64,000 nt of DNA from Treponema sp. (GTDB taxonomy: Bacteria > Spirochaetota > Spirochaetia > Treponematales > Treponemataceae). Numbering within the stretch: the first letter of the stretch is position 1; every line of letters starts with the position of its first letter. The notes below the pieces were generated by a model, which was not told the origin of the DNA, made no database searches, and worked only from the letters and a program-made list of their open reading frames with translations. Of this stretch, positions 1 through 64,000 are shown in pieces. Location of the stretch: the NCBI GenBank assembly GCA_034088785.1, contig JAXDVS010000128.1, positions 49,709-113,708 on the forward strand, read 5' to 3'. Position numbers and translations under genes: made by a program.

Positions 1-633
1 CTTCAAGGATTCAACGCGTATTATTTTCTTTCTGGGCTGAGCGAGTACAATTCAAGCTACGCGGTTGTCTCCTACGCTGATTCCTACGCGCTCGGGGCTT
101 GGCTTTCAAGGCAGTACGGAGGCGCGGCTTTAGTCCAGGCTATTATGCAGAACGACTCTGTTGACAACGACTCGATTGCGGCCGCAGTAAATTCACTAAA
201 CGAAACAGATTACGATTTTGATGACTTATTCGAGCAGTTTTTGCTTGCGGTAACAGGAAACGAGACCTATACGCTCAACAAAGACGCGGAAGAAAATTTG
301 TCATATGAAAACGGAGACGAAACCTACACTTACCCGATGACGGCGATTGACTTATGGAACGAGGACTACAGCATAACTTCGTCAGGACTAAGCGACTATT
401 CCTCAGTGCAAAGCACTCTTTCCGCGGCAAAATATTCCTCATATGACTGGCGCGGGCCTTACCTGTTCTCGAAAAGCTACAGCTACGCTCTCCGCCCGGA
501 CTACGGCTTTACGCTCCACGGAATCGAGGAGATTTCTTCCGATACAACAGAGTCATCAGATACAATCGAACGCACGTACACTTTCAGCGAAAGCGGAAGC
601 TCCAGCCTGACGATGTATTTAATTATCCAGTGA
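1..633 (+). CDS. 3' part of a secreted Ser/Tyr-rich protein, possibly peptidase M30 (hyicolysin)-like; starts before the window
   Basis: Frame +1 is open from base 1 (LQGFNAYYFLSGL...SYADSYALGAWLSRQYGGAALVQAIMQND...) to the stop at 631-633. The Y..SYA.GAWL.RQYGG segment recalls treponemal M30-like proteins, but no catalytic motif is visible in the window. Confidence 0.45.
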   Translation, partial: LQGFNAYYFLSGLSEYNSSYAVVSYADSYALGAWLSRQYGGAALVQAIMQNDSVDNDSIAAAVNSLNETDYDFDDLFEQFLLAVTGNETYTLNKDAEENLSYENGDETYTYPMTAIDLWNEDYSITSSGLSDYSSVQSTLSAAKYSSYDWRGPYLFSKSYSYALRPDYGFTLHGIEEISSDTTESSDTIERTYTFSESGSSSLTMYLIIQ

Positions 634-652
634 TTTTCAATAGAATCGGCTT

Positions 653-976
653 ATGAGAAAATATCTTTTTGGAATTATGATTTTGATTCTTGGACTTTGT
701 GCGTTTCCGTTCGGCGGGAAAGCCCCGGCGAGCATTGCGGGCCACATAAAATTCTACGGAAACGCGCCTTTTGAATATCCTGGAATCGAAACCGTTGACG
801 GCTATCTTTACGCGGTGCAGACTGAAAAAGATTCCGGCGTTTCGATTGAAGAAATAAAAGCCACGCAAGGCAAGATGATTGAGCTGACCGGCAGAGTCGA
901 GAAAAAAGAGAAGCTTTCCGTGTTTTCCCTCCGCGATGGCACTTTCATCGTGTCCGACTTCAGGATTCTTGAATAG
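653..976 (+). CDS. Small exported hypothetical protein
   Basis: 107-aa ORF with an N-terminal hydrophobic signal (MRKYLFGIMILILGLCAF), co-oriented with the upstream gene. Confidence 0.7.
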   Translation: MRKYLFGIMILILGLCAFPFGGKAPASIAGHIKFYGNAPFEYPGIETVDGYLYAVQTEKDSGVSIEEIKATQGKMIELTGRVEKKEKLSVFSLRDGTFIVSDFRILE

Positions 977-999
977 CCGTCGTTGCAGACAAAAAGCAC

Positions 1000-1082
1000 G
1001 TCGTTAAAAGCACCGTCATTGCGAGCATTTCCCTTTCCGTCATTGCGAGCCACGAACGAAGTCCGAGCGAAGCAATCCAAAA
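1000..1082. repeat. REP-like palindromic element, CGTCATTGCGAG...GAAGCAATC family
   Basis: Two CCGTCATTGCGAGC copies, the second closing with CGAAGCAATCC, lie between convergent genes. A related inverted copy is at about 12498-12537. Confidence 0.7.
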
Positions 1083-1124
1083 AACGCCCCGCCCCGCTGC
1101 TCACGAAACCAGCAACAACGGTTT

Positions 1125-1961
1125 TTATTTTTTCATCATCTCTGAAACTGACTTCAAATAATCGCGGCTTATGCTCTCGTGGTTTTTGAGCATGGCGTAA
1201 GGAACTCCGTACGCTTTCTCAATGTCCTCGCGCGTCAAGACTTCGTCCGGCGTTCCAAGCGACATATCGCGGTTCGGATAAAAAAGCAGAACCTGATCCG
1301 CATATTTTTTTGTAAGGTCAAGCTCATGCATCGAAATATAGATTGAAGTTCCAGTTTTATGGACAAAATCCTTCAGATAAGCGAGCGCGTTTTCCTTCTG
1401 ATATTCCTCCATCGCAAAAAGCGGCTCATCCATGAAAACGGTCGCGCTTCCGTACAAAATCGAGAACGCAAGGAGAACACGCTGAATCTCGCCCTTGCTG
1501 AGCTGCATAAGCCCGTGGCCAAGCACATTTTTCAGCTCGAAAACATCGACAACCTCGCTAAGAAGGTCAGAATCAGAATTTATTCCTTTCGCGTTTCCTT
1601 TCAGATTTCCGTTTGAATAAACCTGGCTCAAAAGCTCTGAAACCTTGTCCTCAGATTCAAATTCCATATTCTGGTAAATCACAGACGCAAGAAGATTTTT
1701 CTGCTCCTGGCCAAGAAGATAAGGATTCTGCCCAAGAAGATTCACGCTTCCAGAATCAGGCTTGAGGCGGCCGGCACAAAGCATTAGAAGAGTCGTTTTT
1801 CCGCAGCCGTTCTGCCCGACAAAACTGACAAATCCAGACGGAAGCTCCGCCGAAAAATGCTCAAAAACAGGCTTGCTCTCAACTGGCTTTCCGTTTTCGT
1901 CAACATCGCCCTCGACCGGCGGATAAGTAAAAGACACGTCATTAAGTTCAAGAAATTTCAT
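1125..1961 (-). CDS. ABC transporter ATP-binding protein (no adjacent permease)
   Basis: Walker A GQNGCGKTT, signature LSKGEIQR, Walker B FMDEP and H-loop SMHE are present. The ATG at 1961 (MKFLEL) is preferred over the 2033 start. Confidence 0.9.
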   Translation of the reverse strand: MKFLELNDVSFTYPPVEGDVDENGKPVESKPVFEHFSAELPSGFVSFVGQNGCGKTTLLMLCAGRLKPDSGSVNLLGQNPYLLGQEQKNLLASVIYQNMEFESEDKVSELLSQVYSNGNLKGNAKGINSDSDLLSEVVDVFELKNVLGHGLMQLSKGEIQRVLLAFSILYGSATVFMDEPLFAMEEYQKENALAYLKDFVHKTGTSIYISMHELDLTKKYADQVLLFYPNRDMSLGTPDEVLTREDIEKAYGVPYAMLKNHESISRDYLKSVSEMMKK

Positions 1962-2039
1962 AAAGATATGATAATAAAAATCCGGCAGTATTACGAGATG
2001 ATATTTTTTGCGGATTTTGAAAATGAAACGCATTTATTT

Positions 2040-2225
2040 TTGCAGATTCCGAATCGAGTTCGGAATGACGAGAATTTGTCATGCTGAATTTATTTCAGCA
2101 TCTGTATTTTTTTTATGGATTCCGAATCAAAGTTCGGAATGACACGTTTTTACTCGAAACAAGTTCGGAATGACGTGATTTTTTGCAGACTCCGAATCAA
2201 AGTTCGGAATGACGCGTTTTTGTTC
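2040..2225. repeat. Cluster of REP-like palindromes GTCAT(G/T)C(T/C)GAA-N6-8-TTC(A/G)G(C/A)ATC
   Basis: About 5 units in both orientations, e.g. GATTCCGAATCGAGTTCGGAATGAC and GTCATGCTGAATTTATTTCAGCATCT. Confidence 0.9.
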
Positions 2226-2437
2226 GAAACAAAGCAAAACTGCCTGCGAGCTTTTACGCGCTAGGGATAAGTGCATGCAAGCATGCTAACGGGCGCGGAG
2301 CGTTGTTTTTCGGCTTCGCTTTTCTTCCTTGCCATTCTTCTGCCGCAAAACAATGAAACCACGGATAGCCCGAAGCCGGAGCGCCCAGCTTATAATTACA
2401 ATTGAGAATATCGTGATTTTGCGGTATTCTAGTTGCT

Positions 2438-4693
2438 ATGTCTTATGAAGTAACCGCGACACGCCGGCGTCCTCAGGCTTTTGACGCTCTTGCCGGCCAG
2501 GAATTTGTTGCTGAAACCTTAAAAAATTCTATCCAGTCAAAAAAAATCGCCCACGCATATCTTTTTTCAGGACCGCGGGGCTGCGGAAAAACTTCAACCG
2601 CGCGAATTTTGGCGAAAGCCTTAAACTGCGCGAACGGACCGACTGCGACTCCGTGCGGAAAATGCCAGCAGTGCCTTGAAATCACAAAAGGCCAAAGCAC
2701 AGACGTAATCGAGATAGACGGCGCGTCGAACACTTCTGTAAACGACATCAGGCAGATAAAGGACGAGGTTCTCTTTCCGCCGCAAAGCTCAAGATACAAA
2801 ATCTACATAATCGATGAAGTCCATATGCTTTCGACTTCGGCTTTCAACGCGCTTCTAAAGACAATTGAAGAGCCGCCTGCCTACTGCATCTTTATTTTTG
2901 CGACAACGGAGCTTCACAAAGTTCCTGCAACGATAAAATCTCGCTGCCAGCAGTTCAACTTCCGCCTTGTTCCGATTGAGAAAATCAAAATGGAGCTTGC
3001 GGAAGCGGCAAAGGAAATCGGAATTCAAGCGGACGACGAGGCTTTGTACTGGGTTGCGAGAGAGTCAACAGGCTCAATGCGCGACGCCTACACGCTTTTT
3101 GACCAGGTTGCGGCATTTTCAGGCGACCACATCACCTATGAAAAAATTAAGGACAAGCTCGGAATAGTCGGAATTGAGAGCCTCAACGCGATTTTCGAGG
3201 CGGCAGCAAAAAACGAAAGCGAGAATGTTATATTAAAGATTGACGAATTTTTGCAGAACGGAATTTCTATCGAGCAGTTCGTCACAAACTGCACGGAATA
3301 TCTCCGCTCAGTTCTTCTGATAAAGGCAGGAATCACGAAGGAGTCGCTTTTGGGACATCCAAAAGAAAGATTCTCCGAAACCGTGCTAAACTCGTGGAAT
3401 TCGATTCAAACAGAGCGCGCGCTTTCAATTCTTCTCCAGCTTTTCCGCGACATCAGATACTCGCTTTCGCCGAGATACGAGCTGGAGCTTGCATTCTCAA
3501 AAATCAGCTGGCTTACGCAGTACGTTTCGCCGTCGGAAGTAAAAAAAGCGATTGACGAGGCAAAAAATCTTCTTTTGAGCGCGAATGTGGCGCAGCCTGC
3601 GAATGCAGGATTTGCTAATCCCTATGCCGCGCAAGCAAATTTAGGATTCGCAAACGCTGGCGCAACTTTTGCGGCGGCAAGGCAGAATTTAAATCAGCAA
3701 AACCAATTCTCAAAACCGGCGCAAGGCGGAGCTTTCTCTTCAAACATTTTCGCGCAAAATCAGAACAAAAATCCGTTCGCAGGAAAAACTGCTTTCCAGC
3801 AGAGCGCGCAATCAGTTTCACAGCCGGCTTTCCAGCAAAATGAGAAAGCGTCGGATTTTTCTGAGACGCACTCGGCAAATACAACGCAGTTTGCAAATCC
3901 TTATGCCGCGCAAGCAAACACAGGAAGAACAGTTTCCGCGCCAAGAAATATTTTCGCAAAGCCGCAGGAACAGTCTCAGCCAGAAACTTTCAATAATCAG
4001 AACTATCAGACGCAAAATCCAGCGGCGAATGCGAACGCATATTCTCCGCAGACAAATTTCACAGCGAACGCAAACGGAGGCGCTGGCGCGCAGACAGGCA
4101 ATTTCGTCTCCGCGCAGGAGCTTACAACCGAGGATTTCGCGCCTCCAGACCCGACGCCAAGCTCAGCCCCATCTTTTAGCGATGGCGGAGCTGAACCGCC
4201 TGAACAAACGGCAAACGCAGGCGAAATAAATTCACATCAGAATCAAAATCCTTCATCTGAATCGGATTTCAGGGGGAAAATTCTCAAAGAGCTTTCAATG
4301 CACGAGCCGATGCTCGCAAGCTCGCTTTTTCAGACCGGCGAATGGACAAAAAACGGAAACATCGTGTCCACCACAGTCCAGTCGTCATTTCTGAAGCTCC
4401 AGCTGGACTCGAATCTAAAGAAAATTTCAGGATTTCTCTCAAAATATTTCGGCGAGGAAATCGCTTTTCAGGTGAATCTTAAACAGCAGCAGCGCGCGGC
4501 CACAACGGAAAACGCGCCTGCGGAGATAAAAATGCTCTGCGAAATGTTCCGCGGGCAAATCGTGGGACACACGAAAAAAACTGAGCAGGAAATCGAGCAG
4601 GCAAAGCAGGAAGAAAAAAATCAGGGCGGAAGCGTCCCTTCTTCTGACGACGAATCTGACATTTCAGGCGGCGAAGAAACCAGCGACGACTAA
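2438..4693 (+). CDS. dnaX: DNA polymerase III subunit gamma/tau
   Basis: Motifs HAYLFSGPRGCGKTSTARILAKALNC, Zn motif CGKCQQC, DVIEIDGASN, IIDEVHMLS and SRCQQF. It has a long low-complexity linker and precedes ybaB-recR. Confidence 0.97.
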   Translation: MSYEVTATRRRPQAFDALAGQEFVAETLKNSIQSKKIAHAYLFSGPRGCGKTSTARILAKALNCANGPTATPCGKCQQCLEITKGQSTDVIEIDGASNTSVNDIRQIKDEVLFPPQSSRYKIYIIDEVHMLSTSAFNALLKTIEEPPAYCIFIFATTELHKVPATIKSRCQQFNFRLVPIEKIKMELAEAAKEIGIQADDEALYWVARESTGSMRDAYTLFDQVAAFSGDHITYEKIKDKLGIVGIESLNAIFEAAAKNESENVILKIDEFLQNGISIEQFVTNCTEYLRSVLLIKAGITKESLLGHPKERFSETVLNSWNSIQTERALSILLQLFRDIRYSLSPRYELELAFSKISWLTQYVSPSEVKKAIDEAKNLLLSANVAQPANAGFANPYAAQANLGFANAGATFAAARQNLNQQNQFSKPAQGGAFSSNIFAQNQNKNPFAGKTAFQQSAQSVSQPAFQQNEKASDFSETHSANTTQFANPYAAQANTGRTVSAPRNIFAKPQEQSQPETFNNQNYQTQNPAANANAYSPQTNFTANANGGAGAQTGNFVSAQELTTEDFAPPDPTPSSAPSFSDGGAEPPEQTANAGEINSHQNQNPSSESDFRGKILKELSMHEPMLASSLFQTGEWTKNGNIVSTTVQSSFLKLQLDSNLKKISGFLSKYFGEEIAFQVNLKQQQRAATTENAPAEIKMLCEMFRGQIVGHTKKTEQEIEQAKQEEKNQGGSVPSSDDESDISGGEETSDD

Positions 4694-4735
4694 AATCTCT
4701 TAAAATAAAACCGGATAAAATTTTTGGAGGAAAAA

Positions 4736-5044
4736 ATGGTTAATCCTTTTGACTTGGTAAAAAATCTCAAAAATCTTGAAGGAACAATGAACACGATGAA
4801 GGAGGAGCTTGCAAATATTTCGGAGACAGGCTCGGCAGGCGGAAACATTGTTCAGGTGACGCTCAACGGAAAATTCGAGCTTACAGACATAAAACTCGAC
4901 CCGATTGCGGTTGACCCGCGCGACATTCAGATGCTCCAGGACTTGATAAAAGCCGCGCACCACGACGCGATGGACAAAATTCAGGAAGCGATAAAGGAAA
5001 AGTCGGGCGCGCTTCTTGGCGGAATGAACATTCCGGGAATGTGA
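4736..5044 (+). CDS. ybaB: YbaB/EbfC nucleoid-associated protein
   Basis: Sequence GSAGGNIVQVTLNGKFEL...DLIKAAHHDA, conserved dnaX-ybaB-recR synteny, and RBS GGAGG before the ATG at 4736. Confidence 0.95.
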   Translation: MVNPFDLVKNLKNLEGTMNTMKEELANISETGSAGGNIVQVTLNGKFELTDIKLDPIAVDPRDIQMLQDLIKAAHHDAMDKIQEAIKEKSGALLGGMNIPGM

Positions 5045-5050
5045 TTTTTT

Positions 5051-5641
5051 ATGAACGCGATTGACGAACTCACAGACTCTTTCTCACGCCTGCCCGGAAT
5101 CGGAAAAAAATCCGCAGGAAGGCTTGTGAACTACATTTTAAAAGCCGACTCGACTTGGGTAAAGCGGTTCGCAGACGAAATTTCAGGACTGCAGGAAAAA
5201 ATCAGGCCGTGCTCAATCTGCGGAAGCTGGACTGAAAGCAATCCCTGCCCAATCTGCTCGAATCCGCTCCGCGACCAGAGCCTTATCTGCGTTGTGGAGC
5301 AGCCGCAAGATGTAAGCACAATCGAAAGTTCGCATGAATACAACGGGCTTTTCCATGTTCTAGGCGGAGTGATTGCGCCGCTCGAGGGAATCGGACCTGA
5401 CCAGCTCAGAATCGCAGAGCTTTTAGAGCGCGTAAAGTCAGGCAAAGTAAAGGAAGTGATTCTCGCGACAAATCCGACCGTGGAAGGCGACACAACCGCG
5501 CTTTATATCCAGCGTCTTTTGTCTGAAAACAAGGAAATAGCGGTAACGCGCCTTGCGTCCGGCTTGCCAGTAGGAGGCGACCTTGAATACGCTGACCGGC
5601 TCACGCTCGCCCGCTCTTTCCGCGGAAGAAGCAAATTCTAG
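5051..5641 (+). CDS. recR: Recombination mediator RecR
   Basis: Motifs LPGIGKKSA, C4 Zn finger CSIC...CPIC, Toprim EVILATNPTVEGD and TRLASGLPVGGDLEYAD. Confidence 0.97.
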   Translation: MNAIDELTDSFSRLPGIGKKSAGRLVNYILKADSTWVKRFADEISGLQEKIRPCSICGSWTESNPCPICSNPLRDQSLICVVEQPQDVSTIESSHEYNGLFHVLGGVIAPLEGIGPDQLRIAELLERVKSGKVKEVILATNPTVEGDTTALYIQRLLSENKEIAVTRLASGLPVGGDLEYADRLTLARSFRGRSKF

Positions 5642-6060
5642 CGTTTTGCAAAGCAGCCGGTGCAGCCCACAATCAGAACGTGCTTCTTTCCGTTTGAAGT
5701 CTTGTTGAAAAGACGCGCCACAAGCTCGCCGTCAACAGGAACTTCCTTTTTGCATACAGGACAGATTCTTTTTGCGCCGTTCTCAACTTTCGGATAACAA
5801 TGAGGGCAGCCGTGAATCGTCATTCTCTGGTCTGACGTTGTCATCGGGCGGTAAACACGCGAAAACATATTCTCGCCTTTTGAAAGCGGCGTGCTGCAAA
5901 GCGGACAGCGCACAAAATCGATTTTTCCGTCCTCGGTCTTCTGAGTCCTAAAATGTCCATCGACTTCTTTTCCAGTATTCTTCAAGAATTTCAGCTTTGA
6001 GAAAATCGCCAAAGCCGCAACAATCACAACAGCGGCAACAAAAATCAAAAAATATTCCAT
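5638..6060 (-). CDS. Membrane-anchored hypothetical protein with four CxxC motifs
   Basis: N-terminal TM helix followed by CPLC, CPHC, CPVC and CTGC, which suggest Zn binding. Confidence 0.8.
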   Translation of the reverse strand: MEYFLIFVAAVVIVAALAIFSKLKFLKNTGKEVDGHFRTQKTEDGKIDFVRCPLCSTPLSKGENMFSRVYRPMTTSDQRMTIHGCPHCYPKVENGAKRICPVCKKEVPVDGELVARLFNKTSNGKKHVLIVGCTGCFAKR

Positions 6061-6184
6061 AAAATTACTATATCATAAAATTCAGACGAAAATAAAAAAT
6101 CTTAAACCGAAATGATTGAAATGCGAAACTGACATTTCTTGTCTATGAAATTGAAAAATCAGCGTCATTTCACGTCTAAAAACT

Positions 6185-6350
6185 GTCATGCCGAATTTAT
6201 TTCAGCATCTCTTTTACAGATTCCGAAATAAATTCGGAATGACTGGCTTTCGTTCAGAATGAAACTGTCATGCTGAACTCGCGGTTTCAACCGCGTATTT
6301 AGATTCAGCATCTTTTTTTATAGATTCCGAAATCGAGTTCGGAATGACAA
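6185..6350. repeat. REP-like palindrome cluster
   Basis: Four GTCAT...ATCT family units; one carries a nested hairpin (CGCGGTTTCAACCGCG) in its loop. Confidence 0.85.
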
Positions 6351-6412
6351 CAAAATTTCGAGGCAAAACGCTTTCATCAAAAATAAAAATTTCACTTTAA
6401 TTTTAAATAAAT

Positions 6413-6440
6413 TTGTAGATTTCGTAATATATGATATAAT
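6413..6440 (+). promoter_or_regulatory. Putative sigma70 promoter of the GGDEF gene
   Basis: TTGTAG-16 nt-TATAAT with an extended TGA-TATAAT, about 55 nt before the CDS. Confidence 0.45.
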
Positions 6441-6494
6441 ACTTTGTGGCCGCCCAAAATGTGTTAAAAACACTATACAAACGGGGGGGGTATT

Positions 6495-8240
6495 TTGGAA
6501 ACGCCTATCAATCAGAGAAGACTCAGCGACATTTCTTTTTCAATCGACAAAAATCTTAACGTCAAAAGCGGAAACAGAAGTTTTCTTGTGCTTTTGCGCC
6601 GGACAGATTTCGCGGAAGTCAATCTATCATCAATTCTTTCAGAGACAGACGCAAAAAACCTGAAATTCTTTCTTGAGACTTTTTCAAAAGACCAGGACAA
6701 AGCAAACGAGACCGCAAATTTCATCGCGAAAATAAAGCCGGGCGACTTTGTCGTAAGCTGCATTTTCACAATCACAAAGAAAGAGAATGAAATTTTCGAT
6801 GTTACAGTCGAGGAGCTTTCCTATTCGCGCCATCTCCTTGAAAAAGCTTTGCTCGAAAGCCGGGAATATTCGGCTCTTCTCCAGAATTTTGACGCTTACT
6901 ATTTTCTTTACGACGGCGAAAGATTCATAATCAAGAACACAAAGGATTTTAACTCGCTTTTCAACGGCAATGTCGAGGATTTCAGGAAGTTTTTCAGCAA
7001 CTCATTCAAGCTGAACACAGAATCTCTTGAATCCGAAGCGCAGATGAAGGCGATGCTCGACAATATCCAGAATTTCGAGACAGGAAAATACTACAATTTC
7101 TTCCGCACCGACAAAAAAATGCTCACAGTCCACACGCTAAAGACAAGCACACGGAAAAAGTCGATTATCGTAGGAAGCATAAATTTCGAGCAGCAGTCGC
7201 TTCCGTCGGCGAACCTTTACGCTCAGGAACACGACGGACTCACAGGTCTTTACAACAAAAAGGCGATTACAGAGCTTGCAATCAAAAAAATCAACGAAAT
7301 CAAAGAGCCTTGCTCAATGATTATCATCGATGTTGACAAATTCAAGGAGTGCAACGACACTTACGGCCACATTTTCGGAGACAGAGTTCTCGTGGCGGTG
7401 GCAGGCTGCATAAACGACGCGATTGCAGGAAACGGAATCGCAGGAAGAATCGGCGGAGACGAATTTCTCGTGATTCTCGACAAGACAGACGAGGCTGACA
7501 TCAGGAACATAACGAGAAATATCCGGGCGGGAATCCAATGGAACATAACTTCGATTGACGCAGGAAGCGTTGTGACTTGCTCAATGGGAATCGCACGCTT
7601 TCCGCTGAACAAGCAGAACTACGAAAGCCTTTTCAAGCTCGCGGACAAATGCCTTTACATCGCGAAAAACCACGGACGAAACTGCTACATAATCTACAAG
7701 CCGGAGCTTCACGACAAAGTCATAATGGAAAGCAAAAACAACGAGAACAAAATCTCAAACGGCGAATTTTTCCATGACGCGGCGGAAATGGAATTCCAGA
7801 TTCTAAAGTGCTTCTCAAACAAGCTTTGCAAAATTCATGAAATTCTTTCCAAAATCGTGAAATATATGAGAATCAGCAAAATCTCCGTGTATAACGCAAA
7901 TTTAAAGCCGCTCTACATCGTGGGAACAGACTCAGAAAATTTCCGCGAGGATTTTTTGAAAAACAGCGACTATTTTTCAATCTTCAACGAATTCGGCTAT
8001 CTTCATATGGACAACACGAACATTTTGGACTCTGTTGACCAGAAAAGATACAAGCTCTACAACGACAGAAACATCTGCTCGACAATCGAGGTTCTCTGCA
8101 AAAATCCTAAGGGAAAAATCTCCGCGCTTATCTGCTTTGACATCTACAAGCCGGCGCAGACTTTCCCAAAAGAAAAAATAACGTTCGCGCTTCTCGTCGC
8201 AAAACTGATTGAGCAAAAAATAAAGCAGAAAATCATCTAG
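6495..8240 (+). CDS. Diguanylate cyclase (GGDEF domain) with N- and C-terminal accessory domains
   Basis: Motifs DGLTGLYNK, IIDVDKFKECNDTYGHIFGD and intact GRIGGDEF. There is no RxxD inhibitory site. Confidence 0.92.
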   Translation: METPINQRRLSDISFSIDKNLNVKSGNRSFLVLLRRTDFAEVNLSSILSETDAKNLKFFLETFSKDQDKANETANFIAKIKPGDFVVSCIFTITKKENEIFDVTVEELSYSRHLLEKALLESREYSALLQNFDAYYFLYDGERFIIKNTKDFNSLFNGNVEDFRKFFSNSFKLNTESLESEAQMKAMLDNIQNFETGKYYNFFRTDKKMLTVHTLKTSTRKKSIIVGSINFEQQSLPSANLYAQEHDGLTGLYNKKAITELAIKKINEIKEPCSMIIIDVDKFKECNDTYGHIFGDRVLVAVAGCINDAIAGNGIAGRIGGDEFLVILDKTDEADIRNITRNIRAGIQWNITSIDAGSVVTCSMGIARFPLNKQNYESLFKLADKCLYIAKNHGRNCYIIYKPELHDKVIMESKNNENKISNGEFFHDAAEMEFQILKCFSNKLCKIHEILSKIVKYMRISKISVYNANLKPLYIVGTDSENFREDFLKNSDYFSIFNEFGYLHMDNTNILDSVDQKRYKLYNDRNICSTIEVLCKNPKGKISALICFDIYKPAQTFPKEKITFALLVAKLIEQKIKQKII

Positions 8241-8310
8241 CTTTTGTGCGCGATTCCGCAAAATCTTCTATATATAAGTGCAATCGCTGACACGCAAAGC
8301 AAGAATCCTG

Positions 8311-8478
8311 CTGTCATGCTGAATTTATTTCAGCAACTCTTTTATAGATTCCGAAACAAGTTCGGAATGACTTGCATTCATTAAAAATAAAGCTGTCATG
8401 CTGAAAATTTATTTCAGCATCTTTTGAATACAGATTCCGAATCAAAGCGAACACTAAAGTGTTCGAGTTCGGAATGAC
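8311..8478. repeat. REP-like palindrome cluster
   Basis: Four units as two head-to-head pairs; the last carries a nested hairpin (CGAACACTAAAGTGTTCG). Confidence 0.85.
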
Positions 8479-8553
8479 TTGCTTATTTTACACTCCTTGC
8501 AGACAAACGATTTTCATATAAAATATAAATCATTCTATTATTGAGGTTAGAAA

Positions 8554-9894
8554 ATGAAAATTCTTGTAGTTGGAAGCGGCGGACGCGAGCACACAATCAG
8601 CTGGAAACTTGCGCAAAGCGAAAAAGTCGAGCAGGTTATCTGCGTTCCTGGAAACGGCGGAACTGAATTTGAAGCGAAATGCAAAAATATCAATCCAAAA
8701 GACATTCCAGAGATGGAGAATCTTTCGCTCAACGAGGCGGCGGCAAAAATCGCAAAGGACGAGAAAGTTGACTTTGCTGTAATCGGCCCGGAAGACCCGC
8801 TCGCAGAAGGAATCGCGGACAAGCTATGGGAAGAGGGAATTCCGACTGTAGGTCCAAAGTCAAAAGGAGCGGCTCTCGAGGCTTCAAAGGACTTGTCTAA
8901 AGTCTTTATGAAAAAGCACGGCGTTGCATGCGCCGGCTCAGAAACTTTCACAGACAAAGAAAAAGCGGTTGAATACATAAAGTCAAAGGGCGCGCCAATC
9001 GTTGTGAAGGCTGACGGACTCGCGGCAGGAAAAGGCGTTGTCGTGGCGAAAACGGTCGATGAAGCTATTCAGGCGGCAGAAGACATGATGGGCGGCGAAT
9101 TCGGAGACGCTGGAAAAAAACTCGTAATCGAGGAATATCTTCAGGGCGTTGAAATTTCTGTCCTTGCGGCGGTGAGCGTCACAGAAGAATCCGCGAAAAA
9201 CGGAAAAGCCTGCATAAAAGCGTTCCTTCCGGCGCGCGACCACAAGCGGCTTCAGGACGGAGCGAAAGGCCCGAACACAGGCGGAATGGGAGCTGTCTGC
9301 CCTCCTCAGGACGTTACAGACGAGACAATGAAAGCGTTCGAGGAAAAAATCCTGAATCCGACGCTCAAAGGTCTTATTGAAGAAAAAATCGACTACCGCG
9401 GATTCATCTTCTTCGGGCTTATGCTCACGAAAAACGGTCCGAAAGCCCTTGAATACAACGTGCGGCTCGGAGACCCTGAAACTCAGGCTGTTCTTCCGAT
9501 GATGGATTTTGACTTTGTGGAGCTTTGCCAGGCGATTATGGACGGAAGCCTTAAAGATTTCGAGATGAAATGGAAAAAAGGATTTCAGGTTGCCCCGGTC
9601 GCAGTAAGCGGCGGCTATCCTCACAAATATCAAAAAGGCAAGCTTATCTCTTTCGACAACGAAAAAATCAATGCGGCTGGAGCAAAAGTCTTTATCGCAG
9701 GCGCAATAAAGGACAGACGCGCAAAAACTCCTTCGCTTATCACAAGCGGCGGCCGCGTTCTTGCCTGCTCCGCGCACGGCGAAACTTTCGATGACGCATG
9801 GAAGGCTGCCTACTCTGCTCTTGAAGGAATAAAATTCGACGGAATGTTCTACAGAAAAGACATCGGACTTCCGGGCGCTGCAGAAAGCAACTAA
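8554..9894 (+). CDS. purD: Phosphoribosylamine--glycine ligase
   Basis: Motifs MKILVVGSGGREH, PGNGG, VVKADGLAAGKGV, GPNTGGMGA, EYNVRLGDPETQ and TSGGRVL. Confidence 0.97.
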   Translation: MKILVVGSGGREHTISWKLAQSEKVEQVICVPGNGGTEFEAKCKNINPKDIPEMENLSLNEAAAKIAKDEKVDFAVIGPEDPLAEGIADKLWEEGIPTVGPKSKGAALEASKDLSKVFMKKHGVACAGSETFTDKEKAVEYIKSKGAPIVVKADGLAAGKGVVVAKTVDEAIQAAEDMMGGEFGDAGKKLVIEEYLQGVEISVLAAVSVTEESAKNGKACIKAFLPARDHKRLQDGAKGPNTGGMGAVCPPQDVTDETMKAFEEKILNPTLKGLIEEKIDYRGFIFFGLMLTKNGPKALEYNVRLGDPETQAVLPMMDFDFVELCQAIMDGSLKDFEMKWKKGFQVAPVAVSGGYPHKYQKGKLISFDNEKINAAGAKVFIAGAIKDRRAKTPSLITSGGRVLACSAHGETFDDAWKAAYSALEGIKFDGMFYRKDIGLPGAAESN

Positions 9895-9913
9895 AAAAGC
9901 AAAACTGCAGTTA

Positions 9914-10821
9914 ATGAACGCATATTTCATCGGTGAAATTCTAAAGGAATACCGCACACGTTTTGAAATTTCGCAGGAAGAACTTTCTTTCGGGCTTTGC
10001 GCCGTTTCAACGCTTTCAAGAATTGAAAGCGGCACGCAAATTCCCGGAAGAAAGCTTGCCGAAGCCCTGTTCAGCAAAATGGGAATGAAAACGCCTTCAA
10101 GCGCGACTCCAATGAGCAGGCTCGATTTCAAGCGGGAAAATCTCGAACACAAAATAATTGACTCAATTGCAAACGGAAATTTTGACGTTTTTGCCACGCT
10201 TGAAGAATACAAGAGCTGCGGAAAAACTTTAGACCCGCTCGAAAAGCAGTTCTACATTTTCTACAAGGCGATTGCGCAGGACGCTCTTAATCACGACGCG
10301 AAAAAAGCGTTGAAAGAATATCTTGAAGCGATAAATTTAAGCATAAAAAATTTCAATCTGGACGACGTGCAAAAAATAAGATTTCTCACAAGAACAGAGC
10401 TTATGATTCTGAACAATATCTCGCGCGCGCTGTATTTTTCCGGAAAAAAAGACAAAGCGATTTCTCTAATGGAATTCTTACGGAATTATTATGAGTCAAG
10501 CCAAATGCCAGAGGAAGAAATGGCGAAAAACTATCCAGTGATTCTATTCAATCTTGAAAACTGGTACGGGCAAGCAGAGCAATATGAAAAAGTCTTAAAA
10601 TTAAGCGAAAAAGCCTTGATATTTGTATTCATTACGGAAAGCTAGATTTATTTCCTTATCATCTTTTCAACAAAGGCTACGCTTTAGCAGGAATAGGAAA
10701 AACAGAAGATTCAAAAATTTATTTTAATCAAGCACTTACAATATTCTTGGCAACAAAGAATCTAAAAGATTATGCGTTCGGAAAAGAAGAGATTTTTAAA
10801 AAATTTGGCATAAAAATTTAA
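9914..10821 (+). pseudogene. XRE-HTH + TPR transcriptional regulator (Rgg/PlcR/RRNPP-like), split by a 1-nt deletion near 10613-10618
   Basis: HTH ISQEELSFGLCAVSTLSRIESG. The frame stops at 10645, but the alternative frame continues DICIHYGKLDLFPYHLFNKGYALAGIGKTEDSKIYFNQALTIF... to the stop at 10819-10821. The restored product is about 302 aa. A sequencing error cannot be excluded. Confidence 0.8.
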
Positions 10822-10910
10822 AATTTTTTAGCGAAAAATGAAAATTTGCGTAAAACGCTATGGTGGTTCGCTCGCAACATCAATTATCCTATTTCGCATA
10901 GGAGTTTTAT

Positions 10911-11108
10911 ATGAAGAAACTTATTAAAGTTACATCAATGATAGTTGCCATAATGCTTGGCATATTATCATTTAACGGTTGTTCTCAAGATTTTGAGGAC
11001 AATTCACCTAGCGAAGCAACTGCAACTGAAAATTCAGAAGACGACTCACGTTGCTGTTTTTCAGGCAGAGGACAAGGCGGAAGACCACATTCATCTTTAA
11101 GCCGCTAA
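10911..11108 (+). CDS. Small lipoprotein precursor (65 aa): acidic spacer and cationic Cys-Cys C-terminal peptide
   Basis: RBS AGGAG, signal peptide with lipobox SFNG-C, then an acidic region ending EDDSR and a tail CCFSGRGQGGRPHSSLSR. Confidence 0.7.
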   Translation: MKKLIKVTSMIVAIMLGILSFNGCSQDFEDNSPSEATATENSEDDSRCCFSGRGQGGRPHSSLSR

Positions 11109-11161
11109 AACAAAAAAAATCATTCTAAACTAAAAAATACAAAAAAAAGAGATTTACATAT

Positions 11162-11881
11162 ATGAAAAAAATTCTTTCAAGCGTTATCGCTTCACTTATG
11201 CTTATGTCGTTTGTTCTTTCTGGCTGCTCGCAGCTTTCAGACGGCGAAACAAAAACATCTTCTTCAAGCACGGCGCAGTTCGGAAAATATTCTGAATTCG
11301 GGGCAAGCGTAAAATCTAGATTCGAGGAAAAATTCGGAGACGCAGAGGAGGCACGAAGCGCGCTTCTTTCTGAAACAAGCGTTGCAGAATCTGCTGAAAA
11401 TTCAGACGAGAATGTGGAATACTTAGACGAGGACGTTTCTGGCGCGGAATATCTTCTTGAAAACAACTACATTTCCGAAACAGCCGCGGCATACATCAAG
11501 AGAATCGAGTCCGCAATCGACAACGCAGGAAGCAAGGCAAGCTTCAACGAGGAAGTTTCGGCGATAGAAACCGAAGCGATGGAAAATCTTTCAGATTCAG
11601 ACCTTGACAGCGTTATGTATTACGCCGAAGCCTCAAAAGCAAGCGCGGACTACTGGGCAGAAGACGACGGCAAAGCGAGATTCAGCTTTAGAAAATTCCG
11701 CAAGGGAATCAAGAAAATAATGCTTTCATCTTCTTTAGGTACACTTGTTGGAGGATTAGTAGGCGGAGGAGTTTCAGGAGGCTCACCGATAGGAATTGCC
11801 ATGGGAGCTGTTAAAAGCTGCATTGCTTCTGCAAAAGAGGCTTATGACACTGGAAAAATCAGCGTAGTTGTAAAAATATAA
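11162..11881 (+). CDS. Lipoprotein with acidic pro-region and glycine-zipper, bacteriocin-like C-terminus
   Basis: Lipobox LSG-C, then an acidic helical body, then DDGKAR/FSFRKFRKGIKKIMLSSSLGTLVGGLVGGGVSGGSPIGIAMGAV. Confidence 0.75.
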   Translation: MKKILSSVIASLMLMSFVLSGCSQLSDGETKTSSSSTAQFGKYSEFGASVKSRFEEKFGDAEEARSALLSETSVAESAENSDENVEYLDEDVSGAEYLLENNYISETAAAYIKRIESAIDNAGSKASFNEEVSAIETEAMENLSDSDLDSVMYYAEASKASADYWAEDDGKARFSFRKFRKGIKKIMLSSSLGTLVGGLVGGGVSGGSPIGIAMGAVKSCIASAKEAYDTGKISVVVKI

Positions 11882-11949
11882 ACAACAAATAATTTGACCT
11901 CATTTTGTTTTAGCAAAATGAGGTTTTATATGCACGAAAGGAAGATTTT

Positions 11950-12471
11950 ATGAAAAAACTTATTTTATCGTTCTTATTCTTGATATCATTTTTTGCATTA
12001 AGCGCACAAGAAGTTAAAAACTCAGAAACAACGCAAATTGAAAATTCTAATGCAAACGAAATAACTTTTTCATTAGAAAATGAATCGAAAGACGCAGTTC
12101 CAAAAATCATAGTCAATAAGCCTTATATCTGGGGGCACTGGGACGACTGTTATAAATTGTCGGACAACACGGAGCTTTCAAACAAGGAGCTTGACGCTCT
12201 CTTAAAAGCAAATGCTGACCAGATTTTTGTAAAAAAGGCGAAAATATATAAAGGACTTTCTTATGCCTCAATTGCAGGAATTTTGGCTTCTCTTGCAGTA
12301 AATCTATACGCAGACGCAAAAGGCTGGGAAGATATGGAGGACAACAGCACATATGTTGGCGCACTGTGCCTTTTAACAGCGATTTCCTTTCAAGGCCTTT
12401 CAAACGTCAGCCGGCAGATTGCAGTTGACAGCTACAACTTGAATATTCTTGGGCTGGGGCAGAAGAAATAA
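11950..12471 (+). CDS. Exported protein with C-terminal hydrophobic helices (candidate immunity protein)
   Basis: Signal peptide MKKLILSFLFLISFFALSA and two hydrophobic segments near the C-terminus. It is the last gene of the AT-rich operon. Confidence 0.7.
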   Translation: MKKLILSFLFLISFFALSAQEVKNSETTQIENSNANEITFSLENESKDAVPKIIVNKPYIWGHWDDCYKLSDNTELSNKELDALLKANADQIFVKKAKIYKGLSYASIAGILASLAVNLYADAKGWEDMEDNSTYVGALCLLTAISFQGLSNVSRQIAVDSYNLNILGLGQKK

Positions 12472-12497
12472 AATTACAACAATGAACTGGATTTTAT

Positions 12498-12735
12498 GGA
12501 TTGCTTCGCACGGACTCTGTCCGTGGCTCGCAATGTCGGAAAATCTTTTTTCCGTAATGACGAAAATATTTATTCGCAATGACGAAAAGCTTTATTCGCA
12601 ACAGTGATTTTTTTACCGCCAATGGCAGGGAATTCTTTTATTCACAACGACGAAAATATTTATTCGTAACGGTGAAAGTTTTTTACTTCCACTGGCGGAA
12701 ACCTTTTACTTGCAATGACGAGCGTTTTTAGCCCA
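12498..12735. repeat. REP-like element followed by about 8 degenerate 22-23-bp tandem units (CGCAATGACGAAAATATTTATT)
   Basis: GATTGCTTCGC-ACGGACTCTGTCCGTG-GCTCGCAATG, then units starting at 12553, 12575, 12597, about 12619, 12643, 12665, 12688 and 12711. Confidence 0.8.
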
Positions 12736-12907
12736 GACAACGGGGAGTTTTTAGAAGCCACTAAAAAAATGCTGAAACCAAGTTCGGATAAAAACCGCGA
12801 TTTCAGAATTAAAAAATTTTTAAGTCCTAAAAAAAAGCTGGCTGAACAAGAAAAATTGTCCAGCCAGCTTTTTTCATTTTCTTTTCTATATCCTTATAAA
12901 ATCAAAA

Positions 12908-14995
12908 CTAAACTCTAAACATCAGGTCGGCGTAGTTCGGGAACGGCTTGAATTTTTCTCCAAGCAACGGCTCGATTTTGTCCGCAACCGCGCGTGTCGC
13001 TTCCATCTGCGGAATCACCTTGTCGGCGTAGTCGCGCGCCTGCTTTGCAACGTCTTTCTCGTTCTCAGCCGCATTGTGAATGTTCTCGAGCTTTTCTGTC
13101 TCAAAATTCAGCTTATCGGCAAGAGAAGTCATTTTTTCAAGAAGCGTTGTCTGGGCGGCGCATCTCGCGTTCGCAACGAGATTTCTCACCTTCGCCGCGC
13201 TGTCGGCAACCGCGTCCATATAAGCGTAGCTCGCCGGAAGAATGTCCTTGTAAATCATATCAATCATTGTCTTGACTTCAATGTTCAAGGTCTTCGAGTA
13301 TTTTTCGAGCTTGATTTCATGGTGGCTTCTCATCTCGGACTCTGTGTAGATTCCGTATTTTGAGAACATCTCAACATTCTTTCTGTCAAGATAATGCTCC
13401 ATCGCGTCCGGCAAAGTCTTTAGATTCATAAGACCGCGCTTTTCAGCCTCTTTCACCCAGTCGTCGGAATATCCGTTTCCGTTGAAGATGATTTTCTTGT
13501 GATTTTTAATCGTCTCTTTTACAAGTTTCTGCAAGTCGGAGATAAAATCATCAGAATTTTCAAGTTTCGACGCGAACTCGTCCAAAGTTTCGGCGACAAT
13601 CGTGTTCAAGACAACGTTCGGGCCTGAAATTGAAAGGGAAGAGCCAAGCGAGCGGAATTCAAACTTGTTTCCGGTAAACGCGAACGGAGAAGTCCTGTTT
13701 CTGTCGGTCGTGTCTTTCGGAATTGAAGGCAGAACAGAAACACCGATTTTCATTCTCTCTTTTGACTTCTGCGAGTAAGGAGTTCCATTTTCAATCGAGT
13801 CGAGAACCGCCTGAAGCTCGTCGCCGATAAACATCGAGATAATCGCAGGCGGCGCCTCGTTCGCGCCAAGACGGTGGTCGTTTCCAGCAGAGGCAACCGA
13901 GTCGCGGAGCAAATCCTGATGCTTGTCCACAGCCTGAATCACCGCCATCAAGAACAAGATAAACTGCGCATTGTCGCGCGGAGTCTCGCCCGGCTCAAGG
14001 AGATTCTGGCCGTCGTCAGTCCCCATAGACCAGTTGTTGTGCTTTCCAGAGCCGTTCACGCCAGCGAAAGGCTTTTCCGCAAGAAGGCAGTAAAGGCCGT
14101 GCCTGTCCGCGACTTTTTTCATCATCTGCATTGTAAGCTGGTTCTGATCCGCGCTCAGGTTTGTCGTCGTGAAAATCGGAGCCATCTCGTGCTGGGCTGG
14201 AGCAACCTCGTTGTGCTTTGTCTTGCTCAAAATTCCAAGTTTCCAAAGCTCCGTGTCCAAGTCCGCCATAAATTCAGCGACGCGAGGCTTTATCTGTCCG
14301 TAGTAATGGTCGTCCATCTCCTGGCCTTTCGGCGGCATTGCCCCGAAAAGAGTTCTTCCGCAGAAAATCAAATCCTTGCGCTGTTTCCAAAGATTCTTGT
14401 CGATTAAAAAATATTCCTGCTCAGGACCGACAGTCGTAACAACGCGCTTTGCAGCAGTGTTTCCAAAAAGGCGCAAGATTCTAAGAGCCTGCTTGTTCAA
14501 CGCTTCCATTGAGCGCAAAAGCGGGGTTTTCTTGTCCAAAGACTCGCCGGTATAAGAACAAAACGCAGTCGGAATGTAGAGAGAGCCGTCTTTTATGAAC
14601 GCGTAGGAAGTCGGATCCCATGCCGTGTAGCCTCGCGCCTCGAAAGTTGCGCGGAGACCGCCGGAAGGAAAAGAAGAGCCGTCAACCTCGCCTTTCACAA
14701 GCTCCTTTCCGCTGAATTCCATAATCACGCCAGAGTCTCCGAACGGCTGGATAAAGCTGTCGTGCTTTTCGGCTGTAAGACCGTTCAGCGGCTGAAACCA
14801 GTGCGTAAAATGAGTCGCTCCTTTTTCGGTCGCCCAGTCTTTCATCGTGTTTGCAACGACATTCGCCACGTCAAGCTCCAGCGGAGTCCCTTCCTTTATC
14901 GTCTTTTTGAGAGACTTGTAGACATCTTTCGGCAGACGGGCGCGCATAACGTCATCATTAAAAACCATGCTTCCAAAAATTTCTGGAACGTTCAT
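12908..14995 (-). CDS. glnA: Glutamine synthetase type III
   Basis: 695 aa with motifs [64 protein letters not shown] and [18 protein letters not shown]. Confidence 0.96.
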
Positions 14996-15464
14996 AAAAT
15001 CTCCTTATAAAACTCCGCACTAGCGGCGAACCACGGATGGCGAGAATCACAGCTTGTAAAAGCAACGCTTGAGCAAACTGCAATGATAAAAATTACACGG
15101 AAGCAATTTTTATCATGCCTCCCTGATTTATTTTGTGCTGTCAAAAAAGCCTCGCCACTCTGAAAGCGAACATAAAAATGTCCGCGTTCGGAATGACAAT
15201 AATTTTTCAACTTCATAGGCAGCCGCATTTTTTTCATACTTTCGGTTCTTGTTTTTTTTCAGATAAAACTAAAGTTACCAAGAAAAACAAGAAACGCCCT
15301 GCAACTCCTTTAAGCGGAAGCAAAGGCTTCAATTTTTTTCAAAGCCAGCCGTGTAAAATCTTGAAATAAACTCAGCATGGCCGCATTTTCCAGCAAGCCA
15401 TAATTAGCGCGGCTATCGCAGAACGCCCTGTTCTATTCTTCTCGTTCTATCTTTTTTTGATTTC

Positions 15465-16766
15465 TTACTTTGCCTTGTGCCGCTTATCAAGCTCGTCGTA
15501 AACGTCTTTCCACGCGACACCTTCTTTGTACATCAGAACGCTTACAAAATAAAGCAAGTCCGCGGCTTCCCAGATTACGTCCTCTTTTGTCTCGGCCTCG
15601 TCTGTAAGCTCCTCGGCTTCCTCCATAATCTTCTCGCGCACGCGCTTTGAGTCGAGAGTCGCGGTGTAGCTTCCAGGCTTCGGATTCGCGAATCTTTCAG
15701 CGATTGTCGAGTAAAGCCGCTCTAGACTTGATTTCGGGTCAGGGTCGGAAGAAAAGCAAGTGTAAGAGCCAGTGTGGCAAACTCCGCCGTTCGGAAGAAC
15801 TGTCGCAAGAACAGTGTCGCGGTCGCAGTCAGCGCGCATTTTTACAAGCTCCAAGAAATGGCCGCTTGTCTCGCCTTTTGTCCAAAGCTTGTTCCGAGTT
15901 CTGCTGAAGAAAGTGAGCTTTCCAGTCTCGAAAGTTTTCTCAAAAGCCTCTCTGTTCGAATATCCGAGCATCAAAACCTCGCCCGAAGGAGACTGCGCGA
16001 TGACAGGAATCATTCCGTTTGTCTTCTCAAAATCAAGGCAGCCGATAAAAGCGTCTTTAAGCGAGACCGCGCCAGTATAAAGAGCCATTCCAAGCTGAAC
16101 GTCGCAGCCGATTTTTTCAAGCTCTGCAATCTGCTCAACTGAATTGACGCCGCCGGCAACAACAACGCGGCATTTCACAGCGCCGCGTAAAGCCTTGCAC
16201 GCTTCCATGTCAGTTCCCTGCATGCAGCCTTCTTTTTCAACGCAGGTGAACAAAAGCTCCGACGCGTATTTTTCAGCCTGCTTCGCGCCTTCAATCAGCG
16301 GAATGTCAACAGTCTCAGTCCAGCCTTTCACCGCGATTTTTCCGTTGATTGCGTCAACAGAAATAATCACGCGCTGCTTTCCAATCGCCTTGCAAAGCTC
16401 TTCCAAAAATTCTTCGTTCAGGACAGACTCGCCGTCTTTAGGATTCGGATTCCAAGCAGCCGAGCCGACGATGACTTTCTCAGCTCCAAGCGAAATAAGC
16501 TCACGCGCCTTTTTCACATCGCGGATTCCGCCGCCCACACGCACATTTCCGCGCCTGAGCAAATGCTTCAAAAGCTCCGTGTTCTTTGTGTTGCCTTTCT
16601 CATCAGTGTTGCGAAGCGCCTGATCCAAGTCGATAATCGCAACCTCGCCGTATTTATTAAAATCAGAAATCAAATTATCCGCATCGTCACGCTGGAGCAT
16701 CAAATCCTTGCCGTTTTTCAGCTGCACAACGTGTCCGTCTTTCATATCAATAGAAGAAATTACCAT
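15465..16766 (-). CDS. hisA/hisIE: Trifunctional histidine biosynthesis fusion HisA-HisI-HisE
   Basis: N-terminal HisA barrel (SSIDMKDG, VGGGIR, SVDA, AGGV, GMALY). It is followed by HisI (FFSRTRNKLWTKGETSGH, DCDRD, CHTG..TCF) and HisE (KIMEEAEE, WEAADLLY). Start placed at ATG 16766. Confidence 0.9.
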   Translation of the reverse strand: MVISSIDMKDGHVVQLKNGKDLMLQRDDADNLISDFNKYGEVAIIDLDQALRNTDEKGNTKNTELLKHLLRRGNVRVGGGIRDVKKARELISLGAEKVIVGSAAWNPNPKDGESVLNEEFLEELCKAIGKQRVIISVDAINGKIAVKGWTETVDIPLIEGAKQAEKYASELLFTCVEKEGCMQGTDMEACKALRGAVKCRVVVAGGVNSVEQIAELEKIGCDVQLGMALYTGAVSLKDAFIGCLDFEKTNGMIPVIAQSPSGEVLMLGYSNREAFEKTFETGKLTFFSRTRNKLWTKGETSGHFLELVKMRADCDRDTVLATVLPNGGVCHTGSYTCFSSDPDPKSSLERLYSTIAERFANPKPGSYTATLDSKRVREKIMEEAEELTDEAETKEDVIWEAADLLYFVSVLMYKEGVAWKDVYDELDKRHKAK

Positions 16767-16919
16767 AGCTGAAAGTATAATGAATTTCTCATTTAAGGAA
16801 AATAGCAGCGTTTCACGCTCCAAAATTCAAGCCGACACGGACGTACTCGCTTTGATTCAGGGGCTTTTTTTAATACACGAACTTTTTCTCGAGCAGCCAA
16901 TGATTTTATAAATGCGCCA

Positions 16920-17165
16920 AAGTCCTCAAAAACAAGCCCCGCTATCCGCGGCTCCGCTCTCGCTCCGTTGCTCCGCAACGGCTTCGCCGCCGCTACTATC
17001 GGGCGTAGCACTTTCTTCAGCGCACGTGCTTTTCCTGAAACAAGGCGGCACGGATGCCGCCTTAAAGCAATTTCATCACCGCGAGTTTTCGCCAGAAAAC
17101 TTGTCAGCGACAGGATGTCGCAAGTTCTCGTAGGACGGAAAATTACATGGAGGTAATTTTTCTTT
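16920..17165. repeat. Multi-hairpin intergenic module with A(N)GGA(T/G) loops
   Basis: Hairpins GGCGGC-ACGGAT-GCCGCC, GAGTTTTC-GCCA-GAAAACT, GCGAC-AGGAT-GTCGC and GAAAATTAC-ATGGAG-GTAATTTTC. The same architecture recurs at 44358-44532 and 46323-46402. Confidence 0.75.
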
Positions 17166-17255
17166 CTCATATTTTAAACATTTTTCACGCAAATTTATAA
17201 TTACATATCGAAAATCTCGGGCTTAAAATCTTTGTATTGGAGGAAAATTCTGAAT

Positions 17256-18443
17256 ATGAAAAAGAATCTTAAAAAATCGCTTGTTGCTCTCGCGCTTGCA
17301 GGACTTGCGTTCTCGTCTTTCGCGCAAAGCACTGACTATGTAAAGCAGGAAATCAACGCGAACGACCGCTGCGTTCCGACTTTCTACGAGGCTCTCAAAG
17401 AGCGGATGACGTTTCCGCTCGGCTTCAAGGACAATTCCGACCCTAAAAAATGGAAGGCGGCAGGTCTCGCAAAGGCAAAAGAGCTTATCATCATGCACGA
17501 GGACACAAAGCCTTTCGACCCGGTTGTAATCGCCGAGGAAAAACGAGACGGCTACACGGCGCAGAAAGTCGTCTTCAACATCAGCGACACAACGCGAACA
17601 ATGGCTCTCGTCCTTATTCCGGACTCAACAAAAAAGAACCAGAAATTCCCGGCGGCACTTATGCTCCATGACCACGGCTCAAAATTTTCAATTGGAAAAG
17701 AAAAAATGGTAAAGCCTTTCGAGTCAGACCCGGCGGACGAGCAAAAGCTTAATCAGGCGGTCGCCTGGTCTTCAAGATATTTTGAGGACACTTTTCCGGG
17801 CGACGAGCTTGCAAAACGCGGCTACATCGTGCTCAGCTTCGACGCTCTCGGCTGGGGCGACCGCTCTGTCGAAGGCTTCAAGACAGCATCCCAGCAGTCG
17901 CTTGCGTCAAACCTTTTCAACATGGGAACGAGCTTCGCCGGAATCATCGCGCAGGAAGACATCCGAGCGGCGAAATTTCTCGCATCATTCCCGAACGTAG
18001 ACAAAAAGAGAATCGCCTGCGTCGGATTCAGCATGGGAGGCTTCCGCTCATGGCAGCTCGCGGCTTTGAGCGACGACATCACAGCCGGAATTTCAGTCTG
18101 CTGGATGGGAACAATGGTGAACCACATGCAGATTGGAGACGGCCAGCTTAAAGGAAACAGCGCATTCAGCATGCTTCATCCTCTTATCGCGCGCTATCTT
18201 GACTATCCTGACGTTGCAGGACTTGCGGCTCCAAAGCCAATGATGTTCATCGGCGGCACGGCGGACCCAGTAAATCCTGTCGCAGGAACAGAGGAAGCAT
18301 ACGCGAAAATGCAGAAAATCTGGAAAGCGAACAAGGCGGAAAAGAATCTAGAGACAGTTCTCGTGCAGGACGGAGAGCACACATTCCTTCCGTCAGAGCA
18401 GAAGCTTGCATACGACTGGCTTGACAAAGTCTTCAAGAAATAA
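17256..18443 (+). CDS. Secreted alpha/beta hydrolase (dienelactone hydrolase/esterase-like)
   Basis: Signal peptide, LMLHDHGS, nucleophile elbow GFSMGG, then DPV and GEH as catalytic Asp/His candidates. RBS GGAGG precedes ATG 17256. Confidence 0.85.
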   Translation: MKKNLKKSLVALALAGLAFSSFAQSTDYVKQEINANDRCVPTFYEALKERMTFPLGFKDNSDPKKWKAAGLAKAKELIIMHEDTKPFDPVVIAEEKRDGYTAQKVVFNISDTTRTMALVLIPDSTKKNQKFPAALMLHDHGSKFSIGKEKMVKPFESDPADEQKLNQAVAWSSRYFEDTFPGDELAKRGYIVLSFDALGWGDRSVEGFKTASQQSLASNLFNMGTSFAGIIAQEDIRAAKFLASFPNVDKKRIACVGFSMGGFRSWQLAALSDDITAGISVCWMGTMVNHMQIGDGQLKGNSAFSMLHPLIARYLDYPDVAGLAAPKPMMFIGGTADPVNPVAGTEEAYAKMQKIWKANKAEKNLETVLVQDGEHTFLPSEQKLAYDWLDKVFKK

Positions 18444-18452
18444 AATCGCTTT

Positions 18453-18479
18453 AAGGCGGCTTTTTACGCCGCCTTTTTT
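18453..18479 (+). terminator. Intrinsic terminator
   Basis: AAGGCGGC-TTTTTAC-GCCGCC-TTTTTT directly after the stop codon. Confidence 0.8.
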
Positions 18480-18514
18480 ATCGCCAAACTGAATTTATTC
18501 CAGCATTTCATTTG

Positions 18515-18597
18515 CAGATTCCGAATCAAAGCGAGCATTAAAATGCTCGAGTTTGGAATGACAGCCTCACGTCATGCTGAATTTATTTCAGCATCTG
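18515..18597. repeat. REP-like palindrome pair
   Basis: GATTCCGAATCAAAGCGAGCATTAAAATGCTCGAGTTTGGAATGAC with a nested hairpin, plus GTCATGCTGAATTTATTTCAGCATCT. Confidence 0.8.
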
Positions 18598-18811
18598 CTT
18601 ATGGCAAGAGTTTCTTAACTTTTACAACAATCTTCTTATTATCAGAAAATTTAAAAAAAACGTATGCTTTTTATTTTTGCGAGAAAGTATACTAGATTTC
18701 ACAGAAAATTGATGATTTTCTGTATCACAATTATTTATAAATTGTTCTAGCATTTAAGAACGTTGGCGGCTACGGCAAAAGCCAGGCGGCCAAATTTGGA
18801 GGATTAAAAAA

Positions 18812-19315
18812 ATGAAAAAGATTATCGCTACATTGACAGCAATCGCAGCAGCAATGACACTCGGCGCATTCGCAGAAAAATATGTTTCTGCAAACGACCT
18901 GGAGCTTGGAACAGTCGCGGAAGACAAAGCCCTTGAAGATGACTTTGTAATCAAGGCGACAGCGGAAAAAATCGTTGAAATCACAAAACAGTCTTCAGAC
19001 TGCCCGAACTCAGTAGGCGATGAGACTTTCACACAGAGAATCAAAATCGGAGGCAAAGGAGACGTTACTTGCCGCTCAATCCAGTTTCCTGCAAAGGCAG
19101 GCCAGAAAGTAACAGTCTATGCGAAATCTTCTTCAAAAACAGACAACAGAATCGTCGCAGTTCTCGCTGAGGACGGAACACAGGTTGGAACTTCAGAAGC
19201 GGCTGCTTACGCTGGAGAAATCTCAGTCGGAAGCGTTACTCTTCCTGCTGACGGAAACTATTTCGTAACTTCTGGAAAATCAGGAATCTACATCTACGAA
19301 ATCATCGTTGAGTAA
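18812..19315 (+). CDS. Secreted stand-alone beta-sandwich protein, putative carbohydrate-binding module
   Basis: Signal peptide. The pattern RIKIGG...RSIQF....VTVYAKSSS...R...G.Y...S..SGIYIYEI.VE resembles modules appended to pectate lyases, and it lies directly upstream of the PL9 gene. Confidence 0.65.
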   Translation: MKKIIATLTAIAAAMTLGAFAEKYVSANDLELGTVAEDKALEDDFVIKATAEKIVEITKQSSDCPNSVGDETFTQRIKIGGKGDVTCRSIQFPAKAGQKVTVYAKSSSKTDNRIVAVLAEDGTQVGTSEAAAYAGEISVGSVTLPADGNYFVTSGKSGIYIYEIIVE

Positions 19316-19337
19316 ATAAAATTTTGTTTTATTTTAC

Positions 19338-19376
19338 AAAAGCGCAGTTTTCTGAATTTCAGGGGCTGCGCTTTTT
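19338..19376 (+). terminator. Intrinsic terminator
   Basis: AAAAGCGCAG...CTGCGCTTTTT after the 167-aa gene. Confidence 0.7.
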
Positions 19377-19458
19377 GTGTTAAAATGGCACGGCTTAATG
19401 CCAAAAAAGCGGAAAACGCAAAAATTAAAAAAGTATCAAATTTTAGAAGGAGTAACCG

Positions 19459-22400
19459 ATGAAAAAGACATTCATCAAAATGGCTCTCACACTTGCTTTG
19501 ATTGGTGCAACTGCGGCTGGCGCGTTTGCGCAGAAAGCAAGAAAACCGTGGAGCGAAGTGCCGAATCCGAAAATCACTTCGGTTGTGGCGGACGCGAAAA
19601 ATCCTAAAGCGATTATCGTAAACTTCGATATGGACACGCCAAGAGACAATTCCGGCGCGGACAAGGCGACTGTTGTTGTCTCAGGACCTTCAACAAAGAC
19701 AGCACAGGTCGGAAAAACACGAAACAAGGCGAAAAAGGCTGAAATCGAGCTTGATGTCTCTGGAACTTACACGATTGTTGTAAAAGGCTACAGAAATGAG
19801 GAGAAAACCTCGCACGACTCAGAGCCGGCAAAGTACACTTTCACTTTGCCGCTCGCAAAGCCTGCACTCTCTCTTCTGAACGTTGGAGACGCTGTAATCA
19901 ACGCGGAGTGGTCTCCTGTTGACGAGGCTACGGGCTACGTTCTTTCGTACACAGCAAACGGAAAAACTGTAAATCTTCCAGAGACAAAGTCTCTTTCAGG
20001 AAAAATCGCAGGCCTTAAAGTCGGAGACGTTGCGACTGTAAAAGTCACAGCTTTGCGCGGAAACGACTCTTCTGTTTCTGACTCAGTAAGAAAAACCGTA
20101 AGACAGGACGCAGAGCGCGTATGGGAATTCACAGAATTCGGAACATCTACAAATCCTGAAAGAAACCGCTATGAGCTTTTGGACGCGGACAATCTTAAAG
20201 TCCGTCTTCTTTCATGCACTTACAATCCAAAAACAGGAAACATCATCGACAAGGGCGGAAAATTCGAGTCATTCTTTGACGGAATGTCGTTCTATTACAC
20301 AAAAATAGACCCGAGAAAAGAGAATTTCGAGCTTACCGTGACTGTGACAGTTGACTATCACAACCCGATTGCAGACGGACAGGAAGGATTCGGCGTTCTC
20401 GCGCTTGACCAGCTTGGAGTTGACGGACAGCCGATGATTATCGCCTACAACAACTCTACAGGAATCGTTTCAAGAAAATTCACAACGCACGTGAACGGCG
20501 CGAAAAAGGAAATCAAGAACGGAATCGGCTACCGCGCTGTAACAGGCTTGACCGAGGGAATCATCTCTCAGGGCGATGCTGCAATCAAAAAGATGGCTTC
20601 AAGCATTTACGAGGCGTTCAGCTATGACCAGGCGGCAGACGCAGTAAAGACAGGAGACGTTTACCGCGTAACCCTCAAAAAAGACAATACTGGATACCAC
20701 TCAATCTACAAGAGAGCGATTGCCTCAGAAGGAACTGTCGAGGAGTACATTCTCTACGATACAAAGAACACAAAGCTTCTCCAGCTTGACCCGGAATGTA
20801 TTTACGTCGGATTCAGCGTAGCGCGCGGATGCAACGCGACTTTCAGCGATGTTGTCTTCAAGACTTCTGACCCGAAAAACGACCCGCCAGCTCTTCCAGA
20901 GCCTCCGGAGCTTGTTCCGCTTTCTGTAACAATCGACTGCCCTTCAACATACACATCAAAGTCTTATCCGTTTGCGATGATTTCAAACGCGAAAGGAACA
21001 ATCCACGTTGAGGACAAGCACGGAAATGTCATAATCGACAAAGACCCGGTTGAGGCGAACACATACTACAAGAAAAACATCAATATCAAAGTTCCTTCAA
21101 CAAACGACTGGAACGTCACTTTCGACCCGGAAGACAAATGGCAGCCGGGCGAGAATCAGGTTATCGCGCAGTACAACGACGAGGAAGGAAGATACGAGGA
21201 AAACTACAAGAGCGTAACTTATGTACACTCGGTTTCTTCGCTTGTCTTCAAAGGCAAGAATCTTTACGTCGGCAAAAACGGCTCAATCTTCGGAAAGGGA
21301 ACAAAGGACGACCCTATTGACCTTGACTCAGCAATCAAATACCTGCAGCCGGGCCAGACAGCTCTTCTTCTCCCTGGAAGATATTTCCCTACAAAGAATC
21401 TTGAAATTGAAAGAGGAAACAGCGGAACTGCAAAGAAACGCAAGGTTGTAAAGTCGGCAGACCCGAAAAACCGCGCAATTCTTGACTTCACATCATATTC
21501 AGGAACAAACAGCGCAATAAACCTTTTCGGCGACTACTGGACACTCGAGAATTTCGACATCACAAATTCTCCAGAGAACAGCAAGGCTTTGCAGATTGGC
21601 GGAAGCTACAACGAAATCAGAATGGTTGACACTTACCTCAACAAGGACACTGGAATCCAGATTTCGGGACGCTCTACAGAAAGCACTGATATGTGGCCAC
21701 ACGACAACCTTGTCTACGGCTGCGAGTCGTTCGGAAACTCAGACCCTGCGCAGAACAACGCAGACGGATTCGCTTCAAAGCTCACTTCCGGAAAAGGCAA
21801 TGTCTTCAGAAACTGCGTATCGCACCACAACGTAGACGATGGCTGGGACTTGTACTCAAAAGTCGAGACAGGCGCAATCGGAGAAGTTTTGGTTGAAAAC
21901 TGCATCGCTTACGCGAACGGAACAAAGCTCGACCTTTCTGGAAAAGGCGACGGAAACGGCTTCAAGATGGGCGGCGACGGAATCGCTGTAAAGCACGTTC
22001 TCAGAAACTCAATCTCTTGGGGCAACGGCGCAAACGGAATCACCTGCAACTCAAACCCTGCATTGATTCTTGACCGCGTAACAGCATTCGGAAACACGGC
22101 TTACAACATCGCTCTCTACGGAAAAGGAAACGAGGGCCAGAATCCTAGAATCTTCGAGACTGACGGAGTTCTCTCATTCGAGGGCGGACAGGGCGACAAC
22201 ATCAAGGAAAAGCCGGACTTGCTCAAGGAAAACACATTCTACTTTGACGGCGCAAAAACAAAGAACGCAAGCGGAAAAGTTCTTTCCTCAAAAGAGTCTT
22301 TCGTCCGCGTTGACTGGGAAAGCTACAACAACGGCTACAATGCCGACGGAACTTTCAACAGAATCCCGCGCGACGAAAACGGCGTTTTCAATCTTGGTGA

Positions 22401-22464
22401 CCTTTTCAAGAAAACAGACACAGTTCCGGCTGATGTCGGCGCAGACTACAACAACTTGAAATAA
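19459..22464 (+). CDS. Polysaccharide lyase family 9 (pectate/exopolygalacturonate lyase) with N-terminal FN3-like domains
   Basis: Signal peptide and PL9 motifs NKDTGIQISG, NADGFASKL, NVDDGWDLY and GDGNGFKMGG. Confidence 0.92.
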   Translation: MKKTFIKMALTLALIGATAAGAFAQKARKPWSEVPNPKITSVVADAKNPKAIIVNFDMDTPRDNSGADKATVVVSGPSTKTAQVGKTRNKAKKAEIELDVSGTYTIVVKGYRNEEKTSHDSEPAKYTFTLPLAKPALSLLNVGDAVINAEWSPVDEATGYVLSYTANGKTVNLPETKSLSGKIAGLKVGDVATVKVTALRGNDSSVSDSVRKTVRQDAERVWEFTEFGTSTNPERNRYELLDADNLKVRLLSCTYNPKTGNIIDKGGKFESFFDGMSFYYTKIDPRKENFELTVTVTVDYHNPIADGQEGFGVLALDQLGVDGQPMIIAYNNSTGIVSRKFTTHVNGAKKEIKNGIGYRAVTGLTEGIISQGDAAIKKMASSIYEAFSYDQAADAVKTGDVYRVTLKKDNTGYHSIYKRAIASEGTVEEYILYDTKNTKLLQLDPECIYVGFSVARGCNATFSDVVFKTSDPKNDPPALPEPPELVPLSVTIDCPSTYTSKSYPFAMISNAKGTIHVEDKHGNVIIDKDPVEANTYYKKNINIKVPSTNDWNVTFDPEDKWQPGENQVIAQYNDEEGRYEENYKSVTYVHSVSSLVFKGKNLYVGKNGSIFGKGTKDDPIDLDSAIKYLQPGQTALLLPGRYFPTKNLEIERGNSGTAKKRKVVKSADPKNRAILDFTSYSGTNSAINLFGDYWTLENFDITNSPENSKALQIGGSYNEIRMVDTYLNKDTGIQISGRSTESTDMWPHDNLVYGCESFGNSDPAQNNADGFASKLTSGKGNVFRNCVSHHNVDDGWDLYSKVETGAIGEVLVENCIAYANGTKLDLSGKGDGNGFKMGGDGIAVKHVLRNSISWGNGANGITCNSNPALILDRVTAFGNTAYNIALYGKGNEGQNPRIFETDGVLSFEGGQGDNIKEKPDLLKENTFYFDGAKTKNASGKVLSSKESFVRVDWESYNNGYNADGTFNRIPRDENGVFNLGDLFKKTDTVPADVGADYNNLK

Positions 22465-22588
22465 AATCCTGAAGTTTTAATCTGGGAAAGTGTCCGGAAA
22501 TATTCCGGCGCTTTTTCAGACTGTTTTGGACTTCGGCGGACGGGAAAGCGCATTTCCTGTCCGCCGTTTTTTTTGCTATAATCATCTC

Positions 22589-23269
22589 ATGCGCGAATTT
22601 TGCTACAATTGCTTCAGGCCAAAAGAAACTTGCCTTTGTAAATTCTTGAAGCCGTTCGACCCGGGAATCAAATTTGTTTTTCTTATGCATCCGAAAGAGG
22701 CCAAGCGGCAGCGTACAGGAACTGGAAGAGTCGCCCATGCAGGACTTATAGACTCTGAAATTCTCGTGGGAATCGACTTCACAAAAAATGAGCGGCTTTG
22801 CGCTCTTCTCTCAGACCCGAAATATTATCCTGTTCTTCTTTATCCTGACGAGAACGCGTGGAATTCAAAAAAGGAAGGATTCAGGGAAGCTGTCGGAAAC
22901 AAGAAACTTCTCGCAATAATTATCGACTCCACGTGGTTCTGCTCAAAAAAGATGATTCGCCTAAGCTCGAACATCATGGAGCTTCCAAAAGTCAGCTTCT
23001 CAAATAAATACAAGTCGATTTTCACTTTCAAGAAAGAGCCGTCGGAAGAGTGCGTCTCAACAATCGAAACCTGCTATTATCTGATAAAGGAAATGCAGGA
23101 GGCAGGAATCGCAGACAAAAATGCGAGTCCTGAATGTCTGATGGCCGCGTTCAAGGAGCTTATAAAGATGCAGCTTCAAAAGGAAAACGACAGAATCGAA
23201 GGAAAGCTCCCGAACAGCCACGCAAGCGACTTTAAATACACAAAGAAAAAAGAAGTCCCTGATTTTTAA
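22589..23269 (+). CDS. DTW-domain tRNA-uridine aminocarboxypropyltransferase (TapT-like)
   Basis: Motifs CYNCFRP..CLC, HPKE...RTGTG, IDSTW and STIE. Start placed at ATG 22589. Confidence 0.88.
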   Translation: MREFCYNCFRPKETCLCKFLKPFDPGIKFVFLMHPKEAKRQRTGTGRVAHAGLIDSEILVGIDFTKNERLCALLSDPKYYPVLLYPDENAWNSKKEGFREAVGNKKLLAIIIDSTWFCSKKMIRLSSNIMELPKVSFSNKYKSIFTFKKEPSEECVSTIETCYYLIKEMQEAGIADKNASPECLMAAFKELIKMQLQKENDRIEGKLPNSHASDFKYTKKKEVPDF

Positions 23270-23270
23270 T

Positions 23271-24965
23271 TCAATTCAGCGGAAGCGCGCCCTGCGGCTC
23301 ATACTCGCCACAAAGCGCGCCGAACAAAGCCTTGAACGTGAACGGCGAATAGCTGTAGCCGAGCAGAATCGTGTCCGCCCAGTCAAAACGCAAAACAGGA
23401 ACAGGCGAAAGCACCGACATTATTATGACGCGCTTTCCGGAATTTTTAAGGCGCGAAGCAATCTGCGCGCTTCTCTCGTTCGCCACGCAGATTATAATTG
23501 TGTCGTAGCTCCGCGCGGTCGCCTCAATATTGTTGCTCATCCAGTCAGTCTGGTTCGGGCCAAGCTCATAGTCATACTTGAACTGCGCGCAGTCTCCAAA
23601 GCGTTTTTTCGCCTCGTCAAAAAATTCCGGGAACTGGTTCTGGCCTGCAAGAAGAATCTTCTCGCCCGAAGCAGGCTTGTACGGAAAATCGCCTTTTTTG
23701 TACGCCGTAATCGAGCGGCACGCCTGCGAAAGGAAAAATCTCTGGCCGTCCTTGTCAGGAACTTTCTCGTGCAAAGTCTCAATCTCAGGATAAAGCGGCG
23801 CGGCATTATCGCTTTTAAAATATTCAAGCTTATGAAGAATCACATTCTGGGCCGCATTTTTCACTTTTTCCCTGAATTCAGAATCATTTTGCATTGTCTC
23901 AAGATTCAGCGTCCAAAGACGGTCGTTAAAGTCGGCTGTCTTTGAAAAAATTATTATGTCGTTTCCGGCAGAAATCGCAAGCTGAACCGCCCTTGAAACC
24001 GTTCCGGCGTAGCCCCACGCGCCTTCCATCTGCATATCGTCAGTAATAATCAGCCCCTTGTAGCCAAGCTCGCCGCGCAGAATGTCGGTGAGAAAATACT
24101 TTGAAAGGGAAGCCGGTTCGCCGCTCGGCAAAATCCGCGGAAAGCTCAAATGCGCGCTCATGATTGCAGGAATATTCTCAGCAATCAAAAATTTAAAAGG
24201 AACAAGCTCGCGGTTTTCAAGCGTTTTCAGGTCGATATTGATTTGAGGAAGCTTTGTGTGCGAGTCAAGGCTTGTGTCTCCGTGGCCTGGAAAATGCTTT
24301 GCGGTAGGAATAACGCCTGCCGCGATAGAGCCTGCTGTGAACGCGCTTCCTAAAAGCCCTGCCGCTTCTGAATCCTCGCCGAAAGAACGCGGGCCGATTA
24401 CAGACGAGTTGTGATTCGTGTAAAGGTCAACGGTCGGGGCAAAATTCATATTGATTCCGAGAGCCTTTATCTCGCGCGAGATATAATACGCGCTGTAGTA
24501 AGCGTCTATCGGATACTGCGAAGCTCCAATCGCCATATTTCCCGGAGTGTCGGAAGTGTCGCCTTTAACGTGGCGAATCCAGCCGCCTTCCTGATCTGTC
24601 GCGACAAAAAGCGGAATCCGCAATTTTCTGTTCTGTGATTTTTTTTGAAGAGAACTCACCGATTTTGCGACAAGCTCAGTGTTGTCCGTGTTCCAGCCGA
24701 AAACTTTCACGCTTCCAAGCCCGCGCTCGGAAACCCACGCGTTCAAAAGCGCGCTCGGCTCAGAGCCTGCCCAGCCGAACATCAGAATCTGCGAGAGATA
24801 ATCCTCGTCCGTCATCTTTGAAATCAGAAAATCCGCAAGCTGCCCGTTGGGAAAATCGCTCCAAAAATCAGCGTTGTCAGGAATATTTTGAGTCTGCGAA
24901 AACAAATTCTGTGAAAAAGAAAACAAGGCAAAAACTGCCACAAGAAGTGAAAAAGTTTTTTTCAT
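23271..24965 (-). CDS. Glycoside hydrolase family 3 (beta-N-acetylhexosaminidase-like)
   Basis: Signal peptide and motifs TDQEGG, NFAPTVD, RSFGED, KHFPGHGDTSLDSH and ITDDMQM. Confidence 0.93.
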   Translation of the reverse strand: MKKTFSLLVAVFALFSFSQNLFSQTQNIPDNADFWSDFPNGQLADFLISKMTDEDYLSQILMFGWAGSEPSALLNAWVSERGLGSVKVFGWNTDNTELVAKSVSSLQKKSQNRKLRIPLFVATDQEGGWIRHVKGDTSDTPGNMAIGASQYPIDAYYSAYYISREIKALGINMNFAPTVDLYTNHNSSVIGPRSFGEDSEAAGLLGSAFTAGSIAAGVIPTAKHFPGHGDTSLDSHTKLPQINIDLKTLENRELVPFKFLIAENIPAIMSAHLSFPRILPSGEPASLSKYFLTDILRGELGYKGLIITDDMQMEGAWGYAGTVSRAVQLAISAGNDIIIFSKTADFNDRLWTLNLETMQNDSEFREKVKNAAQNVILHKLEYFKSDNAAPLYPEIETLHEKVPDKDGQRFFLSQACRSITAYKKGDFPYKPASGEKILLAGQNQFPEFFDEAKKRFGDCAQFKYDYELGPNQTDWMSNNIEATARSYDTIIICVANERSAQIASRLKNSGKRVIIMSVLSPVPVLRFDWADTILLGYSYSPFTFKALFGALCGEYEPQGALPLN

Positions 24966-25048
24966 ATGATAAAAATTGATTTTTTTATTATATCGAATCG
25001 AAAGACTATAGACAAACGTTTTGATTTAGGTTATATTATTAGCACTTC

Positions 25049-25120
25049 GGCGTCTTATCCAAGCGGTAAGGAAGCGGTCTGCAAAACCGTTATGCAGCAG
25101 TTCGATTCTGCTAGACGCCT
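25049..25120 (+). tRNA. trnC: tRNA-Cys (GCA)
   Basis: Acceptor stem GGCGTCT/AGACGCC with U73, anticodon arm GCGGT-CTGCAAA-ACCGT and T-arm GCAG-TTCGATT-CTGC. The overlapping 24966..25262 ORF is spurious. Confidence 0.95.
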
Positions 25121-25269
25121 TTTCAAAAAAGAGTCGCAAACGCGGCTCTTTTTTGTTTTCCGGGTCTGTCTTGGCAAAGCCGGGACTCGTTTTTATATAT
25201 TTGCTGGTTTTTCGAAAGACAAACCAGCATTTTTTTGCATTAAAAAGGCAAATTCAGCATGAAAAAAGC

Positions 25270-25385
25270 ACGTCATTCTGAACTCGTTTCAGAATCTATA
25301 TGACGTATTTTCTTTAATGCAGATGCTGAAATAAATTCAGCATGACACAAAAAAACACGTCATTCCGAATTTAATTCGGAATCCG
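25270..25385. repeat. REP-like palindrome cluster
   Basis: Three GTCAT...ATC family units downstream of tRNA-Cys. Confidence 0.85.
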
Positions 25386-25407
25386 TTGAAACAGCATGGC
25401 GGCAGCT

Positions 25408-25935
25408 TTAGTTTTCCGCTTTAAGCTCTGGCGCAACAGAAAGAATCGTCTGCACAACCTGATTTCTAAGCTCCTCGGTCGGAAATCCGAAATCAATCTG
25501 CTTTCCGTTTTTCAGGACGGCTTTCAAAAATCTCTTGTCAACGCCGGTTGTCTCCTCGTCATCTTCATAAGAAAGAGTCGGAAAAAGCTCAATCTCGTCA
25601 TAAAAATAAGAATAAGTTCCGTAAAGAATTTTCTTCTCGTAAACTCCGGCGTTGTTTGAAATCATAAGGTCGCGCACGGCAATCTCGCCTGCAATCAGCG
25701 CAATCAGGACAAACATAACGTCAAGATAAAACGCGAAATTTCTAAGGCAAATCGCGCCAATCATCGCTGCGGCAAAAATCATAATGCAAAAATCTTTCGC
25801 ACAAACGCTGCCCGGCAATTTCAAGAGCAATTTTCCCGCGTTCAGGACAACGAACTTCCGGCGCACAAAAAAAGACGCGAGCAGGCAAAGATAGGCGATT
25901 CCGCCGACAATCGAAATCAGAAATTTATATTCCAT
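25408..25935 (-). CDS. Hypothetical membrane protein
   Basis: Three N-terminal TM segments and a soluble C-terminus; last gene of a minus-strand operon. Confidence 0.75.
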   Translation of the reverse strand: MEYKFLISIVGGIAYLCLLASFFVRRKFVVLNAGKLLLKLPGSVCAKDFCIMIFAAAMIGAICLRNFAFYLDVMFVLIALIAGEIAVRDLMISNNAGVYEKKILYGTYSYFYDEIELFPTLSYEDDEETTGVDKRFLKAVLKNGKQIDFGFPTEELRNQVVQTILSVAPELKAEN

Positions 25936-26000
25936 AAAGTCTCCTTAAAAACCGATAAATTATTTTTCCGCGATTTTTTTTCAGCAAAAATGATATAAAT

Positions 26001-26516
26001 CTACAAAATCATTTTAAGTACGTTTTTCGCGCTAACAAAGGCAAGCGGCAAAGATTCAAGCTCGCTTTCGTTCCGGCAAAAACGCCATTCAAATCCCAAA
26101 ACCTCGCTTTCCTGAGCTTTAAGCGCAGCGTTTTCAGGAAGAACCGCCTCAAAAAAAAGGTCGCAAGTCTTATAGACGATATTCTTGAACTCGTAAGTGT
26201 TCGGAAAGCTCGCTATAAACTTGATTTTTTCAGGCTTCACGCCGATTTCCTCGAAGCACTCGCGCACGCAGGCATTTTCGGCAGTCTCGTCAGGCTCGCA
26301 AAAACCTCCGGGAAAAGCAAGAAAGCCTTTTCTAGGCTCTTTCGCGCGCCGCTCAAAAAGAATCTTTCCCTCAGAATCTCTTATCACTAATCCCACTGCA
26401 GTCGCAACATTGTTGAAAAGCTCAAATCCGCAGTCAGGGCAAAGCCATTTTCTTTCATCAACATTCTGGATTTTTTCGCTTCCACATTTCGGGCAAAATT
26501 TAAAGTCGTTTCTCAT
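26001..26516 (-). CDS. NUDIX hydrolase with N-terminal zinc ribbon
   Basis: CPKCG...CPDCG and Nudix box GGFCEPDETAENACVRECFEEIG. Confidence 0.9.
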   Translation of the reverse strand: MRNDFKFCPKCGSEKIQNVDERKWLCPDCGFELFNNVATAVGLVIRDSEGKILFERRAKEPRKGFLAFPGGFCEPDETAENACVRECFEEIGVKPEKIKFIASFPNTYEFKNIVYKTCDLFFEAVLPENAALKAQESEVLGFEWRFCRNESELESLPLAFVSAKNVLKMIL

Positions 26517-26605
26517 CTCTTCCTCCAAAAAATTCTAAAACCGCAACCATAAACCGCAAATTTTCAAAGACTCAAAAACGCAAATCATTTTTTCAGATTC
26601 AGAAC

Positions 26606-28822
26606 CTAAAGTTTTCTCGCCGTGAGAGCGTCTGCAAGAGCCTCGGAGCGTTTCACAGTCTGAATTATCAGCGGAATGAAAAGCGGAATCAGGATTTTTA
26701 TCTTCGAGCCTAAAGATTTCGCCTCTCCAAGCCCGCCGCGCACAATCTGCGTCTTTACAATAGAACAAAGCTCCTCAATCAGAAGCGGAATAAACCTGAA
26801 AACGATTTCGACAATCACAATCACGCTTCGCACAGGAATTTTCACCATTTCAAGCGGCTTCAAGATTCCAGAAATTCCGCCCAAGAATTCGCTTTCGGAA
26901 GTTGAGTAAATAAAGACGCGAACGCAGCAAAACGCGCTGAACGTATGAAGAACGAGATTCACGCAGGCAAGGATTTTCGTCTTTGAGACCAGAATCCAGC
27001 CGAGCTGAAAATAAACAACATCGTTCTCGGCAGGAACTGAAATCAAAAGCTGGAAAGCGCAGAAAAAAATCATCCACGGAAGAATAATCAGGAATGACGA
27101 CAGATAGCGTCTCGCAGGAAAAGCCGCGCAAATGCCGTAAATCACGCACAAAAGAACCATAAAAGACGAGGCGCAGACATTTTCAAAGACGAGCGAAAGC
27201 ACAAAAAGCGCGAGAAAAATGCAGTATTTCGGAACCGCCCCCACTTTTTGAAGCGGATTCTTGCGGTGCGTCTCTGGATTCTCGCCGAAGATTTTTGTTT
27301 TTCTGAGTTTTTCAAGAAGCCCCGTGCCTTGAAGTTTTTTCGCTTCCGGGAGATTTCTATTTTCTGATTCTGAATACTGCAATTTCTGATTTTTTGATTT
27401 TTCTTCAAAAGATTCTTTCAGATTTTTTTCCGCAATGTCTGAACCAAAGATTTTCTCATCAGATTTCGATTCAGTTTCCGTTTCCAGAGAATCGCCGACA
27501 ATTTTTCCGTTCTGCATTTTTATATGGCGGTCGGCAAAGTCCGCCTCATCCATGCGGTGCGTGCTGAAAACAACGGTTTTTCCGCTTTCAACGAGCTTTC
27601 TAAATTGAACCATAATATTCAGGCGGCTTTTCGGGTCAAGCCCGGCGGTCGGCTCGTCAAAAAGAATCACGTCGCTGTCAAGCGCGATAATTCCGGCGAG
27701 AGCGAGCTTCCGTTTTTCGCCGCCAGAAAGCATAAAAGTTCCGCGGTCGGCGAACTGCTCAAAAGGAAGCCCCGCAAGCTCCATCGAATTTTTTACGAGA
27801 TTTTTTAGCTCTTTTCCCTTTTTTCCAAGATTTTTCGGGCCGAACGCAACATCGTCGGCGGCAAAAGCCTCAAAAAGCGCGGAAGAAGCGTCCTGAAGCG
27901 CGAGAGAGGGCCGTTTTTCACAGAAAACTTTTCCGCTTTTAGGATTCAAAAGCCCGGCAGAAAGCTCCAGAATTGTCGATTTTCCGCTTCCGCTCGCGCC
28001 TGTAATCGCCGTCAAAGTTCCTTTTTTTATCGAAAGGTTGAAATTTTCAATCGTGCTGGAATTGCCGTCATAAGAAAAATTCAAGTCTTTTAAGACAAGA
28101 ACGTCCTCGCCGCCAATTTTTTCTGCTCTGTTCTGATTTTTTGGAATCGGCTCGCCAAAAAGATTTTCGATTATATTTTTTTCCGAAAGAAATTCGTCTC
28201 TTCCGCCGTTAAAAAACAGATTTCCTTTTTCAATCACAATAACGTGAGTCGCCTTCAAAGCCTCGTTAAAATCGTGCGTGATATGCACAATTGTCTGGCC
28301 GCGCCTGTGCGAAGAATCGATAAAATCAAGAAGCTCCTTCCGCGAGTCCGGGTCAAGCATTGAAGTTGCCTCGTCCAAAATCAGAAGCTCCGGGTGCAAA
28401 GCCAAAATTCCGCTCACTGCAAGTTTTTGCGTCTGCCCGAGAGAAAGCGCGTTTGTCGAGCTCATCGCCTTGTCGAGCAAATCAGTCGCGGAAAGGCTTT
28501 CAATCACGCGCTGCTCGACTTCCGCTTTTTCAACTCCGAGATTTTCAGGTCCGAACGCAGTGTCGCGGCTCACAATTTCAGAGACAACCTGCTCCTTTGG
28601 CGACTGAAACACAATTCCTGTAAGAAGATTCTCATCAAGTTCGACTTTTCCAGAACTCGGCTGCAGAAATCCTGCCATAATGCGGGCTAAAGTCGATTTT
28701 CCCGAGCCGTTCGTGCCGAGAACAACGCAATAGTCGCCTTTTTTTATCTCAAAGCTCACATTTTTTAGAGCGAAATTTTTAGAATCAGGATAAGAATACG
28801 AAACATCAACAACGCGAAACAT
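26606..28822 (-). CDS. ECF transporter fusion: ATPase-ATPase-EcfT (T component)
   Basis: Two ABC domains (GTNGSGKST/LSLGQ/LDEA and GASGSGKST/LSGGE/FDEP), then TM helices with EcfT Arg motifs (QIVRG, LTARK). Confidence 0.9.
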   Translation of the reverse strand: MFRVVDVSYSYPDSKNFALKNVSFEIKKGDYCVVLGTNGSGKSTLARIMAGFLQPSSGKVELDENLLTGIVFQSPKEQVVSEIVSRDTAFGPENLGVEKAEVEQRVIESLSATDLLDKAMSSTNALSLGQTQKLAVSGILALHPELLILDEATSMLDPDSRKELLDFIDSSHRRGQTIVHITHDFNEALKATHVIVIEKGNLFFNGGRDEFLSEKNIIENLFGEPIPKNQNRAEKIGGEDVLVLKDLNFSYDGNSSTIENFNLSIKKGTLTAITGASGSGKSTILELSAGLLNPKSGKVFCEKRPSLALQDASSALFEAFAADDVAFGPKNLGKKGKELKNLVKNSMELAGLPFEQFADRGTFMLSGGEKRKLALAGIIALDSDVILFDEPTAGLDPKSRLNIMVQFRKLVESGKTVVFSTHRMDEADFADRHIKMQNGKIVGDSLETETESKSDEKIFGSDIAEKNLKESFEEKSKNQKLQYSESENRNLPEAKKLQGTGLLEKLRKTKIFGENPETHRKNPLQKVGAVPKYCIFLALFVLSLVFENVCASSFMVLLCVIYGICAAFPARRYLSSFLIILPWMIFFCAFQLLISVPAENDVVYFQLGWILVSKTKILACVNLVLHTFSAFCCVRVFIYSTSESEFLGGISGILKPLEMVKIPVRSVIVIVEIVFRFIPLLIEELCSIVKTQIVRGGLGEAKSLGSKIKILIPLFIPLIIQTVKRSEALADALTARKL

Positions 28823-28911
28823 TTTTATGATTTTAGCAGAAACAAGAGAAATATTAAACTTGCAGGATTTTAACACAACGCCATTCCAAAGCCGCAACCT
28901 TTAGAGTTCGC

Positions 28912-29062
28912 TTTGATTCGGAATCTGAAAAAAGCCTGTCATTCCGAAACAAAAATCTTGTCATTCCGAACTCGAGTTCTATTGAACTCGTTTTGATTCG
29001 GAATCTGTAAGTATAGATGCTGAAACGAAATGCGCGGCTAAAACTGCGAATTCAGCATGACA
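28912..29062. repeat. REP-like palindrome cluster
   Basis: Several units; two carry nested hairpins (CGAGTTCTATTGAACTCG; GCGCGGCTAAAACTGCG). Confidence 0.8.
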
Positions 29063-29076
29063 AAATTCTGTAAATC

Positions 29077-29952
29077 TCAAAAATAAACAATCTTATAGTC
29101 TGAAATTTTCTTGAATCCGCATGACTTGTAGAGCGAGAGCGCGGCGAGATTCGACTTTTTCACAAAAAGCACGATTTTCTTTCCGTTTTCAGCATATTTC
29201 TTGCAGAACTTCAAAAGAAGAGCTTTCGCAAAGCCCTGCTTTCTAAAATCAAGAGCTGTAAAAACGCCGCCCACTTGAACACAGTTTTTTCCGCGCGCGT
29301 TCACCGAAAGCTTCGAGACGATTTTTCCGTCTTTTTTAAGCGCGAAAACGCGTTTTCTTTCAAGATTCTTTTTAAGAACTAGCCTTGAAGCCGCCTCGTT
29401 GAAATCTTTTTCAGAAAAAACAACTTCCTCAAGCTCATAGGATTTTTGAAGAGGAAAAATCTCATCAAGCTCGTTTACATAGCAACATTCAGCAAGCAGA
29501 TTCTCGTAATTTTCCGCAGACTTTCTGATTTCCGCCGCTTTTTCAGCGGATTTCCCGTCAAAAATCATAAGGTCAAAATCGACTTCGTGCCTTCTTTTTC
29601 TGCAAAGATGATTTTCCGCGATTTTTGAAATCAGAGAGCAAAATCCGCCTGTTCCCATAACACTGAAAATTTTCGGAAAATAACCGTCAACCGCCCTTCC
29701 AAGTGCGAGCCTGAAAAGAGTTTTCTCATCTTCGTCTAAATTGCCGCGGGCAAAAAAAAGCAGCTGGCCGCCCGAGGAATATGAGAAAACAGCCGCGATT
29801 TTTCCGCCGTCATCTTTCAGGAGAAAAATCTTCGAGTTTTTTTGAAGAAATCTTGCGGTCAATGAAACACAGTAAATTTCGTTCTGAACAAGAAAATATT
29901 CGGCTTCATCACGCGATTTTTTGTCGCCGTCTTCCAAAAGTGAAAAAATCAT
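29077..29952 (-). CDS. GNAT family N-acetyltransferase
   Basis: C-terminal GNAT motif VFTALDFRKQGFAKALL and N..A.SLYKSCGF. Start placed at ATG 29952. Confidence 0.85.
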   Translation of the reverse strand: MIFSLLEDGDKKSRDEAEYFLVQNEIYCVSLTARFLQKNSKIFLLKDDGGKIAAVFSYSSGGQLLFFARGNLDEDEKTLFRLALGRAVDGYFPKIFSVMGTGGFCSLISKIAENHLCRKRRHEVDFDLMIFDGKSAEKAAEIRKSAENYENLLAECCYVNELDEIFPLQKSYELEEVVFSEKDFNEAASRLVLKKNLERKRVFALKKDGKIVSKLSVNARGKNCVQVGGVFTALDFRKQGFAKALLLKFCKKYAENGKKIVLFVKKSNLAALSLYKSCGFKKISDYKIVYF

Positions 29953-30082
29953 CCGCAAAATTATATTGAAAATCAAGCTCCGTTTGAACAAACAGGATTT
30001 TTTTTGTATCTTTTTAGAGATAGCAAAAAAAGAAGCCAGTTTTAACGCTCTTTTTCTTCCAATTTTTTCACAAGGAGTTTTT

Positions 30083-30619
30083 ATGAAAATCGAAGACAAG
30101 AAAATGGTCAAAATCCATTACACGCTCAAAGACAAGGACGGAAACCAGATTGACTCTTCACTTGGCGGAGAGCCGCTTGAATATATGCAGGGAGTCGGAA
30201 GCCTGATTCCGGGACTTGAAGTGCAGCTTGCAGGACACGAGCCGGGAGACAAATTCCACGCGGAAGTTGAGCCTGCGCTTGGCTACGGAGAATACAGCGA
30301 CGCGCTTGTTGCGGAAGTTCCGAGAAGCCAGTTTGACGCCGATTTTGAGATTGAAGTGGGACAAAGCTTTCAGGCTAACACGCCGACAGGACCTACAATC
30401 GTGCGCGTAACAAAAGTTTCTGACGACAAAATCACAGTTGACGGAAACCACGAGCTTGCAGGCAAAAAACTTTTCTTTGATGTTGAGATTGTCGATGTGC
30501 GCGAGCCGACAGAAGCCGAGCTTGAGCCGTACAATTCAGGCTGCGGCGGTTGTGGCGGAAGCTGCGGTGGCGGATGCGGCAGCGGCTGCTCTGGCTGCGG
30601 CGGAAGCTGCGAAGAGTAA
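30083..30619 (+). CDS. slyD: FKBP-type peptidyl-prolyl isomerase SlyD with Cys/Gly-rich tail
   Basis: Motifs VKIHYTLKD, PLEYMQG..SLIPGLE, GYGEY and VDGNHELAGKKLFFDVEI. RBS AAGGAG precedes ATG 30083. Confidence 0.93.
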   Translation: MKIEDKKMVKIHYTLKDKDGNQIDSSLGGEPLEYMQGVGSLIPGLEVQLAGHEPGDKFHAEVEPALGYGEYSDALVAEVPRSQFDADFEIEVGQSFQANTPTGPTIVRVTKVSDDKITVDGNHELAGKKLFFDVEIVDVREPTEAELEPYNSGCGGCGGSCGGGCGSGCSGCGGSCEE

Positions 30620-30656
30620 AGCGAACAAAAAACACAATAAAGCGCGAGCGACAGCG

Positions 30657-30748
30657 AATGCATGCGGTTAAAACCGCGAGTTCAGCATGACAAAAAGCAC
30701 GTCATTCTGAACTCGAGCAGCTTGCTGCTCGTTTCGATTCAGAATCTA
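30657..30748. repeat. REP-like palindrome pair
   Basis: ...GCGGTTAAAACCGCGAGTTCAGCATGAC and GTCATTCTGAACTCGAGCAGCTTGCTGCTCGTTTCGATTCAGAATCT. Confidence 0.8.
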
Positions 30749-30770
30749 TAATTTTTTATACCTTTCCAAT

Positions 30771-30812
30771 AAAAAAGGCTGCCGAAGCAATTTCGCTAAG
30801 GCAGCCTTTTTT
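30771..30812. terminator. Bidirectional intrinsic terminator between slyD and the MCP gene
   Basis: AAAAAAGGCTGCC...GGCAGCCTTTTTT. Confidence 0.85.
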
Positions 30813-30849
30813 GTATTTGTTCAGAAATCTTCAATATAAAAAATCAGTC

Positions 30850-32940
30850 TCAGACTTTGAACTGGTCAATCTGACCACTGATTTTGTCGATTGAGCTTTT
30901 AACCTGTGAAGAAATCTCGTTCAGGACAGTTCCTGTCTCGTTGATTTTCTTCGCGCCCACAGACATTTCTTCCATGCTGTCTTTCATTACGCTTGTAGCG
31001 TCCTGAAGCCGCTTGACTTCCTCAAGAATCGCCTGGTTGCCCTGAGACATCTCAGTTGACGCGCCTTTAACTTCGGAAGAGTTGTCGTTCAAAGAAACAA
31101 TCGTGTCGCTTATCTGCTTAGAGCCTTCGTTCTGCTCAGAAAGCGCGCCCTTAATCTGGGTAACAAGCTGGACTGTGTCCTGAATTTTCTGCGAAACCAT
31201 CTTGAATGCGTTGCTTGACTCCTCAGAAGAAGAAACAACCTCGCTGATAGAATCCTTAATCTGGTTAAGCTGCTCGCCGATTGCCTTTGACTGCGTTGTT
31301 GAAGTCTCGGAAAGCTTTCTGATTTCGTCCGCGACAACAGAGAATCCTTTTCCTGCATCTCCAGCGTGCGCAGCCTCGATTGCGGCGTTCATTGCCAAGA
31401 GGTTTGTCTGCTCAGCGATTGAAGAAATTACAGAGTTCGCTTCCTGAAGCATTGCCGACTGAGCCTCGATTTTCTCAATCTGCTCGTTCACAACCTGCTG
31501 CTTTGAATATCCGGATTCGGAATGTTCCTGCAAGTCAGAGAATGACTTTGACATTCTGTCCATGATTCCGTTGATAGAAGAAATGTTTCCAATCATCTCC
31601 TCGATTGCGGCAGACGCCTGAGTGATTCCGCTTGTCTGGTTCTCAATCATTCTGTTGAGGGAATCGATGTTTGAAGCAATCTGGTTTACAGCTCCGGCAG
31701 TCTCCTCAACGCTCGCGCTCTGGTTCACAATCTGACCGCGAAGGCTTTCGATGTTCGCAAGAATCTGCGTGATTGAGCTTCCAGTGTCCTGCGCGCTAAG
31801 GGCAAGCGACTCTCCAAACTGAGAAAGCTCCTTTTCAGATGACTGCACATCACTGATGATTGCCTGAAGTTTTCCAGTAAAGCCGTTGAATCCTTTTACA
31901 ACAAGCCCGATTTCATTGTTTCCAGTGTAGTCAATCCGCTTTGTCAAGTCAGCGTTTCCAGAAGCAATCTCTGTGATTGCAGACTCAACTTTTCTAAGCG
32001 GCTGCAAAGTCTTTACCAGAACAATTCCGATAAACACAAGCAGGATTACAATAGTAAGCGCACCAGCAACAACCATCATTCTTATTGTGTTATGGACGGA
32101 CTCGTAAATTTCACTCTGAGGAATAGAGAAAGCAAGTCCCCAGCCAGAATTATCAACTCCGTCATATGCGATGACGTCCTTTCCGCCATCAAGACCTTTT
32201 ACCCAGCCCCAGCCTGTCTGACCTTTCACAATCTCCTTCGCAAGCTCTGCCATATCTTCATGGCCGTCCGCCGCAACATCGGTTATGAAATTCTTTGTCA
32301 TGTTGTACTCTTTTCTTGGATGCGAAATGACCATTCCGTCGCTTGCCAAAAGCCATGAGTATCCTGCTTCGCCAATTTTTATATCGTTTACCAAGCTTAC
32401 AATGCTCTCAACGCTTACAACGCCGCACATAAGCCCTACGGTCCTTCCCTTCTGAACAACCGCGCGAGACACGTGAACAACAGTCTGGCCAGTCGTTTTT
32501 GAAATTACAGGGTCGTCAATAAAAGTAGACTTTCCGCCGTTAAAAATCGCATTGAAATAAGAGCGGCCATAAATGTTTGTGGTTGAGCCAAGGTCTGTAT
32601 ATGCGGTTCCGTCTGGCAGAGCGTAAAGCATATAGTCAAAAACCGCATTTCTCTTGTGGGCTTCCTGATTGATAAAGTCAACAATCTCCTGAGAGCTGCC
32701 TTCCTTTACCTCGTCGGAATTCATATAGTAGTCCATCGCAAGGAAGTAGCCCTCGATTTTATTCTGAATCGCCTCTGTATAAGCGATTGCTATTCTTTTG
32801 TAGTTCTCGCAGTCATTTTCGACCTGAATTTTGCTGTCTGCTTTGCCAATCACAATTATCTGTATGACATTGAACAGCAAGACTGAAGCAGCGACTCCCA
32901 CCAGCAAAGTCGTTACAAGACTCTTCTTCTTCATTTTCAT
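30850..32940 (-). CDS. Methyl-accepting chemotaxis protein (dCache, HAMP, signalling domain)
   Basis: Two TM helices, periplasmic Cache ([14 protein letters not shown]) and hairpin tip [36 protein letters not shown]. Confidence 0.96.
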
Positions 32941-33113
32941 ATTTCGCCTTCTCTTAAAGAATTAAAAACAAATATGCGAATTATTATAGACCAAAATTTG
33001 TATTCCGTATACAAGAAACTTAAAAAAATCTTACGGAAAATAGCAGAAGGAAACAAAATAGACTGCAGGCGGAAAATCGCTTAAAACAAAAGTGAGCAAT
33101 TTCGGGCCAAAGA

Positions 33114-33245
33114 AAGTATACCTAAGAGCTGAAGCAAGTATACCTAAGGGGCGAAGTAAGTATTCCTCAGGCTCTTAGGAAGCATACCTTTGGGAGTTAG
33201 GAAGTATTCCTTCAGCCTGAAATAGGTGTGCCTCTTCAGAATTTT
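33114..33245. repeat. Six phased 22-bp units with conserved core AAGTATACCT
   Basis: Cores start at 33114, 33136, 33158, 33180, 33202 and 33224 (exact 22-bp period). The 12-bp remainder varies. Confidence 0.85.
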
Positions 33246-33428
33246 GCCTTTGCAGTGATAACAAGCCCGCCTAGAAAGATTGAGTTCGGAAAATGACTAT
33301 ATTTTTATTCTAAAACGGAAGAACGGCAATAAAGCCAATCTATCGGCAAAATAAAACAAAAAAAATGCACATATAAATGTTCTATATTTTGCCGATAAAG
33401 TGAGATATAATTTTGTTCACGACAGGTG

Positions 33429-33473
33429 TCAATTTTGCTTACCCAGTCTTTCGCACAATGGAAGCCGCTCTAA
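33429..33473 (-). pseudogene. Remnant of an hsdS 3' end
   Basis: Minus strand reads LERLPLCERLGKQN*. It resembles HsdS C-termini and the second remnant at 34302-34380. Confidence 0.45.
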
Positions 33474-33477
33474 TTTT

Positions 33478-33762
33478 TTATTTGTTTTCTCCATAATAGC
33501 CGTGCGTTGAATATTTAGACCACATTTCAAACATTGTTATGTAATTCAATTTGATATACTTTCTGATTTTGTTCATATCTGATTCAGAAACCGTTCCTTG
33601 ACGTGTAACTATAGTATCTCCATTTGGCTTTACAAACAGTTTTGCGGAGCCAGCTTCTGTAAGTTTTTTGTCGCTGGCGTGAACGTGCATACATTCAATT
33701 GTACAAGCCATTGTAAAATAGAGATAATAACCAGCGACTTTAAACGCTGTGTATTTTGGCAT
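33478..33762 (-). CDS. DUF4160 (DhiT-like) protein
   Basis: GYYLYFT....IECMHVH...AKLFV..NG pattern typical of DUF4160. Confidence 0.75.
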   Translation of the reverse strand: MPKYTAFKVAGYYLYFTMACTIECMHVHASDKKLTEAGSAKLFVKPNGDTIVTRQGTVSESDMNKIRKYIKLNYITMFEMWSKYSTHGYYGENK

Positions 33763-33763
33763 T

Positions 33764-33994
33764 TTATTCCTCTATGAATTCTTTATTTTTTAGGTAATAT
33801 GACTGCACTAATGCCAGTTTTGCATCGTCCATTGTTGTTTCAAGCAAGTCGCCTTCTTTTGTAAGAACTGCGGCTTCAGTTGGATTTTCCAAGTTTAAAA
33901 CACGGATTTGATTTTCTTCGTTTAATGAGAATGAATAGCCTGCAATAATAAACTTTGCCTCTTCTGCGATTTTTTCAATTTCATCTTGTGGCAT
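33764..33994 (-). CDS. Small hypothetical protein, middle gene of the DUF4160 cassette
   Basis: 76-aa acidic ORF; it overlaps the upstream gene and ends 1 nt before DUF4160. Confidence 0.7.
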   Translation of the reverse strand: MPQDEIEKIAEEAKFIIAGYSFSLNEENQIRVLNLENPTEAAVLTKEGDLLETTMDDAKLALVQSYYLKNKEFIEE

Positions 33995-34259
33995 AATCTA
34001 GCTTTACCTCTTTTATTGGATGTAAAAATTTTTCTGGCTTTATGTATAAGTTTTCGAGAATCGGAACCAAGTCAATATAATCTTCCATCGCTTCATCTGC
34101 ATGAGAATATTTTGCTGAAACTACAAGATAACCGTTATCCCAGTCCTTAACCTGCTCAATCCGTTCAAGGCTGTACGGTCCTTTGAAGCGGATTTTTGTA
34201 TTTCCGTATTTAAACTGAATCAAATCGCCTTTATTATTCAAATATGCCACATTTTCCAT
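33981..34259 (-). CDS. Small hypothetical protein, first gene of the DUF4160 cassette
   Basis: 92-aa ORF with RBS GGAG; it is translationally coupled to the next gene. Confidence 0.7.
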   Translation of the reverse strand: MENVAYLNNKGDLIQFKYGNTKIRFKGPYSLERIEQVKDWDNGYLVVSAKYSHADEAMEDYIDLVPILENLYIKPEKFLHPIKEVKLDYATR

Positions 34260-34301
34260 AATGGTCTCCGTAATATATAGTATAACACTTAACTGGAAAT
34301 T

Positions 34302-34380
34302 TTAGCTCAGTTTCTCGCACGGTGGAAGCAGCTGCTCGATTGCGGCGGCTATGCGATTTTGTTCCAAGTCTTGGCATTTT
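34302..34380 (-). pseudogene. Remnant of a type I RM hsdS 3' end
   Basis: Minus strand reads ...DLEQNRIAAAIEQLLPPCEKLS*, matching the conserved HsdS helical spacer (EQ.RI...IE.LLP.CE.L). Confidence 0.65.
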
Positions 34381-34413
34381 AACATCGAAAGATAAAGAAT
34401 TTGTATAATCAAT

Positions 34414-34446
34414 AAAAAAGGCTTCCTGACAAAATCAGGAAGCCTT
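34414..34446 (-). terminator. Terminator downstream of tRNA-fMet
   Basis: Minus strand AAGGCTTCCTGA-TTTTG-TCAGGAAGCC-TTTTTT. Confidence 0.8.
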
Positions 34447-34452
34447 GAAGTT

Positions 34453-34525
34453 TAGCGGGGGTAGGACTCGAACCTACGGCCTCCGGGTTATGAGCCCGAC
34501 GAGCTGCCAACTGCTCTACCCCGCG
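34453..34525 (-). tRNA. trnfM: Initiator tRNA-fMet (CAT)
   Basis: CGCGGGGTAGAGCAGTTGGCAGCTCGTCGGGCTCATAACCCGGAGGCCGTAGGTTCGAGTCCTACCCCCGCTA: C1 is unpaired, the anticodon stem has three G-C pairs, and the anticodon is CAT. Confidence 0.97.
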
Positions 34526-34616
34526 TCGTAATGTTCCAATAATATACGCTATATCTTTCAAACTGTCAAGAAAAAACGAGGAATTTACGGCAAATTTCCG
34601 CGTTTTTTAATAAGAG

Positions 34617-35303
34617 TTAATTTATTTCTTTTTGAGACTGTGATTTTGCAGAAAGATAGAAGATTCTGCACTCAACCGCGGCGAAAATTATCGAGACAAA
34701 CGCAAGATAGCGGAATCCAGACGAAAAGCCCGCGAAAAAATTGTAGATTCCGTGCAGCAAAACCGCGTAAGCGAAAGGCATTATGTTCTTCGACTTGAAA
34801 TGCCGGTAGCTCCAAAGATAAAGCGCGCTCAAAGCCGTGCAGAAAACGTGAATCGCCTGCGCGCTGAAAATTCGCCTTACAAGAAGATTCAAAATAATCT
34901 CGCGGCCGGAGCCGAGCGTTATCTCCTGAAATTTTCTGATGATATAGACAACCGACTCAAAACCGCCCACAAAAAGCGCGTAAATCACAGCGCAGCAGAA
35001 AAACGCGCCCAAAGTCTGCGTTTTCTGGGGAATTGCGCACATAAAAAGCATTTTCATTGTCTCCTCGATTAAGCCGTTGAAAATTATCGCCGTGACCATA
35101 ACAGCCGCAAAGCCGTCTCCGCTGAAAATCTGCAACTTTAATAGAAAGAACTGAATCAAAGACGTTGGAAAAACAGTCGCCAAGCCCAAGACGCAAGACA
35201 AAAGCCCGTATCTGACCTTGAAATTCGGGTTCAAGACCTTGCTCAAGACAAAAACCAAAACTGCGGGAATAAAGCTGATTCCCAAAATCGCGTACAAATT
35301 CAT
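34617..35303 (-). CDS. PrsW-family intramembrane metalloprotease
   Basis: Multi-TM protein with GLIEETMK, GGFES, AIH and LLHGIYN motifs. Confidence 0.8.
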   Translation of the reverse strand: MNLYAILGISFIPAVLVFVLSKVLNPNFKVRYGLLSCVLGLATVFPTSLIQFFLLKLQIFSGDGFAAVMVTAIIFNGLIEETMKMLFMCAIPQKTQTLGAFFCCAVIYALFVGGFESVVYIIRKFQEITLGSGREIILNLLVRRIFSAQAIHVFCTALSALYLWSYRHFKSKNIMPFAYAVLLHGIYNFFAGFSSGFRYLAFVSIIFAAVECRIFYLSAKSQSQKEIN

Positions 35304-35353
35304 CGGGGAAAAATCCTATCATTTTTTTTGAATTGAAACTATAATCTCATTCC

Positions 35354-35968
35354 GTGAGCGAAAACAAAAAATCGATAATTCTGCTCGGAATAAAACATTC
35401 CGGAAAATCAACCCAGGGAAAACTTGCCGCAAAGCATTTTGAATGTGATTTTTTTGACACCGACGACGAAATCACAAGGATGACAGGAAAAACTCCGCGC
35501 CAGATTTACACAGAAAGCGGACAGGAAGCATTTTTAAAGGCAGAGGAAGAAGCGTGCAGAACGCTTGCCGAAAGCGTGAAAAACACAAAAACCGCTGGAA
35601 ACGGAAAGCGCGTTGTAATCGCGACAGGCGGAGGAATCTGCAACAACAAAGCCGCGCTTGAAGAGCTTCATAAAATCGGAATTTTCGTCTTTCTTGACTC
35701 TGACGAGGAGACCGCGTGCAACAGGATTGTGCGCGAGATAAAATACGAGAAAGACGGCTCAATGTCAAATCTTCCGGCATACATCGCAAAAGAAAATCCG
35801 TCTGATATAAGCGATGTCAGAAAAATCTTCCACGGATTCTACACAGAACGGCAGAAAATCTACAAGTCAATCTGCGACATCTCGGTAAAGCTAGCCCACA
35901 GCGCGACAAAGCAGGAAAACTGCGGAAAAATAATTTCCGCGATTTCTGATTCTGAAAGCGGATTCTGA
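35354..35968 (+). CDS. aroK: Shikimate kinase
   Basis: Motifs GIKHSGKST, FFDTD, FLKAEE, ATGGGI and ERQKIY. Confidence 0.88.
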   Translation: MSENKKSIILLGIKHSGKSTQGKLAAKHFECDFFDTDDEITRMTGKTPRQIYTESGQEAFLKAEEEACRTLAESVKNTKTAGNGKRVVIATGGGICNNKAALEELHKIGIFVFLDSDEETACNRIVREIKYEKDGSMSNLPAYIAKENPSDISDVRKIFHGFYTERQKIYKSICDISVKLAHSATKQENCGKIISAISDSESGF

Positions 35969-36000
35969 AAAGGATTTTCCAGCAATAAACGGCTAAACAC

Positions 36001-36350
36001 ACGTCATTCCGAGCTTGACTCGGAATCTATATTTTAAATGCAGATGCTGAAACGAGTTCAGCATGACGGCGTTTCATATTCTCGTCATTCCGAATTTATT
36101 TCAGAATCCGTATTTTATATTCCCGTCATTCCGAACCTGTTTCGGAATCTACATTTTATATTCTCGTCATTCCGAGCTTGACTCGGAATCTACATTCTAA
36201 ACGCAGATGCTGAAACGAAGCGGAATTCAGCATGACGACCGAAAATTCCGCATGACGGCGTTTCATATTCCCGTCATTCCGAGCTTGACTCGGAATATGC
36301 TTGCAAGACACAACGCAGATGCTGAATCAAAGCGGAATTCAGCATGACAA
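36001..36350. repeat. Largest REP-like cluster (about 8 units, mixed orientation, internal duplication)
   Basis: GTCATTCCGAGCTTGACTCGGAAT occurs 3 times, AGATGCTGAA..TTCAGCATGAC occurs 3 times, and the GCATGACGGCGTTTCATATTC block is duplicated. Confidence 0.9.
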
Positions 36351-36365
36351 CCATTTTTCCAGCTG

Positions 36366-38105
36366 CTAGGATTCCATTTTTGTGAGCTTGCGCTGAAGCT
36401 CGAGCATTTCCTTGTGCAGATAATGGTCAACGGTGAACTTTTCAAGAACGCCCATCGGCTTGCCCTCGCTGTCAACAATATTTATCGCGTCCGTGTCGTA
36501 GTCGGTAAAAAGCTGGTAAGCGTCCGGCAATGAAGTTTCAGGCGTGCATTTCGCGTTTGGAGTCTCCATAACGTCCATCGCAAGCATATACTCGCCCATC
36601 TCGCCGATTGTCATCGCCTCTTTTAAATGCTCGAGAGTGATTGTTCCGACCAGCTTTCCATTGTTTTCACTTTCTGTGCTTCTGACCTCGTAGTTTGAAT
36701 TTTCATGGTGGCTGAAATCCGAGATTATCTTTCCAACGTAGTCAACATCGTTCACAATCATATAGGAATCAGCGCAGCAGATTTTTTCTCCGTCAACAAC
36801 AATATCGCTGACTTTCGCCTTTTTCATAATGTCGTCAAGCGTGATGTCAAGTCCGACCTCGCCCGCTTTTGTGACTCCGTGCTTTACGCAAATCGGGCCG
36901 AGAATCTGAACGATAAACGTTGTCGCGGTTATAATCAGCATAATCTGAGGGCCGACAGAATCAGGAAAATCGTTTCCGGCGGCGATTGAAAGTCCGATTG
37001 CGACTCCAGCCTGGCTCAAAAGGCAGAACGGAAGATATTTTCTGACAGTTTCAGGAGCTTTTGTGATTCTGGCTCCAAGGCGGCTTCCGATTGTCTTTCC
37101 GAGCGTGCGTCCGCCAACGTAAAGAAAGGCGACCAGCGCGATAAACGGAGTCAAAATCCAGATGTTGAGCTTCGCGCCGACTGTGACAAAGAAAAGAACG
37201 TAAACCGGCGGCGTGAATTTCTCGACGAGCTTGAACATCGGCTGGGTCTTAGGCGCGCCGAAATTCGTCATAAAAAATCCGATGAACATTGAGGCAAGAA
37301 TATTGTCCAGCCCGACAGCTCCGCAAACGCCGGTGCAGAGGAAAATCGCTCCGAGAGAGAAGCCAAGAACGCGTCCGTCGTTTCCCATGACGCCTTTCAA
37401 AATCTTGCTCAAGACAAATCCGAAAGCAAGACCGAGCGCGACCGAGCCGAAAATGTCATACGCGATTGAGCCGAGCTGCCGAACAAAAGAGACCGAATGT
37501 CCCTCCAAAAGTGGAGACGCGATTGTTGAGGCGACCGCGTACAAAATCAAAGCCACCGCGTCGTCCATCGCGACAATTCCAAGAACAGTTGTTGTTAAAG
37601 GGCCTTTTGTCCTGTATTCCTTTAGAACGTCTGTTGTGGCGGCAGGAGCCGTGGCAGCGCAAATTGCGCCGAGCAAAAGCCCGAAGCACACCGACTGCAC
37701 AACAGAATGTGTGAAAATAAAAGTCGCAAGCCCTGTCAGAATTGCGACAACAAAAAACGGCGTGATTGATTCTCCAATCAGAATTCCGACAAACTGCTTT
37801 CCATATTTCTTTATAACCTTGATTTTAAGCTCCGCTCCGACCAAAAATCCAATCAAAGAAAGTGAAGCGGTTGAAATCGGGTTCAGCGCGGCGATTGTGT
37901 CCTTTCCAAAAACGACAATTCCTGAAACTCCAAGAATAATTCCGACGACAATATATCCGACAACCTGCGGAATTTTAAGCTTCTGGAAAATTCTTCCTCC
38001 GAAAGAGCCGAAGAACATCATAATTCCCAAAAGAAGAATAAGCTGTGAGCCGTGCAGACTCATAACGTGCATAAAATTTGGGATAAACTGCGCAATTGGA
38101 TTCAT
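36366..38105 (-). CDS. Cation:proton antiporter (CPA2/KefB-like) with C-terminal CBS pair
   Basis: About 12 TM helices, motifs ATAPAAT, LGIVAMDDAV, GKTIG and QAGVAIG, and CBS-like C-terminal repeats. Confidence 0.9.
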   Translation of the reverse strand: MNPIAQFIPNFMHVMSLHGSQLILLLGIMMFFGSFGGRIFQKLKIPQVVGYIVVGIILGVSGIVVFGKDTIAALNPISTASLSLIGFLVGAELKIKVIKKYGKQFVGILIGESITPFFVVAILTGLATFIFTHSVVQSVCFGLLLGAICAATAPAATTDVLKEYRTKGPLTTTVLGIVAMDDAVALILYAVASTIASPLLEGHSVSFVRQLGSIAYDIFGSVALGLAFGFVLSKILKGVMGNDGRVLGFSLGAIFLCTGVCGAVGLDNILASMFIGFFMTNFGAPKTQPMFKLVEKFTPPVYVLFFVTVGAKLNIWILTPFIALVAFLYVGGRTLGKTIGSRLGARITKAPETVRKYLPFCLLSQAGVAIGLSIAAGNDFPDSVGPQIMLIITATTFIVQILGPICVKHGVTKAGEVGLDITLDDIMKKAKVSDIVVDGEKICCADSYMIVNDVDYVGKIISDFSHHENSNYEVRSTESENNGKLVGTITLEHLKEAMTIGEMGEYMLAMDVMETPNAKCTPETSLPDAYQLFTDYDTDAINIVDSEGKPMGVLEKFTVDHYLHKEMLELQRKLTKMES

Positions 38106-38214
38106 TTAAAACCTCGAAAAATATGAAGAAAACATTATAGCGAATTTGAAAAATCAAATATATACGGTTAGAATTAAGCTAATATTCAGACAGCCATTTT
38201 CAAAGGGAGATTTT

Positions 38215-38691
38215 ATGAACAAAAAAAGATTTCTTGCTCTCGCCGTTTTTACCGCTGCGCTAAGCGCGTTCTGCGCAGGCTTTTCAGTGGGAAAAACCGT
38301 CTATGTTTCTGTAAAGTCCGCGAACCTAAAAAGCGGAACTTCGTTCTTCTCAAAGAATGTCGAAAAATTGTCCTACGGAAACTCAGGAACTGTCGTGCAG
38401 TCAAACTCAAAGCAGACAAAAATCCGGCTTTCATCGGGCGCAACAGGCTGGGTCTCAAACGGAAGCCTTACTTCAAAGAAAATCGTCGCGTCATCAAGCG
38501 CGACCAGAGTCTCGTCATCAGAGCTTGCAAACGCCGGAAAAGGATTTTCAGCGGAGGCGGAAAACGCATTCAAGTCGTCAAACAAGAATCTTGACTACGC
38601 CGACGTTGACGCAATGGAAAAAATCACAGTCTCAGAGACAGAGCTTCAAAAATTCATCTCAGAAGGACACTTGAACGGAGGAGAAGAATGA
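38215..38691 (+). CDS. Exported SH3b-domain protein
   Basis: Signal peptide, SH3b-like VSVKSANLKSG...GWVS, and C-terminal ELANAGKGFS...DYADVDAME. The stop overlaps the next start (ATGA). Confidence 0.8.
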   Translation: MNKKRFLALAVFTAALSAFCAGFSVGKTVYVSVKSANLKSGTSFFSKNVEKLSYGNSGTVVQSNSKQTKIRLSSGATGWVSNGSLTSKKIVASSSATRVSSSELANAGKGFSAEAENAFKSSNKNLDYADVDAMEKITVSETELQKFISEGHLNGGEE

Positions 38692-39608
38692 AAAAAACAA
38701 CAGGAAGATTCATTTCAAAGAAACCGGCTTTTCTCGCGGCTTGCGCTTTTTCTTCAATGGCGTTCTTCTCATGCGCCACTCCAGCCCTTTTGACAGACGC
38801 TCTTTCATCGGCAGGAGAAATCGCTTCAAAGGCAGGATATTCCGACGCTGGAAATGTCCTGAACGCGGCTTCGTCAGCCTCAAAAGCGATGGAAGAAATC
38901 ACGCCTGAAAACGAATACTACATCGGGCGTGCGGTCGCGGCTACGGTTCTCACAAACTACAAAAAAGCGAACGCGGAAAAACAGCAGGCCTATTTTAACA
39001 AAATCATAAACACGCTTGCGATAAATTCGGAGGAAGCAGAGCCTTTCAACGGCTACCACGTTATGATTCTGGACTCGTCGGAAATAAACGCGTTTGCGAC
39101 AAGCGGCGGACACATTTTTGTCACAAAAGGGCTTTTCAGCACGGCAAAGTCAGAAGACGAGATTGCGGCGGCTCTTGCGCACGAGATGGCGCACGTCCAG
39201 CTGAAGCACAGCTTAAAGGCAATCAAGTCAGGCAGATGGACTTCTGCAGGAATTTCCGTTCTCAGCACGGCGGCAAAATTCTCAAACGCGGAGCTTGCGT
39301 CCTCAATGAACGACATTGTAGGCGACCAGATTTCAACAATGGTGAACAACGGCTACTCGCAGACTCAGGAATTTCAGGCAGATGAAAAAGCACTCACAAT
39401 CCTTGCAAACGCAGGCTACAATCCAAAGGCGATGATTGAAATGCTCAATTCTTTGAACGCGGTTCAGGGAAGCTCCGGCTCTGGAATGTTCAAGACGCAC
39501 CCGACACCAGAAAAGCGAATCGCAAAGGCGAGCAGCGCGCTAAAGTCAGTCTCGTCTCCGGCAGACACAAGCTCATACAGGAAGGCAAGATTTGCGCAGT
39601 CAAAATAA
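38688..39608 (+). CDS. M48-family metalloprotease lipoprotein
   Basis: Lipobox FFS-C, INAFA...GG, zinc motif HEMAH, EFQAD and THP...RI. Confidence 0.9.
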   Translation: MKKTTGRFISKKPAFLAACAFSSMAFFSCATPALLTDALSSAGEIASKAGYSDAGNVLNAASSASKAMEEITPENEYYIGRAVAATVLTNYKKANAEKQQAYFNKIINTLAINSEEAEPFNGYHVMILDSSEINAFATSGGHIFVTKGLFSTAKSEDEIAAALAHEMAHVQLKHSLKAIKSGRWTSAGISVLSTAAKFSNAELASSMNDIVGDQISTMVNNGYSQTQEFQADEKALTILANAGYNPKAMIEMLNSLNAVQGSSGSGMFKTHPTPEKRIAKASSALKSVSSPADTSSYRKARFAQSK

Positions 39609-41643
39609 AAATCCGAAAAAACATATCGTTCAGGCGGCAATTTCAGTGGCGGCGGTTTTCGCCGCTGTCTTTATTGTCTTTGCGTCGGGAATTCTCTCGT
39701 CCGCAGAAAAAAAGACTTATGACTCGCGGATGAGATTCTCGTCAAAGCGCACAGAAATTTCAGACAGAATCTCTCTTGTTCTTCTCGACCAGGAAAGCCT
39801 TGACTGGGCAAAAAAAGAGCGCGGCTGGAGCTGGCCGTGGCCTCGCGAAGCCTACGCTGAAATGGTCAGATATTTCAACCGCGCAGGAGCTTCAAGCCTC
39901 GCGTTCGATATGATTTATTCCGAGCCTTCAATTTACGGAAGCCGCGACGACGAGGCGTTCGCAAAAGCGAGCGAGGACTTCGGAAAAGTGATTCAGACTG
40001 TCTACTATGAAAACGAGGAAAGCAGCGATGGAACTTATCCGATTCCAGTTCTCAGAAATTCGGCGGCGGAAATCGGAAGCGTGTCGTCAAGCCTTGACAA
40101 AAGCGACCGCGTGGCGCGGAGAAACCTTCTCCATACAAACGCCGGAAACAAGGAGCTTTCTCTCGCGCTTGCAAGCCTGAAAACCGCTGGCGTTGAAACC
40201 GACAGCTCAGAGATTCCAGCCGCGAAAGAAGGCGGAATGTACATAAAGTACGTGGACGATTTGGCGCGCTTTGTTCCGTACAGCGCAAAGTCAATTCTGA
40301 TAAGCGAAGCGGTTCTGGAAGACGGCAATGAAAAAGAAACTGAGGATTTTATTCCGCCGGAGCAGTTCAAGGACAACTTTGTTTTCTTCGCCTTGTACGC
40401 GCCTGGGCTTTTCGATGTCTGCGCAACGCCGGTCTCGTCAACTTATCCTGGAGTCGGAGTTCACGCGTGCCAGCTCAACTCAATTCTGAACGGCGACTAT
40501 CTTCAAGACGTTCCTGATTTTGTTCCGGTCATTCTGATTCTGATTTCAGTTCTCGCAGGATTTATGCTCGCAAAGTCGGTTCATCAGGAAAAAAATTCCT
40601 CACTCGCGCTCAAAACTTTCCTTGCTGTCCTAATCTGCTTTGGCTACGCGGCGGCAAACTACGCGGCTTTCAATTCCGGCTACATTCTTCCGTTCATAAT
40701 CCCGATTTTCGGCTTTGTTCTCGCTTATCTAACGGCGGTCTTTGAGGATTATCTTACGGAAGGACATCAAAAAAGATTCATAAAATCCGCTTTCAAGCAT
40801 TATCTGAGCGCGGACGTAATCGAGCAGCTGATTGCAAATCCTGAGTCGCTTCATCTTGGAGGCGAGGAAAAGGAAATAACGGCTTATTTTTCCGATGTTC
40901 AGGGCTTCACTTCGATTTCTGAGAATCTAACGCCGACCGAGCTTACCGAGCTTTTGAACGTCTATCTGAGCGCGATGACGGACATAATTCAGGATTACGG
41001 CGGCTACGTTGACAAGTACGAGGGAGACGCGATTGTGGCGTTCTTCGGCGCGCCGGTTGACCAAAAAGACAACGCAAAACGCGCGGTTGACGCGGCATTG
41101 GCATGCCAGAAAAAGCTTGAGGAAATGCAGGAAGAGCTTGTGAAAGTCTCGAAAAAGCCTTTTATCCAGAGAATCGGTCTTAACACAGGAAAAGCGATTG
41201 TCGGAAACATGGGAAGCAAGACACGGTTCAACTACACGATGATGGGCGACACTGTGAACCTTGCAAGCCGCCTTGAAGGAATCAACAAGCAGTTCGGAAC
41301 TTACACGATGTGCTCGGAAGCGACAATGAAAAGCGCGCTTGAAAACGGCTCGGAATATGCGTTCCGACCGCTTGCGAATATCGCAGTTGTCGGCAAAAAG
41401 ACAGGCGTTAAAGTCTTCAATCCGATGACAAAAGAAGAATTTGAGAGAATGTCTGAAATTCGGAAAACCTACGATGACGCTTACGAAAAATTCACCACTG
41501 GAGATTTTGAAAAGGCAAAGGAGATTTTCGAGTCAAACGCGGAAAACGACCAGCCGTCCGCAAAATTCGTGGAGAAATGCCAGAAGATGATTTCAAATCC
41601 GCCTGAAAACTGGGACGGAATCTTGAGGGCGACAGAAAAATAG
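39592..41643 (+). CDS. CHASE2-domain class III adenylate/guanylate cyclase
   Basis: CHASE2 (WSWPWPRE, FDMIYSE, YPGVGVHA), 3 TM helices, and cyclase motifs FSDVQGFT, DKYEGDA, RIGLNTG and GDTVNLASRLE. Confidence 0.93.
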   Translation: MRSQNKNPKKHIVQAAISVAAVFAAVFIVFASGILSSAEKKTYDSRMRFSSKRTEISDRISLVLLDQESLDWAKKERGWSWPWPREAYAEMVRYFNRAGASSLAFDMIYSEPSIYGSRDDEAFAKASEDFGKVIQTVYYENEESSDGTYPIPVLRNSAAEIGSVSSSLDKSDRVARRNLLHTNAGNKELSLALASLKTAGVETDSSEIPAAKEGGMYIKYVDDLARFVPYSAKSILISEAVLEDGNEKETEDFIPPEQFKDNFVFFALYAPGLFDVCATPVSSTYPGVGVHACQLNSILNGDYLQDVPDFVPVILILISVLAGFMLAKSVHQEKNSSLALKTFLAVLICFGYAAANYAAFNSGYILPFIIPIFGFVLAYLTAVFEDYLTEGHQKRFIKSAFKHYLSADVIEQLIANPESLHLGGEEKEITAYFSDVQGFTSISENLTPTELTELLNVYLSAMTDIIQDYGGYVDKYEGDAIVAFFGAPVDQKDNAKRAVDAALACQKKLEEMQEELVKVSKKPFIQRIGLNTGKAIVGNMGSKTRFNYTMMGDTVNLASRLEGINKQFGTYTMCSEATMKSALENGSEYAFRPLANIAVVGKKTGVKVFNPMTKEEFERMSEIRKTYDDAYEKFTTGDFEKAKEIFESNAENDQPSAKFVEKCQKMISNPPENWDGILRATEK

Positions 41644-41679
41644 GATTCGGCATTTCTAATGGACTGCCTAAAAAATCAC

Positions 41680-41764
41680 AGTCATGCTGAATTCCGCTTT
41701 GTTTCAGCATCCTCACTAGATACAGCAGCTTCCGGGCAAAGCCCGGGGCAAGCCAGGAATGACG
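41680..41764. repeat. REP-like palindromes between convergent genes
   Basis: GTCATGCTGAATTCCGCTTTGTTTCAGCATC and ...CCGGGCAAAGCCCGG...CAGGAATGAC. Confidence 0.7.
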
Positions 41765-41789
41765 TTGTTGCAAGCGAAATGACTACGTT

Positions 41790-44087
41790 CTAATACAAAA
41801 GCTCGCGGACTGTTTCGGCTGGAGTTTTGCTTTCGTAAAGCCAGCCGTAAATTGCCGCCGCCGAAACAAGCTTTCTTCCGTATTCGCGGGTTTCGGAAAA
41901 AGGAAGCGTTTCAAGGAACAAGTCTGTCGGAATTCCGCAAGGCCCGCGCGGAGCGTTTCCTGTTGAAGCCGCCCAGTCCTTTTGAGCCGCGGAAATCCAG
42001 CCGCGCACATGGGTCAAGCCTGCGTTGTACGCAAAAAGCGCGAGAAGCTCGTTTTTTTCAGGAACGCGCCCAATCAGATTTGAAAGATAATGCGAGCCGA
42101 ACATCAAATTCGTCTCGGGATTTAAAATGTCATATTCTTCAATTTTCGCTTTTCTCGCCTCGTCCGCCGCTGTCGAGTCCATAAGCTGCGTAAGCCCGGA
42201 AGCCCCGGCATGGCTTGAAACTTGGCTGTCAAAAAAACTCTCGCTACGCACAAGCGCGTACAAAAGATATTCAGGAATTCCATTCTCGGCGCAGGCTTTT
42301 TCAATCTCGTTCTTGTAGAAGCGCGGAAAAGTCAGCTCCAGAAGCTCAAGAGGAATTTTTCCTTTAGCAGAATTATAGCCGCGCGAAGCGATTCTAAGGC
42401 TTTGAACGTTGTAGTCGTTCTTGTTTTCAGAATCCAAAAGAGCGCAGCGGTTCAAAAATCTTGAAGCGTTCACAAAGTCAAAAACCGAAAGAGAATCGCG
42501 GACTGCAAGATATTCCGTGTAGATTTTATGAGGAAAACCGAACGCCGCGTAGCCAGAAAGAAGTCGGCCCGCAGGCTTCTGCAAAGCTTCCGCAATCTCG
42601 TCAATTTCAGGAATTTTCTCCTTTGAAAGCATCATCGAGCGAATCATCTCGTCCTCGGAAAGATTCAGCCTTTCAAGCGCGCAAACCTTATAGTAAAGGC
42701 TTCCGCCGCCTCCAAGAACTTTCGTGAACGCATCGACCGTCTGCCGCGTCTTCAAGCCGTCCGCGCCTTTCGCAAGCCCTTCTTCAATCAGCCGGCCTGA
42801 AATATAAGCGTACTTTGCCTGAGTCTCCTCGCTGAAATTCGAATTTGTCTCCTTCCAGACCTCAAAAAAATCCTGCCACTTATGGCTTGAAAGCAGAAGA
42901 ACCGAAAGCGAGTCAAAAAAATCGTCAAAATAAGACGGGCTGTTGATTTTTGAGCCGTAAGTTTTCAGCGTGGAAATTATGTCGTCGGTCGAAGTGCGCA
43001 GCTGAAAGTTAAGAAGATACCAGAGGCAGTTGTCAAACTGGTTTCCGTCTGCCGCGTTTTCCAAAGCCGAGCGGAAGCGGCTTAAAGTCTGCGTCCTGTA
43101 GCGGCCAGCCTTGTCGTAAAGCCGCGCCGCGTAAAAATAAGCGTAAAACGCCTGCCTCGAATTAAGATTCTGCGCCATGCGGTCAAATTTACGCGCGGTC
43201 GCAAAATAGTCGTCAGTTCCGTAAAGCGCGGCTTTCCCAATGTCCGACAAAATCTGGCACTCGACTTCCTCGCCGAAATTGTCAAAAAACGAAAGAATCT
43301 TGTCGATTTGCCTGAAGCACTCGATATATTTCCGCCTGTAAACTGCAACGCGGTAGCCGATTATCGTCTGTCTCGGGCTTTCAATCTCCGAGTCCTCAGT
43401 GAAAAAATCCTCAAAATCAGTCTGCGGCTCCAAGACTTCGGAGACAATATCGCCATTTCTGTCGAATTCAGGAGCGGAAGAATGTTCAAGAATCCTGTAG
43501 CGGTCAAGGCTTTCCTGAAATTTTCTCGCGTGCTCCTGAATCCGCTCCAGCTGCCGAAATTCCAAGTCCTTGTAGCTCTGATAAATTTCAAGATGCTCAG
43601 ATGAAAGCGGGCGCGAGACAAACCATCTGTAAAACTCGCTTTCAAGGCGGCTGTCCTCTTTTTCAATCAACGAGAACATTCTAAGCGCAATCAGCTCGTT
43701 TGAGTCGTTCGCCAAGTCAAGTCCGTCTGTAATCTCGATTACTTTTGAAAATTCTCCGTCGCGGTAAAGCTCCCTGCAGGCGAAAATCTGCGCTTCCTCG
43801 TCCGCAAAATGCTCGGCAAGATAAACCGAAGATGAAATCCGCTCTTTTACGCTGCCCAAAAGCGTAAGCGACTCCGCGCTTCTCCGTGCGACAAGCTCGC
43901 TTCCTTTCTCGCGTGAAATCCTAAACTTGCGGACTGCTTCCTTTTCATCTCCAGAATCAGCGTCTTTCAATCCTAAAAAATAATACGAATCCTTTCCAAG
44001 CCTCTTCTGAGCCGCGCCGCCCACATCAACAGCCGAGCAAGAAGAAATCAAAAACAAGACAGCAAGCAGCACAGGGATTTTTTTCAT
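41790..44087 (-). CDS. Soluble lytic murein transglycosylase (SLT domain) lipoprotein
   Basis: Lipobox SS-C, a helical N-terminal region, and SLT motifs LVRSES.F, GASGLTQLM, LFAYNAG and ETREYG. Confidence 0.9.
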   Translation of the reverse strand: MKKIPVLLAVLFLISSCSAVDVGGAAQKRLGKDSYYFLGLKDADSGDEKEAVRKFRISREKGSELVARRSAESLTLLGSVKERISSSVYLAEHFADEEAQIFACRELYRDGEFSKVIEITDGLDLANDSNELIALRMFSLIEKEDSRLESEFYRWFVSRPLSSEHLEIYQSYKDLEFRQLERIQEHARKFQESLDRYRILEHSSAPEFDRNGDIVSEVLEPQTDFEDFFTEDSEIESPRQTIIGYRVAVYRRKYIECFRQIDKILSFFDNFGEEVECQILSDIGKAALYGTDDYFATARKFDRMAQNLNSRQAFYAYFYAARLYDKAGRYRTQTLSRFRSALENAADGNQFDNCLWYLLNFQLRTSTDDIISTLKTYGSKINSPSYFDDFFDSLSVLLLSSHKWQDFFEVWKETNSNFSEETQAKYAYISGRLIEEGLAKGADGLKTRQTVDAFTKVLGGGGSLYYKVCALERLNLSEDEMIRSMMLSKEKIPEIDEIAEALQKPAGRLLSGYAAFGFPHKIYTEYLAVRDSLSVFDFVNASRFLNRCALLDSENKNDYNVQSLRIASRGYNSAKGKIPLELLELTFPRFYKNEIEKACAENGIPEYLLYALVRSESFFDSQVSSHAGASGLTQLMDSTAADEARKAKIEEYDILNPETNLMFGSHYLSNLIGRVPEKNELLALFAYNAGLTHVRGWISAAQKDWAASTGNAPRGPCGIPTDLFLETLPFSETREYGRKLVSAAAIYGWLYESKTPAETVRELLY

Positions 44088-44263
44088 AAAATAATTTTAA
44101 TGGAAATAAAAACGTTTGAAAACGAGGCAAAAAACAGCAAAAACACAGAAAATAAAAAAAGGGAAAAGCAACCTTTTAGAAAAAGTTTTCTTTTCCCTTT
44201 TCAAATCCTTTTTTTTCCAAAAACGTGTGTAATTTCGAACTTAAAAAAGCACGTTGTCAACTC

Positions 44264-44532
44264 CGTCATGCTGAATTTATTTCAGCATCTACACTAGATA
44301 CAACACAGAGATTCCGAATCAAGTTCGGAATGACACTCAATTACAACAAAAAAAACTGCCGCACGGATGCGGCGGATAAGCGAAGAGAGAATTTTCGAAG
44401 AAAATTCTCGTTAGAAAGAAAACTAAAAAGCCTAGCCCACGGACGGGCTAAAAGCAAGTGAAGCTCTACAAAGCTGAGTTTTCGGAGAAAACTCGTTATG
44501 AAAGAGAAAATTACAGGATGTAATTTTCTCTT
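44264..44532. repeat. REP pair plus GGA-loop multi-hairpin module
   Basis: GTCATGCTGAATTTATTTCAGCATCT and GATTCCGAATCAAGTTCGGAATGAC, then GCCGC-ACGGAT-GCGGC, TAGCCC-ACGGAC-GGGCTA and GAAAATTAC-AGGAT-GTAATTTTC. Confidence 0.85.
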
Positions 44533-44537
44533 TCACC

Positions 44538-46244
44538 TTATTCCGAAGGAATCAAAATGTCTGTTCCCGAAATAATCAGGTCTGGATTCTTGATGTGGTT
44601 GTAGTTCGCGATTTTCGGATATTTCCACGGATTTTTATAATAAGAGTCCGACAAATCCCAAAGAGTGTCTCCCCAGCGGATATGATATTTCACGTCCGGC
44701 TTTTTCTCCGCTTTTGGAGCTGGAGCCGGCACAACTTTCTCAGGCTCTTTTGCGACAACAACCTTATCCTCAACCGCAGGAGCGTTCTCGCTTTCCTTTT
44801 CAGACACAACAATCTGAACCGGAGAGTCGTCAACAGGAGCGGCAGGCTCGGCATTTTTCGCGCCGTCATCAGGAAGCTCGGCAACCGCAGATTTTCCGCT
44901 GTCTGAAATTTCAGTCTTTTCCATATATCTCGTGTTGCGTGACTTTATCAGATTGTATTTTGACGGAACAATAAAAAGAACTAAGATTGTCGCAAGAACA
45001 CAAATCACCGCGCAGATTATGCAGATTACCACAGGAACGCGCGTCTTTTTCTCGCTGTCCTCGTCGTAGACCGAAGCATGCTCACCGTTCATCGTCTCCT
45101 TGTCGTACAAATCGGAAAAATCCATTGCAGAGCCGTTTGTGTAGCCCGCACCGGAATTTTCCGCAGACGGAGAACTTTTCAGGCTGTCAAGCGAAGCGTC
45201 CAAATCGGAAGTGTCAAAGTCATCGAGAGCCGAAGTGTCAAACGCGGTGTCAATGTCGCTTTCAGAAGCAGGCTTTGAAGCCAAAGCGGATTCAGACTTG
45301 AACTCGTCGTCATCAAAATCAGGCAAATCGCCGAAGTCAAGCCCGGTCGTGTCAGCAACTATATTGCTGGCCGCAATTGTTGCATTTCCGTCATCATTAT
45401 TTTTTTCAGCGTCCGCGCCGTTTTCAGGGATTTTAGTCTCATCGGAATCAAAATCGTCCGTGTCAAAATCAGGAAGGTCAAAATCGCCTGTTGAAGAATC
45501 TGAAACTGTATCATCGGCAACCGTTGCGTCGGAAGCCTCGTCAGGAACTGTCTCATCACCAGTCGGCACAGGGCTGTCAAAATTCATTCCTTCAAGAGTG
45601 TTGTCCGCAATTCCCAAGTCGTCGGCATTTTCAGAATTTGGAGAATTTTCCTCAGAATCTGCAGCAGGAACTTCTGTCTTGTCCGAATCGTCAAAGCTGA
45701 ACGGCATATTCTCAAGCGCGTCAGACTTTATCTCGGGCAAGTCGTCAGGAGACAAAGCCGCGTCCTTTTCTTCCTCCTCTGCAAGAGTGTCGTCCGCCAA
45801 GTCGTCAAAAGAATAATCCTCGCCGTCGGCTAAAAGCCCGTTCGCGCCGTCATTTTCGCCTGAACCAGACTTTAGAGACGGAGCAAAATCAGCAGGGCTT
45901 GCCTTTTCAGCAAGCGTCTTTGAAACGAGATTCACTTCCGTCTCGCTTTTTTTGCCGGTTTCAGGGTCAATCACCTCGGCAGAAAGATTGTTGTCCTCGT
46001 CAAGACCGAGCGAAAGATGAAGCTCCGGCTCGCCGTTCGGGTGCGGAACAAGCTTCGTCACCTCAAGCGTGTCAACGTATTCCGCGTCGTCCATCGAGCC
46101 AGTCTCAGAACGATACAAGTCAATCTGAACTTTTGTCTGATTGTCTTTCGCAGTTGTCAAATCCAACATTCTCTTTTTTGGAGTTCCCTCCTCGAGAATT
46201 GGATAAAATGTTCCATCTGCAAGTTTTATTCCGATTGTCTTCAT
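44538..46244 (-). CDS. Membrane protein: Hsp70-SBD-like N-terminus, long acidic linker, TM, C-terminal LysM
   Basis: TTAKDNQTKVQIDLYR...LDEDNNLSAE recalls the DnaK substrate-binding beta domain. A TM helix VPVVICIICAVICVLATILVLFIV follows, then LysM YHIRWGDTLWDLS..YY.NPWKYPKIANYNHIKNPDLI. Confidence 0.85.
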   Translation of the reverse strand: MKTIGIKLADGTFYPILEEGTPKKRMLDLTTAKDNQTKVQIDLYRSETGSMDDAEYVDTLEVTKLVPHPNGEPELHLSLGLDEDNNLSAEVIDPETGKKSETEVNLVSKTLAEKASPADFAPSLKSGSGENDGANGLLADGEDYSFDDLADDTLAEEEEKDAALSPDDLPEIKSDALENMPFSFDDSDKTEVPAADSEENSPNSENADDLGIADNTLEGMNFDSPVPTGDETVPDEASDATVADDTVSDSSTGDFDLPDFDTDDFDSDETKIPENGADAEKNNDDGNATIAASNIVADTTGLDFGDLPDFDDDEFKSESALASKPASESDIDTAFDTSALDDFDTSDLDASLDSLKSSPSAENSGAGYTNGSAMDFSDLYDKETMNGEHASVYDEDSEKKTRVPVVICIICAVICVLATILVLFIVPSKYNLIKSRNTRYMEKTEISDSGKSAVAELPDDGAKNAEPAAPVDDSPVQIVVSEKESENAPAVEDKVVVAKEPEKVVPAPAPKAEKKPDVKYHIRWGDTLWDLSDSYYKNPWKYPKIANYNHIKNPDLIISGTDILIPSE

Positions 46245-46322
46245 ATCTTTCCCCTGAAAGTCTGATTCTTAAATTTTTTCTGTCGCAATCTAAAAGTATT
46301 TTTTTATAACTGCCTTCTCAAT

Positions 46323-46402
46323 TGCCACACGGACGTGGCGAAAAAGCAATGAGAGAACCGAAGGTTCTCGTTAATAAAAAAATTACAGGATGCAATTTTT
46401 TT
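46323..46402. repeat. Short GGA-loop multi-hairpin module
   Basis: GCCAC-ACGGAC-GTGGC, GAGAACC-GAA-GGTTCTC and AAAAAATTAC-AGGAT-GCAATTTTTT. Confidence 0.75.
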
Positions 46403-47273
46403 ATTTGGCATTTGCCGAAGAAGCCGCGCTTGCGTTTCCATTGCCATATGAATATTCGGCAATTCCGGCAAGCTCGTTCACAGTTGTTCCGAATTTTTCA
46501 GCAACATTGTATGTCGTCTTCTTTGTGATGTTTCCGTTTGAGTCGTATTTATAGATGATTCTTACAGTCAGCTTGTTCTCAGCGTCGTAAGTCTGCTCTT
46601 CTGTAATCTGGTATGAAGCGTCAAATCTGAAAACTGTCTTGTGGGTGAGCTTTGCAGCCGGGTCAGAATAAGCGATTTCGGAAAGTTTTCCAGCGTCGTT
46701 ATAAGAATAAGCCGCTTTCTGCTCGAGAGAGCCGTTCGCATTGTAAGTCGCCACCTCGCCAGTTCTTCCTTTCTCGTCGTATTTTGTGATTATTTTTGAA
46801 AGAAGCGCGCCGTCGGCATTGTAATAAGACTCGTCAACCTGCTTTCCGTCAGAAATCTTCCAGATTGTCTTGTTCACGAGAGAGTCAGAAGCGTTGAATT
46901 CGGATTCCTCAGTTTTGTTTCCATTAGCATCGTATGAGCATGAGATTTTCCACTGGATTTTTCCGTCAGCGTCTGTGCAGACCTGCTCGGCAAGATTTCC
47001 TTTCGCGTCGTAAACATAGGCGATTCTATCGACAACCGCGCCCTTGCTTGTAAGCTCGGAAGACTCGGTTTCTTTTCCGCTCGCGTCAAAAACGTGGGAA
47101 TATCTCGCCTTTGGAGAACGGTAATAGTCTCCGAATTTCTCCGTGATTGTATATTCAGTTTTTGTATATTCCCTTTCTCCGCCAAGCGGCTTCAGCGAGA
47201 CATCATTATCAAAAGCGTAGAGACTTACCGCAAATCCAGCAGCCAATGCTGAAGCAAATAAAATTCTTTTCAT
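46401..47273 (-). CDS. Secreted YD/RHS-like repeat protein
   Basis: Signal peptide and about 23-aa repeats Y.YD..GN..E (YVYDAKGN, SYDANGN, KYDEKGR, SYNDAGK, KYDSNGN). Confidence 0.8.
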   Translation of the reverse strand: MKRILFASALAAGFAVSLYAFDNDVSLKPLGGEREYTKTEYTITEKFGDYYRSPKARYSHVFDASGKETESSELTSKGAVVDRIAYVYDAKGNLAEQVCTDADGKIQWKISCSYDANGNKTEESEFNASDSLVNKTIWKISDGKQVDESYYNADGALLSKIITKYDEKGRTGEVATYNANGSLEQKAAYSYNDAGKLSEIAYSDPAAKLTHKTVFRFDASYQITEEQTYDAENKLTVRIIYKYDSNGNITKKTTYNVAEKFGTTVNELAGIAEYSYGNGNASAASSANAK

Positions 47274-47393
47274 CTTTAATTCTCCCGGAAAAAAATGCTT
47301 TCCTTTTTCTTTAAATATCGGAATAATTTATGATAACTCAATAAAATTAAAAATCATATTTGACAAATTTTAATCTAAAAGAAGCGTGCAAAA

Positions 47394-48737
47394 ATGAAAG
47401 ACTTCACATCAGGCAAAATTTATCCGCAGCTTATAAACTATGCGATTCCTTTAATCCTCGGGAATTTTTTCCAGCTCACTTACAACGCGGTTGACTCGAT
47501 AATCCTCGGGCGTTTCGCAGGAAAAGAATGTCTGGCAGCCGTTGGAATCGCGAATCCTGTGATGAACATAATGGTCTTTTTGATTGTGGGAATCTGCCTT
47601 GGCGCGGGAATCATAATGTCGGAATTCTACGGCGCGCACGACGAGAAAAAGCTCAAAAGCGAAATCAGCACGACAATCGCAATCGGATTCTGCTTTACGG
47701 CTTTTATAAGCGTCATCTGCTTTGTTTTTGTAAAGCAGCTTCTGCGCGCAATCCGCTGCCCGGAAGACTTAATCGAGCATACGGCAAGCTATCTGAGAGT
47801 CGTCTTTGCAGGACTTGTGTTCACTTTCTTCTATAATGTGTTCGCTTCCGCGCTCCGCGCCGCCGGCGACTCAAAGTCTCCGATTATCTGCGTTGCAATC
47901 AGCGCGGTTTTCAACGGAATTTTAGACTATGTTCTCGTTGCAGTTTGCGGCTTTGAAATGCGCGGGGCTGCCTACGCGACAGTCGCCTCCCAGCTGATAA
48001 GCTGCCTTTTGATAATGGGCTACATCTACAGAAAAGTTCCGATGATTGCAATCCGAAAAAACGAATTCAAGGTTGACCGCTCGCTGATTTTCCGCACGGT
48101 GAACTACTCGTGGGCGACCGCCTTGCAGCAGTGCGTTCTCTACGTGGGAAAGCTTCTCGTGCAGTGCGCCGTGAATCCGCTCGGAGTTGACGCAATCGCG
48201 ACTTTCAACGCGGGAACAAAAATCGACGACTTCTGCTATCAGCCGACGCAGAGCATCGGACACACAATCACGACTTTCATGGCGCAGAACCGCGGGGCAA
48301 AAAAGCCGGCGCGCCAGCGTGAAGGATTCCTGAAAGGATTCTCGCTCGAATGGATTTATATCGCTTTCACAATCGTTCTTGTGATGATTTTCAGAAATCA
48401 GATTGTCACGCTTTTCGCAGGAAAGGACGAACCGGAAGTCGTAAGCCTCGGCGTCCGCTATCTTTTCCTGATGGCGTGCTTTTACATTTTCCCGGCGACA
48501 ACAAACGGAATCCAGTCATTTTTCCGCGGAACAGGCGACATCAAAATCACAGTAATCTCGACAACCGCGCAGATAATCTTCCGCGTCGCGTTCAGCTTTA
48601 TCCTCTGCCCGATTATGGGCGTGAACGGAGCCGCATGGGCCTGCCTTGCCGGCTGGATTGCAATGCTCGCCACGGAACTTCCGATTTTCTTCTTCGCATG
48701 GCGCAAAATGAAGCGGGCAATCAGGGAAGCTAGATAA
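47394..48737 (+). CDS. MATE family efflux transporter
   Basis: 12 TM helices with motifs YNAVDSIILG, LRAAGDSKSP, GAAYATV, FRGTGD and GAAWA. Confidence 0.93.
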   Translation: MKDFTSGKIYPQLINYAIPLILGNFFQLTYNAVDSIILGRFAGKECLAAVGIANPVMNIMVFLIVGICLGAGIIMSEFYGAHDEKKLKSEISTTIAIGFCFTAFISVICFVFVKQLLRAIRCPEDLIEHTASYLRVVFAGLVFTFFYNVFASALRAAGDSKSPIICVAISAVFNGILDYVLVAVCGFEMRGAAYATVASQLISCLLIMGYIYRKVPMIAIRKNEFKVDRSLIFRTVNYSWATALQQCVLYVGKLLVQCAVNPLGVDAIATFNAGTKIDDFCYQPTQSIGHTITTFMAQNRGAKKPARQREGFLKGFSLEWIYIAFTIVLVMIFRNQIVTLFAGKDEPEVVSLGVRYLFLMACFYIFPATTNGIQSFFRGTGDIKITVISTTAQIIFRVAFSFILCPIMGVNGAAWACLAGWIAMLATELPIFFFAWRKMKRAIREAR

Positions 48738-48865
48738 AGCCAGTTCCTAATTTTTTACAGATTCCGAAATAAATTCGGAATGACGCATTTTTTTCTGTCC
48801 GCCTCGATTTCAGACTGACGCACTTTTATCTCCTTTCCTCTCATCAAAGAAAATTTTATCGCTTG

Positions 48866-48894
48866 TTGAAACATTCCAAATCACGATGTAAAAT
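48866..48894 (+). promoter_or_regulatory. Putative sigma70 promoter of nifJ
   Basis: TTGAAA-17 nt-TAAAAT upstream of RBS AGGAGG. Confidence 0.5.
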
Positions 48895-48970
48895 AGCTTC
48901 AATATAAATTTCAGAATTAACTTTTCTGCTTCTATTTGACAAAAATCCATAGTTAATTTAGGAGGACAAT

Positions 48971-51900
48971 ATGTCCAGAAAGAAACAGTCGATGGATGGA
49001 AACCAGGCTGCGGCTCACGTCGCTTACGCTTTTACTGAGGTAGCCGGTATTTATCCTATCACCCCGTCGTCTCCAATGGCTGACTGGGTTGACAACTGGT
49101 CTGCGAACGGCCAGAAAAACGTTTTCGGTGAAAAAGTAAAAGTAATCGAAATGGAGTCTGAGGCAGGCGCGGCGGGAACTGTTCACGGTTCTCTCGCTTC
49201 AGGAGCTTTGACAACAACTTTCACAGCTTCTCAGGGACTTCTTTTGATGATTCCGAATATGTACAAGATTGCGGCTGAGCAGCTTCCTTGTGTATTCCAC
49301 GTTGCTGCGCGCTGTGTCGCAACTCAGTCTTTGAACATTTTCGGCGACCACTCAGACGTTTACGCCTGCCGCCAGACAGGTGCAGCAATGCTCGCTGAGT
49401 CTAACCCGCAGGAAGTTATGGACTTGGCTCCGGTTGCACACTTGGCCGCAATCGAAGGAAAAGTCGCATTCATCAACTTCTTCGACGGATTCAGAACTTC
49501 ACACGAGATTCAGAAAATCGAGCTTTGGGACTACAAAGACCTCAAAGAAATGCTCAACATGGACGCTGTAAAGGAATTCAGAGCGCACGCGCTTAATCCA
49601 GAGCATCCAGCAATGCGCGGCTCTCACGAGAACGGAGACGTTTTCTTCCAGCACCGCGAGGCCTGCAACTCAACTTACGACGCTCTTCCAGCAGTTGTTG
49701 AGAAATACATCAACAAAATCAACGAGAAGCTCGGAACTCACTACGGCCTGTTCGACTACTACGGCGCGCCGGACGCTGACCGCGTAATCGTTGCGATGGG
49801 CTCAATCTGCGACGTTGCAGAGGAAGTTATCGACTATCTTACAAAGAACGGCGAGAAAGTCGGTCTCGTAAAAGTTCATCTCTACAGACCGTGGGTTTCT
49901 GCAAAATTCCTTGAGAAGCTCCCTAAGACTGTAAAGAAAATCGCAGTTCTCGACAGAACAAAAGAGCCTGGCTCTCTCGGAGAACCGCTTTATCTTGATG
50001 TTGCCGCAACTTTGCGCGAGGCTGGAATGAACGACGTTGTTCTTACTGGCGGACGCTACGGTCTCGGCTCAAAAGACACTCCTCCAAGCTCAGTTTTCGC
50101 AATCTACACAGAGCTTGCAAAAGACGCTCCAAAGCCGCGCTTCACAATCGGAATTGTTGACGATGTTACTCATCTTTCATTGCCGGAAGTCAAGCCAGCT
50201 CCAATCACATCTGCAGAAGGAACTGTAGAGTGCAAATTCTGGGGAATCGGCGGCGACGGAACTGTCGGAGCTAACAAAGACTCTACAAAAATCATCGGTG
50301 ACCACACGGACAAGTACATTCAGGCTTATTTCCAGTACGACTCAAAGAAGACAGGAGGAATCACAATTTCTCACCTGCGCTTTGGCGACCATCCAATCAA
50401 GTCTCCTTACTACATCAATCAGGCGGACTTCGTAGCTTGCCACAACCAGTCTTATATCGTAAAAGGATACAAGATGGTTCAGGACGTCAAGAAAGGCGGA
50501 ATCTTCCTTATCAACTGCCAGTGGTCTGACGAGGAGCTTGACAAGCATCTTCCTGCTGAATCAAAGAAATACATCTACGACAACAAGATTAAAGTCTACA
50601 CAGTTGACGCTGTAGACATCGCGACAAAAATCGGACTTGGAAAACGCACTTCAACAGTTCTCCAGTCTGCATTCTTCAAGCTCGCGAACGTTCTTCCTTC
50701 AGAAGAAGCAATCAAATATATGAAGGAAAAGGTTGTCGCAAAGTTCTCTAAGAAAGGACAGGACATCGTTGACATGAACTGCCAGGCAATCGACCAGGGA
50801 GCCGGCGCATTGCACGAAGTCAAAGTTCCTGAAAGCTGGGCAAATCCGGCTCCGGACGCTGCAAAACCTGCTCTCAAGGGCGAGGCAAAAACAGTCGCAA
50901 TGGTTGAGAAGCTCATGAATCCAATCGGACTTATGGACGGAGACAACCTTCCTGTTTCTGCATTCAAGGACAACGCAGACGGACAGTTTGAGCTTGGAGC
51001 TTCCGCATACGAGAAGCGCGGAACTGCGGTCATGGTTCCAGCATGGAATTCAGAGACTTGTGTTCAGTGCAACTCTTGCGCGTTTGTCTGCTCTCACGCG
51101 ACAATCCGTCCTTATCTTCTTGCCGCTGACGAGGCTGCAAAAGTTGAGGAACTCGGAGCAAAAACTCTCGCTGTAAAGAACCCGAAACTTGCTCAGTACA
51201 AGTACACACTGTCTGTTTCTCCGCTCGACTGCATGGGATGCGGCGAATGTACAACAGTTTGTCCTACAAAATCTCTCACAATGGTTCCTCAGGAAAGCCT
51301 TGTTAAGAACCAGCCTCAGTGGGATTACCTTGTCGCGAACGTTTCTAAGAAGCCGGAAGTTGACACATTGCCGCTTTCACCGATGACTTCACAGTACAAC
51401 CAGCCATTGCTTGAATTCTCAGGCTCTTGCGCAGGCTGTGCGGAGACATCTTACGCTCGCCTTATCACTCAGCTCTTCGGAGAGCATATGTACATTTCAA
51501 ACGCTACAGGCTGCTCTTCAATCTGGGGAGGACCTGCCGCTACAGCTCCTTACACAATCAACAAGGACTCAAAGAAAGGACCAGCTTGGGCTAACTCACT
51601 CTTTGAGGACAACGCAGAGCACGGACTTGGAATGTACGCAGGACAGAAATTTATCCGCGACAACCTTATTTCAAAACTCGAGGAAGAAGCAGCTTCTGAC
51701 AAGGCATCTGAATCAGAAAAAGCCGCAATCGCAAAATTCCTTGAGACAAAAAACGACACAATCGCAAACTCAGACGCTGTAAAAGCCCTTATTCCAGAGC
51801 TTGAAAAAGCGGCGAAGAACGGCTGTCCTATCGCTCCTGAGATTCTCGAGAAGAAAGACTACCTCTCAAAGAAATCTGTATGGATTTTCGGAGGAGACGG

Positions 51901-52525
51901 CTGGGCTTACGACATCGGATTCGGTGGACTTGACCACGTTCTTGCTTCCGGCGAGAACATCAACGTCATGGTATTCGACACAGAAATGTACTCAAATACA
52001 GGCGGACAGGCTTCTAAGGCTTCAAACATCGGCGAAGTCTGCCAGTTTGCTGCCGCAGGAAAAGAGATGGGCAAAAAGTCCCTCGCTGAAATTGCGATGA
52101 GCTACGGCTATGTTTACGTTGCGCAGATTGCGCTCGGCGCAAACCCGGCTCAGGCACTCAAAGCAATCAAGGAAGCAGAGGCTTACAACGGACCTTCCCT
52201 CATCATCGGATACGCTCCTTGCGAACTCCACGGTGTAAAGGGCGGAATGAACCACTGCCAGGACGAAATGAAGGCAGCTGTAAAGTCTGGCTACTGGAAC
52301 CTGTTCAGCTTCAACCCGGCTCTCAAGGCAGAAGGAAAGAATCCGTTCACGCTCACTTCAAAAGAAGGCGACGGAACTTACCAGAGCTTCCTGAACAACG
52401 AGACACGTTACTCTTCACTTACACGCAAGTTCCCAGAACGCGCGAAAGTTCTGTTCGACAGAAACGAAGAGGCTGCAAAAGCAAGATTTGTTCACTTGCA
52501 GAAACTTATCGAGTTGTATAAATAA
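48971..52525 (+). CDS. nifJ: Pyruvate:ferredoxin (flavodoxin) oxidoreductase
   Basis: Motifs YPITPSS, FTASQGLLLMIP, two [4Fe-4S] motifs (CVQCNSC, CMGCGEC), FSGSCAGCAE and TPP motif GGDGWAYDIG. Confidence 0.98.
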   Translation: MSRKKQSMDGNQAAAHVAYAFTEVAGIYPITPSSPMADWVDNWSANGQKNVFGEKVKVIEMESEAGAAGTVHGSLASGALTTTFTASQGLLLMIPNMYKIAAEQLPCVFHVAARCVATQSLNIFGDHSDVYACRQTGAAMLAESNPQEVMDLAPVAHLAAIEGKVAFINFFDGFRTSHEIQKIELWDYKDLKEMLNMDAVKEFRAHALNPEHPAMRGSHENGDVFFQHREACNSTYDALPAVVEKYINKINEKLGTHYGLFDYYGAPDADRVIVAMGSICDVAEEVIDYLTKNGEKVGLVKVHLYRPWVSAKFLEKLPKTVKKIAVLDRTKEPGSLGEPLYLDVAATLREAGMNDVVLTGGRYGLGSKDTPPSSVFAIYTELAKDAPKPRFTIGIVDDVTHLSLPEVKPAPITSAEGTVECKFWGIGGDGTVGANKDSTKIIGDHTDKYIQAYFQYDSKKTGGITISHLRFGDHPIKSPYYINQADFVACHNQSYIVKGYKMVQDVKKGGIFLINCQWSDEELDKHLPAESKKYIYDNKIKVYTVDAVDIATKIGLGKRTSTVLQSAFFKLANVLPSEEAIKYMKEKVVAKFSKKGQDIVDMNCQAIDQGAGALHEVKVPESWANPAPDAAKPALKGEAKTVAMVEKLMNPIGLMDGDNLPVSAFKDNADGQFELGASAYEKRGTAVMVPAWNSETCVQCNSCAFVCSHATIRPYLLAADEAAKVEELGAKTLAVKNPKLAQYKYTLSVSPLDCMGCGECTTVCPTKSLTMVPQESLVKNQPQWDYLVANVSKKPEVDTLPLSPMTSQYNQPLLEFSGSCAGCAETSYARLITQLFGEHMYISNATGCSSIWGGPAATAPYTINKDSKKGPAWANSLFEDNAEHGLGMYAGQKFIRDNLISKLEEEAASDKASESEKAAIAKFLETKNDTIANSDAVKALIPELEKAAKNGCPIAPEILEKKDYLSKKSVWIFGGDGWAYDIGFGGLDHVLASGENINVMVFDTEMYSNTGGQASKASNIGEVCQFAAAGKEMGKKSLAEIAMSYGYVYVAQIALGANPAQALKAIKEAEAYNGPSLIIGYAPCELHGVKGGMNHCQDEMKAAVKSGYWNLFSFNPALKAEGKNPFTLTSKEGDGTYQSFLNNETRYSSLTRKFPERAKVLFDRNEEAAKARFVHLQKLIELYK

Positions 52526-52542
52526 GATAAGCTGAAAAACTA

Positions 52543-52626
52543 CGGCGGCTAAGCTTAAAAAAGCCGCCGCAAAGCAGAACGCCCGCCGTGCATTGGCAAA
52601 ACCAATCACGGCGGGCGTTTTGTTTC
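52543..52626. terminator. Tandem hairpins/terminator between nifJ and the convergent ATPase
   Basis: CGGCGGCT...AGCCGCCG and AACGCCCGCCGTG...CACGGCGGGCGTTTTGTTT. Confidence 0.75.
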
Positions 52627-52692
52627 ATTGAATGTACAAGGCCAACAAAAAAGCAGTGGAAATTTCATGGTCTTCCGTTGCCTAGCCTCCCC

Positions 52693-54048
52693 CTAAATCC
52701 TCGGCACGCCGCCGAAGTTTCCTTCAAGATAATTCTCGTCCATCACCTTGTCTATGCGCACCTGCTTCTCGTCAAAGCTTGAGAGCTTGCTTGAGCCGTC
52801 GGATTTTGTCTCGCAGACCCACACCTCGTCGCGACGCAGAAATTTGTGGCTCATCAGCCTTGTCTCGTGAGTTGTGACAATAAGCTGCACATTGCGGTCT
52901 TTCACAATCTCAAAGAAAGTCTCAATGAATTTTATTGTCAGAAGAGGATGCATGCAGCGGCTTATCTCGTCAATCACAAAAACCTTGTCCTTTGCTGTCA
53001 TAAGCACATCCAAAAGCTGAAAAAGCCTGTAAGTTCCGTCGCTTTCGCGCCTCATCTCATAGTCAACTTTCTCGTCTCCATACTGATGGACAAATTTCAG
53101 GACATAATATTTCGCGTTTCCGCTCTCGTCCAGCTTTATTGTGAATATATTCGCGCGGTTTCTGATTACGGCAGACCAGTTGCTTTTCTGCCCGCTTATA
53201 ATGCTGTTTGTGCGCGCCATATTCATCTGAAAATCAAGTTTTGTCTTGTCGATAAACGAAAGATTCGCCTTTACCTTGTCCTCGCTCACTTCCTCTTTCT
53301 TGATTTCCACAATTCCAGTCCCGAATTTCTTCAGAAGCTCAGCGTAATCCTGTAGCGAGCATGAATCGTCAAGAAGAGCCGTATCGTTTATCGGCTGGTC
53401 AGGATAGATAACCTCGAAATTTTTTGCGAACCACTCAAAAATCCGCCTTAAAATAACCGCACTGGAGTTTTTCTCGTAGAAAGATTTTGTGTTGTGGTTC
53501 ATGCAGTAAAGAAAAGGGCTTTCGCCGCCAGAAAAAACATTCGCCAGAACTTTTATTTCCCGGCAGTTTTCAAGGACAGAGCCGAACTCAATTCCGGATT
53601 CAAGCGACTCCTTGTTAAATAGATATTTTTTCTCCTCTCCCTTTGTAAAATAAAGCCACTCTGAAACCACAAGTTTTTTCTGCATATCGACTTTAAGACC
53701 GTAAGTATAAGGCGCATCGTCAATCAGAAAGCATATTTCAAAAAACGAAGGCTTTTCCTTGTTCTCGCTTTTTATGCGGCAGTAAAGCTCGGCGGAATTC
53801 TGCACGATATGCCCCGAAAGAACATAGCTGCGCAAAACATTCATCGCCTTGAAAAAATTGGACTTGCCCGCGCTGTTCGCTCCGTAAACCGCGGCGAATT
53901 TAAGAACGCCAGTCTTCAAGACCGCCGCATTGTTTTTCGGATAGTAAAGATGCTCTTTTTTTGTGCGGAGCTTTTTTCCGCCTGCCAAAGAAAGAGTCTG
54001 GATTGAGTCATAAGACAAGAAATTTCCGCATGAAAATGAAACGAGCAT
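52693..54048 (-). CDS. AAA_21/AbiEii/RloA-like ABC-fold ATPase
   Basis: MLVSFSCGNFLS, Walker A GANSAGKSN, signature ESDGTYRL, Walker B IDEI, TTHE and C-terminal NYLEGNFGGVP. Confidence 0.88.
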   Translation of the reverse strand: MLVSFSCGNFLSYDSIQTLSLAGGKKLRTKKEHLYYPKNNAAVLKTGVLKFAAVYGANSAGKSNFFKAMNVLRSYVLSGHIVQNSAELYCRIKSENKEKPSFFEICFLIDDAPYTYGLKVDMQKKLVVSEWLYFTKGEEKKYLFNKESLESGIEFGSVLENCREIKVLANVFSGGESPFLYCMNHNTKSFYEKNSSAVILRRIFEWFAKNFEVIYPDQPINDTALLDDSCSLQDYAELLKKFGTGIVEIKKEEVSEDKVKANLSFIDKTKLDFQMNMARTNSIISGQKSNWSAVIRNRANIFTIKLDESGNAKYYVLKFVHQYGDEKVDYEMRRESDGTYRLFQLLDVLMTAKDKVFVIDEISRCMHPLLTIKFIETFFEIVKDRNVQLIVTTHETRLMSHKFLRRDEVWVCETKSDGSSKLSSFDEKQVRIDKVMDENYLEGNFGGVPRI

Positions 54049-54481
54049 ATTCGCCCCCGATTGCAGTTTGCTCTCCGTTTTTTTCGTGTTACACGAATAA
54101 TATTTATATTTTCGGAACAATTCAAGATTTTCTTCAATAATTTTATCATTTTATTCGATTTTTACGAATTTAAATTTGACAAATCGGCAGACGGTGCTTA
54201 TATTTTAACTAAGGTTAATTCGATTTTATCGAATTACTTAAAAAACATTGCAGGAGGCAAACAAATTGATTTTCTAAAAAAGGCTTGACAGCCTTAAAAA
54301 AAACGGGCAACAGACAAAAGGAAACGTTTCGGAGTTTCCAGAAAACATTTCTTTTTTTGAACAAGACGGACAAGGCCGGAATCAAAATTCGAACCTTTTA
54401 TCAAAAGATTCAGGACTAAATTATGAAAGGAATTGTAAAAAGCCTGAACCGACGAATTTATTCACATACAAGAGGTATAAG

Positions 54482-55258
54482 ATGAATATCAACACATTAA
54501 ACACAACATCAGTTGAACACAAATCAAACGAAGTGCCGTTCGCGCTATACAAAAACGCTTTTAGCGGAAAAACAGCCGGCAGCTACTATGCGCGCATTAT
54601 CAACCAGGGAACCTGCACAACAGAAGACCTTGTCTGCGACATTATCACCGCGGGACTGAACAAAAGCTACTCAAAGGAAGAGCTTTTATCGGTTGCAAGT
54701 CTTTTAAGAAACGCAAAGATTGCCAGAATCCTTACGGGCTGCACCGTTGACGACGGATTCACAAAAAGCAGCCTGAAACTTTCCGGCGTGTTCAAGTCAA
54801 AAAGCGACACATTCAGCAGTGAACGCCACGCACTTTCTGTTTCTTGCTGCGTCACATCGGAGACAAAGGAGCTTGTAAAGACGATAGTTCCTGTAATCCG
54901 GCAGGGAAACAGCATTGCGCCAGAAATCACAGAAGTGCATGACCTTGAAAGCAAAAGCGCGGAATATCTTACAAAAGGCGGATTTTTAGGCATAAAAGGA
55001 ACGAACATTGCCGTCTCAGGCGAAAATGAAGACGTGGGGCTTTACTTTGTGAACACAGAAGACGAGACAAAGACCGTAAAGCTCACCTCAGAAAAGCTCG
55101 GCCGCAACGAGCCGAGAACAGTCTCGTGCGTTGTTCCAAGCGAGCTTGAAAGCGGAATCTACAAGATAATGATAAAGACGCAGTTTGTAAACGGAAAATA
55201 TTCTTCAAAAGAAACAAAGACTCACATCTTTGAAAAAGAATTTCAGACAACAGTCTAG
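54482..55258 (+). CDS. HU-like DNA-binding domain + DUF4469 (Ig-like) protein
   Basis: N-terminal YYARI...T.EDL..I....L.G..V...GF pattern and C-terminal APEIT.V.D...G..I.G.N...G.YF...RNEP...VP..L..G.Y pattern. Confidence 0.75.
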   Translation: MNINTLNTTSVEHKSNEVPFALYKNAFSGKTAGSYYARIINQGTCTTEDLVCDIITAGLNKSYSKEELLSVASLLRNAKIARILTGCTVDDGFTKSSLKLSGVFKSKSDTFSSERHALSVSCCVTSETKELVKTIVPVIRQGNSIAPEITEVHDLESKSAEYLTKGGFLGIKGTNIAVSGENEDVGLYFVNTEDETKTVKLTSEKLGRNEPRTVSCVVPSELESGIYKIMIKTQFVNGKYSSKETKTHIFEKEFQTTV

Positions 55259-55276
55259 TTCATTAAAGAAAATTTG

Positions 55277-55329
55277 AAACGGTGTTCTCTGGCAGAAGAT
55301 TTTATTTTACCGGAGAACACCGTTTTTTT
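55277..55329 (+). terminator. Intrinsic terminator
   Basis: AAACGGTGTTCTC...GAGAACACCGTTTTTTT. Confidence 0.8.
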
Positions 55330-55420
55330 ATGCGCAAAGGTTGCCTGCTGCAAAACAATAAACTAGCGGCATGACAGCCTAAAGATTTGCAAGCAACAAA
55401 ATCTAGGCTATTCTATGATA

Positions 55421-55640
55421 ACTGACAATGCTAGCAAGTGTCGCAATACAACCTACGCGACGGATACTGCTAATGCTAGCAGGTGTCGCAATACAGCTTA
55501 CGCGACGGCTACTGACAATATTAGCAGGTGTCAAAAACTCGGTTACGCAGCGCCCCTTTACAATGTTGTCAGAAGTCAAAACACAGACTATGTGACGGCA
55601 CCTGACAATGCTGATAGCTGCCAGAATTTAAGACCATAAA
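55421..55640. repeat. About 5 degenerate 45-bp tandem repeats
   Basis: Units start at 55421, 55466, 55511, 55556 and 55601 (ACTGACAATGCTAGCAAGTGTCGCAATACAACCTACGCGACGGAT), diverging progressively. Confidence 0.85.
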
Positions 55641-55687
55641 AAATCGGCAGATAAACAGGAATTTAGAGAAGCTGGAAAATGAATTCC

Positions 55688-56118
55688 TTATGCCTCAAAC
55701 CAGTTCTCAATTTTTAACGGAAAATATTTTTGAATCGCAACGAAGTCTTTTATGTTGCGTGTAACTAAAACTAAATCATTCGCCATGGCTGTCGCGGCAA
55801 TTTGAGCGTCTTGATAAAGCAACGGCGTTCCGTTTTTTGTTAAAACAGCAAACATATCGCTTTGTAAATCGGCGCATTTTTTGTCATAGGCAATAATTTC
55901 AAAGAATGGAAGAACCTGCTCCTCAACGTAAGCTGAAAGATAGTCTTTCTCCCAGCAGACATTCTTTTTATGCCTGTCTGTAGTTCATACCAAGTTATTG
56001 AGGAAATCGCACAGAAATCAGAATATAAATCCAGTTTTTCCTTTACAAGCTCGCTTGGCATAGTTTTTGAGCCGTCAGAAACAATATTGGTATCAAGCAG
56101 GTAAATTTTCTTTACCAT
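55688..56118 (-). pseudogene. vapC: VapC (PIN) toxin, frameshifted near 55945
   Basis: N-terminus YLLDTNIVS...ISSITWYEL. After a frame change it reads KDYLSAYVEEQVLPFFEIIAYDKKCA...QDAQIAATAMANDLVLVTRNIKDF..IQKYFPLKIENWFEA*. Confidence 0.85.
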
Positions 56119-56384
56119 ATATTCTCCACAGTTCCTCGCAAAGGTTCGCTTTTATCGCGAAGATTCTCAAACACGCCGTTAATTTCTTTAGCATTATTCG
56201 GAGTATCAAGCAAATCGGAATATTTTGACCTGAAAGATTTTAGACGCTCAGAATATTTTTTTGCGCTATTCTTAGAAGAATACCCGGATGATTTTTTCAG
56301 AGACTCAACAATCAGTGACAACAAGTCAAATTTTTCTGTCTCTGTCATTGTTGCAACATTTTCAATAACTGCTTCAAAACTCAT
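56112..56384 (-). CDS. Putative antitoxin of the VapC module
   Basis: 90-aa ORF directly upstream of vapC and overlapping it; C-terminal ..NLRD...R....W tail typical of such antitoxins. Confidence 0.7.
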   Translation of the reverse strand: MSFEAVIENVATMTETEKFDLLSLIVESLKKSSGYSSKNSAKKYSERLKSFRSKYSDLLDTPNNAKEINGVFENLRDKSEPLRGTVENIW

Positions 56385-56468
56385 CTTGTACCTCCTGACA
56401 AAAAGATACTATACATATTTTACGGTGTCAAGAAAATAAAATGATTCGATTGTATTTCGGCAAAGGAT

Positions 56469-57881
56469 TTATGAATTAAAAAGCATTGTATGCATTATCT
56501 TGTCATATTCTGAAAGAAAAACTTTATCATCTGCAATGAAATCAAAATACGTTTTCTGTCCATAATCATTATATATATTTATTTCATCTGCTAATAATTT
56601 CATAAGATATGACTTTTCATCACGGATAAAAAAACTATCTAATTTTATGTAGGGATTAGTATAATAAGTTTTATTCAGACAGAAAAAATCCCTAAGATTT
56701 TCAGAAAACTGTCTGTATTTTCCAGTATAAATATTAGACGAAAAATCAACATCCTTAAAAAACAATGTAAATGTGCCGTTTGAATTGTTTTTTACTGTGC
56801 AAAGATTCTTGGAATGGAAAACATAAGACGCTATGCAGCTTACAATTTCATAAATCAAAACCGCATAGCTGCAAAGCTCTAATTTTACTCCAGCCGCCAG
56901 TGTTATTTTGTGGCAAAGCTCAACTTGGCTGAATATTTTTTCCTGAAGCCGTCGGTCAATTCCGTTGAACATTTCCGCTAAAAACTCTTCAAGAAAGCTC
57001 TCATCAAAATTGATTGGAGCAACAGGAACATCTTTTCTCGTCCACTCGCAAAATTCTTTTTCAAGTCCGTTCATCACTTCTAAAGACTTGTTCGGTTTGC
57101 CATTTGACAAGGGAATTGAAATATCAATAATTTTTTGAAGATATGAATCAGCAAACTGCATTGCATTATGCTGCGGAGTTGGATTTAAAAAATTCTTTCC
57201 AAAGACCTTGCATATGCTGTCTGCCAAATTTGATTTATCAATAGCGACAATCTGGAAAACCGGCATTTTATTGCAGACGTGATGAAGCCTTTCCAAAACT
57301 TTTATCGCATATTCAGGCAAGCAGCGGTCCAGTTCATCAACAACGAGGAGGATTTTTAATTTTTCTGAAAGACTTTTTAGAACATCGCGGATTTCTGCAA
57401 GAGTTTTTCTAAGCGGAAGCATTGAATCAATGTCATTCGCAATTTTTGTTCCATGTTTTATTCTATAAAATAGATTCTTTTTGTTTTTTATAGATTTATC
57501 AATATCGATTTTTATAAAATACTTTGCGATTCCAGCAGCAAGAATTTCCAAATCAGAAGCAGCTTCTTTCAACAATTCTGCAACAACAGATTCGTAAAGC
57601 GATTTTTGTTTTGTAACCTCATTCAGTTTCTCAATCATCACTGAAAGCAGGGCGACAAGCGGCTCTTCATAAAAATCATTTTCCCAAGCGTTATAATGAA
57701 AAACCAGATATTCACCATTAGGCAACTGGGATTCAAGAGCATCCAAAATCCAAGTTTTTCCGCTCCCCCAGTCTCCGTCAATGGCAATTGAACAGCCGTT
57801 CTTATTCTTGGATTGATTTGCGATTATGTTTTTTAGAAGATTGATGAATGGCTGGCGGGAAAGATGGTCGATTTTAATCAA
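56469..57881 (-). CDS. KAP-family P-loop NTPase
   Basis: Walker A IAIDGDWGSGKT, YNAWEND, Walker B VVDELDRCLP and YLQKII. TTG start overlapping the upstream stop. Confidence 0.9.
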   Translation of the reverse strand: MIKIDHLSRQPFINLLKNIIANQSKNKNGCSIAIDGDWGSGKTWILDALESQLPNGEYLVFHYNAWENDFYEEPLVALLSVMIEKLNEVTKQKSLYESVVAELLKEAASDLEILAAGIAKYFIKIDIDKSIKNKKNLFYRIKHGTKIANDIDSMLPLRKTLAEIRDVLKSLSEKLKILLVVDELDRCLPEYAIKVLERLHHVCNKMPVFQIVAIDKSNLADSICKVFGKNFLNPTPQHNAMQFADSYLQKIIDISIPLSNGKPNKSLEVMNGLEKEFCEWTRKDVPVAPINFDESFLEEFLAEMFNGIDRRLQEKIFSQVELCHKITLAAGVKLELCSYAVLIYEIVSCIASYVFHSKNLCTVKNNSNGTFTLFFKDVDFSSNIYTGKYRQFSENLRDFFCLNKTYYTNPYIKLDSFFIRDEKSYLMKLLADEINIYNDYGQKTYFDFIADDKVFLSEYDKIMHTMLFNS

Positions 57882-58950
57882 ATTTTTCCTCTAAATATTT
57901 TTTTACTTCATTTGCCGTTGAATAATAAATATTCTCATCTCCATAATCATCAATATTCTTTATAGAAATTGATGTGGAATTAAATAAATTTTCACGAGAA
58001 AAAACACAAATCGGAAAATTCCCACAGAGTTGTAAATAATCTTGATTTTCTAAAACTTGTTCTTTTACTTTTTTTTCAATTCTTTTTATATATGTAAATG
58101 CTTCCATTGCATCAAAATCAATTGAAAGAACATCTTTTTGGGAATATTTTCCCGTTTCAGAACCTGCTACATAAATTTTTAGAAAAGTAAAAAATGTATG
58201 GTTTTTGTTATTTTCATCTTCATAACGTTTTTTTTCCATATTGACTGTGTTCATTAATCGAAAAAACTCAGTTGAATAAATAGTCTTTATTAACTCAAAC
58301 AAAAATTTATAAACACTTTCTATTGAATCTAATATTACAAAAGAGGCATCTCCTTCAGATTTTATATATATACCTTTACTTTGCAATAAATATGCAATTG
58401 ATAGCTCTTTAAAAAACTGTACAACCCCCCTGCATATTTTGTCATGGTATATGGGATTTATTTTTTTTAATTGAGTAGAAGATTTTATATCAGCGAAAAT
58501 TATAAAACTTGATTCTTTTTTTTCATATTTTTTATCAAGTTTTTTTAATAATAAATCAAAACTAACTTTATATAATTTTAAGGATTTGTTTTTATTTTGT
58601 TCTATCTCAGCAGAAGACATAAAAAGATTTTCAATAATCTTATATTCTGAAATATATTCAGATTGCTTGTCCACTTGACACTGGCAATATGGACATTTTT
58701 CATTATAAAAATTTATCAATTTATGGCATTGACTACATTCAATTTCATATGGGCTTATAACGTCATTTTCAACTAACCAAGCAAGAATATCTTTTGCATA
58801 TCCTTTCTGTGTTAATACCGATTTAAACTGAGAAACAGTAAAAATATTATTTGTACCAATGCTTCCAAAAAAATTATCTATAGCGGTTAAATTTTTATCA
58901 GTAAGTGCAGGATATTTTCTAGCAAGATTAAATAATTTGTTTAAATACAT
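57874..58950 (-). CDS. wHTH-like/Zn-ribbon protein fused to a class III nucleotidyl cyclase-like domain
   Basis: CSQC-x10-CPYC ribbon. FIIFADIKSST and YIKSEGDASF carry the two metal-binding Asp 47 aa apart (44 aa in the CHASE2 cyclase of this window), and KRIE aligns with SRLE. Confidence 0.7.
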   Translation of the reverse strand: MYLNKLFNLARKYPALTDKNLTAIDNFFGSIGTNNIFTVSQFKSVLTQKGYAKDILAWLVENDVISPYEIECSQCHKLINFYNEKCPYCQCQVDKQSEYISEYKIIENLFMSSAEIEQNKNKSLKLYKVSFDLLLKKLDKKYEKKESSFIIFADIKSSTQLKKINPIYHDKICRGVVQFFKELSIAYLLQSKGIYIKSEGDASFVILDSIESVYKFLFELIKTIYSTEFFRLMNTVNMEKKRYEDENNKNHTFFTFLKIYVAGSETGKYSQKDVLSIDFDAMEAFTYIKRIEKKVKEQVLENQDYLQLCGNFPICVFSRENLFNSTSISIKNIDDYGDENIYYSTANEVKKYLEEKFD

Positions 58951-59938
58951 CTTGCAACTCCTCCTTTGTTATAGATTCAGAAAATGTAATAATACTACTT
59001 TCAACCACATCAAATCTCATTCTAAAATAAAACACTTTTCCAGTAACATCAGTAAAATAATAAAACTCAAAATTATCATTAGTCAGAGAAAAATCATCAT
59101 CTATCGCTTTCGATAAACCTGCTGTATATAAAATATTTGTATGTAAATCAAAATCGGGATTATTTTCCTTTATTTGTTTTAATGAATATTTTTGTTGAAC
59201 TAAATCTCTTTTTATATCTTCAAAATTAGCCTTTGATTTTTTAAAATTGGCAAAATCAAAACTATTAGCCTTGTTAGAGATAGAATATGCAAGACAATTA
59301 GGCAAATATTTTAATGTATCAATATGCTCAGAAGTTAATAATGATTCAAATTTGACTTGCTTTCCTATTACTGTTTCAAGAAACTCAAATAATTCTTTGT
59401 CATCTTTTCTTTTATCAGAATAATCACCACAGGAATCATAGCCGCATATAATTCTTTTATTTTTAAAATCAAAATTTACAAAAGTAATATAATGAACTTT
59501 GCTTATTTGATATTTTTTAGTTAAAAAATCTTTTTTAATTTCATCTCCTAAAAAAGTATATGACTTACGAATTTGAATTTTTTTTACCAATATAAAATTA
59601 TCTTCAACTCTTTTATATAATTTCTGATTGTCTTGCTCAGGATCAAAACACCTTGTATCCTCAGAAGGAATATTACATATAGAATCTATTAAATTCTTAT
59701 ACTTAATTTGTTCAGAATCAAGCTTAAATAAATAGAAATGTTTTCTACCAGCTTCTTCCAACCTTTTGTAAAAATTCTGAAAATCTATTTCAGCATGAGG
59801 ATTTGCTTCAAAGTATTTAATAAATTTTTCTTTATAATCATCTTTATTTACACCTTTCAATGATTTCAATGAATTTATTTCTATAAATTTATCAAAAGCA
59901 TCTTTTGTCATCTTATTAAATATTATTGAGTAATTCAT
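58928..59938 (-). CDS. Hypothetical protein (336 aa), first gene of the AT-rich defence-like operon
   Basis: Long uninterrupted ORF in very AT-rich DNA, with RBS GGAG. It overlaps the cyclase gene by 23 nt and has no recognisable catalytic motif. Confidence 0.75.
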   Translation of the reverse strand: MNYSIIFNKMTKDAFDKFIEINSLKSLKGVNKDDYKEKFIKYFEANPHAEIDFQNFYKRLEEAGRKHFYLFKLDSEQIKYKNLIDSICNIPSEDTRCFDPEQDNQKLYKRVEDNFILVKKIQIRKSYTFLGDEIKKDFLTKKYQISKVHYITFVNFDFKNKRIICGYDSCGDYSDKRKDDKELFEFLETVIGKQVKFESLLTSEHIDTLKYLPNCLAYSISNKANSFDFANFKKSKANFEDIKRDLVQQKYSLKQIKENNPDFDLHTNILYTAGLSKAIDDDFSLTNDNFEFYYFTDVTGKVFYFRMRFDVVESSIITFSESITKEELQDVFKQII

Positions 59939-60035
59939 TTTTTATCTCCGTCCCTTAGCTTATGATTACATAATCTAATAGGAATAATTTTTCTCTATTA
60001 AATCCATCAATTCTATTCTATAACAATAAAGTACT

Positions 60036-61265
60036 TTATATAATCTCCAGTTGCCCATTCATAAGCAATGGAAGAAGTTTATCACGCAAAGTCGCCAATC
60101 TTAAATTTTCAACTTTTAGATTTGATTGCATTTTTGACAAAGGTTTTACATTTTGTGTGAAAGCCTGAACAATTTCTTCTGACGGAAGAACCACCCGGCT
60201 TTGATTTATATGCTCAGAAGTTATGTGCCCCATTGTTGTTTTTCTAGCTTCCGCTTGTTTTTGAAAATTAACTATGTATCTATCTAATTGCTGATAAACA
60301 TATTCGTTGGAAAAATAGCTTTTGGGCATAACTTTAAAAATATGCTGGTTCAATCCGCCTTTTCCTCCATTCCAAATCATAACTTCTAAAGTTGCAGACC
60401 AGGAAAATAAAATATCTCCGTTATTGATTTTATATTTTTCCGGAATATTGATTGAAACTTGCTCTGTGTCTTTTGTTATGCCTTCATGCATTTCACGAAT
60501 TTTTATGACAGGTAACGATTCTTCATCTTCTTTTGGTCTGAAATTCTGGCAGGCAAGCCCGTTTATATAATCCGCAATTTCATAAAGATTTCCAACTTTC
60601 CACCCTTCCGGGATTTCTCTTTTCAGCTCGGTGTTATATACCATTTTTCCGCCGCTGGACTTGTAGGGCTTGCCGTTTTCATTCGGAAAGTCAAACTGCA
60701 CGAACCAGTAGTCGTAAAGGCGTTTTGCCAGCTGCTCTAAAGTCCTGTTTATCTGCCGGTTGAGTGAAATTTTCTTGTCAATATTTGAAAGAACACTTGC
60801 AATCTTTTGTTGTTCAGAAAAAGGCGGAAAACTTAAATTCAGGTTCGCCAAATCGCTTGGATTTATCGACGGATAAGAAGAAACCTGATTTTGAGCGACA
60901 GTCTGCAAGTAGCTCACGATAAACGGCTGAGTTAGATTGTAGTACAGATAATCAGCGTTAAATTCATTCGGATTTTTTATATCCAGCGTCGCAAAGCCAG
61001 AAGAGACAATCAGGTTTGCGGCAGGATTTTTCATTATTCCAAAATGATTCTGATTCGGTCTTACCGTCGAGAAAATTATCGTGTTGTTTTTTACTTTTCG
61101 CTGCGCCCGGCTTGGTGCTTTTTCCAAGTCGAACCTTTGAAGCTTGCCGATTATGTTTTCCGTTATGTTCGCCGTGTCCAAGTATAAAATCTCATCGATT
61201 TTATCCGAGCTTTTTATGCTTGACGAATTTATTTCCACGATTTCACCCAGCTTATATTTCTTCAT
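60036..61265 (-). CDS. hsdS: Type I RM specificity subunit
   Basis: Two TRDs separated by PPFSEQQKIASVLSNIDKKI...FVQFDFPNENGKPYKSSGG...EIPEGW; ends LRDKLLPLLMNGQ. Confidence 0.95.
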   Translation of the reverse strand: MKKYKLGEIVEINSSSIKSSDKIDEILYLDTANITENIIGKLQRFDLEKAPSRAQRKVKNNTIIFSTVRPNQNHFGIMKNPAANLIVSSGFATLDIKNPNEFNADYLYYNLTQPFIVSYLQTVAQNQVSSYPSINPSDLANLNLSFPPFSEQQKIASVLSNIDKKISLNRQINRTLEQLAKRLYDYWFVQFDFPNENGKPYKSSGGKMVYNTELKREIPEGWKVGNLYEIADYINGLACQNFRPKEDEESLPVIKIREMHEGITKDTEQVSINIPEKYKINNGDILFSWSATLEVMIWNGGKGGLNQHIFKVMPKSYFSNEYVYQQLDRYIVNFQKQAEARKTTMGHITSEHINQSRVVLPSEEIVQAFTQNVKPLSKMQSNLKVENLRLATLRDKLLPLLMNGQLEII

Positions 61266-61293
61266 CTGCATTCTTGTTTCCTGTTTAATTCCG

Positions 61294-62334
61294 CTATTCA
61301 ATCAGTTTTTTTCCGTATTTTTCTTCAAGAAATCTTCTGTTGCGGTCAAGTTCCGCGCCTAGTTCTTCTTCTGTCGGAAGCACGGTTTTGTAGCGGCTTG
61401 CAAAAATCTGACGAGATTCGTTCAAAACGGAATATTTTACGATGCTTTCGTCCTTGTCCGCACAGAAAATAATTCCGATTGTCGGGTTGTCGTCATCGTT
61501 TTTTTTCAGCGAGTCAAACATTCTCACATACATATCCATCTGCCCGATATCCTGATGTTTCAGCCCGCCTTTTTTCAGGTCAATCAGAACAAAACATTTT
61601 AGGATATAATTGTAGAAAACAAGGTCAATGAAAAAATCCTGAGTTTCAGTCTTTACGTGCATCTGCCGTTCAACAAATGAAAACCCTTTCCCCATCTCAA
61701 GCAGAAATTTTTCAAGGTTTGAGATAATCGCATTTTCAATGTCCTTTTCTGAACTGCCAGTTTCAGGCTTTATTCCCAGAAACTCAAGAATATACGGATC
61801 TTTTTCAAGTGATTCATTTTTTAATCCGGCTGTTGATTTTTGCGGAATCTGGTTCTGCACAATCCGCTCAAACATCTGTGTTTTTATGTTTCTTTCAAGC
61901 TCGCGGACTGACCAGTTTCCATGTTTTGCTTCGTTTATGTAGTAATTACGTTTTTCCTCAGAATCAAGCCGCATAATCAGACGCAAGTGAGACCAAGTCA
62001 ATTCGCTACACAGTGTGTAGCAAATCTTTGCTGACGGAAATATCAAATAAAACTGACGGCAATTTTTTAAGTGAGCCTCGGACATTCCGCTTCCGATTTC
62101 CTTGTTCAGCTCTTTTGAAAGTTTCTCAATAATTTTTTCGCCGTAGCCCGCACGTTTTTCACCTTTCTGCTCCTGCTCAACAATCCTGAATCCAACAAGC
62201 CAGTACGCCTGTATCATTACAGAATTTACAGACTTGTAGCTTTGCTTCCGGGCAGATTTTAAAATATCCTTTACGTCTTTTATATAATCATCTGAAAACT
62301 GCGAGTTGCTTAGATTGATAATTTCACTTTCCAT
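61294..62334 (-). CDS. DUF1016/YhcG-family PD-(D/E)XK nuclease
   Basis: Motifs YWLVGFRI, LTWSH, WSVRELER, KDPYILEFLG, FIDLVFYN, IDLK, GQMDMYV and PTIGIIFC. Confidence 0.93.
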   Translation of the reverse strand: MESEIINLSNSQFSDDYIKDVKDILKSARKQSYKSVNSVMIQAYWLVGFRIVEQEQKGEKRAGYGEKIIEKLSKELNKEIGSGMSEAHLKNCRQFYLIFPSAKICYTLCSELTWSHLRLIMRLDSEEKRNYYINEAKHGNWSVRELERNIKTQMFERIVQNQIPQKSTAGLKNESLEKDPYILEFLGIKPETGSSEKDIENAIISNLEKFLLEMGKGFSFVERQMHVKTETQDFFIDLVFYNYILKCFVLIDLKKGGLKHQDIGQMDMYVRMFDSLKKNDDDNPTIGIIFCADKDESIVKYSVLNESRQIFASRYKTVLPTEEELGAELDRNRRFLEEKYGKKLIE

Positions 62335-62368
62335 ACTTTTCTCCCAGATTGTGTTTTTTCACTTGCGT

Positions 62369-63364
62369 TTATTTAGTTCCGCAATCATTAAACCTCAAGC
62401 TTTTCAGCTGATTCTGAATTTCTTCCTCCAGCTTACGGCTTTCTTTGAACATTGCGGAAAGTTCCTCTGTGTCGGCTTTTATCCGCGCGTTGAATTCTTC
62501 CACCGTAATATCAACGTATTCAATCTTGATGTCAAAATACTGACCCGCGCTAAGAACATAGCCTTTTTCAATGATTTCATCATAGGTAACGGCAACGCTG
62601 AAATCTTCCACGGCTTCTTTTTTAAGGAATGTTTCAACAATCTTGTCAATTTCAAAGTCCCGCAGGCGGCGTTTCTGGTTGCTGCCTTCCCTGTATTCCT
62701 CGCCGAGTTTTGAGGCGTCGATTAAAATAACTTTCGCGTTTTCATTTTTTTTGGACTTGTCAAAGAAAACAACGGAGACATTTGTTCCTGTTGTGGCAAA
62801 AACATTGCTCGGCATGCTCACTACGCCGCTTACAATCTTCTCATCCACGATTTTTTTAAGAATTTTGTTTTCAATTCCGCTTTTTGCAGTTATGAATCCC
62901 GTTGGAACTACGATTGCGCCTTTTCCGGAATCTTTCAGGGAATTTATAACGTGCTGAATAAAGCAGGTGTAAATCGCCATGCTTTCTTTTTTCTTTGCAG
63001 GCACATTCGGAACTTCTGCCCAGAATCTTTGCGTCTGCAAAGCGATTTTTTCTCTTGTGTCGCTAAAATCCATCTTGAACGGCGGATTGGAAACAACATA
63101 ATCAAATTTGCGCAGGCTGCTTCCGTCATCGCTCTTATGATAAGGATTTACAAGCGTGTCGCCCTGAATCGCCTTGTCCAAAGAAAGCACGAGGTTGTTC
63201 AAAAGAAGATTGAGCTTTAGCATTTTGTTTGAACGCTGGCTGATGTTCTGAGCATAAATGGTGCACTTGTCCTCGCCCACCTGATGAGCCAGAGCCATAA
63301 GCAAAGTTCCTGTTCCTGCGCTCGGGTCGTAACATTCAATGTTATGAAGGTCTTTTGCATTTCC
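62369..63364 (-). pseudogene. hsdM: 5'-truncated type I methyltransferase subunit
   Basis: It retains motif I (CYDPSAGTGTLL) and motif IV (SNPPF). Homology begins at about 63364, only 30 nt after the REase stop, and an in-frame stop lies at 63401-63403. There is no N-terminal domain and no usable start upstream of motif I. Confidence 0.85.
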
Positions 63365-63393
63365 TATTTTTAGTTTTTTCTTTTCTAAAGCAA

Positions 63394-63999
63394 TTATCCT
63401 TTATGCGGTCCTAAAAACTTGTCGCCGTTAAAATGAATCATGTGGCTTGGATTATCTGAAATCCAAGCCTCTGTTTCCCAAGCTATGTCTTGCGCAAATC
63501 GTGTGAAAGTCTTTTTGTCAGGAAAAGCGGAAATATAAACCTTGTCGGCGGTTACAGATGAAAAAAGTTCTTCAAGTTCAATATAGCGTTTTGAATCAAC
63601 AGGACCATGACTCGTCACCGATTCCACAAGAACAAGCCAATTTTTGCTTTCAACATACAAAATAACATCTGGCATTTTTCCGTGCTGCTGAACATTGAAC
63701 AAGAGTTTTCCCGCAAGTTCCTGATCATAGTAGCCCCATTTTTCACCGGTGTCACCGATATAAACAAGCGTACTTTCCGGCAAAAAACGCGGTGCCATCT
63801 GTTCTATAATGTCGCGGATAAGCTCGCTGTGTTTGCCAGGCGAAATTTGAACAGAATGATTTTCACGGATTTTTACGCTAACCATATTCATTTCACGTTC
63901 GTGCGCGTATTGTTCTGCAAGTGATTTTTGATTTTCGTGAAATTGTTTTAACAAGCTTTCAAAATCATCTGTTTTATACGACTTTATAACTTTTAGTGC
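63394..63999 (-). CDS. BsuBI/PstI-family type II restriction endonuclease, C-terminal part (runs off the window)
   Basis: Motifs HGKMPDVILY, LVESVTSHGPVD, IAWETEAW and HMIHFNGDKFLGP. The frame is open to the window end. Confidence 0.92.
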   Translation of the reverse strand, partial: ALKVIKSYKTDDFESLLKQFHENQKSLAEQYAHEREMNMVSVKIRENHSVQISPGKHSELIRDIIEQMAPRFLPESTLVYIGDTGEKWGYYDQELAGKLLFNVQQHGKMPDVILYVESKNWLVLVESVTSHGPVDSKRYIELEELFSSVTADKVYISAFPDKKTFTRFAQDIAWETEAWISDNPSHMIHFNGDKFLGPHKG

Positions 64000-64000
64000 A

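Follow-up and report, generated by a model that had tools for sequence, protein, structure and literature searches.

Hairpin units in the window and the genes around them

The DNA analyzed here, referred to throughout as the window, is a stretch of 64,000 nucleotides from a pig-gut Treponema (contig JAXDVS010000128.1). Its plus strand carries five units at four loci, each consisting of an ordered set of hairpins that we call A, B, and C (unit U2a has A and B only). Reading of the sequence and a scan for perfect hairpins agree that the stems vary among these five units while the loops, of the form C-A(N)GGAN-G, are kept. In the window, hairpin A is GC-rich and carries the loop ACGGAY behind a C-G closing pair; hairpin B combines GAG(A)AnnTTC and GAAnnTTCTC around a purine-rich loop of 3 to 4 nt; and hairpin C is AT-rich, with AAAATTRC and GYAATTTT enclosing the loop A(N)GGAN. 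The linkers AAAGCAA, 3′ of A, and CTCGTTA, 3′ of B, are kept as well. Primed letters (A′, B′, and C′) denote the hairpins as read on the opposite, UCC strand, which in the window is the minus strand.

U1 (17042 to 17166, given no strand) lies in a divergent intergenic region and has an extra hairpin in addition to A, B, and C. Hairpin A spans 17042 to 17063 (AAGGCGGC-ACGGAT-GCCGCCTT), hairpin B 17084 to 17101, the extra hairpin 17107 to 17121 (GCGAC-AGGAT-GTCGC), and hairpin C 17137 to 17162 (AAAATTAC-ATGGAG-GTAATTTT), with two unpaired GGA at 17133 and 17137. This unit has neither a stop-codon nor an RBS context, and a sigma-70-like promoter of the plus-strand gene lies downstream of it, at 17173 to 17201. 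On its other side, at 16931 to 17010, is a companion GC-rich repeat, likewise given no strand, that reads CCCCGCTATCCGCGG...GCTAC-TATCGGGC-GTAGC and that we call the box. The box pattern gave 20 matches, 19 of them in Treponema-type loci or in the window; in Rfam it has a weak Flavo-1 match and nothing else. It often adjoins units of the class defined below as type II, and in three loci (L141, L152, and L206) a whole A-B-C unit is nested within a box. Units also sit inside or beside a further kind of repeat, the ATTCCGAA hairpins.

The other units are flanked by minus-strand genes and are assigned to the minus strand. U2a (44356 to 44426) has hairpin A at 44356 to 44375 and hairpin B at 44387 to 44409. 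U2b (44433 to 44535) has all three, A at 44433 to 44450, B at 44476 to 44494, and C at 44499 to 44535. Read on the minus strand, U2b has its C′ starting 3 nt past the stop codon of an Hsp70-like/LysM gene (44538 to 46244) and its A′ followed by CUUUUUAGUU; A′ of U2a, GCCGCAUCCGUGCGGC and then AGUUUUUUUU, resembles an intrinsic terminator. U3 (46322 to 46405) comprises A at 46324 to 46339, B at 46353 to 46369, and C at about 46373 to 46403. Its C′ overlaps the stop codon of an RHS/MORN-repeat gene (46401 to 47273), and 78 nt of the minus strand separate its A′ from the start of the Hsp70-like/LysM gene (46244). The sole non-Watson-Crick pair of its hairpin C is an A.C on the plus strand and a G.U on the minus strand.

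U4 (15027 to 15118, minus strand) forms the 5′ leader of a type III glutamine synthetase gene (12908 to 14995, minus strand; GSIII_N, Gln-synt_C, and Gln-synt_C-ter domains) and is a type I, TD-1-like unit in the terms introduced below. Its order on the minus strand is GGGAGGC, C′ (15116 to 15087, loop UUCCGU), B′ (about 15086 to 15052), and a weak A′ (loop AUCCGU). The 3′ box typical of type I units follows at 14995 to 15030 on the same strand and consists of a small hairpin, CCGC-UAGU-GCGG, and then AGUUUUAUAAGGAG-N6-AUG; the segment UUUUAUAAGGAG-N6-AUG after the hairpin supplies the RBS and start codon of the glutamine synthetase gene. A terminator-like site (15030 to 15014) is located within this box.

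The original prediction had described ordered multi-hairpin modules with conserved loops, and these are present where it placed them, with GGA on the plus strand. Its loci were right and its count, three plus a partial copy, was not: there are five units, and the partial copy is the complete unit U4. The sequence CATGGAGG occurs a single time. It was right to caution that at 44.4 and 46.3 kb the genes on both sides have the GGA strand as their antisense strand, and the terminator-like hairpins, A′ with T-runs at U2a and U2b, lie on the other (minus) strand.

A covarying family of gut Treponema related to TD-2

Within the 64-kb window, the loop word CAGGATG occurs three times on the plus strand and never on the minus strand, and CACGGAYG occurs seven times on plus and twice on minus, where about two are expected per strand. 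The pattern for hairpin C matched twice, against 0.05 matches expected from shuffled sequence. Fifty-two units served to build R1, a covariance model of hairpins A and C alone. In the window it scored U2b at 55.8 bits, U4 at 54.0, U3 at 53.2, U1 at 45.1, and U2a at 18.8; the U1 score (E 3e-7) was obtained for a unit outside the R1 seed. The R1 search found no further copies in the 64 kb.

The stems covary, as had been proposed from the window units. In the 52-unit alignment, 98.1% of the cells of the A and C helices are paired, versus 72% in column shuffles, and two-sided changes affect 257 cells versus 78, a number reached by none of 500 shuffles. Fourteen of the 20 pairs in the two helices covary, and pairing falls to 39 to 55% once the 3′ partners are slid. 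The closing C-G pair of the A and C loops is invariant (51 of 51 and 52 of 52). The conservation of hairpin C owes something to the search pattern with which the units were collected; that of the A loop does not depend on it. Among GC-rich perfect hairpins picked without regard to their loops, 35 to 125 nt upstream of C, about 41 of 51 have (A)NGGA(N) loops, so the conservation of the A loop is no artifact of collection.

A G.U pair occurs once in the 971 cells of the alignment, and mismatches in about 2700 stem pairs comprise 16 G.T and 19 A.C. Wobble pairing had been considered as a way of telling the RNA strand; with G.T and A.C equally rare, it says nothing on strand. The strict Watson-Crick character of the stems is neutral in this respect and may reflect either correction of palindromes by template switching or selection at the DNA level.

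Outside the window we found more than 150 relatives, nearly all of them in gut Treponema, in line with the proposal that the modules are a dispersed repeat. A first IUPAC scan took one genome per species, and 120 loci were examined; about 27 of these were Treponema or other spirochete MAGs from ruminant, pig, and horse guts with whole modules. The pattern of this genome-wide scan was not strict enough, and about three quarters of what it matched was due to chance and lay outside Treponema. Among the first 100 genome loci, R1 gave 18 matches above 50 bits on 17 loci, of which 15 bear the label Treponema or Spirochaetia and the remaining two are bacterial MAGs without classification. A stricter pattern gave 123 matches in metagenomes, and R1 gave 109 in 100 metagenome loci, including clusters of two to four units in the same orientation.

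These matches fall into several architectures that have hairpin C in common. Type I, the commonest and the one that includes U4, reads in the GGA orientation as CAT (where a gene of the other strand starts), N5-8, CTCCTATAAAACT, CCGCGTTAGCGG, A, B, C, and (A/G)CCTCC. At other type I loci, a CCGCTAACGCGGAG-TTTTATA-AGGAG-N5-8-ATG box precedes about 40 different genes. Type II, to which U1 to U3 belong, is a free-standing A-B-C unit, frequently beside the GC-rich box. Type III, a longer multi-hairpin repeat, comes from one metagenome only, and type IV has A hairpins with a 40-nt insert in the loop.

At curated thresholds, Rfam recognizes two tRNAs and nothing else in the window, and none of 13 related loci has a gathering-level match. 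In E-value mode, TD-2 (RF03162) is the best match at U2b (27.6 bits), U1 (21.2 bits), and U4 (17.9 bits), in each case on the GGA strand and over the full length of the model (1 to 98). The score is higher, 34.2 bits (E 7e-4), for L198, a type I relative, again over model positions 1 to 98. All of these scores lie below the gathering threshold of 48.7 bits, and because copies score 18 to 34 bits, Rfam annotation misses those in the window and in the 13 related loci. The TD-2 consensus consists of hairpin 1, accgcc-AuGGAu-ggcggu; hairpin 2, gcGAGUUUugcc-guaA-ggcaAAACUCg; and hairpin 3, GcUgAAaAguGugc-AcGgAU-gcaCacUuUUcAgC. All three stems are aligned to it in U2b and L198, and hairpins A and C only in U4. 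The loops AuGGAu and AcGgAU align throughout the matches, and the B stem GAGUUU..AAACUC is also present in L198. There is no TD-1 row in the Rfam output, in which overlaps within the clan (CL00124) are reduced to the best match, here TD-2; since TD-2 won the clan and no TD-1 match was returned, the tie to TD-1 rests on the published description of that motif, not on an alignment. On sequence comparison, the window modules thus belong, as divergent members, to a superfamily of intergenic three-hairpin elements that is restricted to Treponema and has TD-2 and TD-1 as its closest described relatives.

Orientation, placement, and the question of strand

The UCC strand is the gene-sense strand in most relatives. 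A Shine-Dalgarno (SD) sequence, start codon, and ORF follow within 60 nt on the UCC strand of 33 of 71 units and on the GGA strand of two. An ORF of 80 codons or more has its stop codon at −12 to +25 nt upstream on the UCC strand of 26 of the 71 units and on the GGA strand of seven, and frequently this codon falls within the 5′ arm of C′. ORFs flanking type I units run opposite to the GGA strand in 30 cases versus four in the same direction upstream and in 29 versus seven downstream; for type II units with an A hairpin, the corresponding counts are 21 versus nine and 21 versus seven. Both unit orientations are found inside single contigs of 10 to 15 kb, and the coupling is to the orientation of genes, not of contigs. 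In one locus (L175), three units occupy gaps between ORFs, all read on the UCC strand; at the first, the C′ arm contains the stop codon, and at the first and second A′ abuts the RBS (AAAGGAG-N5-ATG at the second). Type I units have real genes of diverse kinds downstream of them, among them those for LeuA, KduI, a radical-SAM activase, ADH, oleate hydratase, RpiB, LeuD, a TRAP binding protein, a beta-CASP RNase, and GSIII. U4 and about 40 other type I units end at the RBS/ATG of such genes, which is the position described for TD-1. Type III relatives are mostly GGA-sense.

RNA data were examined at the window loci using metatranscriptome and DNA Logan contigs. Metatranscriptome contigs join U3 to both flanking minus-strand genes; X25 spans 44594 to 46409 at a depth of 77, and X27 spans 45517 to 46584. 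At U1, RNA contig depth is 0, and its words are recovered at 0.07 in RNA runs versus 0.84 to 0.94 in DNA runs. Because Logan contigs carry no direction, we infer transcription of the UCC strand from gene context. Adapter remnants at contig ends may hint at minus-strand RNA at five of six junctions, a sign that is given no weight here. As predicted by folding, the minus strand forms the more stable structures at U2, U3, and U4 (at U4, −45.7 versus −31.3 kcal/mol for the plus strand).

These observations lead us to regard the units as a dispersed, cis-acting mRNA structure extending from a stop codon to the next RBS or to the end of the transcript. We put the chances of this reading at about even as far as strand and context are concerned and hold any precise role with less confidence. 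That the units act at the RNA level, and in what way, we infer as follows. The mRNA would carry them in the orientation with C-NUCCNU-G loops (the minus strand in the window), with C′ starting at or over the stop codon of the preceding gene, B′ next, and the GC-rich A′ last. Where A′ ends in a U-run, as at U2, it would form a terminator-like 3′ end; where it ends just before the next RBS, as at U3 and U4, the unit would serve as an intercistronic spacer or a 5′ leader. Such a structure could mark or shield the ends of an mRNA and could insulate the RBS that comes next or tune its activity, and its loops, which are anti-SD-like, could pair with nearby GGAG sequences. The units would have spread by duplication. 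Termination is not the general role, because a T-run follows A′ in only 13 of the 71 units. We also note that the consensus of the GGA strand equals the canonical SD sequence, A-A-GGA-G-G, and that its complement resembles the anti-SD of 16S rRNA; to read the mRNA-sense loops as anti-SD-like is as simple as the CsrA reading.

Several observations count against this cis-acting reading. U1 fits neither of the two placements, type III relatives tend to be GGA-sense, and T-runs after A′ are in the minority. Three more concern the loops and stems. The loop positions (C, A, GGA, and G, with U after GGA) fit the CsrA SELEX consensus and the hcnA hairpin better than a plain SD or anti-SD. A bias toward GNA triloops in hairpin B (13 versus two in type II and eight versus none in type III) is a strand-specific signal for the GGA strand. 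Finally, the near absence of G.U on both strands is unusual for selection acting purely on RNA.

Several other candidates were rejected. Integron attC sites have separated R″/R′ boxes (RYYYAAC..GTTRRRY), and these are not found in the sequences. REP/RAYT elements (a conserved stem with 5′ GTAG) and IS200/IS605 ends (TTAC in hairpin C) misfit in their sequence features, and here stems vary and loops are conserved. A leader peptide was dismissed with ATG or GTG only 1 to 2 nt past the 5′ GGAGG of type I units and no frame kept, a riboswitch or specific regulon with downstream genes that are unrelated, and a general terminator on the T-run count given above.

The near absence of G.U would be explained if the unit were a selfish or neutral DNA palindrome, MITE- or REP-like, whose hairpins act as single-stranded or cruciform DNA with the loops as a nuclease or transposase site; the orientation bias would then reflect the purging of SD- or CsrA-like GGA loops from mRNAs. 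Strictly Watson-Crick stems, with G.T and A.C alike rare, are what template-switch correction or selection on DNA would produce. C-GNA-G triloops form very stable DNA mini-hairpins. Signs of mobility are also consistent with a DNA element: near-identical type Ia units precede unrelated genes in different contigs, tandem copies occur, and units are nested in or adjoin the box and the ATTCCGAA hairpins. Assembly graphs fork at U3 in related strains, and in one of these the A loop is a degenerate ACGAAT; the contigs of the metatranscriptome and DNA runs gave no clean presence/absence alleles. A DNA palindrome does not, however, account for a coupling that follows the orientation of genes and not that of contigs, or for placement as precise as that between stop codon and RBS. 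Across many Treponema species the loops are kept while the stems have diverged, which argues for long-term selection on each copy and not for recent bursts. Neither target-site duplications nor terminal inverted repeats came to notice on unsystematic inspection. We consider a DNA-level element possible but improbable.

The loop positions and the triloop bias point to the GGA strand, which the original prediction had placed at the center by proposing, as one possibility, a Csr-sponge RNA. The GGA strand would be transcribed, as a small RNA (for example, from U1) or as antisense RNA, and hairpins A and C would titrate or recruit CsrA, giving a sponge in a phylum in which FliW is the sole known CsrA antagonist. 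The predicted match of the loops to the CsrA consensus is sound in its core: the form C-A(N)GGAN-G is common to the A and C loops, the C-G pair that closes them never varies, about 50% of the C loops have U after GGA, and the loop consensus is C-A-N-GGA-(U>G,C>A)-G. The particular match claimed for TTACAGGATGT was not upheld, as a fit to RUACARGGAUGU, the CsrA SELEX consensus, takes a one-base gap and a U at the first R. Closer fits exist: relatives with UUAC-AGGGAU-GUAA agree with RUACARGGAUGU at 11 of 12 positions, and A loops of the kind GGC-ACGGAU-GCC are identical to the hcnA/RsmE hairpin. Rfam models TD-2 on the GGA strand and types it as an sRNA, GNA triloops favor that strand, and Treponema denticola has csrA within a fliW-csrA cluster; tblastn found neither csrA nor fliW in the window or the fetched loci. 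U1 itself, with five GGA versus one TCC in 141 nt and a U-rich tail, lies between divergent genes.

Gene context weighs against such a sponge. Most units, and no fewer than three of the four window loci, have flanking genes to which the GGA strand is antisense, and the three L175 units sit between ORFs of the opposite strand. The RNA runs that contain the genes neighboring U1 almost lack U1. Loop GGA number two per unit (U1 and U2 have five GGA each in all), and in general there is no excess of extra GGA, with 28 GGA versus 21 TCC in type II and six versus five in type I. One CsrA dimer is reported to bridge sites 10 to 63 nt apart; the two GGA loops of window units are 57 to 75 nt apart, at or beyond that range. 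In consensus scans, the GGA strand lacked promoter-like sites upstream of the units, the terminator-like sites fell on the other strand, and no intrinsic terminator was found 3′ of hairpin C on the GGA strand. The Csr/Rsm models of Rfam gave no match except a CsrC fragment of 10.7 bits (gathering threshold 61) confined to hairpin C. A CsrA sponge is unlikely because, judging by orientation, the GGA strand is usually not the strand transcribed with the neighboring genes, and CsrA binding as such is disfavored. This case illustrates how a census of GGA loops on raw DNA can mislead with regard to strand.

A reading of the loops as a genome-wide recognition code, in which hundreds of C-NUCCNU-G loops on mRNAs mimic the 16S anti-SD and pair with GGA RBSs or GGA-loop RNAs in cis or by loop-loop kissing while a GGA-sense minority (TD-2-type units and possibly U1) presents pairs of optimal CsrA hairpins, strikes us as very doubtful; were it true, it would mean a CsrA/SD-centered post-transcriptional network in Treponema and, for a phylum that uses FliW, the first RNAs to antagonize or recruit CsrA.

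Comparison with REP elements, Csr RNAs, and TD-1/TD-2

REP/BIME sequences are dispersed intergenic hairpins, often at the 3′ ends of genes or between cistrons, and can stabilize the upstream mRNA. The Treponema units resemble them in being dispersed, intergenic, hairpin-forming, and biased relative to transcription. They differ in what is conserved: in REP the stem is conserved and the loop is free, whereas in the Treponema units it is the reverse. With CsrB, CsrC, RsmX, RsmY, and RsmZ they have in common several A(N)GGA hairpin loops closed by C-G per element. Unlike those RNAs, each unit has only two such loops and no evident promoter or terminator of its own, and its GGA strand is mostly antisense.

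The nearest likeness is to TD-1 and TD-2, an identity that had gone unnoticed in the original prediction. Both have been orphan motifs since 2007, thought to be limited to Treponema denticola. Weinberg et al. described TD-1 (28 to 29 copies) and TD-2 (36 copies) from that species only, with seven TD-1 copies overlapping the reverse complements of TD-2 copies; TD-1 lies mostly 5′ of diverse genes (27 of the 29 copies in the paper's table), TD-2 was judged not to be cis-regulatory, and no function was put forward for either, nor was CsrA mentioned (PMC1950547). The searched literature yielded no later work on the two motifs. The modules in the window are a rediscovery, in pig-gut Treponema, of divergent modules of this TD-1/TD-2 type. 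They share with TD-2 the genus, the order of three hairpins, the loops of hairpins 1 and 3, a B stem of the form GAGUUU..AAACUC with a purine-rich loop, and a multicopy, intergenic occurrence. They depart from it in having an AT-rich hairpin C (AAAATTRC..GYAATTTT, where TD-2 has GugC..gCaC), in coming from pig and ruminant guts, where TD-2 was described from T. denticola only, and in that most relatives found here are gene-sense on the strand opposite to the TD-2 model.

What this comparison adds is, first, that the family is widespread, abundant in pig and ruminant gut Treponema, and escapes Rfam thresholds; second, that it is strongly gene-sense in orientation, with a fixed placement between a stop codon and the next RBS; and third, that on one strand its loops coincide with the CsrA/SD consensus and on the other they are anti-SD-like. 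These results open the way to cheap experiments on a motif about which no hypothesis had existed. The likeness to TD-1, set by its description, is that type I units, U4 included, lie directly 5′ of genes on the UCC strand. Type I is the TD-1 configuration, and type II corresponds to the TD-2 model. TD-1 and TD-2 are, with the TD-1 side taken from its published description, one three-hairpin module seen on opposite strands.

Probable promoter region and strain variation of individual units

The spacer between hisF-hisIE and U4, the A-B-C hairpin unit at 15027-15118 preceding the type III glutamine synthetase gene, is 335 nt long (15130-15465). Its minus strand carries two further terminator-like hairpins, at 15346-15325 and 15170-15151, and a TTGACA hexamer lies at 15143-15138. 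This spacer probably holds a separate promoter for the glutamine synthetase gene, in which case U4 would be a true 5′ leader.

At U3, the A-B-C unit at 46322-46405, the assemblies of related strains branch 20 nt beyond hairpin A (46301-46343; sequencing runs X5, X6, and X17). In one U3 allele the A loop is degenerate (ACGGAC to ACGAAT) and the stem carries an A.C mismatch, indicating that individual copies of the unit can decay. Separately, contigs assembled from several runs, both RNA and DNA, lack an 86-nt stretch (46496-46583) within the RHS/MORN-repeat gene adjoining U3; this probably reflects a between-strain polymorphism in repeat number.

Type III and type IV architectures

Among the architectures sharing hairpin C, type III is a five-hairpin element of ~170 nt that is highly repeated in a single metagenome (loci L125, L137, L151, L155, L166, L201, L211, and L238, outside the window, and other Ga0268262 contigs). 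It includes the hairpin C common to the family (GAATTC-AAAATTGC-ATGGAG-GCAATTTT-GAATT), the likewise shared GCGCGAC-ANGGAN-GTCGCGC hairpin, and a GCGAAGC mini-hairpin; relative to its flanking ORFs, the element tends to be GGA-sense. In type IV units (L169, L175, L215, L219, and L235; for example, L175 128-187), the A loop is interrupted by an insert of ~40 nt, giving ACGG-tatactcaaccgagccgcatagcggcgaaggttcccctctt-GAT. On the GGA strand the insert forms a small hairpin whose internal loop is GA/GAA. L216 has an uninterrupted ACGGAT loop at the equivalent place.

Other repeats in the window

A GC-rich "box" repeat of ~80-100 nt with a variable middle part (CCCGCTTTCCAGGG...CCCTTCCAATCGGGCGTAGGC) lies at 16931-17010 and recurs in L022, L025, L094, L140, L141, L143, L152, L194, L206, L208, L225, and L229. 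Some copies contain an entire A-B-C unit within this variable middle. Comparison of the box with Rfam returned no match except a weak one to Flavo-1 (22.8 bits, minus strand).

We also observed a further intergenic hairpin-repeat family, distinct from the A-B-C units and far more abundant, with the forms ATTCCGAA-N5-TTCGGAAT and ATGCTGAA-TTTAT-TTCAGCAT. Its copies, which frequently cluster, are found in the window at 2046-2208, 6220-6345, 8317-8420, 18574-18594, 25275-25382, 36006-36296, 44268-44331, and 48761-48781. DNA runs cover this family 5-10 times as deeply as its flanks and show numerous alternative joints. The family resembles REP elements in that its stems are conserved and its loops variable, whereas the A-B-C units show the reverse, with variable stems and conserved loops.

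Follow-up and report, generated by a model that had tools for sequence, protein, structure and literature searches.

Three overlapping genes on the minus strand of a Treponema contig raise the question of whether they form one anti-phage system or whether parts of separate systems have been joined in a single operon. A sequence-only reading of the 64,000-nucleotide stretch of DNA analyzed here (the window) had proposed the former, with a 336-aa protein gating a zinc-ribbon nucleotidyl cyclase and a KAP NTPase as regulator or effector. The layout it described is exact. In the open reading frame list, gene A (59938..58928, minus strand, ATG start) encodes 336 aa, gene B (58950..57874, minus strand, ATG start) encodes 358 aa, and the KAP NTPase gene (57881..56469, minus strand, TTG start) encodes 470 aa, with co-oriented overlaps of 23 nt between A and B (58928..58950, minus strand) and 8 nt between B and KAP (57874..57881, minus strand). 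The trio lies between hsdS, which encodes a type I restriction-modification (RM) specificity subunit (61301..60036, minus strand; Pfam Methylase_S, 3e-24; PADLOC Specificity_I, 1e-103), and, where vapBC had been placed, a VapB-like ORF that has a split PIN gene after it (56384..55688). A and B are indeed AT-rich relative to the host, with GC contents of 23.6% and 24.6% compared with 44% for the window and 49% for the PFOR gene; KAP stands at 34.1%. Pairwise dN/dS values against homologues are low (0.05 to 0.11 for A, 0.13 to 0.31 for B, and 0.19 to 0.43 for KAP, with 0.32 for A against the near-identical sister strain L033); A and B are both under purifying selection, and none of the three is an ORF that arose by chance. 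The locus sequence itself was matched in DNA metagenome runs only (pig gut, manure, and gut samples).

Strong ribosome binding sites precede both internal starts. The ATG of B falls within the final codons of A, 8 nt behind an AGGAGGA that can be read at 58965-58959 (minus strand), and the TTG of KAP follows a GAGGA located inside B (57891-57887, minus strand) by 5 nt. The 23-nt A/B overlap, which together with this ribosome binding site suggests translational coupling of A and B, is identical in loci L001-L019 and L033-L037 and measures 29 nt in L028. A B homologue lies directly downstream of every A homologue for which downstream sequence exists, across about 13 lineages, in keeping with the proposal that the 336-aa protein is the partner of the cyclase. 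Adjacency holds down to 17% identity in B, and the genes upstream of the most distant B relatives (17 to 27% identity) match the A profile (hhalign, 98.5% and 99.7%). Both families are small and isolated, with 16 clusters for A and 10 for B at 90% identity, and B has merely 21 representatives among 1.84 billion proteins. Literature on PDC-S20, RdgC-like defense, zinc-ribbon Pycsar, and class III cyclase antiphage systems did not describe the pair, and a paper on the modularity of defense components mentions neither RdgC nor KAP. To judge from sequence families and this literature, A-B is a rare, undescribed pair matching no named system, and the earlier claim of novelty stands for these two genes, which fall in no Pfam or PADLOC family, but not for KAP, which belongs to a candidate family discussed below.

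The protein encoded by B appears to be built as a sensor module, a linker, and a catalytic domain. Residues 1-68 (58747..58950, minus strand) form a small helical domain in the AF2 model, with an H-H-E-H-H-E topology. This is the best-conserved part of B (mean column identity of 0.83 in the close family), and it returned no significant sequence match, with ADAR1 Z-alpha appearing at E=1.2 only; the wHTH that had been assigned here is thus a winged-helix-like topology of the predicted model. Residues 69-104 (58639..58746, minus strand) hold the zinc ribbon, a CxxC...CxxC arrangement whose four cysteines (C72, C75, C86, and C89) are invariant in the family alignment, and Pfam Zn_ribbon_3, DZR, or Zn_Ribbon_1 is matched by 7 to 11 of 18 B family members. 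Barring an insert in the cyclase domain, the ribbon is the most variable stretch of the protein. A long single helix (H113-143, within residues 105-146; 58513..58638, minus strand) then connects the catalytic domain to the module before it, in the manner of the coiled-coil transducer of regulated class III cyclases. The top Foldseek match of B, OaPAC (4yus), extends over 237 columns and so exceeds the catalytic domain alone.

Residues 147-358 (57877..58512, minus strand) make up a putative, divergent class III nucleotidyl-cyclase homology domain, and this part of the earlier assignment held, as did the zinc ribbon. When the B model was compared with the PDB by Foldseek, the matches were adenylyl cyclases of class III together with GGDEF domains (E values from 6e-5 to 1e-3, prob 1.0, and a TM on target that reached 0.63), with prob 1.0 for Ma1120, OaPAC, and a mammalian AC. 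A profile of the wider B family reached the adenylyl cyclase Ma1120 at E=1e-3 in an alignment that spans both metal-binding Asp and sets D154 and D201 against FTDIEEST and KSQGDGF; the close-family profile gave nothing meaningful against PDB sequences. Residues D154, G200-D201, K258, and E292 are invariant in the family alignment. Model and alignment thus point to a palm fold with two metal-binding Asp, one in beta1 and one in the GD hairpin, as in class III enzymes. Five PycC HMMs were each matched weakly by 1 to 3 of 18 B relatives (best 8e-5). The B protein of the window matched none of them even at E<=1, and it fell into no family of Pfam, PADLOC, NCBIfam, or PHROGs; among the 18 members, Pfam Guanylate_cyc had no matches at E<=10 and GGDEF had none either. 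Manual reading of the alignment revealed an R-I-E-K motif (R290, E292) that resembles AxRxE and no conserved counterpart of the transition-state Asn known from canonical enzymes of class III; since no conserved Asn was identified, B may make something other than a 3',5'-cNMP. TM segments were not found in B, whose maximum 19-residue hydropathy is 1.24.

Gene A has no match in Pfam, PADLOC, NCBIfam, or PHROGs. Published work relates RexA to RdgC by structure and reports that it binds DNA non-specifically (PMC11077077), and it is to this group that the AF2 model of A leads (pLDDT 89, pTM 0.85), which predicts N-terminal helices followed by long beta-hairpins. Its sole significant Foldseek match in the PDB was E. 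coli RdgC (2owl; E 7e-5, prob 1.0, 340 columns, TM 0.32 to 0.35), and TM-scores are low throughout, at 0.3 to 0.4, for a query that is itself a predicted model. Independently of the PDB match, RdgC-like phage proteins came out on top in BFVD. In its predicted fold, A may therefore resemble the ring-forming, non-specific DNA-binding RdgC. At the level of sequence, none of the 16 A family members matched Pfam RdgC, the A profile aligned to E. coli RdgC and lambda RexA with an hhalign probability of 0.2%, which is no signal, and the close-family A profile found nothing meaningful among PDB sequences. A search for TM segments in A found none, and the protein is soluble by this measure; it is as large as B and, by dN/dS, more conserved.

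The reading we favor, at even chances, is that A-B is an undescribed Pycsar-like two-gene anti-phage signaling module without a recognizable effector and that KAP is separate from it. A, together with the winged-helix-like domain and zinc ribbon of B, would detect phage DNA, or an intermediate of phage replication or recombination; detection would switch on the cyclase domain of B; and the nucleotide product, or the drain on NTPs, would arrest the infected cell or block phage replication, with the downstream KAP acting as an independent single-gene defense candidate (PDC-S20). The reverse wiring is equally open, in which B would sense and A would be a nucleotide-controlled DNA clamp effector. 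More tentatively, the pair could be a new type of complete, self-sufficient cyclic-nucleotide immune module, an RdgC/RexA-like ring protein wired to a PycC-like cyclase with no membrane, TIR, or nuclease effector. A would then be the nucleic-acid sensor of the cyclase or the first DNA-clamping effector under the control of a cyclic nucleotide.

Pycsar consists of a PycC pyrimidine cyclase and a cNMP-binding TM or TIR effector. A-B is like it in placing a class III-type cyclase in a two-gene module of defense islands, in keeping both metal-binding Asp in B, and in that the PycC HMMs are the sole PADLOC family recurrently matched by B relatives. In contrast to Pycsar, A-B has no cNMP-binding, TM, or TIR effector, an absence remarked on earlier that Pfam, PADLOC, and TM searches bear out: neither cNMP_binding nor TIR was found in A or KAP by Pfam and PADLOC, A and B have no TM segments, no TM, TIR, nuclease, or cNMP-binding effector domain is recognizable in A or B, and the neighboring genes vary by lineage. 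The partner of the cyclase is instead an RdgC-like soluble protein encoded upstream, and B carries the additional winged-helix-like domain, zinc ribbon, and linker helix. A second comparison is RexAB, as the predicted fold of A is similar to that of RdgC, a fold relative of the exclusion sensor RexA, and A, like RexA, opens a two-gene module. However, A resembles neither RdgC nor RexA in sequence, and its partner is a soluble cyclase-like protein, not a multi-TM membrane protein such as RexB. Nor is A-B prophage borne; A had no match in IMG/VR, GenBank phages, or PLSDB plasmids and B none in plasmids, and a prophage-borne Rex-like exclusion cassette was rejected on the absence of A-B from phage and plasmid collections.

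B might instead be a toxic enzyme, either an NTP-depleting nucleotidyltransferase or a palm-domain polymerase-like protein, with A as its inhibitor or DNA-tethering regulator in a toxin-antitoxin-like form of abortive infection. We consider this unlikely. In its favor, the module encodes nothing that would receive or act on a cyclic nucleotide, and the alignment does not display the canonical class III Asn; toxin-antitoxin genes are frequent neighbors, and an upstream A that is translationally coupled to B would suit stoichiometric control. However, the succession of sensor domain, linker helix, and catalytic domain in B, with best matches to signaling cyclases that include PycC, is that of a signaling protein, and the size and conservation of A would be unusual in an antitoxin.

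The surroundings of the pair bear on a further explanation, which we judge improbable, that A-B serves the type I RM enzyme as an accessory or guard, kept silent by the RM complex until a phage anti-restriction protein disables that complex, and would thus not be autonomous. PrrC in the EcoprrI locus is the precedent for such a guard. In nine lineages, the window and eight others, A-B follows hsdS at a distance of 18 to 97 nt and is read in the same direction, and no terminator or promoter signal intervenes. The spacer in the window is 97 nt long (59939-60035), and no promoter-like or terminator-like site was found on this strand by a sigma-70 and terminator scan whose counts equaled those from shuffled sequence and which carries no information in a spirochaete. 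The type I RM operons that carry A-B also hold YhcG/PDC-S02, RhuM, AAA_15, and ORF6N genes. In riding at the end of a type I hsd operon, A-B resembles PrrC, RloC, and Rlo genes; it differs from them in having no anticodon-nuclease or ABC-ATPase domains and in also being found without type I RM. The linkage is not obligate, as A-B has no type I RM genes near it in an Oceanispirochaeta crateris island (L013), in an AbiL/LlaJI island (L015-17) with AAA_21/RloB and LlaJI RM, or as cargo of an integrase/DUF3854 integrative element (L028-30). In the window, moreover, what is left of hsdM covers residues 214-550, yet both A and B are complete and share 97% identity with their counterparts in a sister strain.

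One island places A-B with GmrSD, HEPN, Fic, and toxin-antitoxin genes beside an integrase, and nearly all informative A-B loci are rich in defense genes, in line with the hotspot that the sequence-only reading had recognized; one locus (L019) has no obvious defense neighbors in its sequenced part. To go by these neighborhoods, A-B is a unit that travels through defense islands, most often at the tail of a type I RM operon. The earlier reading had left it to a survey whether the first pair or the whole trio co-occurs in such islands; the pair does, but the trio generally does not.

The gene that follows B differs between lineages. In others the slot is filled by PDC-S31, PDC-M62A/B, HNH with PDC-M12A/B, or an 888-aa TPR protein with KAP, and a 453-aa gene after B in L005 that was considered as a divergent KAP was rejected, being PDC-S31. 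The KAP protein of the window matches Pfam KAP_NTPase (4e-27) and, over its full length, PDC-S20 (PDLC04958; E 2.1e-170, residues 3-467 against positions 2-457 of a 458-position profile), a candidate family predicted by PADLOC. Both Walker motifs are intact, the A motif reading GDWGSGKT (residue 36) and the B motif LLVVDE (residue 178), and some 200 aa beyond the KAP domain have no assigned function. Single-gene KAP NTPases with C-terminal regions of unknown function have been shown to defend against phage (PMC13552941). Similarity to QatA is weak and partial (PADLOC, 1e-17; NCBIfam, 70 bits against a cutoff of 600), and the window neighbors include no QueC or TatD genes, so that a QatABCD system was not found. 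The full-length match, the C-terminal region, and nearest relatives that are single genes liken KAP to the PDC-S20/KAP P-loop NTPases, from which it differs in being fused into the A-B operon with its own start region lost. The closest relatives outside the locus (86% and 70% identity) stand alone elsewhere in the chromosome, at an unrelated locus that has neither A-B nor RM, and stand-alone relatives with upstream gaps of about 240 nt occur on many Treponema contigs. The 8-nt B/KAP overlap is a recombination junction: the 3' end of B has taken the place of the native start and upstream region of KAP, and therefore homology to the stand-alone Treponema genes starts at codon 3 (window 57780-57960 against L021 6900-7100). 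By this comparison, KAP lost its own start region in this Treponema lineage and became co-translated with B.

That A, B, and KAP nevertheless form one three-component system, with KAP regulating or effecting the cyclase signal, thus seems quite improbable. The shared orientation, overlaps, and ribosome binding sites fit such a system, the arrangement is kept with an identical B/KAP junction in sister strains (L023 and L033-35), and three related lineages have KAP-family genes downstream of A-B, with the KAPs mutually 50 to 54% identical; in two of these lineages, beyond that of the window, KAP stands behind the 888-aa TPR/P-loop protein. However, KAP is missing from about 10 of 13 A-B lineages and is only 75% identical between sister strains whose A and B are 97% identical. 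Because KAP is independent of A-B in its lineages, its single-gene family, its stand-alone relatives, its GC content, its secondary fusion at codon 3, and the unrelated defense candidates that occupy its slot elsewhere, the conserved unit is the two genes A-B, and the earlier inclusion of KAP as a component of the same system is not supported. A lineage-specific functional link between KAP and A-B is still conceivable.

A regulatory or selfish cargo of mobile islands with no role in defense, such as cAMP-type signaling or DNA maintenance, would suit L019 and an AT-rich composition and patchy distribution that fit any horizontally moving cargo, but it is very improbable given that almost every informative neighborhood consists of known or candidate defense genes, that phage, IMG/VR, and plasmid collections lack A-B, and that the sole recurrent known relative of B is a defense cyclase (PycC).

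The unit of study is two genes; cloning all three would mix two systems, and KAP belongs to a separate class of single-gene defenses validated only lately. To our knowledge, it is not understood how class III-type defense cyclases such as PycC sense infection, and all described cyclase-based systems that we know of pair the cyclase with a nucleotide-binding killer protein. A-B is unlike these in that its candidate cyclase carries sensor domains of its own of a DNA-binding type and its sole invariant partner is RdgC/RexA-like, with no known effector. Should A-B defend its host, it would offer a tractable system in which to study how nucleic acids switch on such cyclases or, alternatively, a new kind of output, a DNA clamp under the control of a nucleotide signal.

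Three overlapping minus-strand genes, encoding protein A (59938..58928, 336 aa), protein B (58950..57874, 358 aa), and a KAP NTPase (57881..56469, 470 aa, TTG start), lie exactly where the sequence-only reading had placed them, with overlaps of 23 nt (A/B) and 8 nt (B/KAP). All three are genuine genes: dN/dS values are low, and the starts of B and KAP inside the operon each follow a good ribosome-binding site. Comparison with homologues gave dN/dS values of 0.05-0.11 for A, rising to 0.32 with L033, a sister strain that is almost identical; B ranged over 0.13-0.31 and KAP over 0.19-0.43. The impression that the first two genes are far more AT-rich than the host also held, with GC contents of 23.6% in A and 24.6% in B versus 44% across the window; KAP stands at 34.1% and the neighboring PFOR gene at 49%. 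Upstream of A on the same strand are hsdS (61301..60036), a YhcG/DUF1016 PD-(D/E)xK nuclease gene (62334..61294; PADLOC PDC-S02, 2.5e-133), and an hsdM fragment (63304..62369); downstream, KAP is followed by a VapB-like ORF and then a PIN gene split into two ORFs. A Treponema species is the source indicated by the cluster of the PFOR protein and by the RefSeq names for A and B, and the window's sequence was found in reads from pig-gut, manure, and gut metagenomes.

HMMs representing A, B, KAP, and HsdS were run over all collected loci, and wherever sequence continued past an A gene, B came directly after it in the same orientation, in most cases overlapping by the same 23 nt. Both families are very small: among 5.8 billion proteins A forms 16 clusters and B 10, and an exhaustive profile search of 1.84 billion proteins returned only 21 B representatives. 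Pairing extends to the most distant B relatives, P0044 (17% identical, within an integrase/DUF3854 integrative element) and P0038, where the upstream genes match the A profile with hhalign probabilities of 98.5% and 99.7%. The independent lineages are modest in number, roughly 13, and their contexts are all metagenome derived except two. In nine, the pair sits directly behind hsdS in a type I RM operon that also carries RhuM, AAA_15, ORF6N, Bro-N, or YhcG genes. Elsewhere it lies, in one lineage each, between an AAA_21/RloB pair and an LlaJI-type RM system (L015-17), inside an integrative element (L028-30), or in a GmrSD/HEPN/Fic/toxin-antitoxin island beside an integrase. This last locus (L013) comes from the cultured Oceanispirochaeta crateris, whose genome is complete (CP036150); its pair spans 455407-457420 and is not accompanied by KAP. 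Nearly all informative contexts hold defense genes, and only one locus (L019) has no obvious defense neighbors. Searches for A in IMG/VR, GenBank phages, and plasmids found none. A and B form a pair with strict co-inheritance and coupled translation, kept under purifying selection and residing persistently within defense islands.

The proposal that all three genes form one system fared less well. They are a physical operon in the window lineage, but the trio is not conserved, and KAP is best read as a neighbor of A-B rather than a member of a conserved system. KAP follows A-B in only three related gut-Treponema lineages: it overlaps B directly in the window lineage (also L023 and L033-35), is separated from B by a gene for an 888-aa TPR/P-loop protein at L009-12, and stands behind a version of that gene broken into two ORFs at L001-04. 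Outside these three lineages, the position behind B is taken by PDC-S31, PDC-M62A/B, an HNH nuclease followed by PDC-M12A/B, LlaJI RM, toxin-antitoxin genes, or housekeeping genes. The best KAP relatives outside the locus (86% and 70% identity) stand alone with their own upstream regions, between a sulfatase-modifying-factor lipoprotein gene and rpmG-secE-nusG, with neither A-B nor RM genes. In a junction alignment, homology of the window's KAP to the stand-alone gene starts at the third codon. In place of the native ATG and all that preceded it stand the final codons of B, which provide a GAGGA ribosome-binding site and the TTG start. Compared with the syntenic L033, the window's A and B show 97% identity at the protein level and KAP only 75%, with a central stretch that cannot be aligned at the DNA level, a pattern pointing to replacement of the KAP allele.

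KAP matches Pfam KAP_NTPase (4e-27), has intact Walker A and Walker B motifs, and belongs to a large family (>2,000 clusters at E<=1e-10). Over its full length it matches PADLOC PDC-S20 (2e-170), a predicted single-gene "phage defence candidate." A match to a family already on record was found for KAP, which this profile assigns to a catalogued group of defense candidates, and not for the A-B pair, of which the defense and protein-family libraries and the literature searched contained no description. An autonomous role for KAP would fit, because single-gene KAP NTPases with uncharacterized C-terminal regions were recently validated as anti-phage (PMC13552941); PDC-S20 and these validated defenses are comparable to the third gene alone.

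KAP is also a mosaic. Between window 56469-57881 and L033 9001-10407, the first 250 nt are ~95% identical, ~270 nt (window 57359-57630) are unalignable at the DNA level, and the remainder is 90% identical; the window allele has a nearer relative (86%) in a stand-alone paralogue sited elsewhere. This pattern suggests gene conversion or diversifying exchange. At L009 (9092-13185; also L010-12), KAP overlaps the upstream 888-aa gene by 4 nt, and the 888-aa protein has a P-loop-like stretch and TPR repeats, with no clear PADLOC match. The gene is degraded throughout L001-04, being split in L001 into ORFs of 169 aa and 554 aa. The 888-aa protein and KAP could be an unrecognized two-gene KAP system.

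The window's B has no match in Pfam, NCBIfam, PADLOC, or PHROGs. Its AlphaFold2 model (mean pLDDT 84) opens with a small helical domain at the N terminus, followed by a CxxC...CxxC zinc ribbon, a linker helix of 30 residues, and a C-terminal alpha/beta domain. The zinc ribbon noticed from sequence is therefore present in the model; the winged helix noticed alongside it is seen as a winged-helix-like topology of the N-terminal domain, in prediction only. Essentially all of the top 50 Foldseek matches in the PDB are class III adenylyl/guanylyl cyclases and GGDEF domains, including OaPAC, Mycobacterium avium Ma1120, and mammalian AC (E 6e-5 to 1e-3, probability 1.0), in line with the earlier cyclase assignment. 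A widened family profile (18 members) matches Ma1120 at E=1e-3 and aligns the invariant D154 and G200-D201 pair with the metal-binding motifs FTDIEEST and KSQGDGF. PycC, the Pycsar cyclase, is the only PADLOC family matched repeatedly by B family members, with five PycC models hit weakly by B relatives (best, 8e-5). The Pfam Guanylate_cyc and GGDEF models detect 0 of the 18 members, and the canonical transition-state Asn of class III cyclases was not found in the family. Because the Foldseek, Ma1120 profile, and PycC matches agree, B appears to be a very divergent class III-type cyclase homologue, and its predicted cyclase domain is probably catalytically competent.

Protein A likewise has no match in Pfam, NCBIfam, PADLOC, or PHROGs. 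Its model (pLDDT 89, pTM 0.85) has Escherichia coli RdgC (2owl) as its sole significant match in the PDB, end to end (E 7e-5, probability 1.0), and an independent search of BFVD returned phage proteins annotated as RdgC or "exonuclease." The RdgC-like assignment is moderate rather than firm, because TM-scores are low (0.3-0.4), perhaps from differing domain hinges, and sequence profiles of A detect neither RdgC nor lambda RexA; the folds of both A and B are predicted models from shallow alignments (16 and 10 sequences). According to the paper on the RexA crystal structure (PMC11077077), this phage exclusion protein has RdgC as its structural relative and both are nonspecific DNA binders, a kinship that makes the predicted fold of A an interesting lead.

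The hsdM fragment encodes only residues 214-550 of the sister-strain protein (63394..62384), and a BsuBI/PstI restriction-endonuclease domain ORF (63954..63394, minus; Pfam 1.6e-60) lies directly upstream of it; L033 has a full 550-aa hsdM and a Fic gene missing from the window. Read from these genes, the RM system of the window strain may be defective despite an intact A-B-KAP. The YhcG gene, inserted between hsdM and hsdS and overlapping hsdS by 8 nt, is shared with L033 and L037. Two inverted repeats (55618-55679 versus 60528-60761; 38 nt at 89% and 25 nt at 88%) match the central conserved region of hsdS, and the plus strand at ~55640-55680 encodes "...NRQINRNLEKL..." (compare "NRQINRTLEQL" in HsdS). 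This scrambled, inverted hsdS relic, which flanks the A-B-KAP-vapBC block, may be what remains of a phase-variable hsdS inverton. At 55688-56384 (minus), a 90-aa VapB-like ORF precedes the PIN toxin gene, whose overlapping ORFs of 92 and 55 aa probably reflect a frameshift; the split recurs in L023, and the corresponding place in L033 is occupied by another VapBC pair, which is intact. Between the PIN fragment and an HU-like DUF4469 gene, an intergenic 45-nt unit is repeated in four tandem copies (55421-55600), with identity falling from 100% to 60%. Between the DUF4469 and PFOR genes lies an AAA_21 ATPase gene (52693-54120, minus; PADLOC AbiLi, 8.6e-70). The window ORFs scanned include no AbiLii/RloB partner, and the gene may be an orphan or a degraded AbiL-type system.

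We infer that A-B is an anti-phage signaling module. The alternative that the pair guards the type I RM enzyme is less likely, since several lineages carry A-B with no hsd genes nearby and the pair is intact in the window even though hsdM is truncated there. In the favored signaling model, A, the B N terminus, or both would recognize DNA of the phage or an intermediate of replication or recombination, with the variable zinc-ribbon loops of B, and A, as candidate sensing surfaces, and recognition would switch on nucleotide synthesis by B, which is laid out like a regulated class III cyclase, with sensor domains, a linker helix, and a catalytic domain. The output step is unexplained because neither protein contains a known effector domain; A itself might be a DNA clamp under nucleotide control, NTP depletion might be the active step, or a host-encoded receptor might respond to the signal. 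Pycsar uses the same cyclase class, but its defining effector is absent from A-B, the window's B fails the PycC models, and both A and B lack transmembrane segments. RexAB shares the predicted fold class of its first gene with A, but B lacks the character of a membrane partner, and A has no match in the phage collections searched. A-B would be a form of cyclase-based defense signaling with a novel partner and without a canonical effector.
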